NCBI GenBank assembly: GCA_041664205.1
Contig: JBAYLF010000002.1
Span: forward strand, 29,690-93,689
DNA: 64,000 nt
Source: Minisyncoccota bacterium
Lineage (GTDB): Bacteria > Patescibacteriota > Minisyncoccia > Phycocordibacterales > JBAYLF01
Reading direction: 5' to 3'
Shown: positions 1-64,000 of the stretch, in pieces
How the letters are laid out: every line of letters begins with the position of its first letter
Numbering within the stretch: the stretch's first letter is position 1
The notes under the pieces: generated by a model
The model's input: only the letters and a program-made list of their open reading frames with translations
The model's database searches: none
What the model was told of the DNA's origin: nothing
Program-made: the position numbers and the translations under genes

Positions 1-1607
1 ACGTTTTTTGTAACGCGTGGATCGTCTGCAGGAAGAACTTCAAAGAAATATATTCCAAAAATACTCGATGTATCAAGAGTATAATCGTAAGTTATTTCTC
101 CGTTGTCACTTATGATCATACTTTTACAAAAAATATTTTTCTTTTCATCATAAAGATATTTTAAAATTGAATCTTTTATATCTTCGGCAACATTGTTGAA
201 TAAATTTTGATCTGATTCCTTACCGAGAATTTGAGCAAAATTTGCAGCTGATTTTAGCGCCGCATAAACCGAAGCACATGTATATGTATGTATGCCAAAT
301 TTTTCTTCCCATAAATCATAACTAGGATTTGGTAGTCCTGTTTTTATATCTCTGAACTGGATCAAAAACATGGCGGAATTTTTTATCAGCGAATTATAAA
401 TCGCTTCAATAAATTCCAAATCTCTTGATACTTGGTAATGCTTCCATAGTGCAACTATAACAATCGCCGTTTCGTCTTCTTGGATTGGAAGCTGCATTTT
501 ATTATTTTTAATCCACGGATGCCATGAACTGCCTAATGATTTGTCCGGTCTATATTTATGCATAAAATATCCGCCGTCAAAAATAGTGCTGTTGCAAAAC
601 TCAAAGTATCTTTTTGAAACACTTGAATCTCCTGCCATATCTAACGCCATTGCTGCGATTGAGGCATCTCTCATCCAAATATATTCGTAAGTATCCTGAT
701 CATTGCGAATAATTTCGCCATCTCCTGATGCTATAATACCACCATCTATATCTGCATGAGCTCTGATGTAAAAAAGTGATTTTTTAAAAAGTGTAACAAC
801 CTCATCAGATAATTTTAAAAATTTAAAATTATATTTTTTTATCCAAGCTTTCCAGAAATCATAAGTAGTTGTTAGTAGATGCTCAGGAGTTCGCTCAAGA
901 ACATAATTATTCAAAGCTACTAATTCTTTAAAAATCTTCGAAACACAAACCCAGTAATAAACAATTTTTAAAGAATGCCCAGGGAGTTTTAATGTAATTC
1001 CTATTACGGAATCAGTTCTTCCGTGTTCGATAGGATTTTTCGATAGTTTTCCATCTTCAGTATCCTTAAAGCTCCCCTCTTTTCCTGCTGCATTAAAAAT
1101 ACCAGTGGTATAATCATCAAATGATTTGTCATCGACTTTTGCATTAATAAGAAAAAGTCGTCGTCCTTTATAATGAATTATTGAATGTGTGTCTGGATTG
1201 AAATATGCAGTATCTCCATGATGTGATTCATATAATTCAAATTCTTGATTCATGAATAATTTTATTTCTCTTTCAATATTTGAATTATTTTTTACTTCAA
1301 TTTTTCTTAAATAAATATTTTTTTCATTATAAACCACGTCTGTAATCAAAACTGAAACTTGTAATTCATCATTTGTGGCTGTAATAACTCCAGAAAGCGC
1401 TTCGTCAGCGCATAAAACTGTTACGTTCCAAGATGGATGATCAAACCATCTCATTTTTCCATCAGCAAAAACCCCAATCCTATGAACAAAAATTCCGCCA
1501 ACATGATTTTCTAGCCCTACATGTGGAAAATAAAAATCACGCACCTGCCCTTTATTATCAAGGCAAACAAGAATATTTCCATTTCCTAAGGCTAAAGATC
1601 TAGACAT
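1..1607 (-). CDS. Glycoside hydrolase family 15 (glucoamylase/glucodextranase-like). Partial: the C-terminus runs off the window edge.
   Basis: I translated the minus strand from the ATG at 1607. It gives MSRSLALGNGNILVCLDNKGQVRDFYFPHVGLENH... followed by an (alpha/alpha)6-barrel-like region (WMRDASIAAMALD). This resembles archaeal/bacterial GH15. The ORF track omits it because it is cut by the window edge. Confidence 0.65.
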   Translation of the reverse strand, partial: MSRSLALGNGNILVCLDNKGQVRDFYFPHVGLENHVGGIFVHRIGVFADGKMRWFDHPSWNVTVLCADEALSGVITATNDELQVSVLITDVVYNEKNIYLRKIEVKNNSNIEREIKLFMNQEFELYESHHGDTAYFNPDTHSIIHYKGRRLFLINAKVDDKSFDDYTTGIFNAAGKEGSFKDTEDGKLSKNPIEHGRTDSVIGITLKLPGHSLKIVYYWVCVSKIFKELVALNNYVLERTPEHLLTTTYDFWKAWIKKYNFKFLKLSDEVVTLFKKSLFYIRAHADIDGGIIASGDGEIIRNDQDTYEYIWMRDASIAAMALDMAGDSSVSKRYFEFCNSTIFDGGYFMHKYRPDKSLGSSWHPWIKNNKMQLPIQEDETAIVIVALWKHYQVSRDLEFIEAIYNSLIKNSAMFLIQFRDIKTGLPNPSYDLWEEKFGIHTYTCASVYAALKSAANFAQILGKESDQNLFNNVAEDIKDSILKYLYDEKKNIFCKSMIISDNGEITYDYTLDTSSIFGIYFFEVLPADDPRVTKN

Positions 1608-1610
1608 AAA

Positions 1611-1925
1611 TTATTTCTTTTTTAAAACTTGAACAGCCTTCTTTTTATTTCCAGCTTTTCTTAATAATTTAGCTTTTTCTGGTTCGCATAGAACTATTTC
1701 AACCCATTGCGCAAAATCGTTTTTTTCTGAAGAAACATGATGATTATATTGGTCGTCGTTGATGTTTTCCAGAGCAATCATCAAGTCATCGATGTTTTTT
1801 AATATTGGTCCGTTATTGACCCAAAAAGATCTTTCATCGTCTACAAATACAAGCTCTTTTTTGCCTTTTTTCTCAACTTTTTTTGCAGGCTTATTTTTTA
1901 CGATAATTTTTTTATTTTTTATCAT
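1611..1925 (-). CDS. Hypothetical lysine-rich small protein
   Basis: 104-aa ORF, tightly packed between the GH15 and GH57 genes. I recognise no domain. Confidence 0.4.
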   Translation of the reverse strand: MIKNKKIIVKNKPAKKVEKKGKKELVFVDDERSFWVNNGPILKNIDDLMIALENINDDQYNHHVSSEKNDFAQWVEIVLCEPEKAKLLRKAGNKKKAVQVLKKK

Positions 1926-1943
1926 AATGCTATTTTAAATTTA

Positions 1944-3140
1944 TTAATTATTTATTAATCTTAATTTTAAATCATTTAATACATTTATGAAAGTGATGAA
2001 TGCGTCGTATGGAGATTCGTACGGATTGAAATATTTGTGAACATCGCCGTCGTTCCACCATTTTGTGCACATATAATAAAAATGATCAGATGTTTGAAGA
2101 CGTCTCCAGTCCTCAATTATCTTATTATTCCCCGAGCTAAATACTTTGCTTTCAAGCTCATATAATTTTTTAGCAGCATCGCGTTGCATATCATTTTCAA
2201 GCCACGCAGAAAGGTTGCGCTCTACGTCTGCCCAGGAAATATAATGTGGAACATCAAGAGTATCTTTTGGTTCATATCTATCTATCGCTTCACTTACAGT
2301 TACGAAATCGTTATCTTTATTTTTATAAACTTCTTCCGGTAAATGTCTTAAAAAATTAAAAATACCCGTATCTTCCCACTGATGTTCGCCGAAAGTTTCG
2401 TAATCCATAAAAAGATTAATCACTTCACCATTTCCATTTACATCATTTACCCAATTTGAAAATTTTTCTGCGGTTAGTGGATATTCAGACCAATCTTTAG
2501 AAGAAAATCGAAATGCGATATCGTCTGAAAGTCGATAATTTTTTAACAGTAGTTTTATTTTTTCCGTGCCTTCTGGTTTATAAATGAAATTTGAATTGCG
2601 CCACCCAAGTATTCTATCAACACCTTCGGCGAGAATTCCTTTGAAACCCATTTCTTCAACCTCTTTTACAACATCATTATTGTAGATAAGCTCTGTATTT
2701 CTAAAAACAGAAGGTGTTACTCCAAACACTTGGTTTATCTTATCTTTATGTAGTAAAACCTGTTCTTTAAATTCTTTTTTAGAATATAAAAAAGACAAGG
2801 TGTGATAATAAGTTTCTGATAAAAGTTCTACATTCCCGGTATCAACAAGTCTTTTGAAAGAATCTAAAGTTTCTGGAGCATATTTTTCTAATTGTTCTAT
2901 GAAAACTCCAGAAAGAGAAAAACTCACCTTAAATTCTGGGTGTTTTTTTATTAGATCAAGAAGCACTTGGTTTGTGGGTAAATAACACTTTTTTGAAACC
3001 TTCTCAATTATAAATTTATTATTTAGATTAGACTTTGATTCTTCGTCAAAATAGTTTGAATCTTTTCCAATGTCAAAAATCCCATAACGGCGTAGCCGCA
3101 TCGGTTGATGAACCTGAAAATAAAAACAAACTGATGACAT
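1944..3140 (-). CDS. Glycoside hydrolase family 57 (alpha-amylase/4-alpha-glucanotransferase-like)
   Basis: 398 aa. The N-terminal FYFQVHQPMR motif and overall length are typical of GH57. It is adjacent to GH15 and a glycogen-synthase-like GT. Confidence 0.7.
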   Translation of the reverse strand: MSSVCFYFQVHQPMRLRRYGIFDIGKDSNYFDEESKSNLNNKFIIEKVSKKCYLPTNQVLLDLIKKHPEFKVSFSLSGVFIEQLEKYAPETLDSFKRLVDTGNVELLSETYYHTLSFLYSKKEFKEQVLLHKDKINQVFGVTPSVFRNTELIYNNDVVKEVEEMGFKGILAEGVDRILGWRNSNFIYKPEGTEKIKLLLKNYRLSDDIAFRFSSKDWSEYPLTAEKFSNWVNDVNGNGEVINLFMDYETFGEHQWEDTGIFNFLRHLPEEVYKNKDNDFVTVSEAIDRYEPKDTLDVPHYISWADVERNLSAWLENDMQRDAAKKLYELESKVFSSGNNKIIEDWRRLQTSDHFYYMCTKWWNDGDVHKYFNPYESPYDAFITFINVLNDLKLRLINN

Positions 3141-3145
3141 AATTA

Positions 3146-4405
3146 TTATTTATCTTTCTTTTTTAAAAAAAATTTGAACTGGCCTAGTATTTTTTTGTAT
3201 ATTTCTACGCATTTTTGAGCCGCGTTTTTCCATGATATCGTTTTAACTTCATTCAACGAGTTACTTTTTAGTGTGGATGATAAGGATTCATTTTTTAGCA
3301 CAGATACAATTTTATTAGTTAACTCGTCTGTATCCCAAAAATCAACTTTTAAAGCATGATTTACAACTTCAGATACTCCTGACTGTTTGGAAACGATAAC
3401 AGGCGTGCCGTGTTGCATTGCTTCTAATGCTGTTAATCCAAAAGGTTCAGAAACAGAAGGCATAATAAAAAGATCTGCATTTTTATACAAACTGTTTAAT
3501 TCTTCATCACGTAAAAAACCTGAAAAAAGAACTCGATCCGAAATGCCGAGTTGCGCCGTCTGTCTAATGATCTGATTTTGCATATCACCGCTTCCAGCAA
3601 CGATAAAAAATGTGTTCGGGCAAAATTCAAGCACTTTTTTAGCAGATTTTAAGAAGTAGTCTGGACCTTTTTGAATAGTAATACGTCCTACAAAAATAAC
3701 AATCTTGCCTCCGTTGGTTTTTATTATTCTGAAAAAATCACTTTTATTTTGATCTTTCTGAGTTTCTTCTTTGTTTTCTATGCCGTTATGCACGACTTGG
3801 ATTTTTTCGGGTGGTATTCCATATTTTGATATTATTACATCCTTTGTAAAATTACTTACGGCAATTATTGCGTCTGCATACTCCATACCTTGCTTTTCAA
3901 GTAAGTAGATCTCATTATTTATACCTGTTCCTCCCGTTCGATCGAATTCTGTCGAGTGAATATGAACTATTAAGGGCTTACCTGAAATTTTCTTTGCTTC
4001 GATTCCCGCTCCAAAAGAAAGCCAATCATGAGCGTGAATAATGTTGAAGTTTTCTTCTTTTGCTATTTCCCTAGCTCTTAATGCATAAAGTTTAACGGCG
4101 TCTATTAAATCCATTCCATAATCGCCAAAATTACCTCTTTTTTTTAAAAAATCATCTTCTGTTAAATATGGCGAGATAAGCGAGTCGATGATTTTGTAAT
4201 TAACTAGATGTGAATCGGCAAAATGCAACTTTACCGGAGAATTCTTAATGTCGATTTTTTTAGGAAGAACAAAGATGATTTCAGCATTTTCTCCAACTAT
4301 AGCCTTTGTAAGTCCTAAACATGCAACACCTAAACCCCCACTATTAAATGGAGGAAATTCCCAACCGAACATTAAAACTCTGATTCTTTCATCCCCAGAA
4401 CCCAT
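3146..4405 (-). CDS. Glycosyltransferase, GT4/GT5 glycogen-(alpha-glucan)-synthase-like
   Basis: 419 aa. Has an N-terminal FPPFNSGGLGVA (KxGGL-like) motif and a C-terminal GT-B fold EX7E-like region (EPFGLTALEAM). Confidence 0.7.
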   Translation of the reverse strand: MGSGDERIRVLMFGWEFPPFNSGGLGVACLGLTKAIVGENAEIIFVLPKKIDIKNSPVKLHFADSHLVNYKIIDSLISPYLTEDDFLKKRGNFGDYGMDLIDAVKLYALRAREIAKEENFNIIHAHDWLSFGAGIEAKKISGKPLIVHIHSTEFDRTGGTGINNEIYLLEKQGMEYADAIIAVSNFTKDVIISKYGIPPEKIQVVHNGIENKEETQKDQNKSDFFRIIKTNGGKIVIFVGRITIQKGPDYFLKSAKKVLEFCPNTFFIVAGSGDMQNQIIRQTAQLGISDRVLFSGFLRDEELNSLYKNADLFIMPSVSEPFGLTALEAMQHGTPVIVSKQSGVSEVVNHALKVDFWDTDELTNKIVSVLKNESLSSTLKSNSLNEVKTISWKNAAQKCVEIYKKILGQFKFFLKKKDK

Positions 4406-4442
4406 TACTTTGAATTATTATTTATTTTTTATTAATTAAAAT

Positions 4443-4928
4443 TTATTTTAGCGAATTTAACTCATTCTCCATCCTACGTATTTCTTGTTCTTTTTTTGAA
4501 ACAGATTCTTTTAATCTAGCAACCTCATCCTTTTTGTTTTTTGTAGCCGGTTCCTCAATGTTTAAATGTCTCTTTTTTTTATCAAAATTCATTTTCTTTA
4601 TATCAAGTTCGCTTTTCATTTTTTCAAGATCCATTTTTGCTTTTTGGAATTTGTTTTCCATACGTTTTACCTCTCTTTCTAAAGTATCAGTTTCAGATTT
4701 AGATCGATGCCCATCATGTTCTTCAATTTGAATTTCATATTCAAGTTGAGCAATATTTCTTTTAACAAGTTCAATATCATCTTTCTTGAATCTAATTTCT
4801 GAAGAAAGCTGATTCTTTTTTTGTTTTTTACTCTGTTCTATGATAATCGAGTCTGCTTTTCTCTTTGTTTCTACAGCTTCATCATCAAAATTGTTATCTT
4901 TTTTTGAACCGTTTAAACTATTAATCAT
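4443..4928 (-). CDS. Hypothetical K/E-rich coiled-coil protein
   Basis: 161 aa, strongly charged heptad-like repeats. Overlaps the downstream MgtC gene start by 8 bp, which suggests translational coupling. Confidence 0.45.
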   Translation of the reverse strand: MINSLNGSKKDNNFDDEAVETKRKADSIIIEQSKKQKKNQLSSEIRFKKDDIELVKRNIAQLEYEIQIEEHDGHRSKSETDTLEREVKRMENKFQKAKMDLEKMKSELDIKKMNFDKKKRHLNIEEPATKNKKDEVARLKESVSKKEQEIRRMENELNSLK

Positions 4929-5397
4929 TATTTTCTTTTCTAGGGTTAAAATTTGATTTTAATAACATTTCAATTTTCCAAAGAAATGTAAAGCTTAGAA
5001 ATGTAAGAATTGCCGTAAAAGTAGCAATTTCGTAAAAACCGAAGCCGATAGCTATTCCTATACCACAAGCAACCCATAAACCCGCTGCAGTAGTAAGTCC
5101 GCTTATTTTTGGTTCATTTTCGCGAAAGAAAATAATACCTGCACCTAAAAATCCAATTCCTGTAATAATTCCTGCTGGAACTCGCATAGGATCGAAACTT
5201 GCAATATCAATAAAAGATAAACTAACTAAGTTTGAAACAACAATGAATAAGCAAGAACCCATTGCTACTAAGCCATAAGTTCTCATTCCTGCTGTTTTGC
5301 CAGCAAAAGTTCTCTCGATTCCTAATATGGAACCAAGCAAAAGTGCGACAAAAATTCTAAAAAATGATACTAAAAACAAAGAGAAAGATATCACCAT
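4921..5397 (-). CDS. mgtC: MgtC/SapB family membrane protein
   Basis: 158 aa with the GIERTFAGKTAGMRTYGLVAMGSCLF motif, typical of the MgtC family. Confidence 0.7.
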   Translation of the reverse strand: MVISFSLFLVSFFRIFVALLLGSILGIERTFAGKTAGMRTYGLVAMGSCLFIVVSNLVSLSFIDIASFDPMRVPAGIITGIGFLGAGIIFFRENEPKISGLTTAAGLWVACGIGIAIGFGFYEIATFTAILTFLSFTFLWKIEMLLKSNFNPRKENND

Positions 5398-5495
5398 AAT
5401 TTTTTTTTAAATTGGTATGTATATATTATATATACGTTATCAAATTAAACAAAGGTCTTTTTTCTGATATCTTTACGAGATTTTTTATTATTTTT

Positions 5496-6221
5496 TTATC
5501 TAATATCTTTATATTCTTTTGTAACAGGACGATGAATAAATACTTGCGAAAAGAAATTTATAACATATAAATAAACAGTTTTAAAGAAACCATCCTTAAC
5601 GAGTCTTCTTGCAGAACTGTATATTAAGAAATTATATTTGAACTTAACTTTACCAAATTTACTGGCGCGTCTAGCGATGTCGGTATCATCACCATAAAAT
5701 GATATGGAGGTATTAATACCGCCCATTTTTTTAAGCGTTACTCTTCTTATTGCAAGATTTCCTCCAATTGCCATATATCCGACTATAAAATATATAGGCA
5801 TAGCAAGAATCCAGTAAGTATTCACAAATGTTTTTTTCCATCTAGGTATATCGTAGTAGCTGTATGGACCACTTAAACAGACGATTTTTGGATTTTTAAA
5901 TTCGCATAAAATTATATCAGGCCAATTTTCTGTCATAAGCGTGTCTGCATCTATAAATGCAATTATGTCACCTGAAGCTTCTCTAAAACCTCTTTCTCTT
6001 GCCCAAGCGTTTCCCTTTCGTTCTTCTTTTATAACTCTTATACCCTGTTTAGAGATTGCTATTTCAGAAGTTTTATCAGTGCTTGCATTATCTACAACGA
6101 TAATCTCATTGATTTTTCCTTTTGAATTTCTTATAGCACAATCCAAACATTCACCTATGTATTTTTCTTCATTATAGGCCGGAATTACCAAACTTATTTT
6201 TAGTTCATTGTTTTTTTGCAT
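5496..6221 (-). CDS. Glycosyltransferase family 2
   Basis: LVIPAYNEEKYIGECLD N-terminus and DAD motif (AFIDADTL). GT-A fold. Confidence 0.7.
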   Translation of the reverse strand: MQKNNELKISLVIPAYNEEKYIGECLDCAIRNSKGKINEIIVVDNASTDKTSEIAISKQGIRVIKEERKGNAWARERGFREASGDIIAFIDADTLMTENWPDIILCEFKNPKIVCLSGPYSYYDIPRWKKTFVNTYWILAMPIYFIVGYMAIGGNLAIRRVTLKKMGGINTSISFYGDDTDIARRASKFGKVKFKYNFLIYSSARRLVKDGFFKTVYLYVINFFSQVFIHRPVTKEYKDIR

Positions 6222-6234
6222 AATATTTTTTAAT

Positions 6235-6954
6235 CTAACGAATTTCCTCCCAAACTTTGCTTGAAGATTTTTTTAAAAAAATTGTTGAAATTGAATTTAT
6301 TGTCCATAAACTCAAGAGTTTTGCCCAGCCAATTTTATGTGCGCGGCGACCAGTATGATAAATAGTTAAATCTGATACAAATTTTGTTTTTCCGATTTTT
6401 GCTAAACGTCTAAAAAGATCGTGATCTTCACCTGTAACTAAATTTTCATCAAAACCTTTAACTTTTTTAAATTCATCATTTTTTATCATTTGAAATTCTC
6501 CTGATGCTCCACCAATATGTAAAATATTATTAAGAATAAAATAAAGTGAATTTAAGCATCGAAAAATAACTTTATCGGATAATTTTTCAAATTCAGGTAA
6601 AACTTTTATAGAAACTGTGAGAGCTACGATGTTTTTGTCTTTTTCGAATATATTCAGAGCTTTTTTAAAAAAACTATTTGAATCATATATAAAACAGTCT
6701 GCGTCTATAAAGGCAAGATAATCACCTTCTGCTATTTTTGCACCGTTATTTCTTCCACCTGCAATTGTTTGCTTCTCTTTTTCTTCATGTTTGCTAATTT
6801 TACAGTTATATTTTTTTGCAATTTCAAGAGTTTTATCTAAACTTCCACCATCAGATATTATAATTTCATGCTTGTCATTTAAGATACTAATACAGCTTAT
6901 TGTTTTTTCTATTATCTTCTCCTCATTTAAAGTTGGAATAATAAAAGAAATCAT
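6235..6954 (-). CDS. Glycosyltransferase family 2
   Basis: FIIPTLNEE N-terminus and FIDADCF DxD-type motif. Confidence 0.7.
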   Translation of the reverse strand: MISFIIPTLNEEKIIEKTISCISILNDKHEIIISDGGSLDKTLEIAKKYNCKISKHEEKEKQTIAGGRNNGAKIAEGDYLAFIDADCFIYDSNSFFKKALNIFEKDKNIVALTVSIKVLPEFEKLSDKVIFRCLNSLYFILNNILHIGGASGEFQMIKNDEFKKVKGFDENLVTGEDHDLFRRLAKIGKTKFVSDLTIYHTGRRAHKIGWAKLLSLWTINSISTIFLKKSSSKVWEEIR

Positions 6955-7553
6955 ATTTTTAACATTTTTGATCTTATGTAATTAGAGTATCCATAAGCTA
7001 ATATGAGTAAGAATAGCCCGACACCAGCAATTAAAGCAATATTGAAACCATTAGAAATATTGCTATAAAAATGTCCAAAAAAGTAACCGATTGACATAAG
7101 CATTGCTACTAAGAAAATTTCTCCGATAGCGTTAATTATTACAAAAAATCGAATAGGAATTTTAGTAACGCCAGCCGCAACCAATGTAGCTAATGCAAAA
7201 CCAAAACCTATTGATATTTTAGATATCAATAAAACTGGTGCCCGATGTCTTCTTAAGCGATCTTTTGTTTTTTCAAATAATTCTGGAGTTACGCCAAAAA
7301 AAGTTCCGTGCTTTCGCAAAATAGGTTCAGCAAAAAAATAACCTATATAATACCAACCTATGTCTGCTACAATATCCCCTAAGACTAATGCAATATATAG
7401 AGGTATAAGACTAAAAACTCCAAGCTTTAGAAAAAAACCTGTTGCTACCATCAGTATCGGACCTTCTATAATGGCGCCTAAAAAAATAAATATATATTTA
7501 TATTGTTCGGCAAAGGCTAAAGAGTATGAAATAAATGCTGGAAAATTTTCCAT
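6951..7553 (-). CDS. DedA/VTT-domain membrane protein
   Basis: 200 aa, multi-TM, with the conserved DedA-like core (GFFLKLGVFSLIP...RRHRAPVLLISKI). Overlaps the upstream GT2 stop by 4 bp. Confidence 0.6.
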   Translation of the reverse strand: MENFPAFISYSLAFAEQYKYIFIFLGAIIEGPILMVATGFFLKLGVFSLIPLYIALVLGDIVADIGWYYIGYFFAEPILRKHGTFFGVTPELFEKTKDRLRRHRAPVLLISKISIGFGFALATLVAAGVTKIPIRFFVIINAIGEIFLVAMLMSIGYFFGHFYSNISNGFNIALIAGVGLFLLILAYGYSNYIRSKMLKI

Positions 7554-7714
7554 GTAATTTTAATTACCAGACTTCTTTAATTTGAAAAGGTCTTTATATT
7601 TTACTATATATAGAAGATTAAGTAAAAACCATTATTTGATAGCGTTTATTTTAATTTAGTAAGCATCTAATATATAATTATATGGATTGTTAGCAATAGA
7701 TATTAAAAACAAAA

Positions 7715-8866
7715 ATGAGAATTTTAATAATTACAACTGATCTGAATGTGCTTGAAGAAGGAAGTGAAAAGCAAAAACAGATACTTAAGTATGGGACGAT
7801 GCTTGAAATATTGCATGTTATTGTTTTTACAAAAAAGAAAAGTGATTATTCTGTTAAAAAAATTGCCGATAATATTTGGATATATCCCACAAATTCACTT
7901 ACTCCAATAAATTTTATTGGAGATTCTATCGATATTGCTCGAATAAATGCTGTTTGGAAAAATAGAGTTCAAATCGATGTTGTTATAGGAGAAGACCCTT
8001 TTGAAGCAGGCTTTGCTGCTTGGCAGATAGCTAGAAAGTCAGGAAGACCCCTTCTTCTTCAGGTATTTACAGATTTTTTCACACCAAAATTTTATAAGAA
8101 GGATTTTTTAAACAAGATTCGTTTTTGGTTTGCTAAATTTATTCTTTCAAAAGCAGATTGCGTCGCTGTTTTTTCGGAAAGCATGAAAGAAAAAATAATA
8201 TTGAATAAAATTAATTTAAAAAACAAAATAGAAATATTTCCCTCTTATACAGATATGGACTCTATCAATAAAGGACCTTCAAATTTTGATATTCATAAAA
8301 AATATCCTCAATTTAATTTTATTTTGATTATTAATCCCCATTCTTATTTAAAAGAGGAATTAGAATTTACTATAAAAATTCTAAAAGAAGTAGTAAAAAA
8401 ACATCCTCGCGTAGGAGCTATTTTTATTGGCGATAATGAAAAATTTAATATTATAGAAAAAATGTTAGTTGAAAACCAACTATTAATGAACGTTTTTATT
8501 GAAACAAATCCCGTCGATGTGATTCCCTACTATAAAACAGCGAATGCGTTTTTTATACCCTTTACTCACGAAGAATCTGAGTCATCTCTTATAGAGGCTG
8601 TAGCATGTGGATGTCCTATAGTTTGTTGCGATTCGGCAATAACAAGCAAATATGTTGAAGATAATGTAAATGGGTTTGTTTGTAATAAAGATGATGATGA
8701 CTGTTTCAAAAAATCTATTATCAATCTTTTGGGTAATAATATGTTTAGAACACAAATAAGAGTTAACGCTACTGGTTTTGTTGAAGAATATATAAGTAAA
8801 AAGAAAGAAGAGTATTTACAAGAAATAGGAAATTTGTGGGAAAAGTGTAGATTGATGAGAAAATAA
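7715..8866 (+). CDS. Glycosyltransferase family 4 (GT-B, group 1)
   Basis: 383 aa with a C-terminal EESESSLIEAVACGCPIV EX7E motif. Confidence 0.7.
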   Translation: MRILIITTDLNVLEEGSEKQKQILKYGTMLEILHVIVFTKKKSDYSVKKIADNIWIYPTNSLTPINFIGDSIDIARINAVWKNRVQIDVVIGEDPFEAGFAAWQIARKSGRPLLLQVFTDFFTPKFYKKDFLNKIRFWFAKFILSKADCVAVFSESMKEKIILNKINLKNKIEIFPSYTDMDSINKGPSNFDIHKKYPQFNFILIINPHSYLKEELEFTIKILKEVVKKHPRVGAIFIGDNEKFNIIEKMLVENQLLMNVFIETNPVDVIPYYKTANAFFIPFTHEESESSLIEAVACGCPIVCCDSAITSKYVEDNVNGFVCNKDDDDCFKKSIINLLGNNMFRTQIRVNATGFVEEYISKKKEEYLQEIGNLWEKCRLMRK

Positions 8867-8878
8867 AAATATAAAAAA

Positions 8879-8916
8879 CTCCGCACCTGCAATAAATGCA
8901 AATGCGGAGAACTTTT
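8879..8916. terminator. Bidirectional rho-independent terminator between convergent GT4 and atpC
   Basis: Hairpin ctccgca-N17-tgcggag, followed by T-runs on both strands. Confidence 0.6.
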
Positions 8917-9023
8917 ATAAAGTATTTACCACAAAAGTGGACCAACGCTACTATTTAGTGATTTATCTATTTTCATATTCCGCCGATCAGTATATCAAAA
9001 TAGCCTAAATTGTAAAGAAAATT

Positions 9024-9473
9024 TTACTTTAGCTGTTCTATATTTTTCAATTTTCTCCATCTTTTTGCCGCTTTTTCTCTTGCTAGTTGTTTTTCTATCT
9101 TTGCGTAAGCATCAGTGAAGTGTTCTCTGTCAGTGTGAACAGCTTCTTCTTTTATTTTTTCGGCAGTTTTTCTAGCTTCTTCGGCTTTACTGATATCGAT
9201 CTCATGGGCACGTTCTGCGGTATCCGCCAAAATTGAAATTTTATTATTTAATACCTCAAGAAAACCTCCGGAAACGCTAAGTATCTCAATGTCGCCTTTG
9301 CTCGTTTTTATTTCGATTACACCCGGGATTAAACTTGTAACCAAAGGAATATGCTCTGGAAGAATCGTAACTTCTCCCTCTTTGGTTGGTATTGTTGCTT
9401 GAGTTATTTCTGCTTCAAAAACTTTTCGTTCTGGAGAAACAATTTCAAATTTTATAAATTTTTTATCTGCCAT
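9024..9473 (-). CDS. atpC: F1 ATP synthase epsilon subunit
   Basis: 149 aa, KFEIVSPERKVFEAEI... Last gene of the atp operon. Confidence 0.85.
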   Translation of the reverse strand: MADKKFIKFEIVSPERKVFEAEITQATIPTKEGEVTILPEHIPLVTSLIPGVIEIKTSKGDIEILSVSGGFLEVLNNKISILADTAERAHEIDISKAEEARKTAEKIKEEAVHTDREHFTDAYAKIEKQLAREKAAKRWRKLKNIEQLK

Positions 9474-9481
9474 AGTTTTAA

Positions 9482-10900
<1,419 letters not shown>

Positions 10901-11824
10901 TTATTTTAATGCATTGGCGCCGGCTGAAATTTCTGCTATTTCGGAAGTAATGCCTGACTGTCTGGCTTTGTTATAAAAGAGTCTGAGCTCATCAACCAAT
11001 TCTCCTGCCGCATCTGTCGCCTGTTTCATTGCCGTCATTCTGCTTGAATGTTCAGATGCATTTGATTCCAGAAGCGCTTGATATAACTGCATCTTGATAA
11101 TTCTAGGGAGCATCGTATTTAAAATTTCGTATGGATTTGGTTCAAAAAGATATTCTATTTTTTCTGAATTTGCATCATGCGAACTTTCTTTTTTTATGGA
11201 ACCTAAAAATTCTTCGTGATCTTTTATATCTATCGGTAAAAGTTGTTTTACTCGGGGTATCTGTTTTGCAACACTTACGAAGTCATTATAAGCCACAAAA
11301 ACTTTATCATATCTATTAGATAGAAAATCCATGATCGCAAGTTCTGCTATTGGCGACACCTCGTCTATTCCTTCGGCTAGATCTAATTTAGAAAATTGCG
11401 CAACAATATCATAACCATAACGTTGATAGATTGCTTTGCCTTTATTACCCAAAACTATGAATTCATATTTTATATCTTGAGTTTTGTCTTTACTGATACC
11501 TCTTTTTGTAAATTCTATGACTTTATTAAAAAGAGACGCGTTGAAACCTCCACATAATCCTCGGTTTGAAGTTATTAAAACTATTCCTATCGTCTTTACC
11601 TCATTCTTCTTTTTTAAAAGAGGATGAAGAATTTCTGATCCAGAATTTACTTTCGATAGATTTTGTAAAATTTTCCAGCTTAGATCAGAGTAGGCTCTTG
11701 TTTTCAAAACAGATTCAATAGCCTTTCTCATTTTTGAGGCTGAGACCATTTCCATAGCTTTAGTAATTTTTTTTGTGCTTCCTACGGATTTTATTCTGCT
11801 TTGTATATCTCTGACTTTTGCCAT
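10901..11824 (-). CDS. atpG: F1 ATP synthase gamma subunit
   Basis: 307 aa. Conserved N-terminus MAKVRDIQSRIKSV and C-terminus ITSEIAEISAGANAL. Confidence 0.9.
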   Translation of the reverse strand: MAKVRDIQSRIKSVGSTKKITKAMEMVSASKMRKAIESVLKTRAYSDLSWKILQNLSKVNSGSEILHPLLKKKNEVKTIGIVLITSNRGLCGGFNASLFNKVIEFTKRGISKDKTQDIKYEFIVLGNKGKAIYQRYGYDIVAQFSKLDLAEGIDEVSPIAELAIMDFLSNRYDKVFVAYNDFVSVAKQIPRVKQLLPIDIKDHEEFLGSIKKESSHDANSEKIEYLFEPNPYEILNTMLPRIIKMQLYQALLESNASEHSSRMTAMKQATDAAGELVDELRLFYNKARQSGITSEIAEISAGANALK

Positions 11825-11827
11825 ATA

Positions 11828-13369
11828 TTATTCTGATTTTTGTTTTTCTAGATAATCAACCGATTCTTTGAACTCATTTATCAATGTTGATACTTTTGTT
11901 TCTAATTCTGGACTCAAAACTCCTTTGTCTTGAATTTCTTTCAAAACAGGCGCACCGTAATTTGAAAGATAATTATTTAATTCCTCTTCAAATTGAGAGA
12001 TTTTCAAAACCGGAACATTATCCATGAATCCATTTATCAATGCGTAGAACACAACAACTTGATTTGCAACTGGAACTGGCTTGAATTGATCTTGCTTAAA
12101 TATTTCTATAAGTCGTTTTCCTCTTTCTAGTTTTGATTTTGTATCGGAATCAAGATCTGAACCGAATTGCGCGAATGCGGCAAGTTCTCGATACTGTGCA
12201 GCTTCAAGTCGCATCTTTCCTGCAACTTTTTTCATCGCTTTTGTTTGTGCGGCGCTACCTACGCGAGAAACTGAAAGTCCTGCGTTTACAGCCGGTCTGT
12301 TTCCTTGATAGAAAAGATCAGGTTCCAAATATATTTGACCGTCAGTAATAGAAATTACGTTTGTAGGAATGTAAGCGGAAACGTCTCCGGCTTGAGTTTC
12401 AATAATAGGCAAAGCTGTGATTGATCCGCCTCCATAATTTTTGTTTAATTTACAAGAACGTTCGAGTAAGCGTGAGTGCAGATAAAAAACATCTCCAGGA
12501 TAAGCTTCGCGACCCGGTGGTCTTCTTAGAAGAAGTGAAATTTCTCGATAAGCAACAGCGTGCTTTGATAGGTCATCATAAACGATCAAAACATCTTCTC
12601 CTTTGTCTAAGAAATATTCTGCCATTGCACAACCTGCGTAAGGAGCAACATAAAGAAGTGACGCTGGATCTGCGGCGCTAGCTAGAACAACAGTCGTGTA
12701 TTCCATAGCTTTGTGTTCTGTGAGTTTTGCAACGATACTTGCGATCTTTGCTTCCTTCTGACCTATCGCAACATAAATACATTTCATATTCTGACCTCGC
12801 TGGTTTATTATCGTATCTATTGCAATTGCAGTCTTTCCAATCTGTCTATCGCCGATTATAAGCTCTCTCTGGCCTCGTCCAATAGGTATCATGGCATCTA
12901 TGGCCTTTACGCCAGTTTGAACAGGTTGAGTGACTGATTCACGAGTAATGACGCCAGGCGCGATCTTTTCGATCGGATAAGATTTGTCTGATTTTATTGC
13001 TCCTTTACCATCTATCGGTTCTCCTAAAGAGTTTACGACGCGTCCGATAACAGCTTCGCCAACAGGAACTTCGAAGATTCTTTTTAGTCCCACAACTTCG
13101 TCGCCCTCTTTAATTGTTTTAGGGTCGCCTAAGATGATCGCTCCAACTCTATCTTCTTCGAGGTTTAAAGCCACGCCGTAAATTGAGCCTTCTTCTGTTT
13201 TAAATTCAAGCATTTCAGACATCATGACATCGGAAAGTCCTGATACTCTGGCAATACCATCGCCGGCTTCCATAACATAGCCGACGGTCTGTGATGTTGC
13301 TTCTGATTCTGATTTGAAATCATGAATGCTTTTTCTTAATTCTTTTACGATTGTGTCTTTGTTGATCAT
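11828..13369 (-). CDS. atpA: F1 ATP synthase alpha subunit
   Basis: 513 aa, Walker A GDRQIGKT. Confidence 0.95.
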
Positions 13370-13380
13370 TTTAGTGAATA

Positions 13381-13782
13381 TTATTTAACAATTTGGTTTT
13401 TAAAATTATCTAATTTTTGGCTTAAGCTTAAATTTATTATCTTGTCTCCGTATCTTATGATCGCTCCGCCTAAAATATTTTTGTCTAAATTGTTTTTTAT
13501 TGAAACGGTCTTTGCGCCAGATTCTCTTCTTACATAGTCTTTTATTATTTGAGCGGTTTCTTTATCAATTTCTGAAACTGTCGTTACCTCTGCTTCTTCA
13601 AGTCCATATTTTTTATTCCACGCTTTTTCAAACTCTTTTACTATTTTTTCTCCTAAAGCCAAATCGTTATTTCTTTTTAGAATTAAAAAAAACTTTTTAA
13701 TTATCGTTTTTGTGTCTCCTTCGTTTTTGTTGTAAAGAGATTCCATCAAAATTTCTCCATATTGTCTTGCTGTAATTTTCAT
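13381..13782 (-). CDS. atpH: F1 ATP synthase delta subunit (short form)
   Basis: 133 aa. Position between atpF and atpA, and a C-terminal OSCP-like region. Confidence 0.65.
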
Positions 13783-13784
13783 TT

Positions 13785-14279
13785 CTACTTTTTATTTGAT
13801 AAGTATCTGATAGTTCCTCTATCGTTTTGGATATCGGGTCGGTTTTGGATAATCTTATTTACAGACAATTTTATAAGATCAGCAATCTCGCCTTTTATCT
13901 CTTTTGCGACTTGAACTCTTTCGCTTTCGATCTTTTCTTTTTCCTGTTTTATAAAATCAGAAACATCTACTTTTGCCTTTTCCATCATATCCTGACTTCT
14001 TTCAACATTTAGTTTATTGGCCTTTTCAATAATCTCAACCGCCTCTTTTCTGGCTTGAGCAATTTGTTCCTGATACTCTTTATTTGTTTGTTCCAATCGT
14101 TCCTCTATTTCTTTTCCTTGTTCCAAACTTTTTGCTATCTTATCGCTACGCTCTTTTAATACATTAAATAGTGGCTTTAAAGCAAAAAAATACAGCACCG
14201 AAAAAGCTACTGCAAAATTAAAAGTTTGAGCGAGCAAAAGTCTGATATCGACGTGAAATGTGTTTATTATACTTTCCAT
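13785..14279 (-). CDS. atpF: Fo ATP synthase subunit b
   Basis: 164 aa with an N-terminal TM helix and a long charged coiled coil. Confidence 0.75.
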   Translation of the reverse strand: MESIINTFHVDIRLLLAQTFNFAVAFSVLYFFALKPLFNVLKERSDKIAKSLEQGKEIEERLEQTNKEYQEQIAQARKEAVEIIEKANKLNVERSQDMMEKAKVDVSDFIKQEKEKIESERVQVAKEIKGEIADLIKLSVNKIIQNRPDIQNDRGTIRYLSNKK

Positions 14280-14370
14280 AATAAAAATTAAACAAAATTA
14301 AATAACAGTCTAAAAACGAGAGGCTTAAACTAACTTTAATCACACAAACCTCCCGACATTCAAACTACTA

Positions 14371-14494
14371 AAGAATTTATGAATTTGGATGCAGTTCGAG
14401 GCGCGAGCGAGGATTGCGACCAAGCTGTAGTAAACCTACTGCGCGGAAGCAAACGAGCGACGCAACGAAGAAATGCGCCAAATACATAAATTCT

Positions 14495-14496
<2 letters not shown>
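14371..14496. repeat. 126-bp GC-rich insert with 18-bp terminal inverted repeats, between atpE and atpF
   Basis: Left repeat aagaatttatgaatttgg (14371-14388) and right repeat ccaaatacataaattctt (14479-14496) match 17/18 in inverted orientation. They enclose a 90-bp core of about 55 % GC in a genome of about 30 % GC. The right repeat overlaps the atpE stop codon. Confidence 0.5.
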
Positions 14497-14710
<214 letters not shown>

Positions 14711-14768
14711 TTAATTTAAATTAATAATAAAAATGTTTTAATACTATAAACGATTTCGACTTTTTTTT

Positions 14769-15674
14769 CTAGTGTTCCTCATGCGAGGTCATAACTGTTA
14801 AATAAATCAATATCAATATTGCAAAAATTAGTGCTTGTATAAGTCCGACAAGTATTTCCATAAAAATAAAAGGAATAGGCAGACCAAAGGCAAAAATAGC
14901 AGCCATTGATGCGAGCAAAACCTCACCAGCAAAAATATTTCCAAAAAGCCTAAATGAAAGGCTTATAATTTTTGCAATCTCGCTGATGATTTCTATGAAA
15001 CCGACAAAAAGCTTTATTGGATTAACGATCAAAACCGATGGATCTTTCATGACTTTTTTCGGTATCTCTAAAATAGCTTTAATGTTTATGAATTTATTAA
15101 AATAACTCCAGGCACCCAGAGTAATAATTCCGAAAATATGACTGACGATCACACCGATCAATGCCAGCGCTAGTGTTGTGTTTAAGTCGGCTGTTCCTCC
15201 TCTAAAGAACGGAACAAAAGTCCGTGTGCCGTTTTCTGTTGCCATGAATCCGATAGAACCAACTCCTGGTAAAATACCGAGCCAGTTATTTATCAAAATC
15301 ATAATAAAGAATGTAAAAACCAGAGGAAAGAAAAGCATCGTTCTTTTTCGCGAACCGGTAATAGAATCAAATATTTCAAGAAATTCATCAATTACGACTT
15401 CAAAGATATTTTGAATTCCTTTTGGAACTAGAGAGATCTTTGCACGCAATACAAAACCCATTATTATGACTATTAAAATCATTATCCATGAGTTGATAAG
15501 TGAGTTGGTTATAGGAAAACCTCCAATATTAAAGATTTCTTCTGCATAAAGAGTATGTTCATGTCCAGAAGATTCAGTAGTATGAACCTCTCTTGTTGCT
15601 TCTGTGTTTGTATTATTTAATTGAGCTTCCTGTTCATTCATAAGAATAATTGATTTTGTTATATGAATATACAC
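14769..15674 (-). CDS. atpB: Fo ATP synthase subunit a
   Basis: 301 aa, multi-TM, C-terminal conserved region (LSFRLFGNIFAGE). The true start may be the internal M at about 15641. Confidence 0.8.
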   Translation of the reverse strand: MYIHITKSIILMNEQEAQLNNTNTEATREVHTTESSGHEHTLYAEEIFNIGGFPITNSLINSWIMILIVIIMGFVLRAKISLVPKGIQNIFEVVIDEFLEIFDSITGSRKRTMLFFPLVFTFFIMILINNWLGILPGVGSIGFMATENGTRTFVPFFRGGTADLNTTLALALIGVIVSHIFGIITLGAWSYFNKFINIKAILEIPKKVMKDPSVLIVNPIKLFVGFIEIISEIAKIISLSFRLFGNIFAGEVLLASMAAIFAFGLPIPFIFMEILVGLIQALIFAILILIYLTVMTSHEEH

Positions 15675-15703
15675 TATCTTTTAAAATTTTTCAAAATTTA
15701 AGC

Positions 15704-15737
15704 AAAAAATAAAAAACTTGGGAATATTTCCCAAGTT
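15704..15737 (-). terminator. Rho-independent terminator downstream of the MaoC-like gene
   Basis: Hairpin aacttgggaa-tat-ttcccaagtt, with a T-run on the minus strand. Confidence 0.55.
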
Positions 15738-15754
15738 TAATTTTGTCCGAAAAA

Positions 15755-16285
15755 TTATTGTTTTATTGCCACCCTCGGCAATTTAAATGGTTCGCGAACG
15801 ATTTTTACTCTCGGCGCAAGAATGATTGTTGTTCCTGAAATAACCTCAGAACCTTTTTCATTAATTGCACTACATTTCATTGTTAGCTGAGCCTTCCCTT
15901 TCTTTTCAACGCATTCCACTATAGCAGTGATGGTGTCGCCGATGTAAACCGGAGCTTTAAATTCCAAAGATTGTTTTATTAGAATAGTTCCCAGTCCTGG
16001 AAATTCTGTGCCCATAAGCTTTGAAAATAAAGACATTACAAATGCGCCATGAACTATAGGTCTCTTGAATCTTGTGCCTTCAGCATAAGCCTCATCTAAA
16101 TGAATCGGATTTAAATCACCAGATACTGCTGCAAACATTATAATGTCTTGAGTAGTAAAAAATCTTTTGATCGAATATTTATCTCCGACTGCAATTTCAT
16201 CAGCAGTAACATTGATCGATAAATTAATTCGAGATTGCTCCAAAAATTCTGGAGCGTATGAAACATAATTTTTTGTTTTATTCAT
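15755..16285 (-). CDS. MaoC-like (R)-specific enoyl-CoA hydratase/hotdog-fold dehydratase
   Basis: 176 aa, hotdog-fold signature (DLNPIHLDEAYA...GTRFKRPIVHG). Confidence 0.65.
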   Translation of the reverse strand: MNKTKNYVSYAPEFLEQSRINLSINVTADEIAVGDKYSIKRFFTTQDIIMFAAVSGDLNPIHLDEAYAEGTRFKRPIVHGAFVMSLFSKLMGTEFPGLGTILIKQSLEFKAPVYIGDTITAIVECVEKKGKAQLTMKCSAINEKGSEVISGTTIILAPRVKIVREPFKLPRVAIKQ

Positions 16286-16340
16286 TTTATAATTTTTGTT
16301 CTAATAGCAAGAATAAACAAAGGACGATTTTTTGCAAGCA

Positions 16341-16378
16341 ATAAAAAAGCACCGTGTTGAATTAGCAACACGGTGCTT
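16341..16378 (-). terminator. Rho-independent terminator
   Basis: Hairpin agcaccgtgttg-aattag-caacacggtgct, with a T-run on the minus strand. Confidence 0.55.
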
Positions 16379-16396
16379 GGTTTTTGTTTCTGATTA

Positions 16397-16840
16397 TCAG
16401 TCACATGAAGAAGATCTGCGACTTACCATAGTGATTAATAAAAGAATTCCACCGATGATTAAACGAGCATAATCCCACTGGTAACCTGCACTTCCATAGA
16501 TTAACGCTGTACTTAGTAAAAAAGCGCTACCAACATAAAGACCACGCCTTACTGCAAAGATGATCAGAGGGACTGCTGAAAACGTACTAGTAATCCCTAC
16601 TATACCTAAGAAAATCCCGATCTTTGGTAGAACTGTTTCAGTATTCATCTGCTTTACTGAAAATCCGCTTATAACCCAAATGAATAATACGATGAGTGCG
16701 AAAATGCTGGCAAAAATAATTGTCCATACAACATACCACTCGTAAAGAAAGTGAGTAGATTTAAGATATACTTCTTCTAATGGAAGCTGTGAAATTACAC
16801 ACAACCAAAAGGAATATAAAAAGCTAATGATTAATCCCAT
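16397..16840 (-). CDS. Hypothetical membrane protein
   Basis: 147 aa, 4 predicted TM helices. Confidence 0.4.
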   Translation of the reverse strand: MGLIISFLYSFWLCVISQLPLEEVYLKSTHFLYEWYVVWTIIFASIFALIVLFIWVISGFSVKQMNTETVLPKIGIFLGIVGITSTFSAVPLIIFAVRRGLYVGSAFLLSTALIYGSAGYQWDYARLIIGGILLLITMVSRRSSSCD

Positions 16841-16932
16841 ATTTTTCTTTCTTTTTTTCGTTTTTCTTAAGACCTGGTTAATCCAAATCTTTTCTTTTTA
16901 TAAAATACATACAAATGAATTTTTTGTCAAAC

Positions 16933-16962
16933 TAAAACTGCGGGCTTTTGCCCGCAGTTTTA
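16933..16962 (-). terminator. Rho-independent terminator
   Basis: Hairpin actgcgggc-ttttg-cccgcagt, followed by a T-run. Confidence 0.55.
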
Positions 16963-16986
16963 TTGAATTTAGAATATAATTCGATT

Positions 16987-17625
16987 TTAATAACTTACGA
17001 AATGCTTGATAGAAGCTTTTGATTGGAGGTCTTGAATATAACTACCAACCGCAGCATTCATTTTTTGTTGTTGTAATTGAGTTGCAACTTGAGCCTTAAC
17101 AGCTTCCTCTTGTCCTGCTGCAACTGGAACTTTATTGTCCTTTATATATTTTGCAATTTCTTCATCTGTAACCGTTGCTTTGCTAGCTAAAAGTTTTTCC
17201 AATTTCTTTTGAACAGTAAGTTGTTTTTTGAAATCTTCTAAAGTTAGACCTTGTGCTGTTAGAGCTTGATCCAAAGTTCCTCCTTGTGCTTTTATTTGAT
17301 CTTCTACAGTTTTTACACTTGCGTCTATTTCAGAACTGCTTACGGTAATTTTATTTTTTGAAGCTTCGCTGTCTATAAGTTTTTGAACTATGAGAGCACT
17401 TAGAACTTGTTTACCAGAATTTTTCTCAAGCTCTTTGATAACTTCAAGTCGGCTTATAGGAGATCCGTTTACTGTTGCTGCAACTAGTAAACCTTTGTAA
17501 TAAAAGATCACTGCTCCGATTATAAGGATAAGAGCTATGATTACTGCAGTTCTCATATTGAGAAAATTTTTCTTTCCAGCTTCTGCTGGACTATTTTCCA
17601 TTGAAGGATTCATTGATTCGTCCAT
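16987..17625 (-). CDS. SurA N-terminal domain-like periplasmic chaperone (no PPIase domain)
   Basis: 212 aa. N-terminal TM anchor (AVIIALILIIGAVIF), then a SurA_N-like helical region (VNGSPISRLEVIKELE...). Confidence 0.45.
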   Translation of the reverse strand: MDESMNPSMENSPAEAGKKNFLNMRTAVIIALILIIGAVIFYYKGLLVAATVNGSPISRLEVIKELEKNSGKQVLSALIVQKLIDSEASKNKITVSSSEIDASVKTVEDQIKAQGGTLDQALTAQGLTLEDFKKQLTVQKKLEKLLASKATVTDEEIAKYIKDNKVPVAAGQEEAVKAQVATQLQQQKMNAAVGSYIQDLQSKASIKHFVSY

Positions 17626-17792
17626 ATTTTTGAATTAAATTATTTTTTTATAATTAAGACTTTTAATTGTTTTAAAGTATATCACATACGTTTATCAACT
17701 ATCAATACTACAATAAACAAAAACCAATTTTGGTTGGTTTTTGTTTGACAAAACTTGTATTTTCTGTAATTCTGAAATCAGAAAATAATAAA

Positions 17793-18341
17793 ATGAACAG
17801 ACAAAAAAGAACTGCTATTAAAGAAAAATTTAAGAGACAATTAAAATGTAGTCCTGATTTTAAACAAAAAAAGTCTCCAGAGAAGCTCGGATTTACTGAG
17901 GTTGTTTCCAGAATGATTGAACCTGGACACAAAATTACTCATAAACAATTTAGACGCTTATATAGACAAGCATCTGGCTGGAGAGATATCGACTTTCTTG
18001 CTCAAATACTTACTAATAGCAAAGCAGAGGTTGTTTTTTGTGACGGTATTAAAATTTCATCTGGATGTTTGTTTGAACACACATACGGTGAGGATGGTTA
18101 CTGCAAAATCTTTTTACCTTGTTTATGGCGAGGAACATGGAAATACATAGTTTTTCCGCATGAATTATCTTATGAAGAAATAATGGATTTTGTAAAACAG
18201 AAAATTGAACAAGGTAAACCAATCAAACTCACTCGATCAGAAAAGAAAAAATTAAGCAATAAAGTTAAAGTTCAAAACAATCTTTCTCTCACAGAAGTAT
18301 TGAAAAAACTTAAAGAACTTCTGCGATTAAAAATTGTTTAG
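17793..18341 (+). CDS. Hypothetical basic protein
   Basis: The ORF-track frame is 17730..18341. The likely start is the internal ATG at 17793 (MNRQKRTAIKEK...). Lys/Arg-rich with several Cys. No recognisable domain. Confidence 0.4.
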   Translation: MNRQKRTAIKEKFKRQLKCSPDFKQKKSPEKLGFTEVVSRMIEPGHKITHKQFRRLYRQASGWRDIDFLAQILTNSKAEVVFCDGIKISSGCLFEHTYGEDGYCKIFLPCLWRGTWKYIVFPHELSYEEIMDFVKQKIEQGKPIKLTRSEKKKLSNKVKVQNNLSLTEVLKKLKELLRLKIV

Positions 18342-18389
18342 TTCTCAAAATCTAGTTTTAATAAGAACAAAGAAAGAAAGGTGGTGATT

Positions 18390-18557
18390 ATGAACGAGTT
18401 TGATGTAGAAGTTAAGATCGTGGCACCTAAATGCGAAGTTTTTGATCAAACAATCAAGATTGAAGCGACTTCGTTGGAAGAAGCGAAAAAAATAGCACGA
18501 GAGAGAGCGCTAGCAGAGTGCGCGCTTACCGGATATTATAGAATTGAAGTGCGGTAA
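18390..18557 (+). CDS. Hypothetical small protein (55 aa)
   Basis: Below the ORF-track threshold. ATG at 18390, preceded by a strong SD (aaggtggtga). Translation MNEFDVEVKIVAPKCEVFDQTIKIEATSLEEAKKIARERALAECALTGYYRIEVR. An intrinsic terminator follows immediately. Confidence 0.45.
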   Translation: MNEFDVEVKIVAPKCEVFDQTIKIEATSLEEAKKIARERALAECALTGYYRIEVR

Positions 18558-18579
18558 GCTAAATTTAATTCTCGAATTA

Positions 18580-18614
18580 GGTCCTGGCACATTTCGTGCC
18601 AGGACCATTCTTTT
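18580..18614 (+). terminator. Rho-independent terminator
   Basis: Hairpin ggtcctggcac-atttc-gtgccaggacc, followed by attctttttattt. Confidence 0.65.
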
Positions 18615-18632
18615 TATTTAATTGTGTATAAA

Positions 18633-19436
18633 TTACTTTATTAAATTTCGCACGATCTCTTCATCTTCGGGGTTTGTAACACCGAACCATCTATCTTGTG
18701 CGGGATAAATTTTCATTTTTATTTTTCCTTCATTGATAAGAATTGCTAATTCAACAGGAAGCAGACACTCTGCCTTTCTGTCTCCATTGTGAGCTTTTTT
18801 AAAATCAACCAATTTTTCACAAAGAAGATCTAATGTTTCTGGATGCAAAGCAAAAATATTCATACTGCATAGATCATCCGCTGTATTTCTAGTTTGAGCG
18901 AGATTATTTTTTTCTATATTAAAAGTTTCTTCGATATCCTGGACCATATCATTTTCAACTTTAAAGATTCCCCTGTTAGTTTTGCCTTGTTCAGGTATAA
19001 CATCTGAGAGTTTGTAACCTATTGTTGCTTCTTCGTTTTCTTTAGATAAATGATTATGAAGAGTTTCGATGTCTAATTTTCCATAAATATCGTCTCCATT
19101 CATTATAATAAATGGACAATTTACTACGTCTTTTATCGCGCATATTGCATCAATAGTTCCCCACGGCCTATCGCGCTCTGATTCGTCATAATTTTGCAAA
19201 GCGTATTCTACTGGAACACCCTTATATTCATTATTAAAAAAATCTTTGAATGGGGCTTCGGTCTTGTTTCCAACAATAAAAATTATCTTAGAAAATCCTA
19301 AAGGAAGCGCTTCGTTCAAAGAATACTCGATCAGGGTCTCGCCATTCTTGCCGATCCTCGCGAATTGTTTTATTCGTCCGCCGAATCTAGACGATATCCC
19401 AGCACACATATATACAAGAGCTATATTTTTATCCAT
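18633..19436 (-). CDS. Sugar-phosphate nucleotidyltransferase (NTP_transferase family)
   Basis: 267 aa. N-terminal glycine loop ALVYMCAGISSRFGG and a C-terminal WFGVTNPED motif resembling RmlA/GalU-type enzymes. Confidence 0.55.
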   Translation of the reverse strand: MDKNIALVYMCAGISSRFGGRIKQFARIGKNGETLIEYSLNEALPLGFSKIIFIVGNKTEAPFKDFFNNEYKGVPVEYALQNYDESERDRPWGTIDAICAIKDVVNCPFIIMNGDDIYGKLDIETLHNHLSKENEEATIGYKLSDVIPEQGKTNRGIFKVENDMVQDIEETFNIEKNNLAQTRNTADDLCSMNIFALHPETLDLLCEKLVDFKKAHNGDRKAECLLPVELAILINEGKIKMKIYPAQDRWFGVTNPEDEEIVRNLIK

Positions 19437-19466
19437 AGTCTGTTTTTTATTAATTTTTTAAAATTT

Positions 19467-21533
19467 CTATTTACAATCAACCGAACACATTCCTGATGTT
19501 CTCTCTACTGTATCACAAACTCCATCTCCGCATTTTCCACTACTTTGTTGTTCTTGAGTTGGTGGGGTTGGTGCAGAATGATTTTCAGTAGGCGTATTAT
19601 CAGTTTCTTTTTTTACAATATCACAATCCAATGAACACATTCCAGATGATTTTTCAACAGAATCACAAACTCCATCTCCACATTTCGGATTGCCCTGCTG
19701 TCCTTCCGGTGTTGTTGTGTTGGTGTTATCTTTTGAATTCAGATCGTATCCTCTGCATACATAATAATCTTGCAAATTAAATAAATTTATAAATTCATTC
19801 AGAGTGTGATCTTTCAATATTGTATCACTTGGTTTTATCAGACCGCATATGCAATTTATTTGAGAAGTGTAATTTATAATATCTTTTAATCCAACCACAT
19901 CATCCTTTGACCATATAGGACCATTAATTTTATCCGTTTCCAACCCAGATGCATAGCCTGTATAGCCACCCATGCATTTTGTTACCTTGCCCGTCAAAAC
20001 AAGGGCTTGTTTTTGTTGATCTAGGTCAGATGAACCCGTAAGACCCTTTCCGCTAATACCCTTACTTTCTATTCCAAACAATGAAGCCTTGCCACTTTTT
20101 ATTGCCCTCGCTATAAAAGTGAATATAAGAGTGGACTGTTCGTTTTTATCAAGAGAATATTCCACATGATTGTTCGAGTAGATTCCGTCAATATTTGGAT
20201 TGTTTAAGATCCCATCGTTATTAGTGCCTTGATAGATAAGAATATGGTTTGGATCAAGTGATTTAAATAATGATATAAAAGAATTTCTAGAATTTTCTCT
20301 CACATATTCTCTAAATTCATAGAGATCTTTCCCTTTTTGATTTAGATCTTCTAATTTAACGAAATAGTTTAGTGAAAAATCATCAGGAAAACCTTTCTTG
20401 CTATTTGGGTCTTTTAATAAATTATTCGCATCTGGTATCTTAATATTACTTAAAGATAAAGTTGGATCGCCCCAAGCGCCTCGTAAAGCAGTATCACCCT
20501 TATATTTATTTTTTATCCAAACCTTAAATTCGCTTTGAGAAAAATTTGAGTAGCCGGGTATTTGATCATAAGGAGTTTCTCCCATTAATCCTCCATAAAT
20601 TCCCCTGATTTGCACATAATCCGAATATATATCTTCTCCCGTAGGACCAACGGACGATAACCATCCTATCAATGCAGGATGATCTTTATATCGACTGATA
20701 ACTGCTTTTAGAAATTCTGAATAATCGTTTTGGATTGTTTTGCTTCCCATGCTTGGATAGTTATATTTCCATCCATATGAATCCGTTTCGCATTCTTTGC
20801 ATGTTTTGTAAGGAGTTACAGAATCTTCATCTTTTCGAACCATTAGCATGCCGTTTGTTGCAATTTTTGCTTGAGGCCCGCCATTTTCAGAGATATCAAC
20901 GGCTGGCGTTGCACAAATTAGCTCTTCTTTTGGTTTAGTGCAACACCTTAAATCGCTTTTCGCACAAATTTCTTTAGGAATACATGAAGTAGAAGCATCT
21001 TTTTCAGCAGGAATGCATGGCGTTATTGATTCTGGAGACAAAACATATGGAGGAAAGTCATTTTCTTTTATCCACCATTCAGGGATCATCTTATGCAAAG
21101 CGGGATAGAGTATCACATAAATTCCTTTTTGTTCGGCATAATTCATAGCTTCATCAAAATCTTTAAAATCTAGCGAAGAATCTATGCCATTTGGTCGAAT
21201 TGTTGCTGTGTCTAAATCAGACCACCATACTCGCAACACAAGAGTATTCGCTCCATTTGCGATAGAGTCGACAATTACTTTTTTTGCAGAAATAAGCCAC
21301 TCGCCTTTTTTATAGCTTGTTTCGTTTAGAACTGTTGTGTTGGGATAATAATACCAATCGCTTAATAAAAGTTCCTTTTCTTTTCCGTTAATAAAAATTC
21401 TTGGTATATCATTAACTTTTGCTACGTAGCTTTTTATTGCAGGTGCTTTATTGAAAATTATTTTAGAAACATAAAATCCAACTCCACCCACGAGTAACAA
21501 TAAAACAAAAAAAATCGCAATACGCTTTTTCAT
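19467..21533 (-). CDS. Secreted or membrane-anchored putative glycoside hydrolase (TIM-barrel like) with a C-terminal Cys-rich tandem repeat
   Basis: The ORF-track frame is 711 aa. The likely start is the internal M at 21533 (MKKRIAIFFVLLLLVGG signal/anchor). The C-terminus has two copies of KCGDGVCDxVExxSGMCSxDC. Confidence 0.45.
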   Translation of the reverse strand: MKKRIAIFFVLLLLVGGVGFYVSKIIFNKAPAIKSYVAKVNDIPRIFINGKEKELLLSDWYYYPNTTVLNETSYKKGEWLISAKKVIVDSIANGANTLVLRVWWSDLDTATIRPNGIDSSLDFKDFDEAMNYAEQKGIYVILYPALHKMIPEWWIKENDFPPYVLSPESITPCIPAEKDASTSCIPKEICAKSDLRCCTKPKEELICATPAVDISENGGPQAKIATNGMLMVRKDEDSVTPYKTCKECETDSYGWKYNYPSMGSKTIQNDYSEFLKAVISRYKDHPALIGWLSSVGPTGEDIYSDYVQIRGIYGGLMGETPYDQIPGYSNFSQSEFKVWIKNKYKGDTALRGAWGDPTLSLSNIKIPDANNLLKDPNSKKGFPDDFSLNYFVKLEDLNQKGKDLYEFREYVRENSRNSFISLFKSLDPNHILIYQGTNNDGILNNPNIDGIYSNNHVEYSLDKNEQSTLIFTFIARAIKSGKASLFGIESKGISGKGLTGSSDLDQQKQALVLTGKVTKCMGGYTGYASGLETDKINGPIWSKDDVVGLKDIINYTSQINCICGLIKPSDTILKDHTLNEFINLFNLQDYYVCRGYDLNSKDNTNTTTPEGQQGNPKCGDGVCDSVEKSSGMCSLDCDIVKKETDNTPTENHSAPTPPTQEQQSSGKCGDGVCDTVERTSGMCSVDCK

Positions 21534-21550
21534 AGAATAAATTTCTAAAT

Positions 21551-21934
21551 TTAAAATAAGTAATGTCCAAAAATTAACAGGCCAACTATAAAGGCTATGC
21601 ACGCTGATATAAGCACAGCGCCAGCAGCGACGTCTTTTGTGTCTTTTGCGTAAGGATGATACTCGGGTGATGTAAGATCTATATCTATCTCAATTGCAGT
21701 ATTAAAGGCCTCAGCAACAAAAACTAAACCGATAGCAAAGACCAGTAAAACCCACTCGAGATTTGTAATTTCAAAATAAAAACCGAGAAATACAACTACA
21801 ACAGAAGAAGCAATTTGAATCCATGCATTATGTGTTCTTTTTAAAAATACCCATATTCCCCTGCCAGCATTTACAAAACTTTCTTTTCTTCCCTTGATTG
21901 AAAATGATTTTTTAGTATCAGAATTATTTTCCAT
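21551..21934 (-). CDS. dgkA: Diacylglycerol kinase / undecaprenol kinase
   Basis: 127 aa with DgkA signature motifs (NTAIEIDIDL...AKDTKDVAAGAVL) and 3 TM helices. Confidence 0.75.
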   Translation of the reverse strand: MENNSDTKKSFSIKGRKESFVNAGRGIWVFLKRTHNAWIQIASSVVVVFLGFYFEITNLEWVLLVFAIGLVFVAEAFNTAIEIDIDLTSPEYHPYAKDTKDVAAGAVLISACIAFIVGLLIFGHYLF

Positions 21935-21967
21935 AAATAAAATTATAGCATACCAAATTACCAGCCT

Positions 21968-23239
21968 CTATTTTTTGCGATTTTTTATTATTTCTGAAAT
22001 GCCCGCAAGTATTGAATTTGGATCCAATCTTTGAGTATTGGCTGAATCCCAATCAAACTTTCCACGAACGCTTTTTCTCGTATCTTTTTCTTCGGGTAGC
22101 AATTCTACATTTTCCATTCCTATTTCATCCCCATAATAAATTATTGGACTTCCTGGAACGTTCAAAAACATTTTATATGCTTCAATTATCTTTTCTTTAT
22201 TTCCACCGAGAGCCGTTGCAGGTCGTAACGAAAGACCGCCAGCAAATCTATATTTTTTTTCTGGATCAAAATAAGAAAGCACTTCTTCACGCTCATTTTC
22301 ATCCCTTAAAGTTCCAATAGTCATTTCGTCATGATGACCGAAGAAAGTTACCCATGCGCAACTTTCGGGAATTTTAGCAGATGTTTCAATAACATCTTGA
22401 AGAAGAGCTGGATCATTTCTTTTGAGCACAAGCATCAACTGTGCCAATAATGGAAAAAGATATATTAAATGGCATTCGTCTCCGTCTCCAAAATATTCTT
22501 TGGTTTTTTCTACAGAATCGCACACTTCTCCAAGAATTATAATATTGTGGTGATTTTGATCTATATGCGAACGTATTTTTTTGACCAATGTGTGCGTTTC
22601 TGGAAGATCAGTTGATGTAGTTCCCTCCTTTTTTATCACATGAGACACTGCATCAAGACGAAATCCATCTACGCCAATATTTACCCAAAAATCTATCACG
22701 TTCATCATTTCAGAAAAAACGCGCGGATTTTCCCAATTAAGATCTACCTGTTTAATATGAAAGGTTGAAAAATAATAATCATCCGTTTGTTCATTGTATA
22801 TCCAATTTTTTGATTTCAGATCTGGAAAGAGATTTGGCGCTTCAGCAAACTCCTCTCCTGTCTTGCTCCATAAATAAAAATCTCTCTTGTCATTTTGGAC
22901 TGAACTGCGTGCTTCAACAAACCATGGGTGATTTGTTGAAGTGTGATTTAAAACAAAATCGATGATCACACGTATTCCTATGTCGTGGGCTTTTTTCATA
23001 AAATCCTTGAAATCATCAAGAGTTCCAAGATCTTCGCGAATACCCAGGTAATCTGTTATGTCATAACCCTCGTCGATCATTGGTGAAGGATAATGAGGAA
23101 GTAAATGAATGCAGTCAACGCCTAAAAACTTAAGATAATCCAGCTTATTCGAAAAATTTGTAAATGTACCAGCAAATCTATCTACATAGACCTCGTATAT
23201 AACTGAATTTTTCCACCAATAATCGTTGTTGTGCATCAT
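21968..23239 (-). CDS. Glycoside hydrolase family 13 (alpha-amylase superfamily)
   Basis: 423 aa with GH13 regions I-II (IRVIIDFVLNHTS, GFRLDAVSHV). Confidence 0.75.
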   Translation of the reverse strand: MMHNNDYWWKNSVIYEVYVDRFAGTFTNFSNKLDYLKFLGVDCIHLLPHYPSPMIDEGYDITDYLGIREDLGTLDDFKDFMKKAHDIGIRVIIDFVLNHTSTNHPWFVEARSSVQNDKRDFYLWSKTGEEFAEAPNLFPDLKSKNWIYNEQTDDYYFSTFHIKQVDLNWENPRVFSEMMNVIDFWVNIGVDGFRLDAVSHVIKKEGTTSTDLPETHTLVKKIRSHIDQNHHNIIILGEVCDSVEKTKEYFGDGDECHLIYLFPLLAQLMLVLKRNDPALLQDVIETSAKIPESCAWVTFFGHHDEMTIGTLRDENEREEVLSYFDPEKKYRFAGGLSLRPATALGGNKEKIIEAYKMFLNVPGSPIIYYGDEIGMENVELLPEEKDTRKSVRGKFDWDSANTQRLDPNSILAGISEIIKNRKK

Positions 23240-23293
23240 AATATTATTTTTTATTAATTAAACTAGAGTAATAAAACCTTCAATGTCGTCATT

Positions 23294-23809
23294 TTATGGC
23301 TGGAATAAATCTTCTGGCATAAATCGCACTGATGTTACGCTCGGAAACTGCTTTGCAGTTGCTTCAATTTGAAACCTGATTATTCCTACTCGACATGATC
23401 CTCCGCTCGTTTTAAATTTTGGATCATTAAAAGTTAAAGTTGCGACTCCCTCATCTATAACGACACTCTTTAGAGTAACTCCAGACAGTGGAAATTCAGT
23501 TGAAATTCCATTTGCTTTTTCTTCATCAGAAAGTTCTCCGCGAAGCAATAAATTTATTGTATCCTCTAAAGGTGTAGTGGTTGCAGATATAACTCGCTCA
23601 ACTTCAACAAGACCTTTTCTACTACACTGTGCACCTCCAGGACCTTGATCAAGTTCGGGGTTATAAAAATAAAGTTTTACTTTAATAAAGTTATTTGCTT
23701 TTTCTTTTAATTCTTCTAGGGGGGCTTGTTTATACGTATAAACAAGCCAGCTCGCAGAAGTAACAAGAATTACAGCGCAAATAATTATTAAAAGATACTT
23801 TTTATTCAT
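23294..23809 (-). CDS. GerMN-domain lipoprotein/secreted protein
   Basis: 171 aa with a signal/anchor. Central region resembles the GerMN/Gmad2 fold (LYFYNPELD...CSRKGLVEVER). Confidence 0.5.
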   Translation of the reverse strand: MNKKYLLIIICAVILVTSASWLVYTYKQAPLEELKEKANNFIKVKLYFYNPELDQGPGGAQCSRKGLVEVERVISATTTPLEDTINLLLRGELSDEEKANGISTEFPLSGVTLKSVVIDEGVATLTFNDPKFKTSGGSCRVGIIRFQIEATAKQFPSVTSVRFMPEDLFQP

Positions 23810-23826
23810 AATCGCACTCGTTTAGT

Positions 23827-25293
23827 CTAAAAATATTGTAATGAATTTAGCTTAGCTCTAGTTTTTGGACCAACTAATCCATAACCGTCATCTCCAGGTT
23901 TTGCTATTCCATATCTTACTTGAAAACGTTTGAGTGCCGCGAGAGTCGCAGGTCCAAAATAACCTGTAACCGAACCTTCAGGATAAAGCGACGGATCTAA
24001 TTTTAGAAAATTTTGCAAAGCAGTAACCTGTGAATTTCTATATCCAAATTGGAGATAAGCTGAAAAATTTATTGAACGAACAGCTTTTATACCCAAAGCT
24101 GAAGTGCTCGCCATTGTAGAGGTTGAGGTTCCAGTTAAAATATTCTGCTGAGAATTCAAGGTAGTGTTTGCACTATAGTTCGTATTTACATAGCCAGGTG
24201 GAAGAATTATTAAATTTACAATATTTGCCTTCGTGGCATCATAAGCACCGCTAAAATTTTGTGGAAAAAGGTAAACAGGAACTGCTTGAGATGCAGAACT
24301 AATATTAGTGAAAGAGACTGTTGTGCTTCCTGACACTGGTAATGCATTGCTAAAACCAGGAACACTGCACGGTAAAGCCGTTGTTGTTGAACCTTGAACA
24401 CTGTTCCATGTTACAAAAGCATGACATGGCATTTGTAAATTAACTCCAGACGCATTACCCGCGACCCAAGAAAAATTTACAGACTGACCTGAAGCTAAAA
24501 GTTTTTGCGAACTTTCAAAACTTGAAACGTAAGGCACTGTCGGCAAAGGTTTGGGCGGAATGCTTATTGTTATAGATTTAGCGTGAATGGCATCATAAGC
24601 TCCGGCTGATATCGCTGGAAGAATTCTTATAGTTTGATCTGTAGTATAAGAGTTGGAATTAACAAAATATACACTCACAGAACCAGAACCGGGTAGATCT
24701 GTAGAATAAACTGGGATACCGCAATTCAAAGCACCGTTTACTGCTGGATTTGTAGAAAAAATTTGAATTCCATTCTGACAATCAAACTGAAGATTTGAAG
24801 CGCTAATTTCTCTGCCAGTCCATGATAAATTTATTGGGAAAGTAGATGTTGCGACTGATGTGGTTGCGAAAGAAAAATCAGCAATTGGCACAGGCACATT
24901 TCCAGCATACAAATTTATAAACGCCGCACCCGAATCATATTCAATACCGGAAGAATCTTTAGGTGTAACTTTCACTGCCAAAACTATCGGACTACCAGTA
25001 AGATTAATAACAGAAAAAATTAAATTGTCGGATGCGTTAGCACTCACAGATTGTTTTGTATTGCATGGAAATAATGAGCCATCAGCTTTTTTAATACTTA
25101 CACCATTTGGGCAAGAAAAATAAAGATTATGACCCGATCCATTTTCAATAGTCCATGATAAAACTACTTGATAACCGTAATTTACATTTTGAGAAGATGC
25201 AGTAAAAGACGAAACATATGGATTAGCAGCAAAAGCCGTAGAAGCACTAAATAAAAAAATGAACGCAAAAAAGGCTGATAAAAAATATTTCAT
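23827..25293 (-). CDS. Secreted repeat protein with C-terminal peptidoglycan-binding domain (PG_binding_1)
   Basis: The likely start is the internal M (MKYFLSAFFAFIFLFSASTAFA signal peptide). Two internal repeats begin PYVSSF..SSQ. C-terminal LQFGYRNSQVTALQNFL...GYFGPATLAALKRFQ is PG-binding-like. Confidence 0.55.
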   Translation of the reverse strand: MKYFLSAFFAFIFLFSASTAFAANPYVSSFTASSQNVNYGYQVVLSWTIENGSGHNLYFSCPNGVSIKKADGSLFPCNTKQSVSANASDNLIFSVINLTGSPIVLAVKVTPKDSSGIEYDSGAAFINLYAGNVPVPIADFSFATTSVATSTFPINLSWTGREISASNLQFDCQNGIQIFSTNPAVNGALNCGIPVYSTDLPGSGSVSVYFVNSNSYTTDQTIRILPAISAGAYDAIHAKSITISIPPKPLPTVPYVSSFESSQKLLASGQSVNFSWVAGNASGVNLQMPCHAFVTWNSVQGSTTTALPCSVPGFSNALPVSGSTTVSFTNISSASQAVPVYLFPQNFSGAYDATKANIVNLIILPPGYVNTNYSANTTLNSQQNILTGTSTSTMASTSALGIKAVRSINFSAYLQFGYRNSQVTALQNFLKLDPSLYPEGSVTGYFGPATLAALKRFQVRYGIAKPGDDGYGLVGPKTRAKLNSLQYF

Positions 25294-25379
25294 AATTATT
25301 TTAAAACTTAAAATTTTATAAGCTAATTTTATCACTTTAAAACACCGCTTCAAAGCGGTGTTGTGAGATATATTTATAT

Positions 25380-25631
25380 TTACTTTTTCAGTAATAATTT
25401 ACACAAATCAATTTTCTTTTCTCTCGGCCAGCTTTTTATCTCAGCCTCGCGCTTTGACGCACTGCTTCTGTCTTTATGCTCTTCCGTATAAAGAATTTTT
25501 GTAACTTTTCTAGAGCTTGTATAATGTCCGCCTTTTCCGCTTTTATGTTCTTCAAATCTCCTTTTAACATCAGTGGTTATTCCAGTATAAAGAGACCCAT
25601 CGCTACATTTTAAAATGTAAACAAAATACAT
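25380..25631 (-). CDS. GIY-YIG nuclease family protein (UPF0213/YhbQ-like)
   Basis: 83 aa, YFVYILKCSDGSLYTGITTDVKRRFEEHKSGKG. This is the classic YhbQ-type GIY-YIG. The start is 30 bp from palindromic element copy A. Confidence 0.8.
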   Translation of the reverse strand: MYFVYILKCSDGSLYTGITTDVKRRFEEHKSGKGGHYTSSRKVTKILYTEEHKDRSSASKREAEIKSWPREKKIDLCKLLLKK

Positions 25632-25661
25632 AAGTTATATTTTATCAGAATTGCATATTCT

Positions 25662-25735
25662 CTGTCATTCCCGCGCAGGCGGGAATCCAGATTAAACAGA
25701 TATGAACTAGATTCCCGCCTGCGCGGGAATGACAG
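25662..25735. repeat. Palindromic GC-rich repeat element, miniature copy A
   Basis: ctgtcattcccgcgcaggcgggaatccag, then a 16-bp spacer, then ctagattcccgcctgcgcgggaatgacag. The two halves are reverse complements, each a hairpin with an 8-bp stem. Its final ctag supplies the stop codon of the GH gene 25707..26789. Confidence 0.85.
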
Positions 25736-26789
25736 AAGTATTGAATAGATTTCTAGCCTCATTCCAAATTTCTGGCTGATTATGTTTTGTCTTCATCCAA
25801 TACCACCATTCTACGCCCCAAAAATAAAATTTGCTTAAGCCTGTTTGTTTTGCAAACTCAACATCTTCTTTAAACATTTTTAAATTCATTGATTGAGCTT
25901 GTTCTTCCAAAGAAGATTCCATAAGTGGCGCGCCTGTCCAAGGCTCCGCCTGCAATTCTATACAAATAACATCCTTATCAAAAACTTTTTTTATAATCTG
26001 CACCTTTCTCATATAAGTTACAGGATTTAAGAAAGAGTAAGTTCCAAAACCGAAAGTGTCCGTTACGCTCGTCCAAGCATTTCTATACATCGTAATTCCA
26101 ACAATATCGCCGATCTTCGCCGCACCGAACCATGTCGACTGCTCTCCGGAATCAGAAATAATTATTTTCCTTGTCGGATCAAGCGACTTCACCAAAGCAA
26201 CTTCTGCTTTCAGAAAATCATCGCTTCTATAATACCAAGAAGGACATTCACCGAAATAAAATAAAGGTTCATTCTCTACCTGCCAGTTAATGATCGCTTT
26301 TGAACCTTTGTATCTTTCAACAACCTTTGTGACATATTTTAAAAGTTGCACCTGCTGTTCTTCTTTTGATAAACCACTCATCCACGAAGGCGTGTGGCAC
26401 TCAGGCCATCTTCCTGTTTTCAAACCAACAACAAAAATAATTTTTACATTATTTTTTTCTGCCTGCTTAATCTGCCAATCAATATCATCAAAAAAATATT
26501 TATCTTTTTCTGTTTCAACCGCATTCCAATTTGTATGAAGTTTTATATTTTTTGCGCCAAGATCATTTATTATTGCTGAATAAGTTTCTTTCCAATCGAG
26601 TCCGAAATATTCTGCCTGCGACTGTGAAAAATCAACTCCCCACGGAGAATTGCTTGGAGTTTGCGAGCTAGCGCTTAAAGAAAAAGGCCAAGGAATAAAA
26701 AAGTAACCTAAAATTGCCATTATAAAAATAATGACCGCAATACCTAGTGAGATTAACTTTTTTCTATGTAAACCTATATTTTTAAGCAT
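25707..26789 (-). CDS. Membrane-anchored glycoside hydrolase, clan GH-A-like (GH5/GH113-type TIM barrel)
   Basis: 360 aa with an N-terminal TM helix and a WQVENEP motif (the NEP acid/base of clan GH-A). The last 9 codons and the stop are encoded by repeat copy A. Confidence 0.5.
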   Translation of the reverse strand: MLKNIGLHRKKLISLGIAVIIFIMAILGYFFIPWPFSLSASSQTPSNSPWGVDFSQSQAEYFGLDWKETYSAIINDLGAKNIKLHTNWNAVETEKDKYFFDDIDWQIKQAEKNNVKIIFVVGLKTGRWPECHTPSWMSGLSKEEQQVQLLKYVTKVVERYKGSKAIINWQVENEPLFYFGECPSWYYRSDDFLKAEVALVKSLDPTRKIIISDSGEQSTWFGAAKIGDIVGITMYRNAWTSVTDTFGFGTYSFLNPVTYMRKVQIIKKVFDKDVICIELQAEPWTGAPLMESSLEEQAQSMNLKMFKEDVEFAKQTGLSKFYFWGVEWWYWMKTKHNQPEIWNEARNLFNTSVIPAQAGI

Positions 26790-26923
26790 TTTTGCTCTGC
26801 TTTCGTCATTAATAGCTCGAAAAAAGTAGAGAGCTCACTCTACAACATTTTTTATAAAAAACAAACTGTAATTTAAATTACAGTTTGAAAATTATTATAT
26901 TTTTTTAATTTATCTGAAAAAAA

Positions 26924-27463
26924 TTATTTAGTCTTTTTTACTGCAACTTTTTTCTTAGGTGCTTTTTTGTCAGAATTTTTAACTGCAATTTCTACTTCCT
27001 TTACTGCAACTTTTTCTTGAACAGCTTTTGTGCTAGAAAGTGCTTCAACTGCTTTAGCGAGTCGATCAATTTTTACATTGAGCTCATCTATCTTCTTTAA
27101 CACATCAGCATTTCCGCCATTAGTATTTACAAAAGCAGGTTTTACTTGAACTCTGTCGTTATTAAATTCTCTCTGAGGAAATCTACCACCTCTATCACCG
27201 CCTCGGTCTCCTCCTCTGCTGTCTCTTTCATCTCCTTTGGTTGCAAAACAATCTTTGCAATAAACTGGCTTTCCGTTTGTTGGTCTAAAAGGCACCTCAC
27301 AAGATTGACTGCATTCGCTGCAAACAGCTTTGTGCATATCTTTAAATCCACCTTGTCCACCACCAAATGATGGTCTTCCGCCTCTTCCTCCAAAACTAGA
27401 GCCTCCTCTCCCTCCACCAAAACCTCCACCTCCTCTGCTTCCACCTCGATTAAAATTTCCCAT
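26924..27463 (-). CDS. Gly/Arg-rich (RGG/GGF repeat) protein with a four-Cys zinc-ribbon-like motif and a Lys-rich tail
   Basis: 179 aa. N-terminal GGRGG/FGG low complexity. Cys motif CSECSQSCEVPFRPTNGKPVYCKDCF. C-terminal coiled coil and KKAPKKKVAVKKTK tail. An alternative frame (27142..27444) is also open because of the repeat. Confidence 0.4.
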   Translation of the reverse strand: MGNFNRGGSRGGGGFGGGRGGSSFGGRGGRPSFGGGQGGFKDMHKAVCSECSQSCEVPFRPTNGKPVYCKDCFATKGDERDSRGGDRGGDRGGRFPQREFNNDRVQVKPAFVNTNGGNADVLKKIDELNVKIDRLAKAVEALSSTKAVQEKVAVKEVEIAVKNSDKKAPKKKVAVKKTK

Positions 27464-27582
27464 ATATTTTTATTTATTATTAAATTTATTTTAAATGACT
27501 AATACACCAAATTTGTGAATTCTGTCAAGTTATAAGAGTCTATGCTTTTAATTGCTAAATAGCAAGGAAAACAAAGAACTCT

Positions 27583-29034
27583 CTACTTTTCCAAATCCAG
27601 AACTTCATCAATACGAATCTGACTTACAAATTCTGGCACGTGACTCACAAGCACCATTGCCCCATCATATTTATTAAGTGCGGCTGCAATAATAGGAATA
27701 TGACGAAAATTTATATGATTGGTAGGCTCATCAAGAATAAGAAGTCCAGGCTTTTGAAGCACGAGTCTCGCAAAAGCAACTAGCCCTTTCTGACCCTCCG
27801 ACAAATTACCAATTTTTGTATGTATAAGCTCTCCGCTAATTAAAAAGCTAGCCGCTGTCGATCTAAGAGTCGACTCTACTTGTTTTTCCATAACCGACAT
27901 AAGCGACTCATAAACAGTATCTTCAAAATTTAATGTTGAAAAATCCTGGCGATAATATCCAACCATGATATCAGGCGCAATAGTTGCCCCTTTAGATTTT
28001 CCAGAAGCTAGTGATTCCAAAAGTGTGCTTTTTCCTATTCCGTTTTGACCAGAAAGAAGAAGATGCTGATTACGTCTTAACACCACTTTTGCCTTTCTTG
28101 CGACAGGTTTATGATTTTTGAATACAGTAAAATCTGTAATATTAAGGACATCCCCTTTGGTGTCTTGTTGAGAAGGAATAATAAATGATCTTATAGTTTT
28201 ATCTTCTCTTCTTACAACCACTTTTTCTTCCTCGAGTTCCTCAGCTTTTTCTCTCATACGTTTTGCAACCATTCTCATCTGACCTCCTTTGTTAGCAAAA
28301 AAGTTCGCTTTGTCTTTATTTTCTTGAATCTCTTTGGCGAGCAAAGCATTCTTTCTATTTTCCTTTTCAATACGAGCGGAAATTTCCGCAAGAAGATCGA
28401 AATAGTTTCCGACATATTGCTCAACTTTTCGCGTATGAATATCAAGATACAAAACTCCTTGAGTAAACGAATTTAAAAAGTCCGCATCGTGAGAAATAAC
28501 AAGAACAGTTTTTTTATAATCTTGAAGAAATTTTGTGAGATGCGCTATTCCAGCTTTATCCAAATTGTTCGTAGGTTCGTCGAGTAAAAGAATATCAGGA
28601 TTTTGTATAAGCGCGGACGCAAGAAGAAGTCGCGCTTGCTGACCTCCAGAAAAAGATTTTACAATTCTATCGTGTGGTGCATTTAAATTTACCACTTCAA
28701 GAATTGCATCTATACGAGGATCAATATCATAAACTTTTTTATCAAAACATTTTTCAAAAAATTCTCTAACCGTAAGAAGAGACTCCTCGCGAGAAATGAC
28801 CTGATGTGCAGTAGCGATAGTGAGTCGCTCTCCAATATGTATATTACCGTTTTCTGTTTCAAGGCCTTTGGTTATAAGTTTAAAAATGGTGCTTTTTCCA
28901 GCACCATTCTGACCCATCAGTGTAACCTTAGAACCTCGCCTTAAAGAAAAATCCACATCCTCTAGGATGGGTTTTTTCGCTCCGTATTCAAATGATACAT
29001 TCTCAAATCTTAATATAACTTCGTCTCGTGACAT
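27583..29034 (-). CDS. ABC-F family ATPase (tandem ABC domains, no TMD; translation-factor-like)
   Basis: 483 aa with two Walker A motifs (GQNGAGKST, GQNGIGKST), two signatures (LSGGQQ, LSEGQK) and an inter-domain linker. Confidence 0.8.
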   Translation of the reverse strand: MSRDEVILRFENVSFEYGAKKPILEDVDFSLRRGSKVTLMGQNGAGKSTIFKLITKGLETENGNIHIGERLTIATAHQVISREESLLTVREFFEKCFDKKVYDIDPRIDAILEVVNLNAPHDRIVKSFSGGQQARLLLASALIQNPDILLLDEPTNNLDKAGIAHLTKFLQDYKKTVLVISHDADFLNSFTQGVLYLDIHTRKVEQYVGNYFDLLAEISARIEKENRKNALLAKEIQENKDKANFFANKGGQMRMVAKRMREKAEELEEEKVVVRREDKTIRSFIIPSQQDTKGDVLNITDFTVFKNHKPVARKAKVVLRRNQHLLLSGQNGIGKSTLLESLASGKSKGATIAPDIMVGYYRQDFSTLNFEDTVYESLMSVMEKQVESTLRSTAASFLISGELIHTKIGNLSEGQKGLVAFARLVLQKPGLLILDEPTNHINFRHIPIIAAALNKYDGAMVLVSHVPEFVSQIRIDEVLDLEK

Positions 29035-29140
29035 CGCACAACAATAACATAATAAATTAAAAAAGTCTAGAGCTTAGTAAGTTTAAAAAAACAAACCGCA
29101 TTTAAAATACAGTTTGAATTTGAAATTGTTTTTTTGTTAA

Positions 29141-29701
29141 TTATTTATCTTCTTCAGTTTGAGAATTTAACGGTGGAGTTACTTTACTTTGACGAACACC
29201 TCCATATTGACCGTGTGTTTTTTGAATAACAGGTTCCTTCAATTCAACAAAAACCATCATAGCAATTGGGTCTTTGAATTTAAGCCTTATTCTAAAATTT
29301 CCTACATTTTTTATTTCTAGAACTACAACATGAGGCATTTCAAAAGCGCCATCTATTATTGATGCAGTTATATGAGTTGTAATACCGAGACGAGCTACAG
29401 TGCTTCTACCGTCTAAAATAGCTAATATATCAGAAGGTATTTGTATTGCTTCGTAAGTTGCTCCTAAAATAAATTGATTTGGTTCTAAATAAAATTCCTC
29501 TTTTATTAGATCAACTTCTTTATATTTAAGATTTTGAGGAGAGTTGATCTCAACTGTTTGATTTGGTTCGGGAATAAGAATATCCTTCGCGAGATGAATT
29601 CTAAGTCCTGCCGGTCTGATATTTTTCTTATCAAATTCCGGTTGGACAATGATTTTCCCTTCATTTATATATCGTTCAATTGTTTGATGTGAGAGAAACA
29701 T
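29141..29701 (-). CDS. dcd: dCTP deaminase (dUTPase-fold)
   Basis: 186 aa, trimeric dUTPase/Dcd-like motifs (ILDGRSTVARLGI, IDGAFEMPHVVVLEIKN). Confidence 0.7.
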   Translation of the reverse strand: MFLSHQTIERYINEGKIIVQPEFDKKNIRPAGLRIHLAKDILIPEPNQTVEINSPQNLKYKEVDLIKEEFYLEPNQFILGATYEAIQIPSDILAILDGRSTVARLGITTHITASIIDGAFEMPHVVVLEIKNVGNFRIRLKFKDPIAMMVFVELKEPVIQKTHGQYGGVRQSKVTPPLNSQTEEDK

Positions 29702-29771
29702 CGTTCATTAATACTATCAAATCGTATTATTTATTCAATGATTTTGATAATTAAGAAGGGCTGGTTTATAA

Positions 29772-29812
29772 AAAGATCTACAAACACACTGAAGTGTTGT
29801 AGATCTTTAATT
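29772..29812 (-). terminator. Rho-independent terminator
   Basis: Hairpin aagatctacaacac-actgaa-gtgttgtagatctt. Confidence 0.5.
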
Positions 29813-29831
29813 TTCACCAAATTTCACAACT

Positions 29832-30149
29832 TTAGAATATCTTTCGATATTCAACTGGGCGACCATCATTATTTGCCCGTTCAATACCCAATAACATACC
29901 CATACTAATACCATAATCTTCATAAACAACGGTAAGTTCGGCTTCTTCGCCCCAAATGAGACCGGCTTCGATTCCTAGATCTCTTTCGTGTTTTATATTG
30001 TCATCTAATATGCCCATTTGAGTATAGAGCAAATGACTACACAAAGGAGCTTCTCCTCGTAATAAAGAATCTCGCATACATTTGCGAGCGTATTCTTTGT
30101 TTCGTTCTGTATTTCCAGCAAATGGACTTTCAATAATAACTTTTTTCAT
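29832..30149 (-). CDS. Hypothetical protein, possibly nucleoside 2-deoxyribosyltransferase-like/DUF4406-like
   Basis: 105 aa. The N-terminal KKVIIESPFAGN resembles the YxAGPxxG strand-loop of NDT-like Rossmann proteins. This is weak, motif-level evidence only. Confidence 0.35.
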   Translation of the reverse strand: MKKVIIESPFAGNTERNKEYARKCMRDSLLRGEAPLCSHLLYTQMGILDDNIKHERDLGIEAGLIWGEEAELTVVYEDYGISMGMLLGIERANNDGRPVEYRKIF

Positions 30150-30250
30150 TTTTCTCCCCCAAACAATTTTCTGAGAAGATTTTAGCTTTTATTAGAGGAG
30201 TGGTCAAACTTTTATAAACATAACAAACACAATAACCAATTAATTTTCTC

Positions 30251-31126
30251 TTACATAGCAGAATTTCGCCATTGATTTTCTATTCGTTCCTGAGCTTTAT
30301 TTTCATGCATTCTTTTTTCAAAAAATACATAGTCCATCAAATAATCCATCTCTATTTTAAATATTCTATCTAAATATTCCTCCAGATGACTCTCATGAAT
30401 TACATCAACATAAATGTTTCTTGAAATAACATTCTCATCAGTATAAGGTTCTTTCCATTCATAATTACGATAATATAAAAAATTTTTCAGTTCATTTCCA
30501 TCTTGATCGATTATTTTTCCAGGACCTTTATATACAACTAACGAATAAAATAATCCTTTTGTATGAAGTATGCGTGAGTTTCCGCGTAAATACAGTAATG
30601 CTTTGATTAATTGCATAATAGCTCCTAAAAGATTATTCTTACTATTCTTCCTCTTCGAACTTTCATTTTCATCCTCATCTTTATTTTTTGTTAGATTTAT
30701 ATTTTTTATGACAGGATCAATATTGAAAAAATGAAACCTACTTTTGTCATGTAAATTTTGAATATTATAACCATCTATAAAATAAACCCTTTCATCTTTC
30801 GGGTTCGGTCTTGAATAACAAGTAAAATCCTGATCTAAATATTTACACTCAATAACAAGAGATAATTGATTACCACGAGGATTAGAACTTTCTTTTTTTT
30901 GTATAGCCACGATATCTATATCTCTTGGCTTAAGCTCAACATCATCAATATAATTTTGCTCAGAAAATACTTCGAATCCATTTTTTCTAATACGATCTTC
31001 TATTTCATATTGGAATTCATATCCTAAAGTCATAATTTTTTTAATATTTAAATTAATTATATATAAATACGGTTCAATCACCATTCTTCTGGTAATAAAA
31101 ATTCTAATCTTGTAGGCACAATACAC
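30251..31126 (-). CDS. PD-(D/E)xK nuclease superfamily protein (Mrr/Hjc-like N-terminal domain) with uncharacterised C-terminal domain
   Basis: N-terminal pattern E(IED)...GFEV...RDIDIVAI...LVIECKY matches the restriction-endonuclease-fold E-D-ExK arrangement. The true start may be the internal M at 31033 (MTLGYEF...). Confidence 0.4.
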   Translation of the reverse strand: MYCAYKIRIFITRRMVIEPYLYIINLNIKKIMTLGYEFQYEIEDRIRKNGFEVFSEQNYIDDVELKPRDIDIVAIQKKESSNPRGNQLSLVIECKYLDQDFTCYSRPNPKDERVYFIDGYNIQNLHDKSRFHFFNIDPVIKNINLTKNKDEDENESSKRKNSKNNLLGAIMQLIKALLYLRGNSRILHTKGLFYSLVVYKGPGKIIDQDGNELKNFLYYRNYEWKEPYTDENVISRNIYVDVIHESHLEEYLDRIFKIEMDYLMDYVFFEKRMHENKAQERIENQWRNSAM

Positions 31127-31148
31127 CTTTTGAGTCCTCCTATTATAT

Positions 31149-32243
31149 CTAATATTTATATTTCTTCAATTCCTTTTTACCGGTCTTAACAAATTTTCCG
31201 AATTGGCGATCTTTTTCCCTTCTCTCAAGTTCTGTCATTTCATAAAATTCACTCTCTTTTCTTAGATTAATATAATTTGAATATTTTTCTGCACTCAATC
31301 TGCCGGAATTTAATTCCGCTAAAACTGCGCAATCAGGTTCGTGCACATGAGTGCAATCAGCAAATTTGCATTTTTCTGCTAGAGCCGTTATTTCGTCAAA
31401 GAAGTTATCTATACTAACAACAGCGTCAGTCATTCCAACTTCTCTCATACCAGGATTATCAATAACAATTCCACCATTTTCCAAAAAATACATTTCTCTT
31501 ACTGTAGTTGCGTGTTTACCTCTGCCAGTACGAAGACCTATGTCTTCGGTTTTAATAATATCTTTGCCAAACAACTTGTTTATCAAAGACGACTTTCCTA
31601 CTCCAGAAGAACCGAGGAAACAATAAGTCTTTCCTTTTTCAATATGTTTTTTTAATTCTTCTAAACCATAATCTTCCATGGCACTGGTTTTGATAATTTC
31701 AACTTCATTAAATCTATTTTTTATCTCTATCAATTTTGAATCAAGATCTTCTTTTGAAATCAGATCTATTTTACTCAAGACAATTACAGGCTTTACTCCT
31801 CCATCATTAGCTATGACAAAATATCTTTCAAAACGATTTAAGTTAAAATCTCTGTTAATAGATTCTACAATAAACACTTCGTCAATGTTTGAAGCTATGG
31901 TTTGTGTCTCGCTTTTGTTCTCGCCTCGGGTTTTGTCGCCATGCTTTCTTTTTATTAAAGTTTTTCTTGGCAATATTCCGTGGATCACAGCTTGTTCTGC
32001 ATTAAGTTCAGTGATCGCCACCCAATCTCCTACTGCTGGATAATCTTCTCGCGATGAAGCGTTAAGCATTTGTTTGCCAGTTATTTTTGCCAAAAATTCA
32101 CCATTAGCATTTTTTACTTTATAAGCGCCTCTGTGTTCGGCAATAACTCGTGCAACGCCAAAATTATCCAACCCTAATTTTTTGCGGTTAGATTCAAAAA
32201 AAGTATCATATCCCAAATCCTCAATAGTGATTTTTTCTTGCAT
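31149..32243 (-). CDS. rsgA: Ribosome small-subunit-dependent GTPase A
   Basis: 364 aa. Circularly permuted GTPase (LSKIDL, then GSSGVGKSSL) and a C-terminal zinc motif (C..C.H.....C). Confidence 0.8.
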   Translation of the reverse strand: MQEKITIEDLGYDTFFESNRKKLGLDNFGVARVIAEHRGAYKVKNANGEFLAKITGKQMLNASSREDYPAVGDWVAITELNAEQAVIHGILPRKTLIKRKHGDKTRGENKSETQTIASNIDEVFIVESINRDFNLNRFERYFVIANDGGVKPVIVLSKIDLISKEDLDSKLIEIKNRFNEVEIIKTSAMEDYGLEELKKHIEKGKTYCFLGSSGVGKSSLINKLFGKDIIKTEDIGLRTGRGKHATTVREMYFLENGGIVIDNPGMREVGMTDAVVSIDNFFDEITALAEKCKFADCTHVHEPDCAVLAELNSGRLSAEKYSNYINLRKESEFYEMTELERREKDRQFGKFVKTGKKELKKYKY

Positions 32244-32296
32244 GTTTATAGTCTATCAGGATTCTAAATTGTCGGATAGATTTATTCTAAATTTAG

Positions 32297-32596
32297 TTAG
32301 ACGGAAAAGGCAATGAGAACAATGATTGTGGTTATAAAAGCGAACGTGAGGAGCGTTTTTGTAAAAAGCTCTATAGCCTCGCGCTTTTGCCCATCTATAT
32401 ACATAAGTGCCGGCTGAAAGACAAAAGTGTAGCCCATGAAAGCAACAGAGAGTACTAATAGGCTAAGCATCGCCATCGGAGCTAAGATTGTATCAGGCTT
32501 TTCTCTGACGAATGTTGGACCGTAGGAAATAAGAAGTACGACGAAAACTATATAAGCTCCAGCAATTATTGCATTAATGTATGGATTTTTAGTCAT
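32297..32596 (-). CDS. Hypothetical small membrane protein
   Basis: 99 aa, 3 TM helices. Confidence 0.4.
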   Translation of the reverse strand: MTKNPYINAIIAGAYIVFVVLLISYGPTFVREKPDTILAPMAMLSLLVLSVAFMGYTFVFQPALMYIDGQKREAIELFTKTLLTFAFITTIIVLIAFSV

Positions 32597-32649
32597 GTTT
32601 CTATTGTATCAAACTTTTAGCTAACCGTCTGGGATAATATCAGTGACTA

Positions 32650-33096
32650 TTATTTCTCAATAATCTTTTTAAGCTGATCGATAACTGCTTTTTCCCAGGA
32701 TTTCATCGAATACCCTTTGATAAGTGGTGTTGCAACTATACGTAACCATTTTTTATGAATGGTGACTTGATAAGTATAGTCGATCAAAGTTCCTTCGGCG
32801 TGTGGGAAAAGCAATAGCTCTTCATGTCCAGAAGTCCCAAACTGATAACTATCATTATCTGAGATAAAACCTTTACCTGGAAGAATTTGAGTCTTCATCT
32901 TCACTTGAAATCTTTTACCGAATGATTTTACAGTTGCTTCCATTTCTAAGTAATTTCCTTCACGTTTATTAATTTGTACTGATTCAGCGACTTTTGGAAA
33001 ATGCTCCGGAAGTTTTTCGAAGTCGGTCATTATTTTAAATACTTCGTCTATAGGAGCTTTAACGACCCATTGATTGTGAAGTGTTATTTCGTTCAT
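32650..33096 (-). CDS. SRPBCC (START/Bet v1-like, polyketide_cyc2) family protein
   Basis: 148 aa with typical SRPBCC fold signatures. Confidence 0.55.
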   Translation of the reverse strand: MNEITLHNQWVVKAPIDEVFKIMTDFEKLPEHFPKVAESVQINKREGNYLEMEATVKSFGKRFQVKMKTQILPGKGFISDNDSYQFGTSGHEELLLFPHAEGTLIDYTYQVTIHKKWLRIVATPLIKGYSMKSWEKAVIDQLKKIIEK

Positions 33097-33184
33097 GTAG
33101 AGTATTCTACAATAATTTGCTGGAGGTGACCAACATACATTACTACCACATTGTGGCTGATCATCTGGTACAAAACTGGAACTT

Positions 33185-33502
33185 TTATTTCAGATACGTA
33201 AACCATTTTTTGGTGATAGCTTTGACTGGGTCAATCCCTTCACTTTCTGCAAACAAAAGAAGGTAAGAAAACATATCGGCAAATTCGTTTGAAAACATTG
33301 TCTTTATTTCTTCTTTACTTTTTCCTTTCTGACGCCCCCTGTCTGTAAGCATCAAATATGTTTGCAAACACTCTCCCCACTCCTCGGTTATCTTGAACGG
33401 CAAATAATCCCTGTCTATTTTCACATCTGGAAAATCCTTTTTATATCTTTCCATCACCTTCTTGACCTTTTTGGTAATTTCTTTTAATTCACTTTTTGCC
33501 AT
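33185..33502 (-). CDS. MazG-like nucleotide pyrophosphohydrolase domain protein
   Basis: 105 aa. EEWGEC and FADMFSYLLLFAESEGID correspond to the MazG EExGE / DxLxYL helices. Confidence 0.5.
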   Translation of the reverse strand: MAKSELKEITKKVKKVMERYKKDFPDVKIDRDYLPFKITEEWGECLQTYLMLTDRGRQKGKSKEEIKTMFSNEFADMFSYLLLFAESEGIDPVKAITKKWFTYLK

Positions 33503-33594
33503 GCAATTAATTTAACACTTATAGTTCAAATTTACGATCGGGGTATCTGTTACAATATTGGAATCATTCTCTCAGCCAATAATTCTAACACTAA

Positions 33595-34206
33595 TCATTC
33601 TTTATCAGCCAATACTACCAATCGTCTAGAATAACTTTTAGAAACTTTGTCCCAAACTCCTTCACAAGTTATGAGATTAAGATGTGCCTTTCCATCACTT
33701 GAACTAAATACCTCTGTAGCATTCGCTTTTGTATCATACAGCCGACTTTCGCGTACCACAAAAGTAGTAATAATTCCTTTTTCATCCTCAATGTATATTT
33801 GATCTCCCTTTTGTAATTTATATAAATTATCAAACACAGCCAGTATGTTATCTTTCCAACCATAATGTCCGGAAATAACTGCACTACCAATCTCTCCTGG
33901 ACGCGGGCCTAGATTGTACCAAGCTACATTAGTGGGACCTTTTGGTACATCCATATCCCCTTGAGCCGTAAGACCAATATACTCGACAAAAGCATCAACA
34001 TTAATCTTTGGGATCTGAAGACGAACAGGTAAAGCAACTTTTGTATTATTTTTTATAGTAGGCGGCATTAAAACTTTCTCAATCTGAATATGATCAAAAG
34101 GTTGGATAGAATTATGTTTAATAAAATAAAAAATAAATGCTAAAAAAATTGCAACCCCCAAAAAAACAACAGCTAACAGTTTTTTTGATAATATTTTAAT
34201 TTTCAT
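33595..34206 (-). CDS. Sortase (transpeptidase)
   Basis: 203 aa. N-terminal TM anchor, catalytic His (ISGHYG) and TLITC motif (LNLITCEG). Confidence 0.8.
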   Translation of the reverse strand: MKIKILSKKLLAVVFLGVAIFLAFIFYFIKHNSIQPFDHIQIEKVLMPPTIKNNTKVALPVRLQIPKINVDAFVEYIGLTAQGDMDVPKGPTNVAWYNLGPRPGEIGSAVISGHYGWKDNILAVFDNLYKLQKGDQIYIEDEKGIITTFVVRESRLYDTKANATEVFSSSDGKAHLNLITCEGVWDKVSKSYSRRLVVLADKE

Positions 34207-34289
34207 AAATTCTCCAAAGCTTAATTATACCATTAAAGCCAGACAAAAATTGGTCTGGCTTTAATATCTTATTTTCTAGTTATTCTAAC

Positions 34290-35054
34290 TTATACTAATT
34301 TGTTTGTTTTTATGTCTGTGTTTGTCTGTTTTCTTCGAAGAAAGTAAACTAAAACTAAAACTAAAACAAGAACACCTACAAGAGTGATAATTTTTATCCA
34401 ATCCGAAGAAAATCCAGTATTTGGAAGTCCTGGTGCAGCAACAACAACGGTTACTGGCGATAAATCAACTGCGGTCAAACCATTAGCATGACCAACAGCC
34501 GTACCAATATTTGTCGGACTATCGTTAACAATTACATCCACTGCACCATAACTGCCACTATTCCATAATCCTCCCGTGGCAGTGATTAAATCACCAGTTA
34601 TTGCTGAATCATTAGTCCATGTGATCCCGTCAGTAGACTCGGCATAATGCATGGCACTATTGGTATAAGGGCTGACGGTATTCCAATACCATATTCTGAA
34701 TTTTCCCTCGGTAAACTCCACATGAGGGTGACCGGCGTTATCAGGAATCAGTCCGGATACTTGGTTGGTTACAAGCGTCCAAGATAAACCATCAACCGAA
34801 GTGGCATAAGCAATCGTGCTGTTGCCTGAAGTAGAATTTGATTGATACCACATCCTATAGTCATTAGCTCCTATTTTAAGGACTGTGGGGAAATAAGCTT
34901 TTTCAGCAGTGATAACCGGATCATAAATTGGGTTTGTTGGATATTCAACCCATGTTGAAGCTAAAACTGTCGAACCAGCAAAAAGAAACAGAAAAAATAC
35001 AAAGGTCAATCTTGTTGTTACCGACATTAAAAATATGAACTTTTTTTTAAGCAT
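34290..35054 (-). CDS. LPXTG-anchored secreted protein with BNR/Asp-box repeats (sortase substrate)
   Basis: Signal peptide and SxDGxxW Asp-box repeats (SVDGLSW, STDGITW). C-terminal LPNTG, then a hydrophobic stretch and RRK. Confidence 0.7.
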   Translation of the reverse strand: MLKKKFIFLMSVTTRLTFVFFLFLFAGSTVLASTWVEYPTNPIYDPVITAEKAYFPTVLKIGANDYRMWYQSNSTSGNSTIAYATSVDGLSWTLVTNQVSGLIPDNAGHPHVEFTEGKFRIWYWNTVSPYTNSAMHYAESTDGITWTNDSAITGDLITATGGLWNSGSYGAVDVIVNDSPTNIGTAVGHANGLTAVDLSPVTVVVAAPGLPNTGFSSDWIKIITLVGVLVLVLVLVYFLRRKQTNTDIKTNKLV

Positions 35055-35168
35055 ATCAATGATGTTTTTATTTTACAGACGTCAATAAACATTCCTAATA
35101 TTTAACAAGGTTTCTTGTACTAATTAGTTGTGAAAAATATAAATAAAATATTTAATAAGTTGTTCAAC

Positions 35169-35525
35169 TTATTTTTGATCTGGCTTATCTGAAGTTGTGT
35201 TTTCGTCTCGATCACCAAACTTTTTCATCATTTCATAATAACCTTCAAAATATCCTTCGCGGTGCGCACCTCGTTTAATGAAGATATAAATTGGATACAA
35301 CAACATGACAAGTCCAACAAAAACAAACAATTTGTTCTGAAAATACAAAATCATTGCAATACCCATAACAGCAATTACCATAAGTCCAGCAAGACTCATT
35401 CCGCTGACATTCTTTGAAACTCCTTTATACTCTTCGTGTAATTTATTCAATTCTTCCTGTGTCGCATTCTTTATTTTTCCAACATTCTTTTTATTAAATT
35501 TCATAACGATAATATCACTAAACAA
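35169..35525 (-). CDS. Hypothetical membrane protein
   Basis: 118 aa, 2 TM helices. Confidence 0.4.
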   Translation of the reverse strand: MFSDIIVMKFNKKNVGKIKNATQEELNKLHEEYKGVSKNVSGMSLAGLMVIAVMGIAMILYFQNKLFVFVGLVMLLYPIYIFIKRGAHREGYFEGYYEMMKKFGDRDENTTSDKPDQK

Positions 35526-35819
35526 AATTATTAAACTGTTCTTTTATTTTACTATTATTTAAAAACTTCAGATGTCATCTTGTGGATAAAAAATAAATTT
35601 TTTATCAATTAATTATTAACAAGGCATCATTCAAATTGTAAAAATTAAACTCTTTTTAATCAAAATAACATACTTAATAAAGAAATTTTGATTGTTGTTA
35701 GTTAAAAACAAAAATCCATTCATTGTGACGTTTATTATAATAATACGTTATTAACTTATTTCTAATTTATTTTGATATAATAAAAATTATCTTTATCTTT
35801 TAAAAATAATTTTATTTAA

Positions 35820-37310
35820 ATGACCCAAGAACCACAAGATAAATCAAATGGGGACGGAGGAGGATCGCTCTTACAACTCGCGGCTATAGTTGAAGAATCT
35901 CACGACGCCATCATAGGTGAAACACTTGAAGGCATCATCACTAGTTGGAATGGTGGCGCAACGAAGATGTTTGGTTATTCTGCAGAGGAAGCGATAGGAA
36001 AATCAATCTCTATTTTGATCCCTTTAGAAATGAAAGATGAGGCGTTATTACTGTTAAATAAAGTTGCCGCGGGAGAAGTGATTGCCGACCATGATTCAGT
36101 AAGATCACGAAAAGATGGAACAAAGATTAATGTTGCGATATCTGTTTCTCCTGTCCACACAAAAGATGGTGTAATAATCGGCGCTTCGGTTGTTGAACGC
36201 GACATAACACTGCGTAAAAAATCTGAAGAATCAATGCGTCAGATTCAACTAATTGTAGAAAACTCACACGACGCAATTATTGGTAAAACACTTGAAGGCA
36301 TCATCACTAGTTGGAATGGTGGCGCAACGAAGATGTTTGGTTATTCTCCTGACGAAGTAATTGGAAAACCAATGACAAATCTATTTCCAGCAGAACTTAA
36401 GGATGAATTACCAAAATTACTTGAAAAGGTAAAACAGGGAGAAGTGATTGCTGATTATGATTCAATTTGGTTACGAAAAGATAATTCTCGCGCTGATGTG
36501 GAATTTTCAATCTCACCCGTTCATGCTGAAGATGGCACAATTATTGGTGCTTCTCTTGTTGGTAGAGATATTACAGAACGTAAAAAAAACGAAAAAGAAA
36601 TTAAAGAGCTGAACGAAGTTCGTAATAAATTCATAACCATTATTTCCCATCAATTAAGAACCCCCCTCACGGCCGTAAATTGGAATCTCGAATCAGTATT
36701 AAGTGGTAAATTTGGCAAACTAGAAGATACTGTGAACAAATTTTTACAAATCACCTATAAATCAAGCATTGAAATTACTAATCGTATTAATGATCTGCTT
36801 ACAGCAATGGATATTGAAGAAGGACGCGTAGTATTTCAAAAAGAAGAAGTTGCTCTCGATAGTATAGTCGCAGCAGTTATAAATGAAATGATGAAGAGGA
36901 GTGAAGCAAAAAATATTTCATGGCAATACGCCGCACCTGAGAAAGATCTTCCTGTTATTGAGGGTGATGGTGAAAAAATCCGAACAATTGTTAATAAACT
37001 AATAGAAAATGCGGTTACTTATACTAAAGATAATGGCAAAATTATTATCAAACTTGAAATGCGTGAAGATATGATCCATTTTGAAATCAATGATACTGGT
37101 GTCGGTATTCCTACACCAGAACAACATCGTTTATTTACTCGTTTTTTCCGAGCATCAAACGCTTCAGTTATGCAGCCGGATTCATTCGGACTAGGTCTAT
37201 TTATAACCAAAAGCTTTATTGAGCAACATGGTGGAAAAATCGGATTTGAAAGTAAAGAAGGAGAAGGAAGTATATTCTGGTTTGAGATACCAATAAAATC
37301 TACTCATTAA
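35820..37310 (+). CDS. Sensor histidine kinase with two tandem PAS domains (HisKA + HATPase_c)
   Basis: 496 aa. Two near-identical PAS blocks (EESHDAIIGETLEGIITSWNGGATKMFGYS...). H-box ISHQLRTPL. N/G1/G2 boxes (ENAVTYT, DTGVGIP, GLGL). Confidence 0.85.
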   Translation: MTQEPQDKSNGDGGGSLLQLAAIVEESHDAIIGETLEGIITSWNGGATKMFGYSAEEAIGKSISILIPLEMKDEALLLLNKVAAGEVIADHDSVRSRKDGTKINVAISVSPVHTKDGVIIGASVVERDITLRKKSEESMRQIQLIVENSHDAIIGKTLEGIITSWNGGATKMFGYSPDEVIGKPMTNLFPAELKDELPKLLEKVKQGEVIADYDSIWLRKDNSRADVEFSISPVHAEDGTIIGASLVGRDITERKKNEKEIKELNEVRNKFITIISHQLRTPLTAVNWNLESVLSGKFGKLEDTVNKFLQITYKSSIEITNRINDLLTAMDIEEGRVVFQKEEVALDSIVAAVINEMMKRSEAKNISWQYAAPEKDLPVIEGDGEKIRTIVNKLIENAVTYTKDNGKIIIKLEMREDMIHFEINDTGVGIPTPEQHRLFTRFFRASNASVMQPDSFGLGLFITKSFIEQHGGKIGFESKEGEGSIFWFEIPIKSTH

Positions 37311-37352
37311 TAAATTAAATTAATACAACGTAACTTATTCTAGATGTCAATA

Positions 37353-37519
37353 GCTGGGGAACAGGGATTCTCTCCTTACAGGAGCTGTACACCCTTCGTA
37401 TCGTGCTCGCAAAGCTCCGCGCGATATACTCAGGGTTTTCGAATCCCTGACGGAAGCAAAATTATTTGCTTCCTTTCCCACAGCACTACGCTGCGCTTCG
37501 TGCTGGGGAACAGGGATTC
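37353..37519. repeat. 18-bp direct repeat gctggggaacagggattc (37353-37370 and 37502-37519); the second copy is the 3' end of tRNA-Gln
   Basis: Exact duplication of the tRNA-Gln T-loop 3' half plus acceptor 3' strand. The 131-bp interval contains tRNA-arm-like hairpins (cagggttttcgaatccctg; ggaagcaaaattatttgcttcc). Confidence 0.7.
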
Positions 37520-37573
37520 GAACCCCAATTAACGGCTTCAAAGGCCGCTGTCCTACCTTTAGACGATTCCCCA
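37503..37573 (-). tRNA. tRNA-Gln (anticodon UUG); CCA not encoded
   Basis: Minus-strand sequence TGGGGAATCGTCTAAAGGTAGGACAGCGGCCTTTGAAGCCGTTAATTGGGGTTCGAATCCCTGTTCCCCAG folds as a cloverleaf with U1-A72, G73 and anticodon loop CTTTGAA. It closely resembles E. coli tRNA-Gln. Confidence 0.8.
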
Positions 37574-37577
37574 ATAT

Positions 37578-38630
37578 TTATTTATCTTGCCCCAACAATT
37601 TGATTAACGCAAGCTCCAAAGGAAGTTCTGGCAAATACGACTTCCCTACGTTATCATAAGCGTTCAAAAACTCTAACAAAGTCCCAGAATTTATATTCAG
37701 ATCTTTGCGCTGGCTCAACTCTTTAAATAATTCAGCATCTTCTTCAGAAAAATCGCTTAGCATATTAACCTCATTTGGAACAAATCGAAGCATCAGAAGC
37801 GCACGCAATTTCTTGAGAATTAGTTTTAAATATATCTTCATATCGATATCGTTTTCGGAAGCGGAACGAATTGCTTTGAGTCCTTTCTCAAGATCCTTTT
37901 CAGTGAGTGAAATAATAATGTTATTGACCAAAGTGCTCGCTGGGATTCCTGTTATTTTTTCTACATCGCTTGCTGTTATCTTTTTACCTTGTATTCCTGA
38001 AATAACTTTTTGCAAAACTCCCTGTGCGTCGCGAAAAGATCCTTCACCTAAAAGCGCAATGAGATCTGCGCCTGCAGGCTCAAGCTCAAATTCCTCTTCT
38101 TTTGCGTTTTTCAGTATTAAACTTTTTAATAATTTCTGGCCCGGCTTCTTAAAAGTAAAATGCTGACAGCGAGAAATGACCGTGTCCGGAAGCTTGTGAA
38201 CTTCTGTTGTGGCTAAAATAAAAACGGCGTGTGAAGGTGGTTCTTCCAAAGTTTTTAAAAGTGCGTTGAATGCTTCTTTTGTAAGCATGTGAACTTCATC
38301 AACAATATATACTTTGTATTTTGATTCGTAAGGAAGAGTGCTCACTGAATCGCGAATTTCGCGAATGTCATCAATTCCTCTATTCGATGCGGCATCAATT
38401 TCGTAGAGGTCGTGTTCTTTTGTACCGATCTCATCTGCAAAAATTCTAGCGATCGAGGTCTTGCCAGTTCCACGAGATCCAGCAAAAAGATATGCGTGAG
38501 AAATTGCATCATTTTTTATTGAGCCTTTTAGAGCATCAACAACATGGTCTTGCCCTAATACATCTTTAAATTTATGAGGACGATATTTGCGGTAAAGCGC
38601 TGTGTGGTTTTCTTGGTCTTTATCTTTCAT
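37578..38630 (-). CDS. dnaX: DNA polymerase III subunit gamma/tau (short form)
   Basis: 350 aa with Walker A GSRGTGKTS, DEVHML and the SRC motif (ISRCQHF). Confidence 0.8.
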   Translation of the reverse strand: MKDKDQENHTALYRKYRPHKFKDVLGQDHVVDALKGSIKNDAISHAYLFAGSRGTGKTSIARIFADEIGTKEHDLYEIDAASNRGIDDIREIRDSVSTLPYESKYKVYIVDEVHMLTKEAFNALLKTLEEPPSHAVFILATTEVHKLPDTVISRCQHFTFKKPGQKLLKSLILKNAKEEEFELEPAGADLIALLGEGSFRDAQGVLQKVISGIQGKKITASDVEKITGIPASTLVNNIIISLTEKDLEKGLKAIRSASENDIDMKIYLKLILKKLRALLMLRFVPNEVNMLSDFSEEDAELFKELSQRKDLNINSGTLLEFLNAYDNVGKSYLPELPLELALIKLLGQDK

Positions 38631-39265
38631 GTTGTGTCTATTATATCAAATAATTGGATATCGTATATAAAAAAATAAACACGGGGTTTAATCCGTGTTT
38701 TTTGTTTTTGCTGGCGGAGCAGATTGATTACTCAATTGCTCCGCCAGCTTTCATTTTTCTACTAATCTGTTTCTTAGTATATGTGAACACCCCAAACTGA
38801 ATTAACGGGCACATATTTTTTAAGAAATCAGAAAGAATCGTCATTGGTACCTTTGCTTTACGAGCCCATGTTCGTCATCTTTCGATAACATTCCAGAAAA
38901 ATTGGTTAGACCTTTCCAGTATTGGGTTCTGCGTGAATGTTCCTTTCTAAGACCGTTCAGGCCTTATTCTGTGTTGCGAGTCTCTCAATTATTGTGTTTC
39001 CGGCGATTGTATTGGCGTTGGTATTGTCTAGCCCTGTAGCTCCTCCAGTTTCCCCCATGATGGGTTCGCTTTCGCATTCTGGCGCTTACGCGGGTTCTGT
39101 TAGGAAAAATCACTCCTTCTTATTGGGTCTGCTGACCCTGTTGTGTTTCGCGAAGAACAAAATTACTCTTACATAGTAGCAGATTAATTATTTTTGTCAA
39201 GCGTTTTTATGGCAAACTTCATTTTAAATGTTAAATATCATAAAATATCCTTATTTTTAGGTATA

Positions 39266-39306
39266 AATAAAAAAAACAACGCATCTTATTAAAATGATGC
39301 GTTGTT
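39266..39306 (-). terminator. Rho-independent terminator
   Basis: Hairpin aacaacgcatc-ttattaaaat-gatgcgttgtt, with a minus-strand T-run. Confidence 0.55.
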
Positions 39307-39321
39307 GAATGGTGTAGTCAC

Positions 39322-39615
39322 CTACTTTTTAGTAGTATGTTCATTTTTTGAATGATGTTCTGAAGCGATATCCAGAGCTTTGAATATCGCTACAAAAACA
39401 ACCATAATGATTCCCATACTAGTCAGAAAAGGCACTACAGAAGGTCTTTGAGAAAATAATTCAAAGAAATAAATTATTCCATCTGCTATAAAAATTACAG
39501 CTATCTGCAATAGAGCTTCTCCGTATTTTTTATGTGTAATACAGCGAGTAACCGCGAACCATACATAAAAAATTATAGCAACGGGAAACCATGTTAAGAA
39601 TGTGTAAGAAGTCAT
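39322..39615 (-). CDS. Hypothetical small membrane protein
   Basis: 97 aa, 3 TM helices. Confidence 0.4.
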   Translation of the reverse strand: MTSYTFLTWFPVAIIFYVWFAVTRCITHKKYGEALLQIAVIFIADGIIYFFELFSQRPSVVPFLTSMGIIMVVFVAIFKALDIASEHHSKNEHTTKK

Positions 39616-39623
39616 AATTCAGT

Positions 39624-39875
39624 TTATTTTTTAGTTATTGAATATGCTTCAGTGTTGCTATTTATGAAGCGAACTTTTACTTGAAGTTCGTTTATTATTA
39701 CACTGTTATGTAATGTTAAAATAGTAACAAACGCAAAAAACATAAAAATCCCAATTAAAAGATGATATAACTCGGGACTCAAACTACGACCACTAAAAGA
39801 TTCTAATTCTTCTACAAGAAAAGAATGTGTTAATACTAACATTATCAAACAAGCTATTATCATTAAATATTCCAT
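39624..39875 (-). CDS. Hypothetical small membrane protein
   Basis: 83 aa, 2 TM helices. Confidence 0.4.
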   Translation of the reverse strand: MEYLMIIACLIMLVLTHSFLVEELESFSGRSLSPELYHLLIGIFMFFAFVTILTLHNSVIINELQVKVRFINSNTEAYSITKK

Positions 39876-39930
39876 AATTCATTTTCCTTTCATTTTTTTA
39901 AGAACTCAATTACTTTAGTAAAATATCAGA

Positions 39931-40950
39931 TTATTTAGATTTGTCAATAAAATTTTCTATTATCTTTTCCACTTCATCAGCATTTTCTGCTTCCATAAGT
40001 TGCATTCTTAATTCTTTAGCGCCGTCAAAGCCATTAACATAAGCTTTGAAATGCTTTTTCATTACTGCAAAATTTTTATGAGAAACAAGTTTTTCAAAAA
40101 GTTTTGTATGCTCAACTAACACTTTTAATTTTTCTGAAGTTTCAACCGAAGCATCTTCAACTTCTTGTACGTTTTTAAATTTTTCTAAATTAGCAAAAAG
40201 CCAAGGGTTTCCAAAAATCCCCCGCCCTATCATGACGCCGTCGCAGCCAGTTTCCCTCACCCTCTGAAACGCTTCACTTAAATTATTTACATCGCCATTT
40301 CCCAATATCAAAGTTTTGCTTTTTCTTTCGTCACGGATCTCAACCGCTCTTTTTACAAAATCCCAATTCGCTGGAACTTTCGACATTTCTTTTCTTGTGC
40401 GTGCATGAACTATTATCGCAACAGGTTCTGTTTCAAGAATTTCAGGAAGCCATGACTCAAGTTCATTTTTATTAAATCCGATGCGAGTTTTTACAGAAAC
40501 AGGAACATTGCCAGCACCTCTCTTAGCTGCATAAATTATTTCTTTCGCCAGCTTTGGATTTTTCATCAAGGCTGCTCCAGCTTTTTGCTTTTCAATACTT
40601 TTATCGGGACAGCCCATGTTTATATCAATTCCATCAAAACCCATCTCTGCTGCGAGGCGCGCAGCTTCTTCTATAGTTTCTGGATTAGAAGTAAAAAATT
40701 GCACGACAATAGGTCGTTCGGATTCATCGAACTTTAGATCTTTTATAAGTTGCTCTTTACCACCAACCCCACTCCGCGAAGCGCTTCGCGGTGCAAAGCA
40801 AAGTCCGTCAGCTGAAACAAATTCAGTCCACAAAACATCGGGCTTGCCATATTTGGCAATAATTTTTCTGAAAGCGACGTCTGTAACATCCGCCATTGGT
40901 GCCAAAGCGATTATTGGTTTTTTTATTTTTTCCCAAAAAGACATTAACAA
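39931..40950 (-). CDS. dusB: tRNA-dihydrouridine synthase
   Basis: 339 aa with the Dus signature (ALAPMADVTDVAFR, FMN/TIM-barrel motifs, catalytic Cys region NMGCP). Confidence 0.8.
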   Translation of the reverse strand: MLMSFWEKIKKPIIALAPMADVTDVAFRKIIAKYGKPDVLWTEFVSADGLCFAPRSASRSGVGGKEQLIKDLKFDESERPIVVQFFTSNPETIEEAARLAAEMGFDGIDINMGCPDKSIEKQKAGAALMKNPKLAKEIIYAAKRGAGNVPVSVKTRIGFNKNELESWLPEILETEPVAIIVHARTRKEMSKVPANWDFVKRAVEIRDERKSKTLILGNGDVNNLSEAFQRVRETGCDGVMIGRGIFGNPWLFANLEKFKNVQEVEDASVETSEKLKVLVEHTKLFEKLVSHKNFAVMKKHFKAYVNGFDGAKELRMQLMEAENADEVEKIIENFIDKSK

Positions 40951-40975
40951 AACATTAACATATTTTTCATATACG

Positions 40976-41370
40976 TGTCATTCCCGCCTGCCCGCCATGC
41001 AAGGCAAAGCGTTGCAGGCAGGCGAAGGCGGGAATCCAGTATAATCCTCACATGAACAAAAATTATTATGTTTATATATTAGCAAGTAAAAAGAATGGGA
41101 CTTTATATATAGGGGTTACAAATGATTTAGTACGCAGAATTTACGAACATAAAAACGGTTTAATTGAAGGATTTACTAAAAAATACAATATAAAAAATCT
41201 GGTTTATTATGAAGAAACCAATGATATAAACAGTGCCTTAAGTAGAGAAAAAAGTTTAAAAAAATGGAACAGAGAATGGAAACTAAAACTTATTGAGTTA
41301 AATAATCCGGAGTGGAATGATTTGAGTTTAGATTTATAAAACTGGATTCCCGCCTGCGCGGGAATGACAG
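40976..41370. mobile_element. Candidate full-length element: GIY-YIG nuclease gene bracketed by the same GC-rich palindromic termini as the 74-bp miniature repeats
   Basis: Left end tgtcattcccgcc...gaaggcgggaatccag (40976-41039, expanded/degenerate). The GIY-YIG ORF is at 41052-41339. Right end ctggattcccgcctgcgcgggaatgacag (41342-41370), 2 bp after the stop codon. Confidence 0.55.
41052..41339 (+). CDS. GIY-YIG nuclease family protein
   Basis: 95 aa, YYVYILASKKNGTLYIGVTNDLVRRIYEHKNG (GIY-YIG core, YhbQ-like). Confidence 0.8.
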   Translation: MNKNYYVYILASKKNGTLYIGVTNDLVRRIYEHKNGLIEGFTKKYNIKNLVYYEETNDINSALSREKSLKKWNREWKLKLIELNNPEWNDLSLDL

Positions 41371-41382
41371 CACTTTATCGTT

Positions 41383-43908
41383 TTAACTCCTTATCTCTAT
41401 CATAAATCCATCATCTATATCTGGATGGACGAATTTGAATTGTATTATTGAGCCAGCTTTTATCTGTCCGCTGATTATTTTTTCTGCTATTGGTTCTTCT
41501 ATCTTGTCCTGTAAGACTCGGTTCATTGGTCTGGCGCCAAACTTTGGATCAGTTCCTGAAGAAATAAGAATGTTCAAAAGAACATCGTTCACATTGAGAG
41601 TCACACCTTTTTCTTGAAGTCTCTTCGCAAATTTATCAGCCATCAATTTTGCAATCATTTGAAGATTTTCTTGATTTAAAGGATGGAAAAGAATAACCCC
41701 ATCAAAACGGTTTAGAAGTTCTGGTTTGTAAATTCTTTGATTTATCAATGCATCTATAATTTCATCTTTATGAGAAGCTAGATCAAGATGTTTCTCTTCC
41801 ATTCCCCATATCAGATCACTTCCAGCATTTGATGTTGCAATAATTATCATATTTCTCAAATTAACTTTCTTACCACCCATATCTGAGAAAAATCCTTCAT
41901 CTAAAATCTGCAAAAATAAATCTATAACTTCTTTCGATGCTTTTTCAAATTCATCCAAAAGAAGAACGCCGTAACTTTTATCGCGCAAGAATGATGAAAG
42001 AACTCCGCTTTTACTTTGTGCGAATGATCCTATGAGGCGTTCGAGTGCATCGTCGCCACTATACTCTGACATATCTATACGAATAATATTGGATTCGCCT
42101 TTGAAAAATATTTCTGCGAGTGCTTTTGTTGTTTCTGTTTTTCCAACTCCTGTTGGTCCGAGAAATAGAAATGAACCTAGTGGACGCTTTACATTTCGTA
42201 TACCGGCTCTAGCACGACGCAATGCCTGACTTATTGCCACTATCGCTTCATCCTGACCGACAACTCTTCCGTGAAGCAAATTTTCAAGATTTAATAATTT
42301 ATCTTTTTCTTCCCCAAGAATTTCCCCTTGAGGCATTCCGGTTTTTTCTTCTATGATTTTGAGTATGTCATTTTTTTCTATCAAAATTCTTTTTCCGCTT
42401 CTAACCCTAGATACTACTTCTATTAAAATATCTTTTGCTTTATCTTCGACAACTTCAAAATTAAGATAGTTCGATACATTATTTGCAATCTCAGCAATTG
42501 ATTGGAATGTAAATAAGACTCCTTGTTCAGATTCTAGCTTAGACGCTTCGTCTTCTATTATTTTCAAAAGACTTTTTTCATCTCTTTCTAATACACTGAT
42601 CTTTTCAAAATATTGCATAAGCTCAGTATCAGTTTCTACAACTGAATGAAATCTATCGCGACCAGAAAGTGCGATGACTTGAATTCCAGAAGAAATTAAA
42701 AATGGTCTTAACATTTCTGAAATGTTTGAACCGAGATTATGAGCATTCTCCACTAAAGATGGAAAATCATCTATTGCTAAAATAATGTTACCAGACGAGA
42801 CTGCTTCGTTGAAAATTTTTATAATTTCTTGTTCAAAATCATTTTTTTCTTTTAAGGAAGCATTGAAAATTCCTACATTTAAAATCATCACGTGCTTATG
42901 CTCCAATGCTGGCATGATCGTTCCTTCATATATTCTATGAGCTAAAAGCATAATGATCGAAAGGAGTCCTTCTTGATATTCTCCAACAAGAAGAGCATTG
43001 GCTGCGCTTGATTTCAAGAGTATCTTCTCGAGAATAGAAACTTCTTCTTTTCCATAAGAACTCTTTGAATCTACGGCGTGAAAAAGATTATCAGAGCTAA
43101 CATCATGAGCATACTTTTCAAGCGAAAATGCTCTACCATAAGCCCAATCCTTTCCAATACTTGGAATTCTTCCTAAAGAATCTCTACCCCACCAGCGACT
43201 TTTTTCCTTGGCTAAAGTTTTGTATCTAGAAATCCATTCTGTTGCGCCTAGAAAATCGCTCTTTTGAATGCCTAACTTTAGTAAAAAATTTGAAAACTCA
43301 CCATCGTGGCTATAAATTGTTTCCGCAAAATCAATTATAGAAACGGGATGACGTTCTTCTATGATCTCACTTTGTTCTATTGAAAAAGAGAACTTAGACA
43401 ATACGATCTTTCTTGCATCAAAAAATTCTTTGAGCTCGTTGTCAGAAATTTTCAAGCGAAACATTATTTCTCTACCATAAGAAGAAAGGATGAATTTTTT
43501 TGTTACATCATCTTCGTCTCCAACTAAAATAATTTCTGCAACATCAAATGATATATTTCTGTTATTTTTTTTCATTCTAAACTCTGGCATAACAAAGTCG
43601 ATGTCTTTGTAAATATATGAGTTATAAAAAAATTTAGGAAGAATAGCCATCATATAGATCGGAAAAGCTAGCAAGCTTACGGCTTCTATTTTTGAAAGCA
43701 GATTTTGATTTATAGAAATTAATTTAAAATAATCTCCGACTATAGCAAAAACCACAGCGAGAAGAACGAAACTCGATATTTGTCGAATTATATTTCGCGT
43801 TTTTTGAGAAAAGCGTTTTTCTAATTCAATAGCGCTGTTGTATTCTAACGCAACAGAAACTAGATCTTCATATTTTAAAACGCTTTTTTGATTTAATAAA
43901 TTTAACAT
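41383..43908 (-). CDS. AAA+ ATPase of the ClpA/ClpB/ClpC family, atypical (membrane-associated N-terminus, degenerate first AAA module)
   Basis: 841 aa. The C-terminal D2 module is intact (GPTGVGKTE, sensor/arginine finger, ClpB_D2-small-like end). The N-terminus has 2-3 hydrophobic helices. The D1-like region lacks a canonical Walker A. Confidence 0.65.
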   Translation of the reverse strand: MLNLLNQKSVLKYEDLVSVALEYNSAIELEKRFSQKTRNIIRQISSFVLLAVVFAIVGDYFKLISINQNLLSKIEAVSLLAFPIYMMAILPKFFYNSYIYKDIDFVMPEFRMKKNNRNISFDVAEIILVGDEDDVTKKFILSSYGREIMFRLKISDNELKEFFDARKIVLSKFSFSIEQSEIIEERHPVSIIDFAETIYSHDGEFSNFLLKLGIQKSDFLGATEWISRYKTLAKEKSRWWGRDSLGRIPSIGKDWAYGRAFSLEKYAHDVSSDNLFHAVDSKSSYGKEEVSILEKILLKSSAANALLVGEYQEGLLSIIMLLAHRIYEGTIMPALEHKHVMILNVGIFNASLKEKNDFEQEIIKIFNEAVSSGNIILAIDDFPSLVENAHNLGSNISEMLRPFLISSGIQVIALSGRDRFHSVVETDTELMQYFEKISVLERDEKSLLKIIEDEASKLESEQGVLFTFQSIAEIANNVSNYLNFEVVEDKAKDILIEVVSRVRSGKRILIEKNDILKIIEEKTGMPQGEILGEEKDKLLNLENLLHGRVVGQDEAIVAISQALRRARAGIRNVKRPLGSFLFLGPTGVGKTETTKALAEIFFKGESNIIRIDMSEYSGDDALERLIGSFAQSKSGVLSSFLRDKSYGVLLLDEFEKASKEVIDLFLQILDEGFFSDMGGKKVNLRNMIIIATSNAGSDLIWGMEEKHLDLASHKDEIIDALINQRIYKPELLNRFDGVILFHPLNQENLQMIAKLMADKFAKRLQEKGVTLNVNDVLLNILISSGTDPKFGARPMNRVLQDKIEEPIAEKIISGQIKAGSIIQFKFVHPDIDDGFMIEIRS

Positions 43909-44288
43909 TATGAAAAAATAATTTGTAACCCCCTAATGAACATCACTGAAAGTAAAAAAGGAAGAACTAACCATAAAATAATAGTGACAAGGCCTATCAG
44001 CACAACTACAAGTAATACCAATAATCCAAAAACGATTGTAAAAAGTCTTACAATAAAACCAACCAATCGCATTATGGTATTAGTAACAAGCGCACTAGCC
44101 CAATCTTCTATAGATCTTAGATCATATTTTTCTTTCAATCTTTCCCACGGATCAAGTAAGGTTTTAAAAAGAAGTGATATAGAAAAGAAATTGTAAAAAA
44201 ACCATAGGTAATTAGTCCAGATACGAATAATATCTCCTATAGCTGTAGAATAATGCCAAAGTAGATATCTAAGCGTTAGAGTGATCAT
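43908..44288 (-). CDS. Hypothetical membrane protein
   Basis: 126 aa, multi-TM. Its stop overlaps the start of the Clp-like gene. Confidence 0.4.
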   Translation of the reverse strand: MITLTLRYLLWHYSTAIGDIIRIWTNYLWFFYNFFSISLLFKTLLDPWERLKEKYDLRSIEDWASALVTNTIMRLVGFIVRLFTIVFGLLVLLVVVLIGLVTIILWLVLPFLLSVMFIRGLQIIFS

Positions 44289-44358
44289 GTTTTAATTATA
44301 TCCTGTTTGTCGTATATATAGAACAAAGAAATACACAGATAGTGAGTGAAAAAACGGT

Positions 44359-45180
44359 TTAATGTTTTTTATAATATATTTTATTGCCGAATCTTAGATC
44401 GACATAATCTAAATTTTTGAAGAAGTCGCCGTTTTTATTTTCAACCTTATAATCTTCCAATACTGAGTTTAAATTTTCAAGAGTATTTTCAAAAGAGGTT
44501 TTTTTATTGAATAATATTTTTCCTCCTCCTTCAACCACTGCTTCAAACTCTTGTTCTTGCTTATAAAATATATCTGTAATGTTTATCTGTTCATTTTTTA
44601 GATTAGAAACAAAATGTGATAGATCTTTAAAATCTGAACTATTTAGAAATGTTTTACCAATAATATTTTCATCTGAAATAAAACCATGATAATGCGTATA
44701 AACACTTCCAGAAATTTGGGGGGCTTCATCAAATACGAAACCCTCCTCATCTAAAAAGTAACATTTTTGATCACACCACAAAGCTACTGGTTTTCTTTCG
44801 GTTATCAAGACATTGAGTGTTTGAAAATCCTTTAATTTAAGTTCTACATTTTTTATTCTAGTAAAATTATTTAGCAATTTATTCTTTAAATCTCCTTTTG
44901 GATAAATCAAAGAATTACTTTTTGCTAAAATATGCCCATAACTTCCATTAAGAGCACTTGAAACAAAAGCTTTTAAATCGCTTGATTTTACAGACAGATT
45001 CCCTTCGAAATTAATACTCGCAATAGTAATCGATTTTAATTTTGAGATATAAGAAATACCAGAAAGCAAAGTCATTGTAGAAATGACAATTAAAACAAAC
45101 TTAAAGAAAAACTTCGCGCTACTTTTTTTACCGCTTTTTCTAGATCGCGAAGATTTTAAAAGTTTTTTACTTCCAAACAT
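44359..45180 (-). CDS. ftsQ: Cell division protein FtsQ/DivIB-like (POTRA domain)
   Basis: 273 aa. Basic N-terminus, one TM helix, then POTRA-like region (ITIASINFEGNLSVKSSDLKAFV...LNVLITERKPVALW). Confidence 0.55.
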   Translation of the reverse strand: MFGSKKLLKSSRSRKSGKKSSAKFFFKFVLIVISTMTLLSGISYISKLKSITIASINFEGNLSVKSSDLKAFVSSALNGSYGHILAKSNSLIYPKGDLKNKLLNNFTRIKNVELKLKDFQTLNVLITERKPVALWCDQKCYFLDEEGFVFDEAPQISGSVYTHYHGFISDENIIGKTFLNSSDFKDLSHFVSNLKNEQINITDIFYKQEQEFEAVVEGGGKILFNKKTSFENTLENLNSVLEDYKVENKNGDFFKNLDYVDLRFGNKIYYKKH

Positions 45181-45189
45181 AAAGGTACT

Positions 45190-45264
45190 TTGTCATTCCC
45201 GCGCAGGCGGGAATCTAGTTTCTTATTTCAACGGTCTGGATTCCCGCCTGCGCGGGAATGACAG
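45190..45264. repeat. Palindromic GC-rich repeat element, miniature copy C
   Basis: ttgtcattcccgcgcaggcgggaatctag, 17-bp spacer, ctggattcccgcctgcgcgggaatgacag. Lies 14 bp downstream of the serS stop. Confidence 0.85.
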
Positions 45265-45278
45265 AAAGATTGCCGAAT

Positions 45279-46553
45279 TTATTTTTTAGATATAACCTTT
45301 CTTCCTCCCATCCACTTTTGCAAAACTTCAGGGATTTTTATAGAACCATCTGCTTGTTGATTGTTTTCAATAATAGAAATAAGAACGCGAGGTGTAGCGA
45401 TCGCTGTATTGTTTAATGAGTGAGTAAACTTTAACTTACCGTCGCTATCTTTGTATCTGATATTAAGACGTCTTGTTTGAAAATCGTGAAAATATGAAGA
45501 CGAATGTGTTTCGCGATATTTATTTTCTGATGGCACCCAACATTCGATATCATATTTTTTGACTTGGCCCAATCCCAAATCTCCTCCGCAATTTATTACG
45601 ACGTGATAAGGAAGTCCTAATCCTTGAATTATTTTTTCTGCATTTAATGTAAGTTCTTCGTGATGCTTTACGCTTTCTTCATGACTAGCTTCACAAAGCA
45701 CGACTTGTTCAAATTTATAAAATTCATGAACTCGCATTATTCCTTTCGTATCTTTTCCATGGCTTCCTGCTTCCCTTCTTAAACATGGAGAAAAAGAAAA
45801 GAATTTTATAGGCAACTTAGATTTGTCTACAACTTCATCGGCATAATATGACATAGTTGGCACTTCGGCTGTTCCTGTTAAGAAATCACCATCCTGTGTT
45901 TTATAGAGATCTTCTTCGCCTTGTGGAAGATAACCTGAACCCATAAGAGTTTCGCGCTTAACAATAAGCGGTGTGATCATAGGAGTAAAACCGCCTTTCT
46001 TATGAAATTCCTCTAAAAGATAATTCCAGATCGCAAAAGATAACTCTGCGCCTTCATTCTTCAAAAAATATCCACGAAAACCTGAAACTCTGGCTCCTCT
46101 TTCAAAATCAACCATATCAAGCGACTCCATAAGCTCTACATGATCTTTCGGAGTAAAATCAAATTTTGGAATTTCTCCCCAAGTTCTTACTTCGACATTA
46201 CCAGAATCGTCTACTCCTTCTGGCACTGAGATATCAGGAATGTTCGGCACCTTAACCATAAGCTGTTGCCAATTCTTCATCACTTCTTTTAATTTTTCCT
46301 CTTCCACTTGAATCTCATCTTTAACCATTTTCATTTTAGCAATTATTAAATTGCGCTCAGCCGGATCACTCACTTGAACGATCTTTTGGCTAACTTCGTT
46401 CTGCTCAGTGCGTTTTTTTTCAACTACAGCAAGAATCTTTTTTCGTTCATCATCAATAGTAATTAAATCATCAACGTTGAATTCAAGATGCTTTTTCTTT
46501 GCACCTGCCTGTATTAAATCTTTGTGTTCCCTAATAAATTTTATATCTAACAT
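45279..46553 (-). CDS. serS: Seryl-tRNA synthetase
   Basis: 424 aa, class II aaRS motifs with an N-terminal coiled-coil arm. Confidence 0.9.
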   Translation of the reverse strand: MLDIKFIREHKDLIQAGAKKKHLEFNVDDLITIDDERKKILAVVEKKRTEQNEVSQKIVQVSDPAERNLIIAKMKMVKDEIQVEEEKLKEVMKNWQQLMVKVPNIPDISVPEGVDDSGNVEVRTWGEIPKFDFTPKDHVELMESLDMVDFERGARVSGFRGYFLKNEGAELSFAIWNYLLEEFHKKGGFTPMITPLIVKRETLMGSGYLPQGEEDLYKTQDGDFLTGTAEVPTMSYYADEVVDKSKLPIKFFSFSPCLRREAGSHGKDTKGIMRVHEFYKFEQVVLCEASHEESVKHHEELTLNAEKIIQGLGLPYHVVINCGGDLGLGQVKKYDIECWVPSENKYRETHSSSYFHDFQTRRLNIRYKDSDGKLKFTHSLNNTAIATPRVLISIIENNQQADGSIKIPEVLQKWMGGRKVISKK

Positions 46554-46651
46554 AGTTTTTTAAAATAAAAACGATAAAAAGCCTAAAACAATCGACTTTG
46601 ACCGATTATTTATTTATAATACCAAAAAATGTTTAATATTCCAATAATTCA

Positions 46652-47509
46652 ATGCATAAAATCAATCAATTAACGAAAGATGAATTCCCAGAACTACTGA
46701 AAGAAATTCCGGATCAGCCTAAAACCTTATATCTTCAAGGAAACTTGCCGTCTTATGAAGAAAATAAGTTTCTTTGTGTTGTTGGTTCTAGAAAATACAG
46801 CAACTATGGAAAAGAGGTCTGTGAAAAATTAATAAGCGGACTTCGCGGATATCCTATAGTAATTGTATCTGGACTTGCTTTGGGAATTGATGGTATCGCT
46901 CATAGAGCGGCGCTTGATGCAGGACTTAAGACTGTCGCTGTGCCAGGTTCAGGTCTTAATCCAAATGTTTTATATCCAAGCACTCACAGAGGTCTTGCTC
47001 AAAAAATTTTAGAAAATGATGGCGCACTTTTAACAGAGTTCGAACCGAATTTCCACGCAACAGTCTGGAGTTTTCCACAAAGAAACAGAATTATGGCAGG
47101 ACTCTCGCATGCAATACTAATTATTGAAGCTGAATTAAAATCTGGAACATTGATAACTTCGCGACTCGCAACAGATTACAACAGAGACGTCCTAACTGTT
47201 CCCGGATCTATTTTTTCAAAAAATTCTGAAGGGCCCAATATGTTAATGCGACTCGGCGCAACTCCAATAACTTCAAGCAAAGAACTTTTGGAAGCGCTTG
47301 GCTTTAATGAAGAAGCAACTGCAACCAAAAATTATAGTGACTGTTCAGAATTAGAAATAAAAGTTTTAAAACTTTTGGAAGTGCCGATATCTCGCGATGA
47401 ACTTTTAAGAACTTTGGAAATCCCTGTAAGTGAAGCGAACGCGCTTATCTCAATTTTAGAAATTAAAGGATTCATCAAAGAAAGCGCTGGAGAAATTCAT
47501 CTCGTATAA
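46652..47509 (+). CDS. dprA: DNA-processing protein DprA (Smf)
   Basis: 285 aa, Rossmann-like DprA core (VVGSRKYSNYG...VSGLALGIDGIAHRAALD). Confidence 0.8.
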   Translation: MHKINQLTKDEFPELLKEIPDQPKTLYLQGNLPSYEENKFLCVVGSRKYSNYGKEVCEKLISGLRGYPIVIVSGLALGIDGIAHRAALDAGLKTVAVPGSGLNPNVLYPSTHRGLAQKILENDGALLTEFEPNFHATVWSFPQRNRIMAGLSHAILIIEAELKSGTLITSRLATDYNRDVLTVPGSIFSKNSEGPNMLMRLGATPITSSKELLEALGFNEEATATKNYSDCSELEIKVLKLLEVPISRDELLRTLEIPVSEANALISILEIKGFIKESAGEIHLV

Positions 47510-47515
47510 GCAATA

Positions 47516-47555
47516 ATAAAAAACGCTCCCGATCATATCGAGAGCGTTTGCTATT
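47516..47555. terminator. Bidirectional rho-independent terminator between convergent dprA and the oxidoreductase gene
   Basis: Hairpin aacgctcccgatc-atat-cgagagcgtt, with T-runs on both strands. Confidence 0.6.
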
Positions 47556-48674
47556 TTATTGAACTTCTAAATTTAAAGGATTTATATCTATATCAAGATC
47601 ATAAGCATCCTGAATCATAGCTTCAACAGCAACGTTAACACCGGAACCTGAGCCGTGAGTAATAATCGTAGTGTGATCCACTTTCGAAATAGCCACAGAT
47701 TCATTGGGAGGATAGAGAAGTAAATCTCTATAAATTTCACCCTTATGACCTAGTTCGTTAATATTCCGAAAGCATCCGAGAATATGAATGTCGTTAAGAC
47801 CTTTTACAACAAAGTTAAACCCTCCTGAAATTTCAGCCTTGGAATTAAAATTATCGATACTGCACGATACGATAGAAACAATAAATCTTTCAGAACTACC
47901 GTTTTCTAAATGCTTCCTTACCGACTCTTCGTTAAATTCAACAAAATGCTTTCGATTAGGGAAAACAGATGGTTGCAACCCGTAGCAATAATTAAAAAGA
48001 ATTATGGTCTTGAGAAATGCATCGAACGCTTCTCGATTAAAAACCTCTACAATATTATGTGTGCCTGATTCAAGATAATGATATCTTTTTACTTCTTTCA
48101 GCGAATCATCTAATGTTTTAGATTGAGATAGTTGCGCAAATAAATAATTTAAAACGGCATTCAATATAAAATAATCTTGAACTTGAAAATTTCTGGTAGG
48201 TAAACAATTTTTTACCTGCCAAAGAAATGCTGGGATACGCGACAAACAGCCAACTGTTCCGCTCAAACCAAACAAACCGATATATTCAGCAAAAAGATCT
48301 GAGTTATAAGCAAATCCAGCCTTCTCGCAAGATATTACTGGCTTACTATATTCAAATGCTTTTTTCATTACATAAGCCGAATCTTCGCCACCTTCTATAG
48401 TTTTCATACAGTTGAATAAAACATCGGCTGTAAACTCTCCCTTGAAAAGAAGGTCTGCGCCTTTTCTAAACGAACAGTTTTTTAACTTTTTTAATGAATC
48501 TGCTTTTTCAAATCGATACAAGCCAGAGGTTATCAATACTATTACTTCGTGTCCTTTTCTTTTAAGTCTTTGAGATAAACGTTTACCTATCGCTCCAAAT
48601 CCAACAACTATAATATTCATATTTTTATTTTCTATGAACAAAATAACTTTATTTTGTTTTTTTAGCAATAACAA
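47556..48674 (-). CDS. NAD(P)-binding Rossmann-fold oxidoreductase, homoserine-dehydrogenase-like
   Basis: 372 aa with N-terminal MNIIVVGFGAIGKRL dinucleotide-binding motif. The C-terminal region resembles the HSD catalytic domain only loosely. Confidence 0.4.
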   Translation of the reverse strand: MLLLKKQNKVILFIENKNMNIIVVGFGAIGKRLSQRLKRKGHEVIVLITSGLYRFEKADSLKKLKNCSFRKGADLLFKGEFTADVLFNCMKTIEGGEDSAYVMKKAFEYSKPVISCEKAGFAYNSDLFAEYIGLFGLSGTVGCLSRIPAFLWQVKNCLPTRNFQVQDYFILNAVLNYLFAQLSQSKTLDDSLKEVKRYHYLESGTHNIVEVFNREAFDAFLKTIILFNYCYGLQPSVFPNRKHFVEFNEESVRKHLENGSSERFIVSIVSCSIDNFNSKAEISGGFNFVVKGLNDIHILGCFRNINELGHKGEIYRDLLLYPPNESVAISKVDHTTIITHGSGSGVNVAVEAMIQDAYDLDIDINPLNLEVQ

Positions 48675-48693
48675 CTATAAATTTAAATTTTAT

Positions 48694-48722
48694 TTGACAA
48701 ATCTTGTGGTTTAAGTTAATAA
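48694..48722 (+). promoter_or_regulatory. Putative sigma70-type promoter for topA
   Basis: TTGACA (48694-48699), 17-bp spacer, TAATAA (48717-48722), about 65 bp upstream of the topA ATG. Confidence 0.3.
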
Positions 48723-48786
48723 TAGTGCGATTAATTAAATGTTAACAATTGCTAAATAAAATTTTTACTGTAATAATTTAAAAAAT

Positions 48787-50988
48787 ATGAAGTTACTTAT
48801 CGTAGAGTCTCCGGCAAAAGCAAAAACAATTTCAAAATATCTTGATGGTAAATATAAAGTTGTCGCATCGATTGGACATATTCGTGATTTACCAAAGAGC
48901 AACAAAGAAGCTATAGATATAGAAGGAGGATTTATTCCCCATTATGTTGTTCCAAAAGAAAAAGAAAAAGTTGTTGCAGAAATAACCGAACTCGCAAAAA
49001 AATCTGACGAAATTATGTTAGCGACTGACCCCGACCGTGAAGGCGAGGCTATTGCTTGGCATATCGATAGACTTATTCATGAGAGAAATTCAAAAGATAA
49101 GAAGTCTAAAAAACCATTAATAAGAAGAATTGTTTTTCATGAAATAACAAAAGAAGCCGTGCAAGAAGCTGAAAAGCATCCCCGCGGTATTGATCAAAAT
49201 CTTCGCCGTGCTCAAGAAGCAAGACGTGTGCTTGATCGTTTGGTTGGATACGATCTTTCTGGTCTTATATGGAAAAAAGTTCGTTACGGACTTTCAGCTG
49301 GACGCGTGCAGTCCCCTGCGCTTCGTATCATTATGGAACGCGAGCGAGAAATTCGCGCTTTCCAATCTGAGAAATATTGGGCACTTACTGCATCACTTGA
49401 AACAAAGAAAGATGAAAAGATTCCTACTACTTGCGACACAGAGCCTACAGACTTTAAAGAAGTAGAAAGAATTTTAAAGGCGGGTAAGGCTGGTAAATGG
49501 TCTGTCGTAGATATTTCAGAAACCGAAGTAAAAAGACAACCAAAAGCACCGTTCATTACTTCAACACTTCAACAAACAGCAAGCTCACGACTAGGATTTT
49601 CTCCATCGAAGACTATGTCCGTCGCTCAAAAGTTGTATGAAAACGGACTCATTACTTACATGAGAACGGACAGCACAAATTTAAGCGAGGTTGCACTTAA
49701 ACAAATAAATTCAATTATTGTAAAAAAATATGGCGATAGTTTCCTATCACCTAGAACTTTTGCTACAAAAAGTAAAAATGCTCAAGAGGCTCACGAAGCA
49801 ATACGCCCCAGCGATGTATCAAAAGAAAGAGCAGGTTTTAATGCAGAGCAGAAAAGCTTATATCAACTCATTTGGCAACGCACAGTAGCATCGCAAATGA
49901 CTGAAGCGAAAATACTTCGAACAAAAATATCAACAAACATAGAAGACAAATCTATACCTGATTTTTCTGCACACGGTTCAAGAACATTATTTTATGGTTG
50001 GATGTCGGCAGACCCTGAAGCGCGAGGTGATGATGTGGAACTTCCAAAAATTTCAAAAGGCGATCCTTTAAACCTTTTGGAAATCAATTCTTTAGAAAAG
50101 CAAACGGAACCGCCTCCTCGATATACAGAAGCAGGACTTGTAAAAGAACTTGAAAAAAGAGGCATCGGACGACCTTCAACTTATGCTAGTATTATAAAAA
50201 CATTAGGAGATCGAGGTTATGTAACCAAAGAAAACAAATCGCTCACACCTACAGATACGGGCGATGTTGTAAGCACATTCTTGGAAAATAATTTTACACA
50301 ATATATAAGCGATTCATTTACCGCAGAAATGGAAGATAAACTAGACGACATTGCTTCTGGAACTGGAGAATATGAAAAAACATTATCAACATTCTATAAA
50401 CCTTTCTTAAAAGAAGTGAAATTAAAATCAAAAACAGAAAAAAAGATAACAGACCTTGGCCCAGCACCAAAAGAATTTCCATGTCCTATATGCGGAGCTT
50501 CGATGGTTTTTAAATTGAGTAAAAATGGAAAATTTATGAGCTGTTCAAAATTCCCAGAATGCACAGGCGCTAGAACTGTGGAAGGAAAAGAATTGGAGGG
50601 TCCAAAAGAAACTGGCGAACTTTGTCCGGAATGTAGCGGCAAACTTTTAGAACGAGATGGAAAATTCGGAAGATTTATTGCGTGCGGAAATTACCCAAAG
50701 TGCAAATATATTAAAAAAGACGCGGCTCTAGAAATGAAAAATTCAACTGGAATAAAATGCCCTGTTTGCAAAGAAGGTGAAATGACAGAGCGACGCGGTA
50801 GATTTGGAATTTTCTATAGTTGCACCAATTATCCAAAGTGCAAATATGCAATCAAAACAAAGCCTACTGGAAATCTTTGTAAAATGTGCGGTTCGCTAAT
50901 GATGGAGGGCACAAAAACTATCCCGGAAAGATGTAGTGTTAAAGAATGTCCGAATCATAACCCTCACAAATTAAATAAGATCGAGTAA
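48787..50988 (+). CDS. topA: DNA topoisomerase I
   Basis: 733 aa with a Toprim N-terminus (LLIVESPAKAKTI), active-site Tyr region and C-terminal zinc ribbons (C..C...C..C repeated). Confidence 0.9.
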   Translation: MKLLIVESPAKAKTISKYLDGKYKVVASIGHIRDLPKSNKEAIDIEGGFIPHYVVPKEKEKVVAEITELAKKSDEIMLATDPDREGEAIAWHIDRLIHERNSKDKKSKKPLIRRIVFHEITKEAVQEAEKHPRGIDQNLRRAQEARRVLDRLVGYDLSGLIWKKVRYGLSAGRVQSPALRIIMEREREIRAFQSEKYWALTASLETKKDEKIPTTCDTEPTDFKEVERILKAGKAGKWSVVDISETEVKRQPKAPFITSTLQQTASSRLGFSPSKTMSVAQKLYENGLITYMRTDSTNLSEVALKQINSIIVKKYGDSFLSPRTFATKSKNAQEAHEAIRPSDVSKERAGFNAEQKSLYQLIWQRTVASQMTEAKILRTKISTNIEDKSIPDFSAHGSRTLFYGWMSADPEARGDDVELPKISKGDPLNLLEINSLEKQTEPPPRYTEAGLVKELEKRGIGRPSTYASIIKTLGDRGYVTKENKSLTPTDTGDVVSTFLENNFTQYISDSFTAEMEDKLDDIASGTGEYEKTLSTFYKPFLKEVKLKSKTEKKITDLGPAPKEFPCPICGASMVFKLSKNGKFMSCSKFPECTGARTVEGKELEGPKETGELCPECSGKLLERDGKFGRFIACGNYPKCKYIKKDAALEMKNSTGIKCPVCKEGEMTERRGRFGIFYSCTNYPKCKYAIKTKPTGNLCKMCGSLMMEGTKTIPERCSVKECPNHNPHKLNKIE

Positions 50989-50991
50989 TCT

Positions 50992-51066
50992 CTGTCATTC
51001 CCGCGAAGGCGGGAATCCAGACAGTGTAGGTAAAAACCTAGATTCCCGCCTTCGCGGGAATGACAA
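50992..51066. repeat. Palindromic GC-rich repeat element, miniature copy D
   Basis: ctgtcattcccgcgaaggcgggaatccag, 17-bp spacer, ctagattcccgccttcgcgggaatgacaa. The loop variant gaag/cttc changes compensatorily in both halves. Lies 3 bp after the topA stop. Confidence 0.85.
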
Positions 51067-51079
51067 TGTTGGAGTTAAA

Positions 51080-51124
51080 AATAAATAAAAAAAGCGCTCA
51101 AGTTCTAGAACTTGAGCGCTTTGG
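51080..51124. terminator. Bidirectional rho-independent terminator
   Basis: Perfect palindrome aagcgctcaagtt-ctag-aacttgagcgctt, flanked by an A-run and a T-run. Confidence 0.6.
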
Positions 51125-51144
51125 TTATGTGACTTGCTTGGTAT

Positions 51145-51336
51145 TTACCTTCCTAAGTAATGACTTGGGTTCAGAGGCCGATCGGACTCTTCCTGCTTGC
51201 GAATGGCCTGCCATGCATTACCGGTGGTAACAACGCGGCGGTCCAATCCTCCAGTGACCAATTCTCCACAACGAACGCCGGGAGTTAGTGCACCTGTATT
51301 TGCTTTTGCGCTTGTGTTTACTTTCGTTTTTGTCAT
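51145..51336 (-). CDS. Hypothetical small protein (63 aa) in an unusually GC-rich (about 50 %) segment
   Basis: ATG preceded by SD ggagaa. Ends at the bidirectional terminator. Codon usage and GC are atypical for the window. No recognisable domain. Confidence 0.35.
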   Translation of the reverse strand: MTKTKVNTSAKANTGALTPGVRCGELVTGGLDRRVVTTGNAWQAIRKQEESDRPLNPSHYLGR

Positions 51337-51445
51337 ACGGTATTCTCCAAATTCGACAAGTCACTTTACCATAAAGAGCTTGTCTGCAAAAAGCTTATCA
51401 TAGATAAGCTTTATTGTCAATAGTAAATTAGCACAAAATTAGAGT

Positions 51446-52447
51446 TTAAATACTGAAGTTTTTTATTGAGTAGAGATCTCCATCATCTTCCTCCCTAGTC
51501 TCTTCTTGGACAGTAGCTTCACTTACAAGTGCATCAATATCATCCGGCTTGCTTACATCATTGATAGTGTTTTCAGGATTATTAACATATTTATTCATCA
51601 TTTCTGTTATCGGCTTTTGCTGATTTGATTTTACTAGTTCAACAATATTTCTTAGATCATCAGCGCTGAAAAAATCAATAACAACTCTTCCGCCATTTTG
51701 ACGCTTTTCAATCTGCACGCGTGTGCCTAGAGATTCCGTGAGTTTTCCTTCCATTTCCATAATGTCAGGATCAAACATTCTTTCTTTCTTTCGTGCGCGT
51801 TCAAAAGCAATTTTTCTCGCGATTAATTCTGCTTCGCGAACTGTCATCCTTTTAAAAATAATCTCCTTGAAAAGCACAGCTTGCTCCTCAGGACGATCAA
51901 CAAGCATAAGTAGTGGACGTGTATGACCTTCAGAAATTTTTCCAGCCATAAGTGCGTCCTGCATTTCTTGTGAAAGAGCTAGAAGTCTTATTGTGTTAGT
52001 GACATATTCCCTACTCTTACCAACTTTAGTTGCGATCTGTGCGTGTTTGAAATTAAATTCTTTTGAAAGTCTATCGAAAGCTCTTGCGCGATCTATCGCG
52101 TTCAAATCTTCTCTTTGTAAATTTTCAATAATGGCAAGTTCTAGCTTTACCATATCATTTTCATCATCATTTCTTATGAGAGCAGGAACTTGTTCTAGAT
52201 TTGCCATTTTTGAAGCGCGAAGTCTTCGTTCACCTGCGATAAGTTCATACTCAACAACGAGACCACCATCTTCTTTAAAAATTTCTTTTCGCGTAACAAC
52301 TAGCGGCTGCAACACTCCATACATGCGTATAGAATCAGACAGATCTTTTAGTCTGGCTTCATCAAACTCTTTGCGAGGTTGGAAAGGATTTGGCTTTATC
52401 TTATCCACCTCTATCCAAAATATTGAATCGTTATAATATTGTGACAT
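51446..52447 (-). CDS. parB: ParB/Spo0J family partition protein
   Basis: 333 aa. ParB N-terminal box (IEVDKIKPNPFQPRKEFDE...VLQPLVV...ELIAGERRLRAS), HTH, and an acidic C-terminus. Confidence 0.8.
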   Translation of the reverse strand: MSQYYNDSIFWIEVDKIKPNPFQPRKEFDEARLKDLSDSIRMYGVLQPLVVTRKEIFKEDGGLVVEYELIAGERRLRASKMANLEQVPALIRNDDENDMVKLELAIIENLQREDLNAIDRARAFDRLSKEFNFKHAQIATKVGKSREYVTNTIRLLALSQEMQDALMAGKISEGHTRPLLMLVDRPEEQAVLFKEIIFKRMTVREAELIARKIAFERARKKERMFDPDIMEMEGKLTESLGTRVQIEKRQNGGRVVIDFFSADDLRNIVELVKSNQQKPITEMMNKYVNNPENTINDVSKPDDIDALVSEATVQEETREEDDGDLYSIKNFSI

Positions 52448-52550
52448 AGCTTATTTCCTTAATTTAACTCTATTTTATCATAAAGTTAAATGTTAAAGAA
52501 ATTGATTTATGTGAAAAATTTGTTAGTATTTTTGACATGACTCGGCACAT

Positions 52551-52634
52551 GCCGCGGTGGCGGAATTGGTAGACGCAATAGACTCAAAATCTATCGATCG
52601 CAAGGTCATGAGAGTTCGATTCTCTCCCGCGGCA
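52551..52634 (+). tRNA. tRNA-Leu (anticodon CAA), type II with long variable arm; CCA not encoded
   Basis: Acceptor GCCGCGG/CCGCGGC, D-arm GGCGGAATTGGTAGACGC, anticodon loop CTCAAAA, T-arm GAGAGTTCGATTCTCTC, discriminator A. Confidence 0.8.
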
Positions 52635-52681
52635 CATTATAAAAAAACCTGCAATAAGCAGGTTTTTTTATAATGTGCCGC
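52629..52681 (+). terminator. 53-bp perfect palindrome (24-bp arms) overlapping the tRNA-Leu 3' end; long-stem terminator
   Basis: gcggcacattataaaaaaacctgc-aataa-gcaggtttttttataatgtgccgc. Confidence 0.6.
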
Positions 52682-52811
52682 GAAGCATTGTGCCTTCGCA
52701 CTTCGCGTGAGAGAATCAAAAAACCTTTCTCATAATTTAAAATTGACATAATTTTTTAATTATGTCACTATTCTATTCAGACCGTTCGATAAACAATCAA
52801 ATAAAATCAGT

Positions 52812-53126
52812 ATGAATACTGTGTTACTTATTGTCATTGCTATTTTAATAGTAATTCTTCTTACTTATTACACGATAACAAGACCTATTAAAGGTTCTAA
52901 TAGGGTAAAAAATTTGTGGGATTTTTTTAAACAATTCAAAAGAATATCAAAAATATCAAAAAAATATAATTTAACTCTTGTGGAACATCATGATTTTTTG
53001 GCTCTTGCACTTTTTTTCCTCCTTGATGAAAAAGGAGATGCACTGAGTCAAACTTTTAAAGAAAGTAATGAAAAATCTCGATCAGTCTTCTATTATTGGA
53101 TAGAAAAAAACTATCCTACAAAATAA
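52812..53126 (+). CDS. Hypothetical protein with N-terminal TM helix
   Basis: 104 aa. A hairpin terminator follows at about 53135-53175. Confidence 0.4.
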   Translation: MNTVLLIVIAILIVILLTYYTITRPIKGSNRVKNLWDFFKQFKRISKISKKYNLTLVEHHDFLALALFFLLDEKGDALSQTFKESNEKSRSVFYYWIEKNYPTK

Positions 53127-53268
53127 TGTTTTTTGATCGAACAGCACCTATAGACTTTGTTCTATGGGTGCTTTAATTTTTTAATAAACCTCCTATACTA
53201 TTTGCGTTATTTGAAGTTTTATAGTATCTTAATTACACAGTTAATTACCAACGAATTAGGCTTATTTT

Positions 53269-53427
53269 ATGTCACAAGACCGACTTATAAAACTTCAATG
53301 CAAGACCTGTAAACGTATTAATTATTGGTCAAGCAAAAACAAGAAAAAGGTGGAGCGAAAAATCGAGCTTCAGAAATTTTGTAAATGGTGCAAGAAAAGA
53401 ACAGTGCACAAAGAACTTAAAAAATAA
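53269..53427 (+). CDS. rpmG: 50S ribosomal protein L33
   Basis: 52 aa, not in the ORF track because it is under 60 aa. MSQDRLIKLQCKTCKRINYWSSKNKKKVERKIELQKFCKWCKKRTVHKELKK has the bL33 CxxC...CxxC zinc ribbon and the KxELxKxCxxCxKxTxHKE pattern. Confidence 0.75.
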   Translation: MSQDRLIKLQCKTCKRINYWSSKNKKKVERKIELQKFCKWCKKRTVHKELKK

Positions 53428-53490
53428 ATCAAAGCGAGAAAATCCCACCAGTTTGGGATTTTTTTGTAGAAATGATAAAATAGTTTCCGA

Positions 53491-53561
53491 GGGCCTATAG
53501 TTCAGTGGTAGAATAATCGTCTCCAAAACGATTGACCGGGGTTCGAATCCTCGTGGGCCCG
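53491..53561 (+). tRNA. tRNA-Trp (anticodon CCA); 3' CCA not encoded
   Basis: GGGCCTATAGTTCAGTGGTAGAATAATCGTCTCCAAAACGATTGACCGGGGTTCGAATCCTCGTGGGCCCG. Cloverleaf with anticodon loop CTCCAAA. The rpmG - tRNA-Trp linkage is a common arrangement. Confidence 0.8.
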
Positions 53562-53638
53562 CAGATTTTTCCTTTTAAGATTGTTTATTAACAATTTTTT
53601 ATTTATAATAATTTTATTAATAATTTTTATAAATTTAC

Positions 53639-53938
53639 ATGCCAAATTTTGAACAAAAACCTGGAGAAACAGCTAGTGAAAAACCAAAAACTCAAATGCC
53701 TGTTTTTGAACGACAATTAACACCTATTAATGAAAATTTTAAATTCTCAGAAGATCCTGTTGAAGATGAAATTTTAAGTCATATTTATTATTCACAAGAA
53801 AATCTTAAAGCAAATACAGTAAAAATAATACGTTTAGAAGAAGCCAATGAAGGATATGAAGCAGCAATAAAATCAAAAGAAGCAGAATTGAAAGCTTATA
53901 AAGAAACCGGGGTTAAACCTAAAAGCGATTACAAATAA
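53639..53938 (+). CDS. Hypothetical acidic protein
   Basis: 99 aa, no recognisable domain. Confidence 0.4.
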   Translation: MPNFEQKPGETASEKPKTQMPVFERQLTPINENFKFSEDPVEDEILSHIYYSQENLKANTVKIIRLEEANEGYEAAIKSKEAELKAYKETGVKPKSDYK

Positions 53939-53989
53939 GAAAACAAAAAAGTTCCAGCATTCAAATGCTGGAACTTTTACTATAAAAGC

Positions 53990-54523
53990 TTATGGATGTG
54001 GGAACGAAAAAATTATTAAATACCTAGTTAATAATATGTTCCATAAAAAATGAGCTACGGAACTATAACTAAAAGCTTTCAAATATTTTCCCTGAAAGCC
54101 ACCGCATTTAAGAAATAGTATCCAAAAATATATGCCTACGCCTCCTTGAATAATTATTGGAAAAAACCAATGATCAAAACCTCTGAAAATGTGTGCTAGA
54201 CCAAAAGCTAATCCTGCTAAAAAACACACGCACAAGGTTATTCTAGATCTTCCGAAACACTTAACGAATAAAATAAATGGGATAAGCCTAGCCCATACCT
54301 CTTCACCCCACGCAACATTCCAATAAAACGCTGTTTCATTGATAAGATTCGGAACAGAAGAATTAGCCACCATCACATTCGATTCGCATTGCTCAGAAAT
54401 GCCTAAAAAATTCAAGACGCTCAAAACACAACAGATATAAAGATAAATTAAAACTGTTGAGTATATAAAAAATCTAATATCGCTCTTGTTTTCAGTTTCG
54501 AACCATTCAGTTATCTTTTTCAT
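53990..54523 (-). CDS. CPBP family intramembrane glutamic endopeptidase (CAAX protease-like)
   Basis: 177 aa, multi-TM, with EExxxR (GEEVWARL), FxxxH (FGLAH) and HxxxN (HFLWN) motifs. Confidence 0.6.
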   Translation of the reverse strand: MKKITEWFETENKSDIRFFIYSTVLIYLYICCVLSVLNFLGISEQCESNVMVANSSVPNLINETAFYWNVAWGEEVWARLIPFILFVKCFGRSRITLCVCFLAGLAFGLAHIFRGFDHWFFPIIIQGGVGIYFWILFLKCGGFQGKYLKAFSYSSVAHFLWNILLTRYLIIFSFPHP

Positions 54524-54565
54524 TCTTCATTTTTGTCTGAATGGAATGTTAGAATATTTACTTAA

Positions 54566-55474
54566 TTAAGTCAATTTTAAAAATTCCTCTACCTCCCCTT
54601 CAATCCCTTCTTTATTTTTTAACTCAAACCATTTAATTCTCTTATCTTTATTAAACCAAGTCATTTGGCGTTTTGCATAATGCCAATCTTCGTAATAAAT
54701 TTTTTCTATCATTTCTTCTTTTGTTATTTGTCCTTGAAGATGCCTAGCAAGATATCTATAATCAAGACCAAGCTCATCAAGCCTTTCCCAAGAAAGTCCT
54801 TCTTGATGAAGTTTTTCAACTTCTTCTATCATTCCGCTTTTAACTCGCGTCAAAATTCTTTTATAAATTCTCTCTTTCAATTCTTTTTGATCCGTTTCTA
54901 TACCAATTTGAAGAGCCTCATATTTGCCAAAATCTTTATTAATATCTGGAACTTTTCCTAAATTTTTCGCAATTTCAATAGCGCGTATCAAACGGCGCGG
55001 ATTTTTAATATCAATATTTTCTGCGCGCGCAGGATCTAATTTTATTAAAATTTCCAAAAGTTCTTCGGCAGATTTACCTTCGAGTTCTTTTCTTAATTCT
55101 TCATTCGGATTTACTTCAGGCAATACGACATTGTCTACAATAGCTTGAATATAAAATCCTGTTCCACCACAAATAATAGGAACTTTTCCTTTTTCCAAAA
55201 TTTCAGAAATCGCTTTTTCAGCCAACTTCTTAAAATCAGAAACTGTAAATTTGGTTTCTGGATCTACAACATCAAGCAAATAATGCTGCACGCCCTGCAT
55301 TTCTTCTTTTGTAATTTTTCCTGATCCAATGTCCAAGCCCTTATAAACCTGTCTTGAATCAGCAGAAATAACCTCGCCATTAAATTTTTTAGCAAGAGAA
55401 ACTGCCAAGTCACTTTTGCCAGAAGATGTCGGTCCTAGAACCACTATTATTTTATTATTCTGAGGTGAAGTCAT
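54566..55474 (-). CDS. miaA: tRNA dimethylallyltransferase
   Basis: 302 aa with P-loop GPTSSGKS and conserved SADSRQVYKGLDIG. Confidence 0.85.
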   Translation of the reverse strand: MTSPQNNKIIVVLGPTSSGKSDLAVSLAKKFNGEVISADSRQVYKGLDIGSGKITKEEMQGVQHYLLDVVDPETKFTVSDFKKLAEKAISEILEKGKVPIICGGTGFYIQAIVDNVVLPEVNPNEELRKELEGKSAEELLEILIKLDPARAENIDIKNPRRLIRAIEIAKNLGKVPDINKDFGKYEALQIGIETDQKELKERIYKRILTRVKSGMIEEVEKLHQEGLSWERLDELGLDYRYLARHLQGQITKEEMIEKIYYEDWHYAKRQMTWFNKDKRIKWFELKNKEGIEGEVEEFLKLT

Positions 55475-55583
55475 TATTATTTAAATACATTAAAAGATTT
55501 TCACAAATTAAGCAAAGAAAAAGGCCAGCTATTGATATTATCACAAGCTGACCTTAATAATAATGCGACATAAACTTAAAAAA

Positions 55584-55934
55584 TTACTTCAGACCAAGAA
55601 TCTCTCCGAGAAGCTTAAAGGTCTTTACTCCTTTTTCAGACTTATGACTGCATCCGGCTTCAACAAGTAAGTCTTGATATTCTTCAATAGACGAAATTGC
55701 AATCATTGGCCCATTGAATGTTTCTCTAAACTTCAGAACAAGTGCCCGAGTATTAAACTCATTTCCTGGAACACAACCATCCATTAAAATAACATCGATG
55801 TCAGGATTGCTGGCAAACTGTTTTTCTGCTTCTTTAATAGAAAGCGCGCTAACAATTTTCAAATCGCCATCAAACCAATGATGTAATGCATCATGAAACC
55901 ACTTTTGATCTTCAACAACCAGAACTTTTTTCAT
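55584..55934 (-). CDS. Single-domain response regulator (REC/CheY-like)
   Basis: 116 aa with acidic pocket VLVVEDQ, phospho-acceptor region ILMDG, and conserved T/S and K positions. Confidence 0.7.
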   Translation of the reverse strand: MKKVLVVEDQKWFHDALHHWFDGDLKIVSALSIKEAEKQFASNPDIDVILMDGCVPGNEFNTRALVLKFRETFNGPMIAISSIEEYQDLLVEAGCSHKSEKGVKTFKLLGEILGLK

Positions 55935-56060
55935 AAATTATTCCCCTTTCTAAAGAACTTTAAAGGTGCACAGGCACCCTACTCCTAAGCCCAAAATTCA
56001 CTTCATAAATTTTAAAAAAGGCCGACAACACAGAAGAAGTCAGCTTTTTTTAAAGTTCTG

Positions 56061-56144
56061 TGCGTAGGGAAGGATTTGAACCTTCGTAGCCCATAGGGCG
56101 ACAGATTTACAGTCTGTTGCGATTGACCGCTCCGCCACCTACGC
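56061..56144 (-). tRNA. tRNA-Tyr (anticodon GUA), type II; CCA not encoded
   Basis: The minus strand GCGTAGGTGGCGGAGCGGTCAATCGCAACAGACTGTAAATCTGTCGCCCTATGGGCTACGAAGGTTCAAATCCTTCCCTACGCA folds with a long variable arm and anticodon loop CTGTAAA. Confidence 0.8.
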
Positions 56145-56237
56145 ATTTATCTAATTTATAGCAAAAAAAGCATTTATATTCAATAGGAGCTTTTCAAAAT
56201 TTGACATAATCAATAAATAATCTATTCTAAACACAGA

Positions 56238-56531
56238 ATGGAAACTAAATACTCAACAGAAGTTGGAAAATATCTAGTAATTCACATAATCGGAGATATA
56301 CACTTCTTTATCGCAGAAGTAGTTACAAAAGATCCTTTAGTGATCAAAATTACAGAAGAGGGGCTCTTATCAGTTCTAAAACAAGGCGATTATGTTATCT
56401 ATGAATCTTTCTCAGCAGACATTCAGAATATAGAATCTCAAAATAATGTGATAGAAAAATTTAAAATGTATTCTGGACTTAGAAGCTTGGGTGTGACCGA
56501 CGGTAAAATCTACGAAATATGTCCGGACTAG
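56238..56531 (+). CDS. Hypothetical protein
   Basis: 97 aa. A terminator follows. Confidence 0.4.
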   Translation: METKYSTEVGKYLVIHIIGDIHFFIAEVVTKDPLVIKITEEGLLSVLKQGDYVIYESFSADIQNIESQNNVIEKFKMYSGLRSLGVTDGKIYEICPD

Positions 56532-56545
56532 TTTAGTTAAAAATT

Positions 56546-56580
56546 CAAACGCGCAACAAAATATTTTGTTGCGCGTTTTT
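56546..56580 (+). terminator. Rho-independent terminator
   Basis: aaacgcgcaacaaaa-ta-ttttgttgcgcgttttt. Confidence 0.6.
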
Positions 56581-56691
56581 CAATAAATAAAGGTTCCTCG
56601 GGGCAGAGCCCCGAGATATTATCGGAACTCGCTTCGCTCGTTCATTCACGTGGCAAAGCCACGCGGTATTGAACCTGTATTTTTAAATTTA

Positions 56692-59409
56692 TTATCGATT
56701 CACTGAAACAGTATCAGTAAACATAAAACCCTTCTTCCCTTTCTTAACTTCAAATACAAACTCATCACCTTTCATACTTGCAATAATATTTCCACCCTTC
56801 ATTAAACCTTTTGAAACCATAAGCGACGCTATTGGTGTTAACATCTTGCTTTGTATCAAACGCTTCAGAGGTCGAGCTCCGTATTGTGGATTGTAACCTT
56901 CTCTTGCTAAATATTCCAATACGGATGAATTTATTTCAAGCTTAATTTCCTTAGAAGCTAGTCGGTCTGCAACTTTATCAACTTGTATCTTAACAATCTG
57001 TTTTATAGCTTCAGGAGTTAAAATATCGAAGATAACGATTTCATCAACTCTGTTTAGAAATTCTGGTCTAAAGTGATCTTTCAAACTTGCAGTAACTTTT
57101 GTCTTTGCGTCTTCGTAATTACGTTTTTCACTATCGCCCGCAGTTGCTGAAAATCCCATTTTCTCCATCTTATCTATATACTGAGCGCCGATGTTTGAGG
57201 TCATTATGATTATAGTATTCTTAAAGTTCACAGTTCGTCCTTTTGCATCTGTTAGTCGCCCATTATCAAGAACTTGTAGTAATACATTAAATACTTCAGG
57301 ATGAGCCTTTTCTATTTCATCAAATAAAATTACAGAGTAAGGTCGATGTCTCACCATCTCGGTAAGATTTCCTCCTTCTTCATAACCAACATAACCTGGA
57401 GGCGCGCCGATAAGTTTTGAAACCGCATGTCGTTCCATAAATTCAGACATATCAACTCTAATAAGTGATTTCTCGTCATCAAACATAAATTCTGCGAGAG
57501 CTTTTGTAAGTTCTGTTTTTCCAACACCTGTTGGACCTAAGAAAATAAATGAACCGATAGGACGATCTGGATCAGAAATACCCGCGCGTGAGCGTTTGAC
57601 CGTATCGGAAATAGCTTTGACTGCGATATCTTGACCTATAATTCGCTCCTTTAGCACATCTTCCATTCGATTTAATTTTTCTGCCTCTTCTTCAAGCATT
57701 CGATTTACAGGAATACCCGTCCATCGAGAAACCACATCTGCGATATCAGACTCTACTATCTCTTCTTTAAGAATACGTCGTGAACTTTGAAGTTTCTTCA
57801 GACGCTTTAATTTTGTTTCTAAATCTTTTTCAAGAGCAGGAATACGGCCATATCTAATTTCTGCAGCCTTTGATAAATCAGCTCGAGCTTCTGCATGCTC
57901 TGCTTCGTTGCGAAGAGATTCCAAATCTTTTTTAATTCTCTTTATATCTGTGTGAGTTTCTTTTTCATTTTTCCATTTAAGTTCAACTTCTGAAGTTTTT
58001 TCTTTTAAATCAGCAATCTCCTTTTCAATTTCTTTAATTCGAGTTTTATCTTTCTTAGATATTTCTGGCTCATTCTTTAAAGCTTCTCGTTCAATTTCAA
58101 AACGCATTATCTTTCGATGAGCATCTTCAAGTATCGGTGGCTTATTTTCTAAAGAAATTCGAAGTGAGGACGCAGCTTCGTCAATTAAGTCGACAGCTTT
58201 ATCAGGTAAAAATCTATCTGATATATAACGACTAGAAAGATTTACTGCTGCGACTATCGCATCATCAGTAATACGAACACCATGATAGAGTTCATATTTT
58301 TCTTTTAGTCCTCGCAAAATAGCAACAGCATCTTCGATAGATGGTTCGTTAACATAAACAGGCTGAAATCTTCTGGTAAGTGCAGGATCTTTTTCAATAT
58401 GTTTTTGATATTCCTTCAAAGTAGTTGCACCAATCGCTCTAAGTTCTCCACGAGAAAGTGCTGGCTTAAGCATGTTTGATGCATCAAGAGAGCCTTCAGC
58501 AGCTCCTGCGCCTACAATAGTGTGTATCTCATCTATAAAAAGAATTATTTTCCCTTCTGATCGTTCGATTTCTTTTAAAATATTTTTTAACCGCTCTTCA
58601 AATTCTCCTCGATATTTTGTGCCGGCAATTAATGATCCAAGATCAAGAGAAACGAGTTCTTTATCACGAAGTGATTCTGGAACATCACCGGTTGCCATTC
58701 TATTAGCAAGGCCTTCAGCTATAGCAGTTTTTCCAACTCCTGCTTCTCCTATGAGAATAGGGTTATTCTTTGTTCTTCTGGAAAGAATTTGTATTATTCG
58801 AGAAATCTCTGTATCGCGTCCGATAACTGGATCAAGCTTGTTCTGTTTTGCGAGTCCAGTAAGACTTCTTGTATACTTAGCAATAAATTTCATTTTCTTT
58901 GGCTCTCTAGTATCTGTTGTCTTACTGTTTTTAAGTTCATCTAAAATACGAATAACGTTTGATCTATCAATCCTAAAACGAGATAAAATTTCTCGAGCAG
59001 GACTAGCAACATCGAATATTGATATAAACAAATGCTCAGTAGAAACAAATTCATCTTTTAGACTTGCGGCAATCTTTGTTGATCCTTCCAACATCTGAGC
59101 TAAATCTGGAGTAATATATATTTGATATGAAGGAGAAAGAGTTGTTGTAGCTTCAGGAGATTCAATAGCTTCAAGAAGCGAATCTGTGAGCAACACCATA
59201 TCAACTTCAAGCTTATCGAGTATAGAAGCAACCATACTCTCTTCTTGTAGAATAAGAGCCGCAAGCATATGTAAAGGATTCACATGATTTTGTCCGCGTT
59301 CTATAGCAAGTTCATGTGCTCGTCTAATCGCCTCTTTTGCTTTTGTTGTAAAATGTTGAAATGGTGGCATAAAATATAAATCTAAATTTATAAGTTTAAT
59401 TTTTGACAA
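56692..59409 (-). CDS. clpB: Chaperone ClpB (Hsp104/ClpB disaggregase)
   Basis: 905 aa. Two intact AAA modules ([18 protein letters not shown]) separated by a long coiled-coil M-domain, and an N-terminal Clp_N repeat. Confidence 0.9.
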
Positions 59410-59441
59410 TTATACTTAACTTTATAAGATGTGTCAAATTA

Positions 59442-60284
59442 CTAATTGCTTGTCTTTTTGGATTGTTCCGCTACTGGTTTGACCGTAGGAATATTTAAAG
59501 GAGTGAAAATATTTTTATTTTCGTATTTTGTTAAGTGCATTCCTAGCACATTACCTGATATGTCTACGATTGGACTTCCTGAAACAATATCGTTTGAAGA
59601 AATTTGCGCTTCAATAGCACCTATTTCAATCTTTGGTGGAGTTGATGTGCTTGTTTCAGTATTTGATTGAGACTCTTTTTTTATCAAGCTTGCAACTGAA
59701 CCTATCGATACTGCATCTCTATTTGAACCACCTAACCCTATCAATGTTTGTCCGAGTTTTATTTTATCTACACTCTCCGTTCCAATACTATTAAAAATAG
59801 TCTTATCATCTCCTGCCTTCTCTGCTCTGAATAATCTAAAATCAGAGTTTGAGTTTTCAAATTTCAATGAATATTTACTACCATCTGAAAATACTGCTGT
59901 ATAATTTCCATCTTCAAATGTTGAGTATTTATCAACAACGATTAATCCATCACTTGATGTTACAAGACCTAAAGCAACAAATGAACTGCTTTTATCTTCA
60001 TTAACCTGCGTCAATCTAACAATTGATTTTAAATTTTTATCTATTGCGGTGGCTATGAGCTCTTCGCTACTTTTTTGAGGTGTTTCGCTTTGAATTTTTA
60101 TTATTTCTTTTGCTCCTGGAATAACCTTTTCAATAGTTCTTTCTACAACCTGATTTATAATTTGCGGAACTTGCAGTGGCACTTCCTGTAAAAGAGAAAC
60201 TGTAATAATACCTGTGGCAATCGATGTCACAAAGCTTATCATCACGCACAAAAGAATTAATTGTTGTTTGTTTAGATCTTCCAT
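59442..60284 (-). CDS. Membrane-anchored trypsin-like (S1) peptidase-domain protein, possibly catalytically degenerate
   Basis: 280 aa. N-terminal TM, and a chymotrypsin-fold-like C-terminal half (IVSGSPIVDISGNVLGMH) in which the canonical GNSGGP serine motif is altered. Confidence 0.45.
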   Translation of the reverse strand: MEDLNKQQLILLCVMISFVTSIATGIITVSLLQEVPLQVPQIINQVVERTIEKVIPGAKEIIKIQSETPQKSSEELIATAIDKNLKSIVRLTQVNEDKSSSFVALGLVTSSDGLIVVDKYSTFEDGNYTAVFSDGSKYSLKFENSNSDFRLFRAEKAGDDKTIFNSIGTESVDKIKLGQTLIGLGGSNRDAVSIGSVASLIKKESQSNTETSTSTPPKIEIGAIEAQISSNDIVSGSPIVDISGNVLGMHLTKYENKNIFTPLNIPTVKPVAEQSKKTSN

Positions 60285-60483
60285 AAATATTGTGAGACTT
60301 GTCTATCAATAGGATTTCTTGGAGAAATTTAATAGATTTCGAGCGAAGCGCGGTAAAAAATTTTGAAGAATACCTTTTTGGTATTTTGAAAAATTTTTAA
60401 CAAGCTGCAGCCGAAATCCGTTAAATTTATACAGAAAGGTTGTTGATAGACAAGTCTATTCTAACATTTTGAGATATCGACGC

Positions 60484-60517
60484 AAGAAAAATCACCACGA
60501 CCGTAGGTCGTGGTGAT
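60484..60517 (-). terminator. Rho-independent terminator
   Basis: atcaccacgacc-gtag-ggtcgtggtgat, with a minus-strand T-run. Confidence 0.5.
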
Positions 60518-60547
60518 ACATCAAAATTGAGTAAATTTCTGTTTTGA

Positions 60548-60643
60548 TCATAGAAACTTTTTTTTATTAGGTTTCTTATCAAAAGCACAGAGAGTCAATA
60601 TGATCAACGATTGATAAATAAAAAATCCAATCAATACTTCCAT
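60548..60643 (-). CDS. Putative 31-aa hydrophobic peptide
   Basis: MEVLIGFFIYQSLIILTLCAFDKKPNKKKFL. Strong SD ggaggaataat. The terminator follows 20 bp downstream. Below the ORF-track size cutoff. Confidence 0.3.
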   Translation of the reverse strand: MEVLIGFFIYQSLIILTLCAFDKKPNKKKFL

Positions 60644-61052
60644 ATTATTCCTCCTTTTTTTAAAAAAGCACTATACTTTTTATCTACTTAGAATGATATC
60701 ATATTTTTATTTAAATGTCAATAATAATCTTTCTACCTAGGTGAAAAAGCAATCAGTGTAAAAAAGATAAAAACTATAGAAATACCGACAATTCCAAAAA
60801 TCTGAAGATAGAGACCTGCAAGCCAGGTAAAACCAGCTTTATTGGCTAGAGCTTTATTTTCAGGATTCTTTTTCAACTCCTCATAAAGAACTTTTTCTTT
60901 CTTCCATAAAAAATTCCAGCAAAGAAAAATATATTAGAAATAATTAAAATAATACATAACTGCATTTCATACTGAATAATTATGTTATACATATTTAATT
61001 CTCCTTCTGAATTATAAGGTATCGTTCTTGCAGTATTTCGTCAAATTCCATT

Positions 61053-61125
61053 CTGTCATTCCCGCGAAGGCGGGAATCCAGATTAAACAGAGATAAACTA
61101 GATTCCCGCCTTCGCGGGAATGACA
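61053..61125. repeat. Palindromic GC-rich repeat element, miniature copy E
   Basis: ctgtcattcccgcgaaggcgggaatccag, spacer attaaacagagataaa (near-identical to the copy A spacer), ctagattcccgccttcgcgggaatgacaa. Lies 11 bp beyond the cysteine desulfurase stop. Confidence 0.85.
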
Positions 61126-61136
61126 AGAAATTTTGA

Positions 61137-62303
61137 TTATAAATTCAGAGCGTTTAATTTTTCTATACAAATATCGATATCTTTTTTTGTAGTTTCTCTA
61201 CCGAGAGTAAAGCGAAGTGACGAAATAGCGCATTCTTTTTTGCCAATTGCAGATATTACATATGAAGAAGAATCATCTGATAAATTTTTACATGCACTAA
61301 CTGACGAGCAAGAAATTCCTTCATGATCAAGTTTAATAACTGTAAATTCAGCATCTATTCCTGGAAAACAAACGTTTATATTATTTGGCAGACGTTTTTC
61401 TATATCGCCATTAAGGCTCGCGTTAGGAAAATGCTTTAAAACTTTATCGATAAAATAGTCGCGAAGCTTCACAAGTCTTTCAGATTCTTTTTCTCTGTCA
61501 TTTTGTGCAATTTCAAGAGCCAAAGATACACCGAAAATTTTCTCTACATCTTCGGTGCCAGATCGAAGTCCACCTTCCTGCCCTCCTCCAAAAATAATCG
61601 GTAAAATTTCTAACTGATTTTTTTTAAGAAGAATTCCTGCACCTTTTGGTCCATAAAATTTTGAGGAATCGAGTGTCATCATATCTATTCCTAAAGCCTC
61701 TCTAAGCAGAGTTAAATAATTTGCCGCTTGTGAAGCATCTGTGTGAAAATATGGCAAAACATCATCACTATCTTTTTTAGACGCTCTGTATTTTTTTATT
61801 ACTCTTCCTATTTCAGATATTGGCTGAATTGTGCCGATCTCATTATTTGCATACATTACAGAAACAAGCACTGTGTTAAGCTTCAAAGCTTTTTCAACGT
61901 CTTTTGCAATAACGATTCCATTTTCTTGAGGTTTGATGTAAGTAACTTCCCCACCCTGCCTCTCAATTTCTTTCATAGTTTCTAATATAGAAGAATGCTC
62001 AAATTCAGAAGTTATAAAATGTGGCTTGAATTTTCCTTTGTAAAAATTAAATGTCCCCAATATTGCTAGATTGTTTGATTCCGTTCCGCTTCCTGTAAAA
62101 TATACTTCGTCTGATTTAACGCCAAATATCCTCGCGATGTTTGTTCGTGATTGTTCGAGCACCTTTCTAGCCTCTACTCCTTCCTTATAAAGCCCTGATG
62201 GATTTGCGAAATTATTTTTTGCAAAATCATTCATCGCTTTTTTCACTTTTGAGTGAATCGGGGTTGTGGAAGCATAATCAAAATATATTCGTTTATTTGA
62301 CAT
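61137..62303 (-). CDS. Cysteine desulfurase (aminotransferase class V, IscS/NifS-like)
   Basis: 388 aa with N-terminal YFDYASTTP, a PLP-lysine region and the SSxSACxxxSxxPS-like Cys loop (SCSSVSACKN). Confidence 0.85.
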   Translation of the reverse strand: MSNKRIYFDYASTTPIHSKVKKAMNDFAKNNFANPSGLYKEGVEARKVLEQSRTNIARIFGVKSDEVYFTGSGTESNNLAILGTFNFYKGKFKPHFITSEFEHSSILETMKEIERQGGEVTYIKPQENGIVIAKDVEKALKLNTVLVSVMYANNEIGTIQPISEIGRVIKKYRASKKDSDDVLPYFHTDASQAANYLTLLREALGIDMMTLDSSKFYGPKGAGILLKKNQLEILPIIFGGGQEGGLRSGTEDVEKIFGVSLALEIAQNDREKESERLVKLRDYFIDKVLKHFPNASLNGDIEKRLPNNINVCFPGIDAEFTVIKLDHEGISCSSVSACKNLSDDSSSYVISAIGKKECAISSLRFTLGRETTKKDIDICIEKLNALNL

Positions 62304-62345
62304 AGTTGTATTTGCATATTATCATAACTCCAGAAAAATCCAAAT

Positions 62346-62717
62346 ATGAAAATGATTGAATCAATTAAGTCCATTGTTGCTACATTATGGGTTCTATCCC
62401 TATTAGTTATAGTTTATTCCTTCGGTGTTTATCTTTCTTTCTATCTCGGATTATCAACAACTAGACTTCCAGTCTTTGGAAGCGAAAACATCGCAATATC
62501 ATTCATCGCGGCATTTTTACTTTTACCATTGAATGTTTTGTGGGGTCTATTTGTTTTTAAACTGACTTGGAAAAGATCTTTATATTGGGCGAATTTATTT
62601 TCAATCGCAAGTTTTATTTCTTTAACATTGGTGCCAGAAAAAATAGCACCTCTTATTGAATGCTCTGTAGTGTTATTTATCATCTGTTTTACAACAGAAA
62701 AATATCTCAAAAAATAA
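62346..62717 (+). CDS. Hypothetical membrane protein
   Basis: 123 aa, 3-4 TM helices. A terminator follows at 62741-62778. Confidence 0.4.
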   Translation: MKMIESIKSIVATLWVLSLLVIVYSFGVYLSFYLGLSTTRLPVFGSENIAISFIAAFLLLPLNVLWGLFVFKLTWKRSLYWANLFSIASFISLTLVPEKIAPLIECSVVLFIICFTTEKYLKK

Positions 62718-62740
62718 ATAACTCAAAACAACAACTTTCT

Positions 62741-62778
62741 AACCGCTTCAGCATCAAAACTGGAGCGGTTTTATTTTT
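62741..62778 (+). terminator. Rho-independent terminator
   Basis: aaccgcttcag-N9-ctggagcggtt, followed by ttatttttg. Confidence 0.5.
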
Positions 62779-62818
62779 GACATTCGTAAATAAAAATTGT
62801 AATGTTTGTTACAGAAAA

Positions 62819-63235
62819 ATGAATAAGAAAAACATTCTACGTTCATGCTGTAAATTATTTCTAGAAGCTTTTTATATATCGATTTTTGCAACAATATTTC
62901 TAATTCCTAGAATAGGCTTAGAATATTTCTTTCCAAAATTATTTATAGAATATCTTAGCTTTGAAACCTTTTATTCTGGATTTTTTACAATACTAAAAAT
63001 GTTTTTGATAATGCTTTGCATTACTTACACACTCGGATACTTTTTAGTCACTTGGAATTTTAAGGAAATAATTAAAACAACCTTAACTGGATGTGTTGGA
63101 GCAATTTTTAGCTTGTTCGTATATGATCCAAATATAAAAACAATTTTGCACTCATTTGTGCTAACTATCATACTCTTATTCTTAACGATCATTTTTACAT
63201 TTTGGTTTGAAAGCATCGAAGACCAAAATGTTTAA
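62819..63235 (+). CDS. Hypothetical membrane protein
   Basis: The ORF-track frame is 62660..63235. The likely start is the internal ATG at 62819 (MNKKNILRS...), downstream of the terminator and a TTGACA-N17-TAATGT promoter-like sequence. 4 TM helices. Confidence 0.4.
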   Translation: MNKKNILRSCCKLFLEAFYISIFATIFLIPRIGLEYFFPKLFIEYLSFETFYSGFFTILKMFLIMLCITYTLGYFLVTWNFKEIIKTTLTGCVGAIFSLFVYDPNIKTILHSFVLTIILLFLTIIFTFWFESIEDQNV

Positions 63236-63337
63236 AATGTTTTTTCGCCCCGAAAAATTTCGGGGCGAAATTATTTTGCGAAAGTGCTTATTTAATGTAT
63301 AATTTAATTTAATAAACTTTTTATCTAAATATTTTCT

Positions 63338-63811
63338 ATGATACTTCAAAGCGAATTTACCATTTATATACTTGTTGGCGTATGTGTATTATTAATCGCC
63401 TGGATCATTCGACTTGAGATCAAATTTAAACATCTTGTTGTGGGCCCAGATTCAAAAAGCATAGAAGACTCAATTCACCATTTAAATAGAGAAGTAAAAG
63501 GTTTAAATAAATTTCAAGAAGATACTGTTAACTATTTAACATCATCAGAAAAACGTCTTCAAAATTCAATAAGAGCAGTAGAAACAGTCAGATTCAATCC
63601 TTTCAAAGGCGCAGGAGAAGGTGGCAACCAGAGTTTTGCCACTGCTTTTATTTCTGAAAAAGGAGACGGTGTTGTATTTTCTAGTCTTTACTCAAGAGAT
63701 CGAGTAAATGTTTTTGCAAAAGGCATAGCAAATAGCCAATCTGAATTTGAATTGACCGCAGAAGAAAAAGAGGCTATAAAGAGAGCTAAGGAAAAAACTG
63801 TCTTAAAATAA
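63338..63811 (+). CDS. Hypothetical protein with N-terminal TM helix (DUF4446-like)
   Basis: 157 aa. The conserved NPFKGAGEGGNQSFATAF segment resembles DUF4446. Confidence 0.4.
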   Translation: MILQSEFTIYILVGVCVLLIAWIIRLEIKFKHLVVGPDSKSIEDSIHHLNREVKGLNKFQEDTVNYLTSSEKRLQNSIRAVETVRFNPFKGAGEGGNQSFATAFISEKGDGVVFSSLYSRDRVNVFAKGIANSQSEFELTAEEKEAIKRAKEKTVLK

Positions 63812-63849
63812 AAACATGAGCCTGGTTTCAATATTAAAAACATATCAAA

Positions 63850-64000
63850 ATGACAAAGGAAATTTCAGAACAAAAGAATACTCTTGTTGCACGACCTCCC
63901 GTGATAGTAATCATGGGTCATATTGATCATGGAAAATCTACTCTTTTAGACTACATTAGAAAGACAAATGTTGCAGATAAAGAAGTTGGCGGAATAACCC
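63850..64000 (+). CDS. infB: Translation initiation factor IF-2 (N-terminal fragment; continues past the window end)
   Basis: [50 protein letters not shown], which is the G1 motif of the IF-2 G domain. Confidence 0.75.

Follow-up and report, generated by a model that had tools for sequence, protein, structure and literature searches.

A small nuclease gene that sits between two outward-facing hairpins, in a genome where the same hairpins also occur without any gene, raises the question of whether it belongs to a mobile element of a new kind or to a system that has already been described. The host genome is that of a member of the Paceibacterota (candidate phyla radiation) with a G+C content of 34%, and the window analysed here is a 64-kb stretch of it. 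The locus is very probably an Ssn/NTS module, and as such a fresh example of a kind of element that is already known. The first description of the Ssn/NTS system came from Neisseria (Chenal et al., Nat Commun 2025, PMC11893778); its enzyme, SsnA, is a site-specific endonuclease on single-stranded DNA that binds NTS hairpins and cuts just upstream of them, transformation by NTS-bearing DNA is restricted by SsnA, and recombination around NTS sites is modulated in N. meningitidis. The NTS-ssnA-NTS layout, its statistical association across bacteria and an analogy with IS200 and REP-RAYT systems all stand in the same paper (PMC11893778), and since that layout was already in print, the claim of the initial annotation that this pairing of a GIY-YIG gene with hairpin termini is an undescribed family is outdated. 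The main text of PMC11893778 makes no mention of Paceibacterota. Literature searches for a follow-up on Ssn mobility after that paper found none, and searches on GIY-YIG genes with miniature inverted repeats, or on YhbQ/COG2827/UPF0213, found nothing relevant.

The ssn gene and its flanking hairpins

The unit is made up of four features, read from the sequence and supported by the methods given in brackets:
40976-41039, forward strand: left NTS hairpin (sequence, DNA fold, loop-tolerant scan)
41040-41051, forward strand: 12-nt spacer tataatcctcac between the left NTS and the ATG (sequence)
41052-41339, forward strand: ssn gene for a 95-aa single-domain GIY-YIG nuclease of the Ssn family (Pfam, BLASTP, alignment)
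41342-41369, reverse strand: right NTS hairpin, the canonical 28-mer TGTCATTCCCGCGCAGGCGGGAATCCAG on the minus strand (SRM pattern, DNA fold)

The 95-aa ORF matches the Pfam GIY-YIG family (PF01541, E=5.6e-17) over one stretch, residues 4-78, and has no separate DNA-binding domain; an overlapping, borderline match to T5orf172 (21.0 bits against a cut-off of 20) is not a separate domain. It is identical to a protein held at NCBI/ENA as 'GIY-YIG nuclease family protein [Candidatus Paceibacterota bacterium]'. In size and domain content it agrees with the Ssn family (about 90-105 aa, no extra DNA-binding domain), and an SRM/NTS hairpin lies on each side of the gene, as in that family. By BLASTP it is 63% identical, with no gaps, to the SsnA orthologue of N. 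gonorrhoeae (E=3e-42). This single homologue served as a proxy in place of the N. meningitidis (Nm) SsnA sequence, and it is relative to this proxy that the protein falls inside the SsnA clade as delimited in PMC11893778 (blastp E<1e-10 to Nm SsnA, or CDD cd10448). Y6, Y17 and E64, the positions at which the published Nm SsnA mutants were altered, are all present in the gonococcal homologue; their equivalents here are Y8, Y19 and E66 (two catalytic tyrosines and the metal-binding glutamate), and all three are invariant in an alignment of 20 sequences that includes proteins from Neisseria, Rhizobium and Planktothrix. The family typified by N. meningitidis SsnA (CDD cd10448, GIY-YIG_unchar_3) shares with the window both a protein of about 95 aa and the same Tyr/Tyr/Glu spacing.

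Several other assignments were rejected. The initial annotation had called the ORF YhbQ-type, a label that gives way before its identity to the Neisseria orthologue: in a search of solved structures, the UPF0213/YhbQ entries 1ZG2 and 1YWL score only E=9.5e-5 and E=9e-4, in the range of 1e-4 to 1e-3. That search found no Ssn structure, and its top PDB matches, WD40 repeat proteins, were disregarded as summed weak repeat matches. A group I intron homing endonuclease is likewise rejected (TIGR01453, NCBIfam grpIintron_endo, 19.5 bits against a cutoff of 56.05); the ORF is free-standing, outside any intron or intein and without a DNA-binding extension. With homing endonucleases of the I-TevI type and with UPF0213/YhbQ proteins, the window protein has only the GIY-YIG catalytic fold in common.

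The complete GIY-YIG ORF between repeat termini that the initial annotation reported, with the left terminus 12 nt before the ATG and the right terminus 2 nt after the stop, is borne out by the sequence. The left terminus runs from TGTCATTCCCGC, at 40976, to GCGGGAATCCAG, at 41039; its head, TGTCAT, points outward and is followed by the stem ATTCCCGC...GCGGGAAT and then CCAG. It is not a canonical 20-nt hairpin: an insertion of 36 nt, itself folded into a nested hairpin, enlarges the loop and extends the structure (DNA fold -23.7 kcal/mol, z=-5.9). The inserted stretch has no second copy in the 230 other loci compared. The right terminus, ctggATTCCCGCctgcGCGGGAATgaca, also has its head outward and lies 13 nt past the stop of a ClpB-like gene on the opposite strand (-10.3 kcal/mol, z=-4.5). 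The termini had been described as identical to the gene-less repeats; this is true of the right one, which fits the published SRM pattern, and must be qualified for the left one, which has the same head, stem and tail around an expanded loop. The spacer between the left hairpin and the gene contains a perfect TATAAT 6 nt upstream of the start codon. A consensus promoter scan did not call it, promoters here are no commoner than in shuffles and the TATAAT is not kept in homologous loci, so a promoter within the unit is rejected.

The repeat in the window

The repeat of the window is the NTS/dRS3 of Neisseria (CGTCATTCCCGCGMAVGCGGGAATCYRG) with one mismatch, T for C at position 1. All nine canonical copies show one mismatch to the NTS consensus and fit the published SRM search pattern, and where shuffles predict 0.00 occurrences of the core ATTCCCGC-N4-GCGGGAAT, the window has 9. 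The NTS hairpin is under structural selection: 99.1% of cells are paired, compensatory double changes are found in 3 of 8 pairs, and the covariation score is reached by none of 500 shuffles. Besides the two hairpins around ssn, the window holds four gene-less pairs, each arranged as NTS(+), spacer, NTS(-), which are given below together with a second GIY-YIG gene:
25380-25631, reverse strand: second GIY-YIG gene, UPF0213/YhbQ type (structure matches)
25663-25734, no strand: gene-less pair A, with a 16-nt spacer (sequence scan)
45191-45263, no strand: gene-less pair B, between a 273-aa gene and the seryl-tRNA synthetase gene (sequence scan)
50993-51065, no strand: gene-less pair C, between the convergent topoisomerase I and ParB genes (sequence scan)
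61054-61125, no strand: gene-less pair D, 11 nt 3' of a class-V aminotransferase gene (near-copy of A)

The initial annotation had counted five such pairs; a scan allowing up to 3 mismatches and a looser hairpin finder detected no fifth or degenerate copy in the window. The pairs measure about 72 bp, with hairpins 16-17 nt apart and a spacer that is not conserved, and they are the same two hairpins minus the gene. Over 74 nt, pair A has 95% identity to pair D, and the flanks of the two are unrelated. The intergenic gap that holds pair B is 98 bp long, against a median of 10.5 bp for the orthologous gap in 72 relatives. No direct repeat or target-site duplication flanks any of the 5 copies in the window (the ssn unit and the four pairs).

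Pairs of this kind recall the Neisseria intergenic mosaic elements (NIMEs), bracketed repeat units of 50-150 bp. Like the window, dRS3/NIMEs have the same 20-nt palindrome, ATTCCC-N8-GGGAAT, in inverted pairs around short intergenic segments; they differ in that the window hairpins are only 16-17 nt apart, around a spacer that is not conserved, and belong to another host phylum. The Neisseria Ssn/NTS system has in common with the window the NTS-ssn-NTS layout and many gene-less, intergenic NTS copies. In comparison, the unit of the window is very compact and strictly head-outward, whereas the downstream NTS of N. gonorrhoeae points to the gene, and its left hairpin carries the 36-nt loop insertion.

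The second GIY-YIG gene matches the UPF0213 structures of BH0048 and EF2693 (1ZG2, E=2.9e-15; 1YWL, E=6.6e-14), and the two GIY-YIG proteins of the window are 42% identical to each other. Its proximity to pair A, also pointed out in the initial annotation, is real, the ATG being 31 nt away; the adjacency does not recur, as NTS repeats are found near its homologues in 0 of 8 contexts. Being of a different subfamily, and given this absence, the gene is rejected as a second autonomous copy.

Gain, loss and copying of the unit in other genomes

Beyond the window, the compact NTS-ssn-NTS unit was found in nine or more contexts whose taxon labels span several phyla, with an NTS(+) 8-20 nt upstream of the start and an NTS(-) 0-30 nt past the stop:
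Melioribacteraceae: L007 and L207
Omnitrophota: L013
another Patescibacteria lineage: L186
a Rhizobium plasmid, with a different but complementary stem: L176
four high-GC IMG/VR contigs: L179, L182, L183 and L184

The surroundings include a Mo-cofactor operon, T4SS-like clusters, a neighbouring serine recombinase gene and the Rhizobium plasmid. Viral contigs gave no match when searched with a single Ssn protein and nine loci when searched with an Ssn alignment. Not every unit has its heads outward: the downstream NTS is directed at the gene in N. gonorrhoeae (L174), and at L177 both heads point inward. Several phyla are represented in the labels of Ssn homologues that are 70-84% identical to the window protein, above the 58% that the ClpB-like neighbour reaches at best, which speaks for horizontal spread; such labels may be wrong where a genome was assembled from metagenomes.

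Gain and loss polymorphisms in related genomes support the proposal of the initial annotation that the gene belongs together with its two hairpins in a unit that has gene-less derivatives. In L204, also a Melioribacteraceae genome, one hybrid double-headed hairpin occupies exactly the site at which L007 and L207 have the ssn gene, and the MoaC protein of L204 is 97% identical to that of L007 (Melioribacteraceae). The breakpoints do not coincide with the predicted cleavage sites but fall within the stems of the hairpins. The two hairpin cores contain 8-nt direct repeats, and recombination between these, or slippage, would explain this loss as well as enzyme-driven excision would. In a Patescibacteria locus (L031), the dus gene contains a 63-nt in-frame NTS insertion that adds 21 residues and is absent from L117 and L043, with flanks 88% identical. 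This insertion, like the arm of pair A that ends a window ORF (below), bears a resemblance to the palindromic elements of Rickettsia, a genus listed among SRM-rich genomes (PMC11893778), and to other in-frame palindromic insertions. Together with the near-identical pairs A and D, the polymorphisms of L204 and L031 show gain, loss and copying of the module and its hairpins, from site to site and from lineage to lineage.

One and the same moaC/MOSC junction holds the unit in genomes with MoaC proteins that are only 54% identical, which points to long-term residence there over frequent movement; between two of them, L007 and L196, Ssn is 74% identical. Head-only truncated copies are stacked outside the element ends in L186, L001, L013 and L174, and hybrid pairs have different stems in their two arms in L147 (8395-8459), L063, L078 and L047. 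In 1.08 Mb of Patescibacteria DNA, the SRM pattern has twenty matches without an adjoining ssn gene. For the window locus itself, a search of genome and metagenome contigs with the ClpB-like neighbour as query found no sister strain that would allow an empty-site comparison; even within Patescibacteria, the best relatives of this neighbour are 37-58% identical, the 58% being over a partial match. The clpB-dus junction varies among relatives, from an overlap to gaps of 5.8 kb with unrelated genes inside, and is therefore weak evidence for an insertion.

Predicted activity and possible routes of spread

Ssn biochemistry is known only for the enzymes of N. meningitidis, N. elongata, N. wadsworthii and Wolbachia, and the sole demonstrated activities are single-stranded DNA binding, cleavage and, in Neisseria, the restriction of transformation (PMC11893778). 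By homology to Neisseria SsnA, the 95-aa protein is predicted to be a site-specific endonuclease that acts on single-stranded DNA only, binds the NTS hairpin in one orientation and cuts a few nucleotides 5' of its head, its predicted target being single-stranded DNA that carries TCTGTCATTCCCGCGCAGGCGGGAATCCAG. The two flanking repeats would be its cognate NTS hairpins and, as they are arranged head-outward, the predicted cuts would bracket the unit of about 394 bp, one on each strand. By analogy with N. meningitidis, the enzyme most likely cuts NTS-bearing single-stranded DNA, whether incoming by transformation or conjugation or exposed on the lagging strand, and might in this way modulate recombination around NTS sites; the host encodes the transformation protein DprA (window positions 46652-47509).

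Whether the enzyme may also mobilise its own unit can be weighed against REP/BIME sequences and their RAYT nucleases, an analogy that the initial annotation reasonably drew and that PMC11893778 draws as well. These also combine a small nuclease gene, flanked by hairpins recognised as single-stranded DNA, with many gene-less hairpin copies, often in inverted pairs and intergenic, and for REP/RAYT as for Ssn/NTS, domestication versus selfishness is debated. In contrast, a RAYT is a Y1 HUH tyrosine transposase related to those of IS200/IS605, whereas the window enzyme is a hydrolytic GIY-YIG nuclease. Because GIY-YIG enzymes hydrolyse DNA without forming a covalent intermediate, no intrinsic strand transfer is expected of Ssn and the nuclease alone would not suffice for transposition. 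REP/RAYT membership is rejected, the ORF having no Y1_Tnp domain (Pfam) and the window no homologue of the Y1 gene found near ssn in L196; a classical IS/MITE pair is rejected as well, since inverted termini are present without a target-site duplication and the protein is a GIY-YIG hydrolase.

An autonomous transposable element, in which the GIY-YIG protein would be a transposase or homing enzyme and the 72-bp pairs would be MITE-like derivatives mobilised in trans, is a possible but doubtful reading of the locus. It fits the exact bracketing of the gene by inverted termini that recur gene-less, the occurrence of the same compact unit in unrelated contexts of several phyla, the A and D copies in unrelated flanks, the insertion polymorphism in dus, the head-only copies outside the ends, a pattern seen with elements that integrate beside their own termini, and the greater conservation of Ssn than of the flanking MoaC; the authors of PMC11893778 raise the same hypothesis. 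Against it, the Ssn recognition site is the element's own end and not an empty target, and Ssn cuts only single-stranded DNA in one orientation, so that the two ends of the unit would be cut on opposite strands. The chemistry provides no strand transfer, no target-site duplications were found, the only reconstructed gene loss (L204) breaks inside the stems, and the demonstrated role in Neisseria, transformation restriction, is at the level of the host (PMC11893778).

It is about equally uncertain, and on balance unlikely, that the hairpins were multiplied by another agent (IS110/Piv, a Y1 RAYT-type enzyme, or recombination and slippage), with Ssn being a domesticated host or defence factor. 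The dRS3 repeats of Neisseria are an integration target of filamentous phages by way of the phages' own transposase (PMC11893778, introduction), the L204 scar fits core-to-core recombination, the mixed-stem hybrid pairs suggest assembly by recombination over copying of one unit, and both the long residence at moaC/MOSC and the twenty SRM matches lacking an adjoining ssn point the same way. However, neither a Y1 transposase nor a large serine recombinase, the two queries taken from related loci, has a tblastn match in the 64-kb window, the Y1 gene that neighbours ssn in L196 is accompanied by separate repeats, unrelated to NTS, and so tight a linkage of ssn with hairpins across phyla would be unexpected of a gene that purely serves its host.

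A further proposal, which we put forward tentatively and consider less likely than not, is that NTS-ssn-NTS is an autonomous, horizontally spreading element with a new mechanism: Ssn would nick both outer edges, and host replication or repair would copy or relocate the unit, which would cross phyla including the candidate phyla radiation. Its derivatives would be the 72-bp gene-less pairs and also solo double-headed hairpins such as that of L204. In each proposal that has the unit moved by its own product, the GIY-YIG protein would be the mobilising enzyme.

Ordinary terminators (an alternative that the initial annotation named) or mRNA-stabilising hairpins, placed around a GIY-YIG gene by coincidence, are very improbable: all copies are intergenic or at gene ends, and on the minus strand CCAGTTTTAT comes after the right NTS, which a scan classed as terminator-like 13 nt past the ClpB-like stop, but only 5 sites occur among about 75 genes with no general T-run, the non-palindromic head and tail (TGTCAT...ATCCAG) are kept across phyla and give the repeat an orientation, one copy lies in frame inside a coding region (dus, L031), and the linkage of gene and hairpins in many phyla, statistical in PMC11893778, contradicts it.

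Under the preferred reading, an Ssn/NTS module, a repeat-enzyme pair of Neisseria occurs with its 28-nt hairpin near-unchanged in the ultra-small, uncultivated Paceibacterota and in several other phyla, which supports a horizontally moving cassette and not a peculiarity of Neisseria. The compact unit, the L204 scar and the dus insertion of L031 provide material for deciding between a selfish element and a domesticated regulator of single-stranded DNA recombination, and the Ssn loci add candidate enzyme/site pairs of biotechnological interest as sequence-specific cutters of single-stranded DNA. NTS loci also account for spurious peptide tails in gene predictions, such as VIPAKAGIQ, SFPRKRES and IPAFAGMT; in the window, a 360-aa ORF at 25707-26789 on the reverse strand takes its final 9 codons and its stop (SVIPAQAGI*) from the right arm of pair A.

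The ssn gene, its hairpins and its family

Both the 95-aa GIY-YIG gene of the window and the inverted hairpin repeats that enclose it belong to an already published system, the Ssn nucleases and the Neisseria Transformation Sequence (NTS), so the family is not new as the initial annotation had supposed. The position that the annotation gave to the termini, 12 nt before the ATG and 2 nt after the stop, is borne out by the sequence at 40976-41039 and 41342-41369.

The ssn unit and the gene-less NTS pairs of the window
40976-41039: left repeat of the ssn unit, opening with TGTCATTCCCGC at 40976 and closing with GCGGGAATCCAG at 41039, 12 nt 5' of the ATG
41052-41339 (+): ssn ORF, 95 aa, single Pfam GIY-YIG domain (PF01541, E=5.6e-17)
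41342-41369: right repeat of the ssn unit, ctggATTCCCGCctgcGCGGGAATgaca, reverse complement of the left type, beginning 2 nt past the stop
25663-25734: gene-less NTS pair A
45191-45263: gene-less NTS pair B
50993-51065: gene-less NTS pair C
61054-61125: gene-less NTS pair D

The repeat core, searched for in full-text literature, turned up in the work of Chenal et al. (Nat Commun 2025; PMC11893778), who define the 28-nt NTS, CGTCATTCCCGCGMAVGCGGGAATCYRG, containing the long-known dRS3 (ATTCCC-N8-GGGAAT). In many bacteria, NTS-like motifs (SRMs) flank homologues of the small GIY-YIG gene ssnA, being nearby in 71% and on both sides in 42% of cases; the family is named Ssn (CDD cd10448), and NTS-ssnA-NTS is likened to an insertion sequence and to REP/RAYT (PMC11893778). 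The architecture noted earlier for the window is real and non-trivial, and its interpretation there is close to the field's own reading. Each of the nine canonical copies in the window differs from the NTS consensus at a single base (T for C at position 1) and fits the published SRM search pattern.

The Neisseria reference protein was the homologue found by tblastn in two N. gonorrhoeae chromosomes in PLSDB, with one match in each; NZ_CP119140.1 and NZ_CP119142.1 (~2.17 Mb), the source of the ssnA locus L174, are labelled plasmids there but are evidently whole chromosomes. This 94-aa homologue lies among NTS copies and carries Tyr6, Tyr17 and Glu64, the exact residues mutated in the published Nm SsnA. 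The window protein aligns with this homologue gaplessly over 89 residues at 63% identity (E=3e-42) and retains the equivalents Y8, Y19 and E66. The window lies on a 218-kb contig from a metagenome assembly (ENA ERZ27249449, k141_993241), where the protein is deposited as a GIY-YIG nuclease family protein of a Candidatus Paceibacterota bacterium. The match of the window Ssn to UPF0213 (YhbQ-like) structures is weak (E=1e-4 to 1e-3), whereas a second GIY-YIG gene (25380-25631, minus strand) reaches E=3e-15 and 7e-14, so that the label "YhbQ-type" suits the second gene and not the ORF on which it had been placed.

The window shares the NTS-ssn-NTS layout of the published system, but its host belongs to the candidate phyla radiation, a group absent from the main text of PMC11893778; our literature searches returned no work on Ssn/NTS later than that paper. 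The additions made here are modest: an example from the candidate phyla radiation in which the Neisseria-type site is nearly unchanged, a strict and compact geometry that recurs across phyla, a solo hairpin that is probably a deletion scar, and an in-frame insertion polymorphism.

The left terminus of the ssn unit is atypical in that its hairpin loop holds a 36-nt insertion that lengthens the stem-loop (DNA fold -23.7 kcal/mol, z=-5.9). No second copy of this insertion occurs anywhere in the sequence compared, and loop-expanded hairpins are seen elsewhere, as in the right arm of locus L196. G+C content is 25.0% in the gene, 34.1% in the whole window and 64% in the 28-nt NTS, and the hairpins around the gene form sharp G+C islands. 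A perfect TATAAT stands 6 nt 5' of the ATG (within 41040-41051) and a Shine-Dalgarno sequence is absent, which would fit a leaderless transcript; the TATAAT is not conserved across homologous loci, and a consensus promoter scan made no call there. Two database homologues (P0042 and P0112) bear N- or C-terminal extensions (MSFPRKRES..., ...MDSRSSRE) that are translated flanking NTS and hence gene-calling artefacts produced by the repeat.

Gene-less pairs and the second GIY-YIG gene

The window holds nine copies of the 20-nt palindrome ATTCCCGC-N4-GCGGGAAT, where dinucleotide-preserving shuffles predict 0.00, and nine copies are perfect over a 27-mer that includes the non-palindromic head TGTCAT, which orients each copy, and the tail ATCYAG. 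Eight of the nine make up four gene-less, head-outward inverted pairs with spacers of 16-17 nt; five had been claimed, and no fifth was found in the window with up to three mismatches allowed and a looser hairpin finder. Every window copy is intergenic or at a gene end, among housekeeping neighbours (Dus, a ClpB-like ATPase, seryl-tRNA synthetase, topoisomerase I, ParB and a class-V aminotransferase). Pair A and pair D, set in unrelated flanks, share 95% identity across 74 nt that include the spacer. A 360-aa ORF without a Pfam match (25707-26789, minus strand) ends in ...NTSVIPAQAGI* (within 25707-25760), its final nine codons and stop coming from the right arm of pair A; the repeat has thus reshaped the C-terminus of a host gene. 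In all four pairs one arm ends in CCAG and the other in CTAG, while the ssn unit has CCAG on both; as both patterns occur among pairs of other genomes, this may be chance (~0.06 for four of four).

The second GIY-YIG gene does start close to pair A, at 31 nt, as had been noted. The link to the NTS drawn from this adjacency did not hold: in three other contexts of close homologues of this gene, no NTS was present in the 1.5-kb flanks. Its product shares 36% identity with the Neisseria protein and 42% with the window Ssn. The chance of a pair adjoining it is by our estimate ~0.1, given about 75 intergenic regions and four pairs, and the adjacency is treated as coincidence. Five weaker GIY-YIG hits in syntenic loci have no adjoining SRM and, scoring 32-52 bits against the Ssn profile, are not Ssn-type. 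Elsewhere in the window, a 155-nt direct repeat (35886-36040 and 36252-36406; 81% identity, 366-nt spacing) within a 496-aa PAS/histidine-kinase ORF (35820-37310) probably represents duplicated PAS domains.

Geometry, gain and loss across lineages

Among Ssn-type loci from several sources the head-outward layout recurs, the NTS(+) lying 8-20 nt 5' of the start codon and the NTS(-) 0-30 nt 3' of the stop.

Head-outward ssn units in other genomes and contigs
L007, L207: labelled Melioribacteraceae, molybdenum-cofactor operon
L013: labelled Omnitrophota, adjoining a large serine recombinase and an HTH_17 gene
L186: second Patescibacteria lineage, T4SS-like cluster, between TraC-like and PrgI genes
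L176: Rhizobium plasmid, stem CCCAGGG/CCCTGGG with unchanged head and tail
L179, L182, L183, L184: high-GC IMG/VR contigs, repeat abutting the stop codon

The exceptions are N. gonorrhoeae, where the downstream NTS faces the gene, L177 (both heads inward), L001 (right repeat degraded) and L175 and L178 (other hairpin types); L181 gave no SRM hit. Across 29 distinct 28-mers, stem pairing holds in 99.1% of cells, three of the eight stem pairs show compensatory double changes, and the observed covariation score was reached by no shuffle. In two Patescibacteria lineages ssn lies within a T4SS-like cluster with PrgI, TraC-like and TraG P-loop genes (L001 1243-5254; L186 1408-3120), which may link it to conjugative ssDNA transfer; a truncated ssn fragment of L001 (1878-2045) and its right NTS sit between PrgI and TraC-like genes, where L186 has its intact gene.

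Ten further Patescibacteria loci hold gene-less head-outward pairs of ~70-76 bp. In several of these pairs the stem differs between the two arms (L147 8395-8459, L063 3126-3196, L078 7339-7412, L047 3991-4059), for instance where a left arm of ATTCCCGC type stands opposite a right arm of CCCGGG type, and such hybrids cannot have arisen by copying one palindromic unit.

The evidence on mobility of the ssn unit is not one-sided. Ssn proteins of 70-84% identity carry the labels Taylorbacteria, Omnitrophota, Melioribacteraceae, Ignavibacteriaceae, Nitrospirae and Armatimonadota (metagenome-bin labels, which may contain errors), and housekeeping neighbours are much more diverged, even inside Patescibacteria. 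Two large scans with the ClpB-like neighbour brought up relatives of only 37-58% identity and yielded 155 syntenic Patescibacteria loci. In 72 relatives the median gap between SerRS and the adjoining 273-aa gene is 10.5 bp; in the window it is 98 bp, 73 of them pair B. At the clpB-dus junction, site of the window ssn unit, the two genes are direct neighbours (<100 bp apart) in 19 of 83 relatives; the junction is otherwise variable, with unrelated genes.

Firmer evidence on mobility comes from a gene loss in Melioribacteraceae, an insertion in dus and the likeness of window pairs A and D. In Melioribacteraceae the unit lies between moaC and a MOSC gene (L007 2962-3321, L207 2466-2827). At the same junction L204 (2473-2499), like L205 and L206, has a solo double-headed hairpin, tgtTATCCCCGCcttcGCGGGAATGACA, and its MoaC is 97% identical to that of L007; L211 (88%) has no hairpin whatever there. 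The solo copy is a hybrid, with a 5' stem of left type and a loop, 3' stem and head of right type, and the cores of the two hairpins form 8-nt direct repeats on one strand. By parsimony, the gene would have been lost from L204 through a deletion with breakpoints inside both hairpin cores. The solo hairpin may represent such a deletion scar or, alternatively, a potential acceptor site. L196 has its unit at this junction too (MoaC 54% and Ssn 74% identical to L007), which indicates either an ancient resident under strong constraint or one site hit twice.

Within dus, L031 (13611-13673), a Patescibacteria genome, carries a 63-nt in-frame NTS-containing insertion that adds DISSLSVIPAKAGIQSRDSNF and is absent in L117 (3003-3118) and L043, both with flanks 88% identical, and in two outgroups. 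L076 (2660-2822) has an insertion at that site with the compensatory stem variant ATTCCGGC/GCCGGAAT, and L042 an unrelated one. Truncated head-only copies, such as four of cttgtcatcctc... at ~40-nt spacing, are stacked just beyond unit ends in unrelated genomes (L186 ~2150-2268, L001 2880-2907, L013 762-785, L174 1410-1470); repeated insertion beside an existing end and abortive repair are among the possibilities. None of the copies shows a target-site duplication.

Predicted activity and competing readings

SsnA binds the hairpin and cleaves only single-stranded DNA, in one orientation only, just upstream of the repeat; Ssn homologues cut ~3 nt 5' of the NTS, on that strand only, so that incoming ssDNA bearing an NTS is shortened and recombines less, and SsnA reduces transformation by NTS-bearing DNA about five-fold (PMC11893778). 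Since conservation extends to the protein, its catalytic residues and its site, the window Ssn would be expected to bind and cut NTS ssDNA likewise; with both heads outward, cleavage is predicted immediately beyond 40976 on the plus strand and immediately beyond 41369 on the minus strand. A DprA gene (DNA_processg_A, 285 aa; 46652-47509) lies five kb from ssn, and the order ParB, TopA, DprA, SerRS, ..., ClpB-like, Dus is kept in many of the 155 loci. DprA loads RecA onto incoming ssDNA during natural transformation. Together with the T4SS-like settings of ssn in two other Patescibacteria lineages, the presence of DprA makes incoming ssDNA a plausible substrate of the window Ssn. Nicks at the unit edges may also seed new copies of the unit or the miniature pairs.

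Two readings of the unit are each compatible with the Ssn/NTS identification. That it is an autonomous transposon with the gene-less pairs as its MITEs is possible but somewhat doubtful, and we are equally hesitant about the second, in which the hairpins spread by other means and Ssn was domesticated. GIY-YIG enzymes hydrolyse DNA with no covalent intermediate, and therefore cannot complete transposition alone; a mobile element driven by the nuclease, and mechanistically of a new type, is a tentative proposal, on the unlikely side. A Y1 transposase and a large serine recombinase from related loci found no homologue by tblastn in the 64-kb window, and the Y1 gene near ssn in L196 carries its own repeats, unrelated to the NTS. 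Plain transcription terminators, which would have undone the mobile-element interpretation, are excluded by the oriented conservation of the repeats across phyla, by the in-frame copy in a coding gene and by their linkage to the ssn gene.

Follow-up and report, generated by a model that had tools for sequence, protein, structure and literature searches.

What occupies the short interval behind parB in this genome, a small gene, a non-coding RNA or a functionless relic, is the question raised by a 63-codon open reading frame (ORF) of aberrant composition. The sequence belongs to a 218-kb contig (ena:ERZ27249449:k141_993241) from the metagenome-assembled genome of a Candidatus Paceibacterota (Patescibacteria/CPR) bacterium, and the window, by which we mean the whole stretch of DNA that was analysed, spans 64 kb (64,000 nucleotides) with a GC content of 34%. 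The ORF lies in the 457-bp gap between the convergent genes topA and parB. An earlier note, made from the letters alone, had described at this site a GC-rich small gene with an SD, an operator-like palindrome and a bidirectional terminator, downstream of a parB with no adjacent parA. All of the features that it listed are present where it placed them, and three points required amendment: the direction of the terminator, the weight given to the SD, and the meaning of the missing parA. The elements of the locus, in order of coordinate, are the following.

48787-50988, plus strand: topA, convergent with parB; the two genes bound the variable slot.
51084-51122, minus strand: intrinsic terminator with a 14-bp stem, a 4-nt loop and UUUUUUU, starting 22 nt past the ORF stop.
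51122-51136 with 51357-51371: 15-nt inverted repeat, complementary at 13 of 15 positions, which would pair the 5′ UTR with the 3′ UTR.
51145-51336, minus strand: the 63-codon ORF, ATG to TAA, from the ORF list and its translation.
51343-51348, minus strand: SD-like GGAGAA, with GGAG at 51348-51345, 8 nt ahead of the ATG.
51363-51371, minus strand: second, weaker extended −10-like motif, TGgTAAAGT, with a −35-like TTTGCA at 51385-51390; a consensus match only.
51390-51412, either strand: perfect palindrome with 10-bp arms and a 3-nt loop, AAAGCTTATC-ATA-GATAAGCTTT.
51392-51400, minus strand: extended −10 of the predicted promoter P1, TGaTAAGCT, behind a 17-nt spacer.
51415-51420, minus strand: −35 hexamer of P1, TTGACA, a perfect consensus.
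51446-52447, minus strand: parB, with complete ParB_N, HTH_ParB and ParB_C domains.

The ORF was found on the minus strand with the sequence previously given for it, and the description of roughly 50% GC was borne out. Its GC fraction is 0.50 against 0.34 for the 64-kb window, and its GC3 is 0.43 against 0.24 ± 0.04 in the long ORFs of the window. Only two stretches in the 64 kb reach 50% GC or more over 192 nt, and the ORF is one of them. Within the ORF, the N-terminal third is more AT-rich than the remainder (GC 0.43 versus 0.55). The product would be a basic peptide (net charge +5) rich in Thr, Gly and Arg, and no hydrophobic segment is apparent from its sequence. A single-sequence AF2 model, built with no alignment, was coil for the most part at a pLDDT of 55; a model of this quality, too low for a fold search, is uninformative, but not supportive. 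The tryptic peptides expected from the sequence are ANTGALTPGVR, CGELVTGGLDR, VVTTGNAWQAIR and PLNPSHYLGR. The ORF product is present in JGI/IMG and ENA and missing from the NCBI protein set, although NCBI does include ParB from this contig, which implies that one or more annotation pipelines left the ORF uncalled.

Codon statistics rank the ORF frame first of six, yet near the lower limit of real genes. Scored with the codon table of the window, the ORF frame attains +0.107 bits per codon, and the other five frames range from −0.40 to −0.77. None of the off-frame windows of real genes attains this score, which ranks among the bottom 3% of true in-frame windows, and over its final third the ORF has a negative score. 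Of 87 shadow ORFs, 15% do equally well, as do 4-6% of random sequences that lack stops and share the ORF's composition (p ~0.04-0.06). The ORF, complete from ATG to TAA, is longer than expected by chance (P = 0.026): when random 263-nt sequences were generated with the same dinucleotide content, 2.6% of them contained a sense ORF that began with ATG and ran for 60 codons or more. Adding a correctly spaced SD to the same test lowered this fraction to 0.2%.

The SD itself calls for caution. The earlier note regarded it as a good one (ggagaa); the motif is indeed there, but its weight as evidence is low. An SD-like 4-mer (GGAG, GAGG or AGGA) occurs at positions −17 to −5 of only 5 of the 61 window genes, which is the background rate, and the upstream regions of these 61 genes show no SD enrichment and are merely AT-rich. 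Because SD motifs stand at background level among the genes of the window, the SD ahead of the ORF says little about translation; as a sequence feature it would argue for foreign origin rather than for translation, and it may be non-functional in a genome that makes no use of SDs. More generally, SD-based arguments for the small ORFs of a genome with no SD signal are best avoided.

Signals for transcription frame the ORF on both sides. P1 is a predicted promoter of the sigma-70 type by virtue of hexamers placed within the usual 16-18 nt of each other and of a motif enriched over chance: the full form, TTGACA-N13-15-TGnTAnnnT, occurs four times in the 64-kb window against 0.21 expected. All four full-consensus promoters lie on the gene-rich minus strand, with P1 directly upstream of the ORF. 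A −10 element of the TGnTAnnnT type is also found ahead of parB, tRNA-Leu and tRNA-Trp, and tRNA-Tyr carries the close variant TGcTATAAA. From the position of P1 we infer a transcription start near 51385. The weaker −10-like motif at 51363-51371 is a possible alternative promoter, from which the transcript would have a UTR of ~20 nt.

On the other side of the ORF, a hairpin occupies 51093-51120 and forms a perfect palindrome of 28 nt. Read from 51122 to 51091 it comprises 14 pairs, six of them GC, followed by U7, with a ΔG of −20.9 kcal/mol and a z-score of −7.6, and among intrinsic (Rho-independent) terminators this combination is a textbook case. Its 22-nt distance from the stop codon falls within the 8-37 nt seen for other window genes. 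The earlier note had called this terminator a bidirectional perfect palindrome. The palindrome stands, but the bidirectionality does not: a terminator scan flags the minus strand only, and the plus strand after the stem reads UUUGGUUAUG. As the U7 tail is confined to the minus strand, the terminator serves the direction of parB and the ORF. The window contains 21 perfect hairpins whose arms reach 10 bp or more, where ~0.8 would be expected, and most of them stand 8-37 nt after stop codons with A/T-run flanks, which marks them as terminators. Given a consensus promoter and a strong, oriented terminator, the interval from ~51385 to 51088 is very probably a real transcription unit of ~300 nt.

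The palindrome at 51390-51412 admits two roles. The earlier note had given it 9-bp arms at 51391-51411; it is perfect, as claimed, and its arms actually extend to 10 bp. As RNA, it would form a hairpin 34 nt past the parB stop (ΔG −12.4 kcal/mol, z −4.5) followed by UUUUUGC, with a stability comparable to that of other terminators of the window (−12.1 and −13.4 kcal/mol). As DNA, it covers the spacer and −10 of P1. With intrinsic terminators it shares its position 34 nt after a stop codon, its A...T flanks and its stability of −12.4 kcal/mol; unlike them, it has a short U-run (5 U, 3 of them within the stem), and its DNA coincides with a promoter spacer and −10, which is atypical. With this ΔG and a U5 tail it matches an intrinsic terminator only in part, and we regard the element as the probable intrinsic terminator of parB.

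Since the palindrome overlaps the P1 spacer and −10, it may also serve as a putative protein-binding site or operator. The former label of "operator-like" fits its position in this respect, although the same hairpin is terminator-like in both place and shape. LexA-, TetR- or Cro-type operators over sigma-70 promoters likewise present a perfect inverted repeat centred between −35 and −10. In contrast to those systems, the palindrome is a single copy in the window and unconserved, no cognate regulator was found for it, and no DNA-binding domain was detected in the ORF product. We found no second copy in the 64 kb, and a search behind parB in the relatives described below revealed no motif in common, the hairpins there being ordinary A-stem-T terminators of unrelated sequence.

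Homology searches with the ORF, which covered 15 billion proteins in all, were largely empty. A word-indexed search of 5.8 billion clusters returned only the ORF itself. Exhaustive phmmer analysis of 1.84 billion representatives returned the ORF and one match to an insect chitin-binding mucin; this CBM14 repeat protein (P0122) was rejected as spurious, its score being the sum of five weak 28-residue matches with no cysteine conserved. Comparison with Pfam, PHROGs, PADLOC and PDB assigned no family, and NCBIfam gave one non-significant match (E = 0.096, 12 bits versus a cutoff of 140). The BLASTP/HMM check proposed in the earlier note therefore leaves the ORF as its own sole genuine match and yields no families. 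For a 63-aa query and libraries this large, relatives below roughly 45% identity are undetectable, a blind spot that is partly offset by a far more permissive local search in the loci of relatives. These empty searches weigh against a protein-coding reading, since they offer no sign of conservation or purifying selection. Metagenome and viral contigs scanned with six back-translated peptides contained no confirmed relative. Two other candidates were rejected: a gene relic in alternative frames, as Pfam searches of five overlapping ORFs were empty, and a phage or plasmid origin, as blastn in distant mode found no match in phage and plasmid DNA.

For a comparison across the clade, we examined 80 species-representative parB loci whose ParB proteins are 55-68% identical to that of the window, with up to 4 kb of flank per side; as the nearest ParB relatives are only 68% identical, there is no close sister genome for comparison. 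In 64 of the 80 relatives topA is convergent to parB, and the stop-to-stop gap between the two genes ranges from −4 bp to 3665 bp among these 64. In about 40 of them the interval is occupied by a ~500-aa gene that lies on the same strand as topA and encodes RelA/SpoT (Pfam HD_4, RelA_SpoT and TGS), and the remaining gaps contain unrelated genes or nearly nothing. No rel gene is present in the 64-kb window, and its parB–topA gap contains no rel relic.

Nothing above noise emerged when the ORF and its DNA region were searched against the 80 parB loci by tblastn and blastn, and the neighbourhood genes of the relatives bear no resemblance to any frame of the window gap. Some relatives carry small ORFs after parB, which are unrelated to the ORF and, with the exception of one pair, to each other; GC-rich patches in two relatives' gaps (L032 and L052) were considered as counterparts and proved unrelated to the ORF region. 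The lack of an ORF counterpart beside parB, together with the changing content of the gap, identifies the ORF as the occupant of a hypervariable slot, not as a companion of ParB. An Rfam scan of 16 relatives' loci detected only tRNAs, all outside the gap, and an 81-84-nt tRNA is divergent from parB in 14 of these 16.

The order tRNA (Leu here), parB, variable slot and topA, which extends over 48787-52635 in the window, is conserved across Paceibacterota. As rel is its usual occupant, the parB–topA slot offers a convenient marker of genes gained and lost.

The topA side of the slot also carries a repeat. A GC-rich nested-palindrome element of the form TGTCATTCCCGCG[A/C]AGGCGGGAATC, ~17-25 variable nt, GATTCCCGCCT[T/G]CGCGGGAATGACA is dispersed in the 64 kb as four inverted pairs and one solo unit, versus 0 expected. 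The copies are these.

25667-25730: nested-palindrome element.
41346-41365: nested-palindrome element.
45195-45259: nested-palindrome element.
50993-51065: nested-palindrome element, a pair that directly follows the topA stop, beside the ORF region.
61058-61121: nested-palindrome element.

The element has a sub-threshold Rfam match to the Wolbachia WsnRNA46 (42.8 bits versus a cutoff of 65.3), and it was sought in the loci of the 80 relatives and found absent.

For the ORF we favor, at a probability of roughly 0.55, a self-contained orphan cassette in the variable parB–topA slot that is expressed, encodes a small protein and is foreign or very recent in origin. The near-consensus promoter of the sigma-70 type (TTGACA, 17-nt spacer, TGaTAAGCT; 51420-51392) would direct transcription from near 51385, and the resulting monocistronic RNA of ~300 nt would carry GGAG, 8 nt and then the ATG. 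The protein translated from it would have 63 residues, be basic (+5) and rich in Thr, Gly and Arg, and probably be disordered over most of its length, and the transcript would stop at the strong hairpin and U7, 22 nt beyond the stop codon. The palindrome at 51390-51412 would act firstly as the terminator of parB and perhaps also as a control site for the cassette promoter. Three features point to a foreign or very recent origin: the elevated GC3, an SD in a genome whose genes make no use of them, and the lack of any relative. The recently acquired small gene of the earlier note is consistent with this picture with regard to GC3, the missing homologues, the hypervariable slot and the dedicated promoter and terminator, though no donor was found. 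As for the product, our best guess would be a small protein with an accessory or nucleic-acid-binding role. Nothing here suggests a new mechanism.

Such a cassette would have company. The orphan small genes of Patescibacteria/CPR variable regions resemble the ORF in being short, devoid of homologues and atypical in composition, in a slot that differs between genomes; relative to these, the ORF is unusually rich in signals, as its promoter is one of just four in 64 kb with the full consensus and it has an oriented terminator of its own. If real, the ORF would encode a further lineage-specific small protein of an uncultured Patescibacteria bacterium with a reduced genome, and its promoter is predicted to be among the strongest of its neighbourhood. 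A high share of unknown genes has been reported for Patescibacteria, and the novel families highlighted there are enriched in transmembrane and signal-peptide proteins (PMC10849945). In contrast to those families, the ORF has no hydrophobic segment and is seen in one genome only.

A competing explanation, which we consider unlikely, is that the unit encodes a non-coding small RNA of ~300 nt, either independent or derived from the 3′ UTR of parB, in which the ORF is incidental. A short unit enclosed by a promoter and a terminator, with no gene behind it, would suit such an RNA, as would a product with neither homologue nor predicted fold that is absent from the NCBI protein set. Furthermore, in AT-rich genomes a GC-rich island is frequently an RNA gene, and the other such island of the window, at 37325-37505, is structured (z −4.8 on both strands), so that structured RNA in this genome is readily detected by a folding test. 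By the same test, the ORF region folds like its dinucleotide shuffles (z −0.09 and −0.16 for the two strands) unless the closing pair is included. That pair, the 13/15 complementarity of 51122-51136 with 51357-51371, joins the 5′ and 3′ ends and brings the fold to z −1.59; its significance is doubtful, and another inverted pair of similar strength in the same 600 nt resembles chance.

Database evidence also weighs against a small RNA. An Rfam 15 scan of the window at gathering thresholds detected only 4 tRNAs, a scan of 50950-51500 at E ≤ 10 placed nothing on the ORF or elsewhere in 51145-51390, and ARAGORN found no tmRNA. The position shows no conservation in the 80 relatives. An ATG-started ORF over 64% of the transcript is improbable by chance, at the 2.6% obtained above, and its frame is coding-like in composition. 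Bacterial sRNAs (Rfam sRNA families, 6S RNA) are comparable in their length of ~300 nt, bracketing signals, intergenic position and GC content above the genome mean; they differ from this unit, which has no Rfam match, no excess structure and a long ATG-started ORF. The earlier note had offered a GC-rich ncRNA with a chance ORF as its second possibility, to be examined with Rfam. No family was found on the ORF, and with folding z-scores of −0.1 to −1.6 and a chance ORF at 2.6% this possibility is unsupported. The same note would have given up the gene if homologues were absent and relatives showed a conserved RNA structure here: homologues are indeed absent, but nothing is conserved at this position in the relatives.

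Two mobile or repeated elements were also considered for the region and rejected. A MITE with the 15-nt repeat as its inverted ends is contradicted by ends that are unique in the window, a core with no other copy and no match among metagenome contigs. An element common to the ORF region and the other GC-rich island was discarded, as the two show no similarity.

We also think it improbable that the region is a functionless relic, a foreign fragment left behind by remodelling of the RelA/SpoT slot, whose signals and ORF are leftovers or products of chance that AT-biased mutation is eroding. In favor of this reading, the slot has changed its content time and again within the clade, its RelA/SpoT gene is gone here, and a dispersed palindromic repeat element directly adjoins the region. 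The atypical composition, the status of the ORF as a singleton in all databases and an N-terminal third that is already AT-richer (GC 0.43 versus 0.55) would likewise fit a fragment in decay. A relic would, however, hardly be expected to retain a consensus promoter, an ATG, an open frame, a stop and an oriented terminator, all intact and correctly spaced. Nor is there any similarity to RelA/SpoT or to the neighbouring genes of the relatives: tblastn and blastx searches for a relic of either matched only copies of the palindromic repeat. Moreover, the reduced genomes of Patescibacteria usually shed useless DNA fast, which is general knowledge of the group.

More ambitious proposals fare worse. 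We give only a slim chance to a new small basic DNA-binding protein that would repress its own synthesis via the palindrome, replace Rel in the slot and influence chromosome segregation or topology, or else to a new, unstructured regulatory RNA produced by this unit. The observation in the earlier note that parB has no adjacent parA was confirmed, and parA is likewise missing from the parB flanks of all 80 relatives (0/80, up to 4 kb per side). With no parA in the window or in these flanks, the orphan parB is a trait of the clade and not specific to the locus. Canonical parS is represented in the window by one 3-mismatch match only, consistent with chance, and a scan of 81 sequences (the 80 loci and the window, 700 kb) yielded one sequence with a match at ≤2 mismatches. 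The palindrome at 51390-51412 (AAAGCTTATCATAGATAAGCTTT) was rejected as a parS, having no similarity to the canonical 16-bp TGTTNCACGTGAAACA.

The earlier note had raised a ParB-associated factor or small regulatory protein and proposed to ask whether homologues of the ORF always adjoin parB; none was found beside parB in the 80 relatives, which does not support this suggestion. That the ORF encodes a ParB partner or small regulator, with the palindrome as its operator or as a lineage-specific parS, draws on an ORF directly after parB on the same strand, on a palindrome that overlaps P1 and on a clade with neither an adjacent parA nor a canonical parS near parB, but it is essentially refuted by the lack of co-occurrence with parB in the relatives, whose small post-parB ORFs are unrelated to the ORF, and it fits poorly with a palindrome that occurs once in the window, does not recur as a motif behind parB in the relatives and is unlike parS.

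Three further regions of the window contain features that merit mention. The GC-rich island at 37325-37505 adjoins tRNA-Gln (37502-37573, minus strand) and terminates with a second 18-nt copy of the 3′ end of that tRNA (GCTGGGGAACAGGGATTC, found both at 37344 and at 37502). It has no Rfam or ARAGORN match, and it may be a structured RNA of tRNA origin or what an integration at the tRNA has left behind. On the minus strand at 38670-39200, a full-consensus promoter (TTGACA...TGcTACTAT, from 39200) opens a stretch of ~490 nt that contains no ORF of at least 45 aa and closes with two hairpins and, after them, a U-run. This stretch has a fold z-score of −3.6 and no Rfam match at E ≤ 1, and its sequence makes it a candidate large non-coding RNA. 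Finally, at 60285-60721 on the minus strand, a full-consensus promoter lies ~400 nt upstream of the gene at 59442-60284; between the two are tiny ORFs only and a perfect hairpin at 60491-60517, and the interval may serve as a long leader or encode a small RNA.
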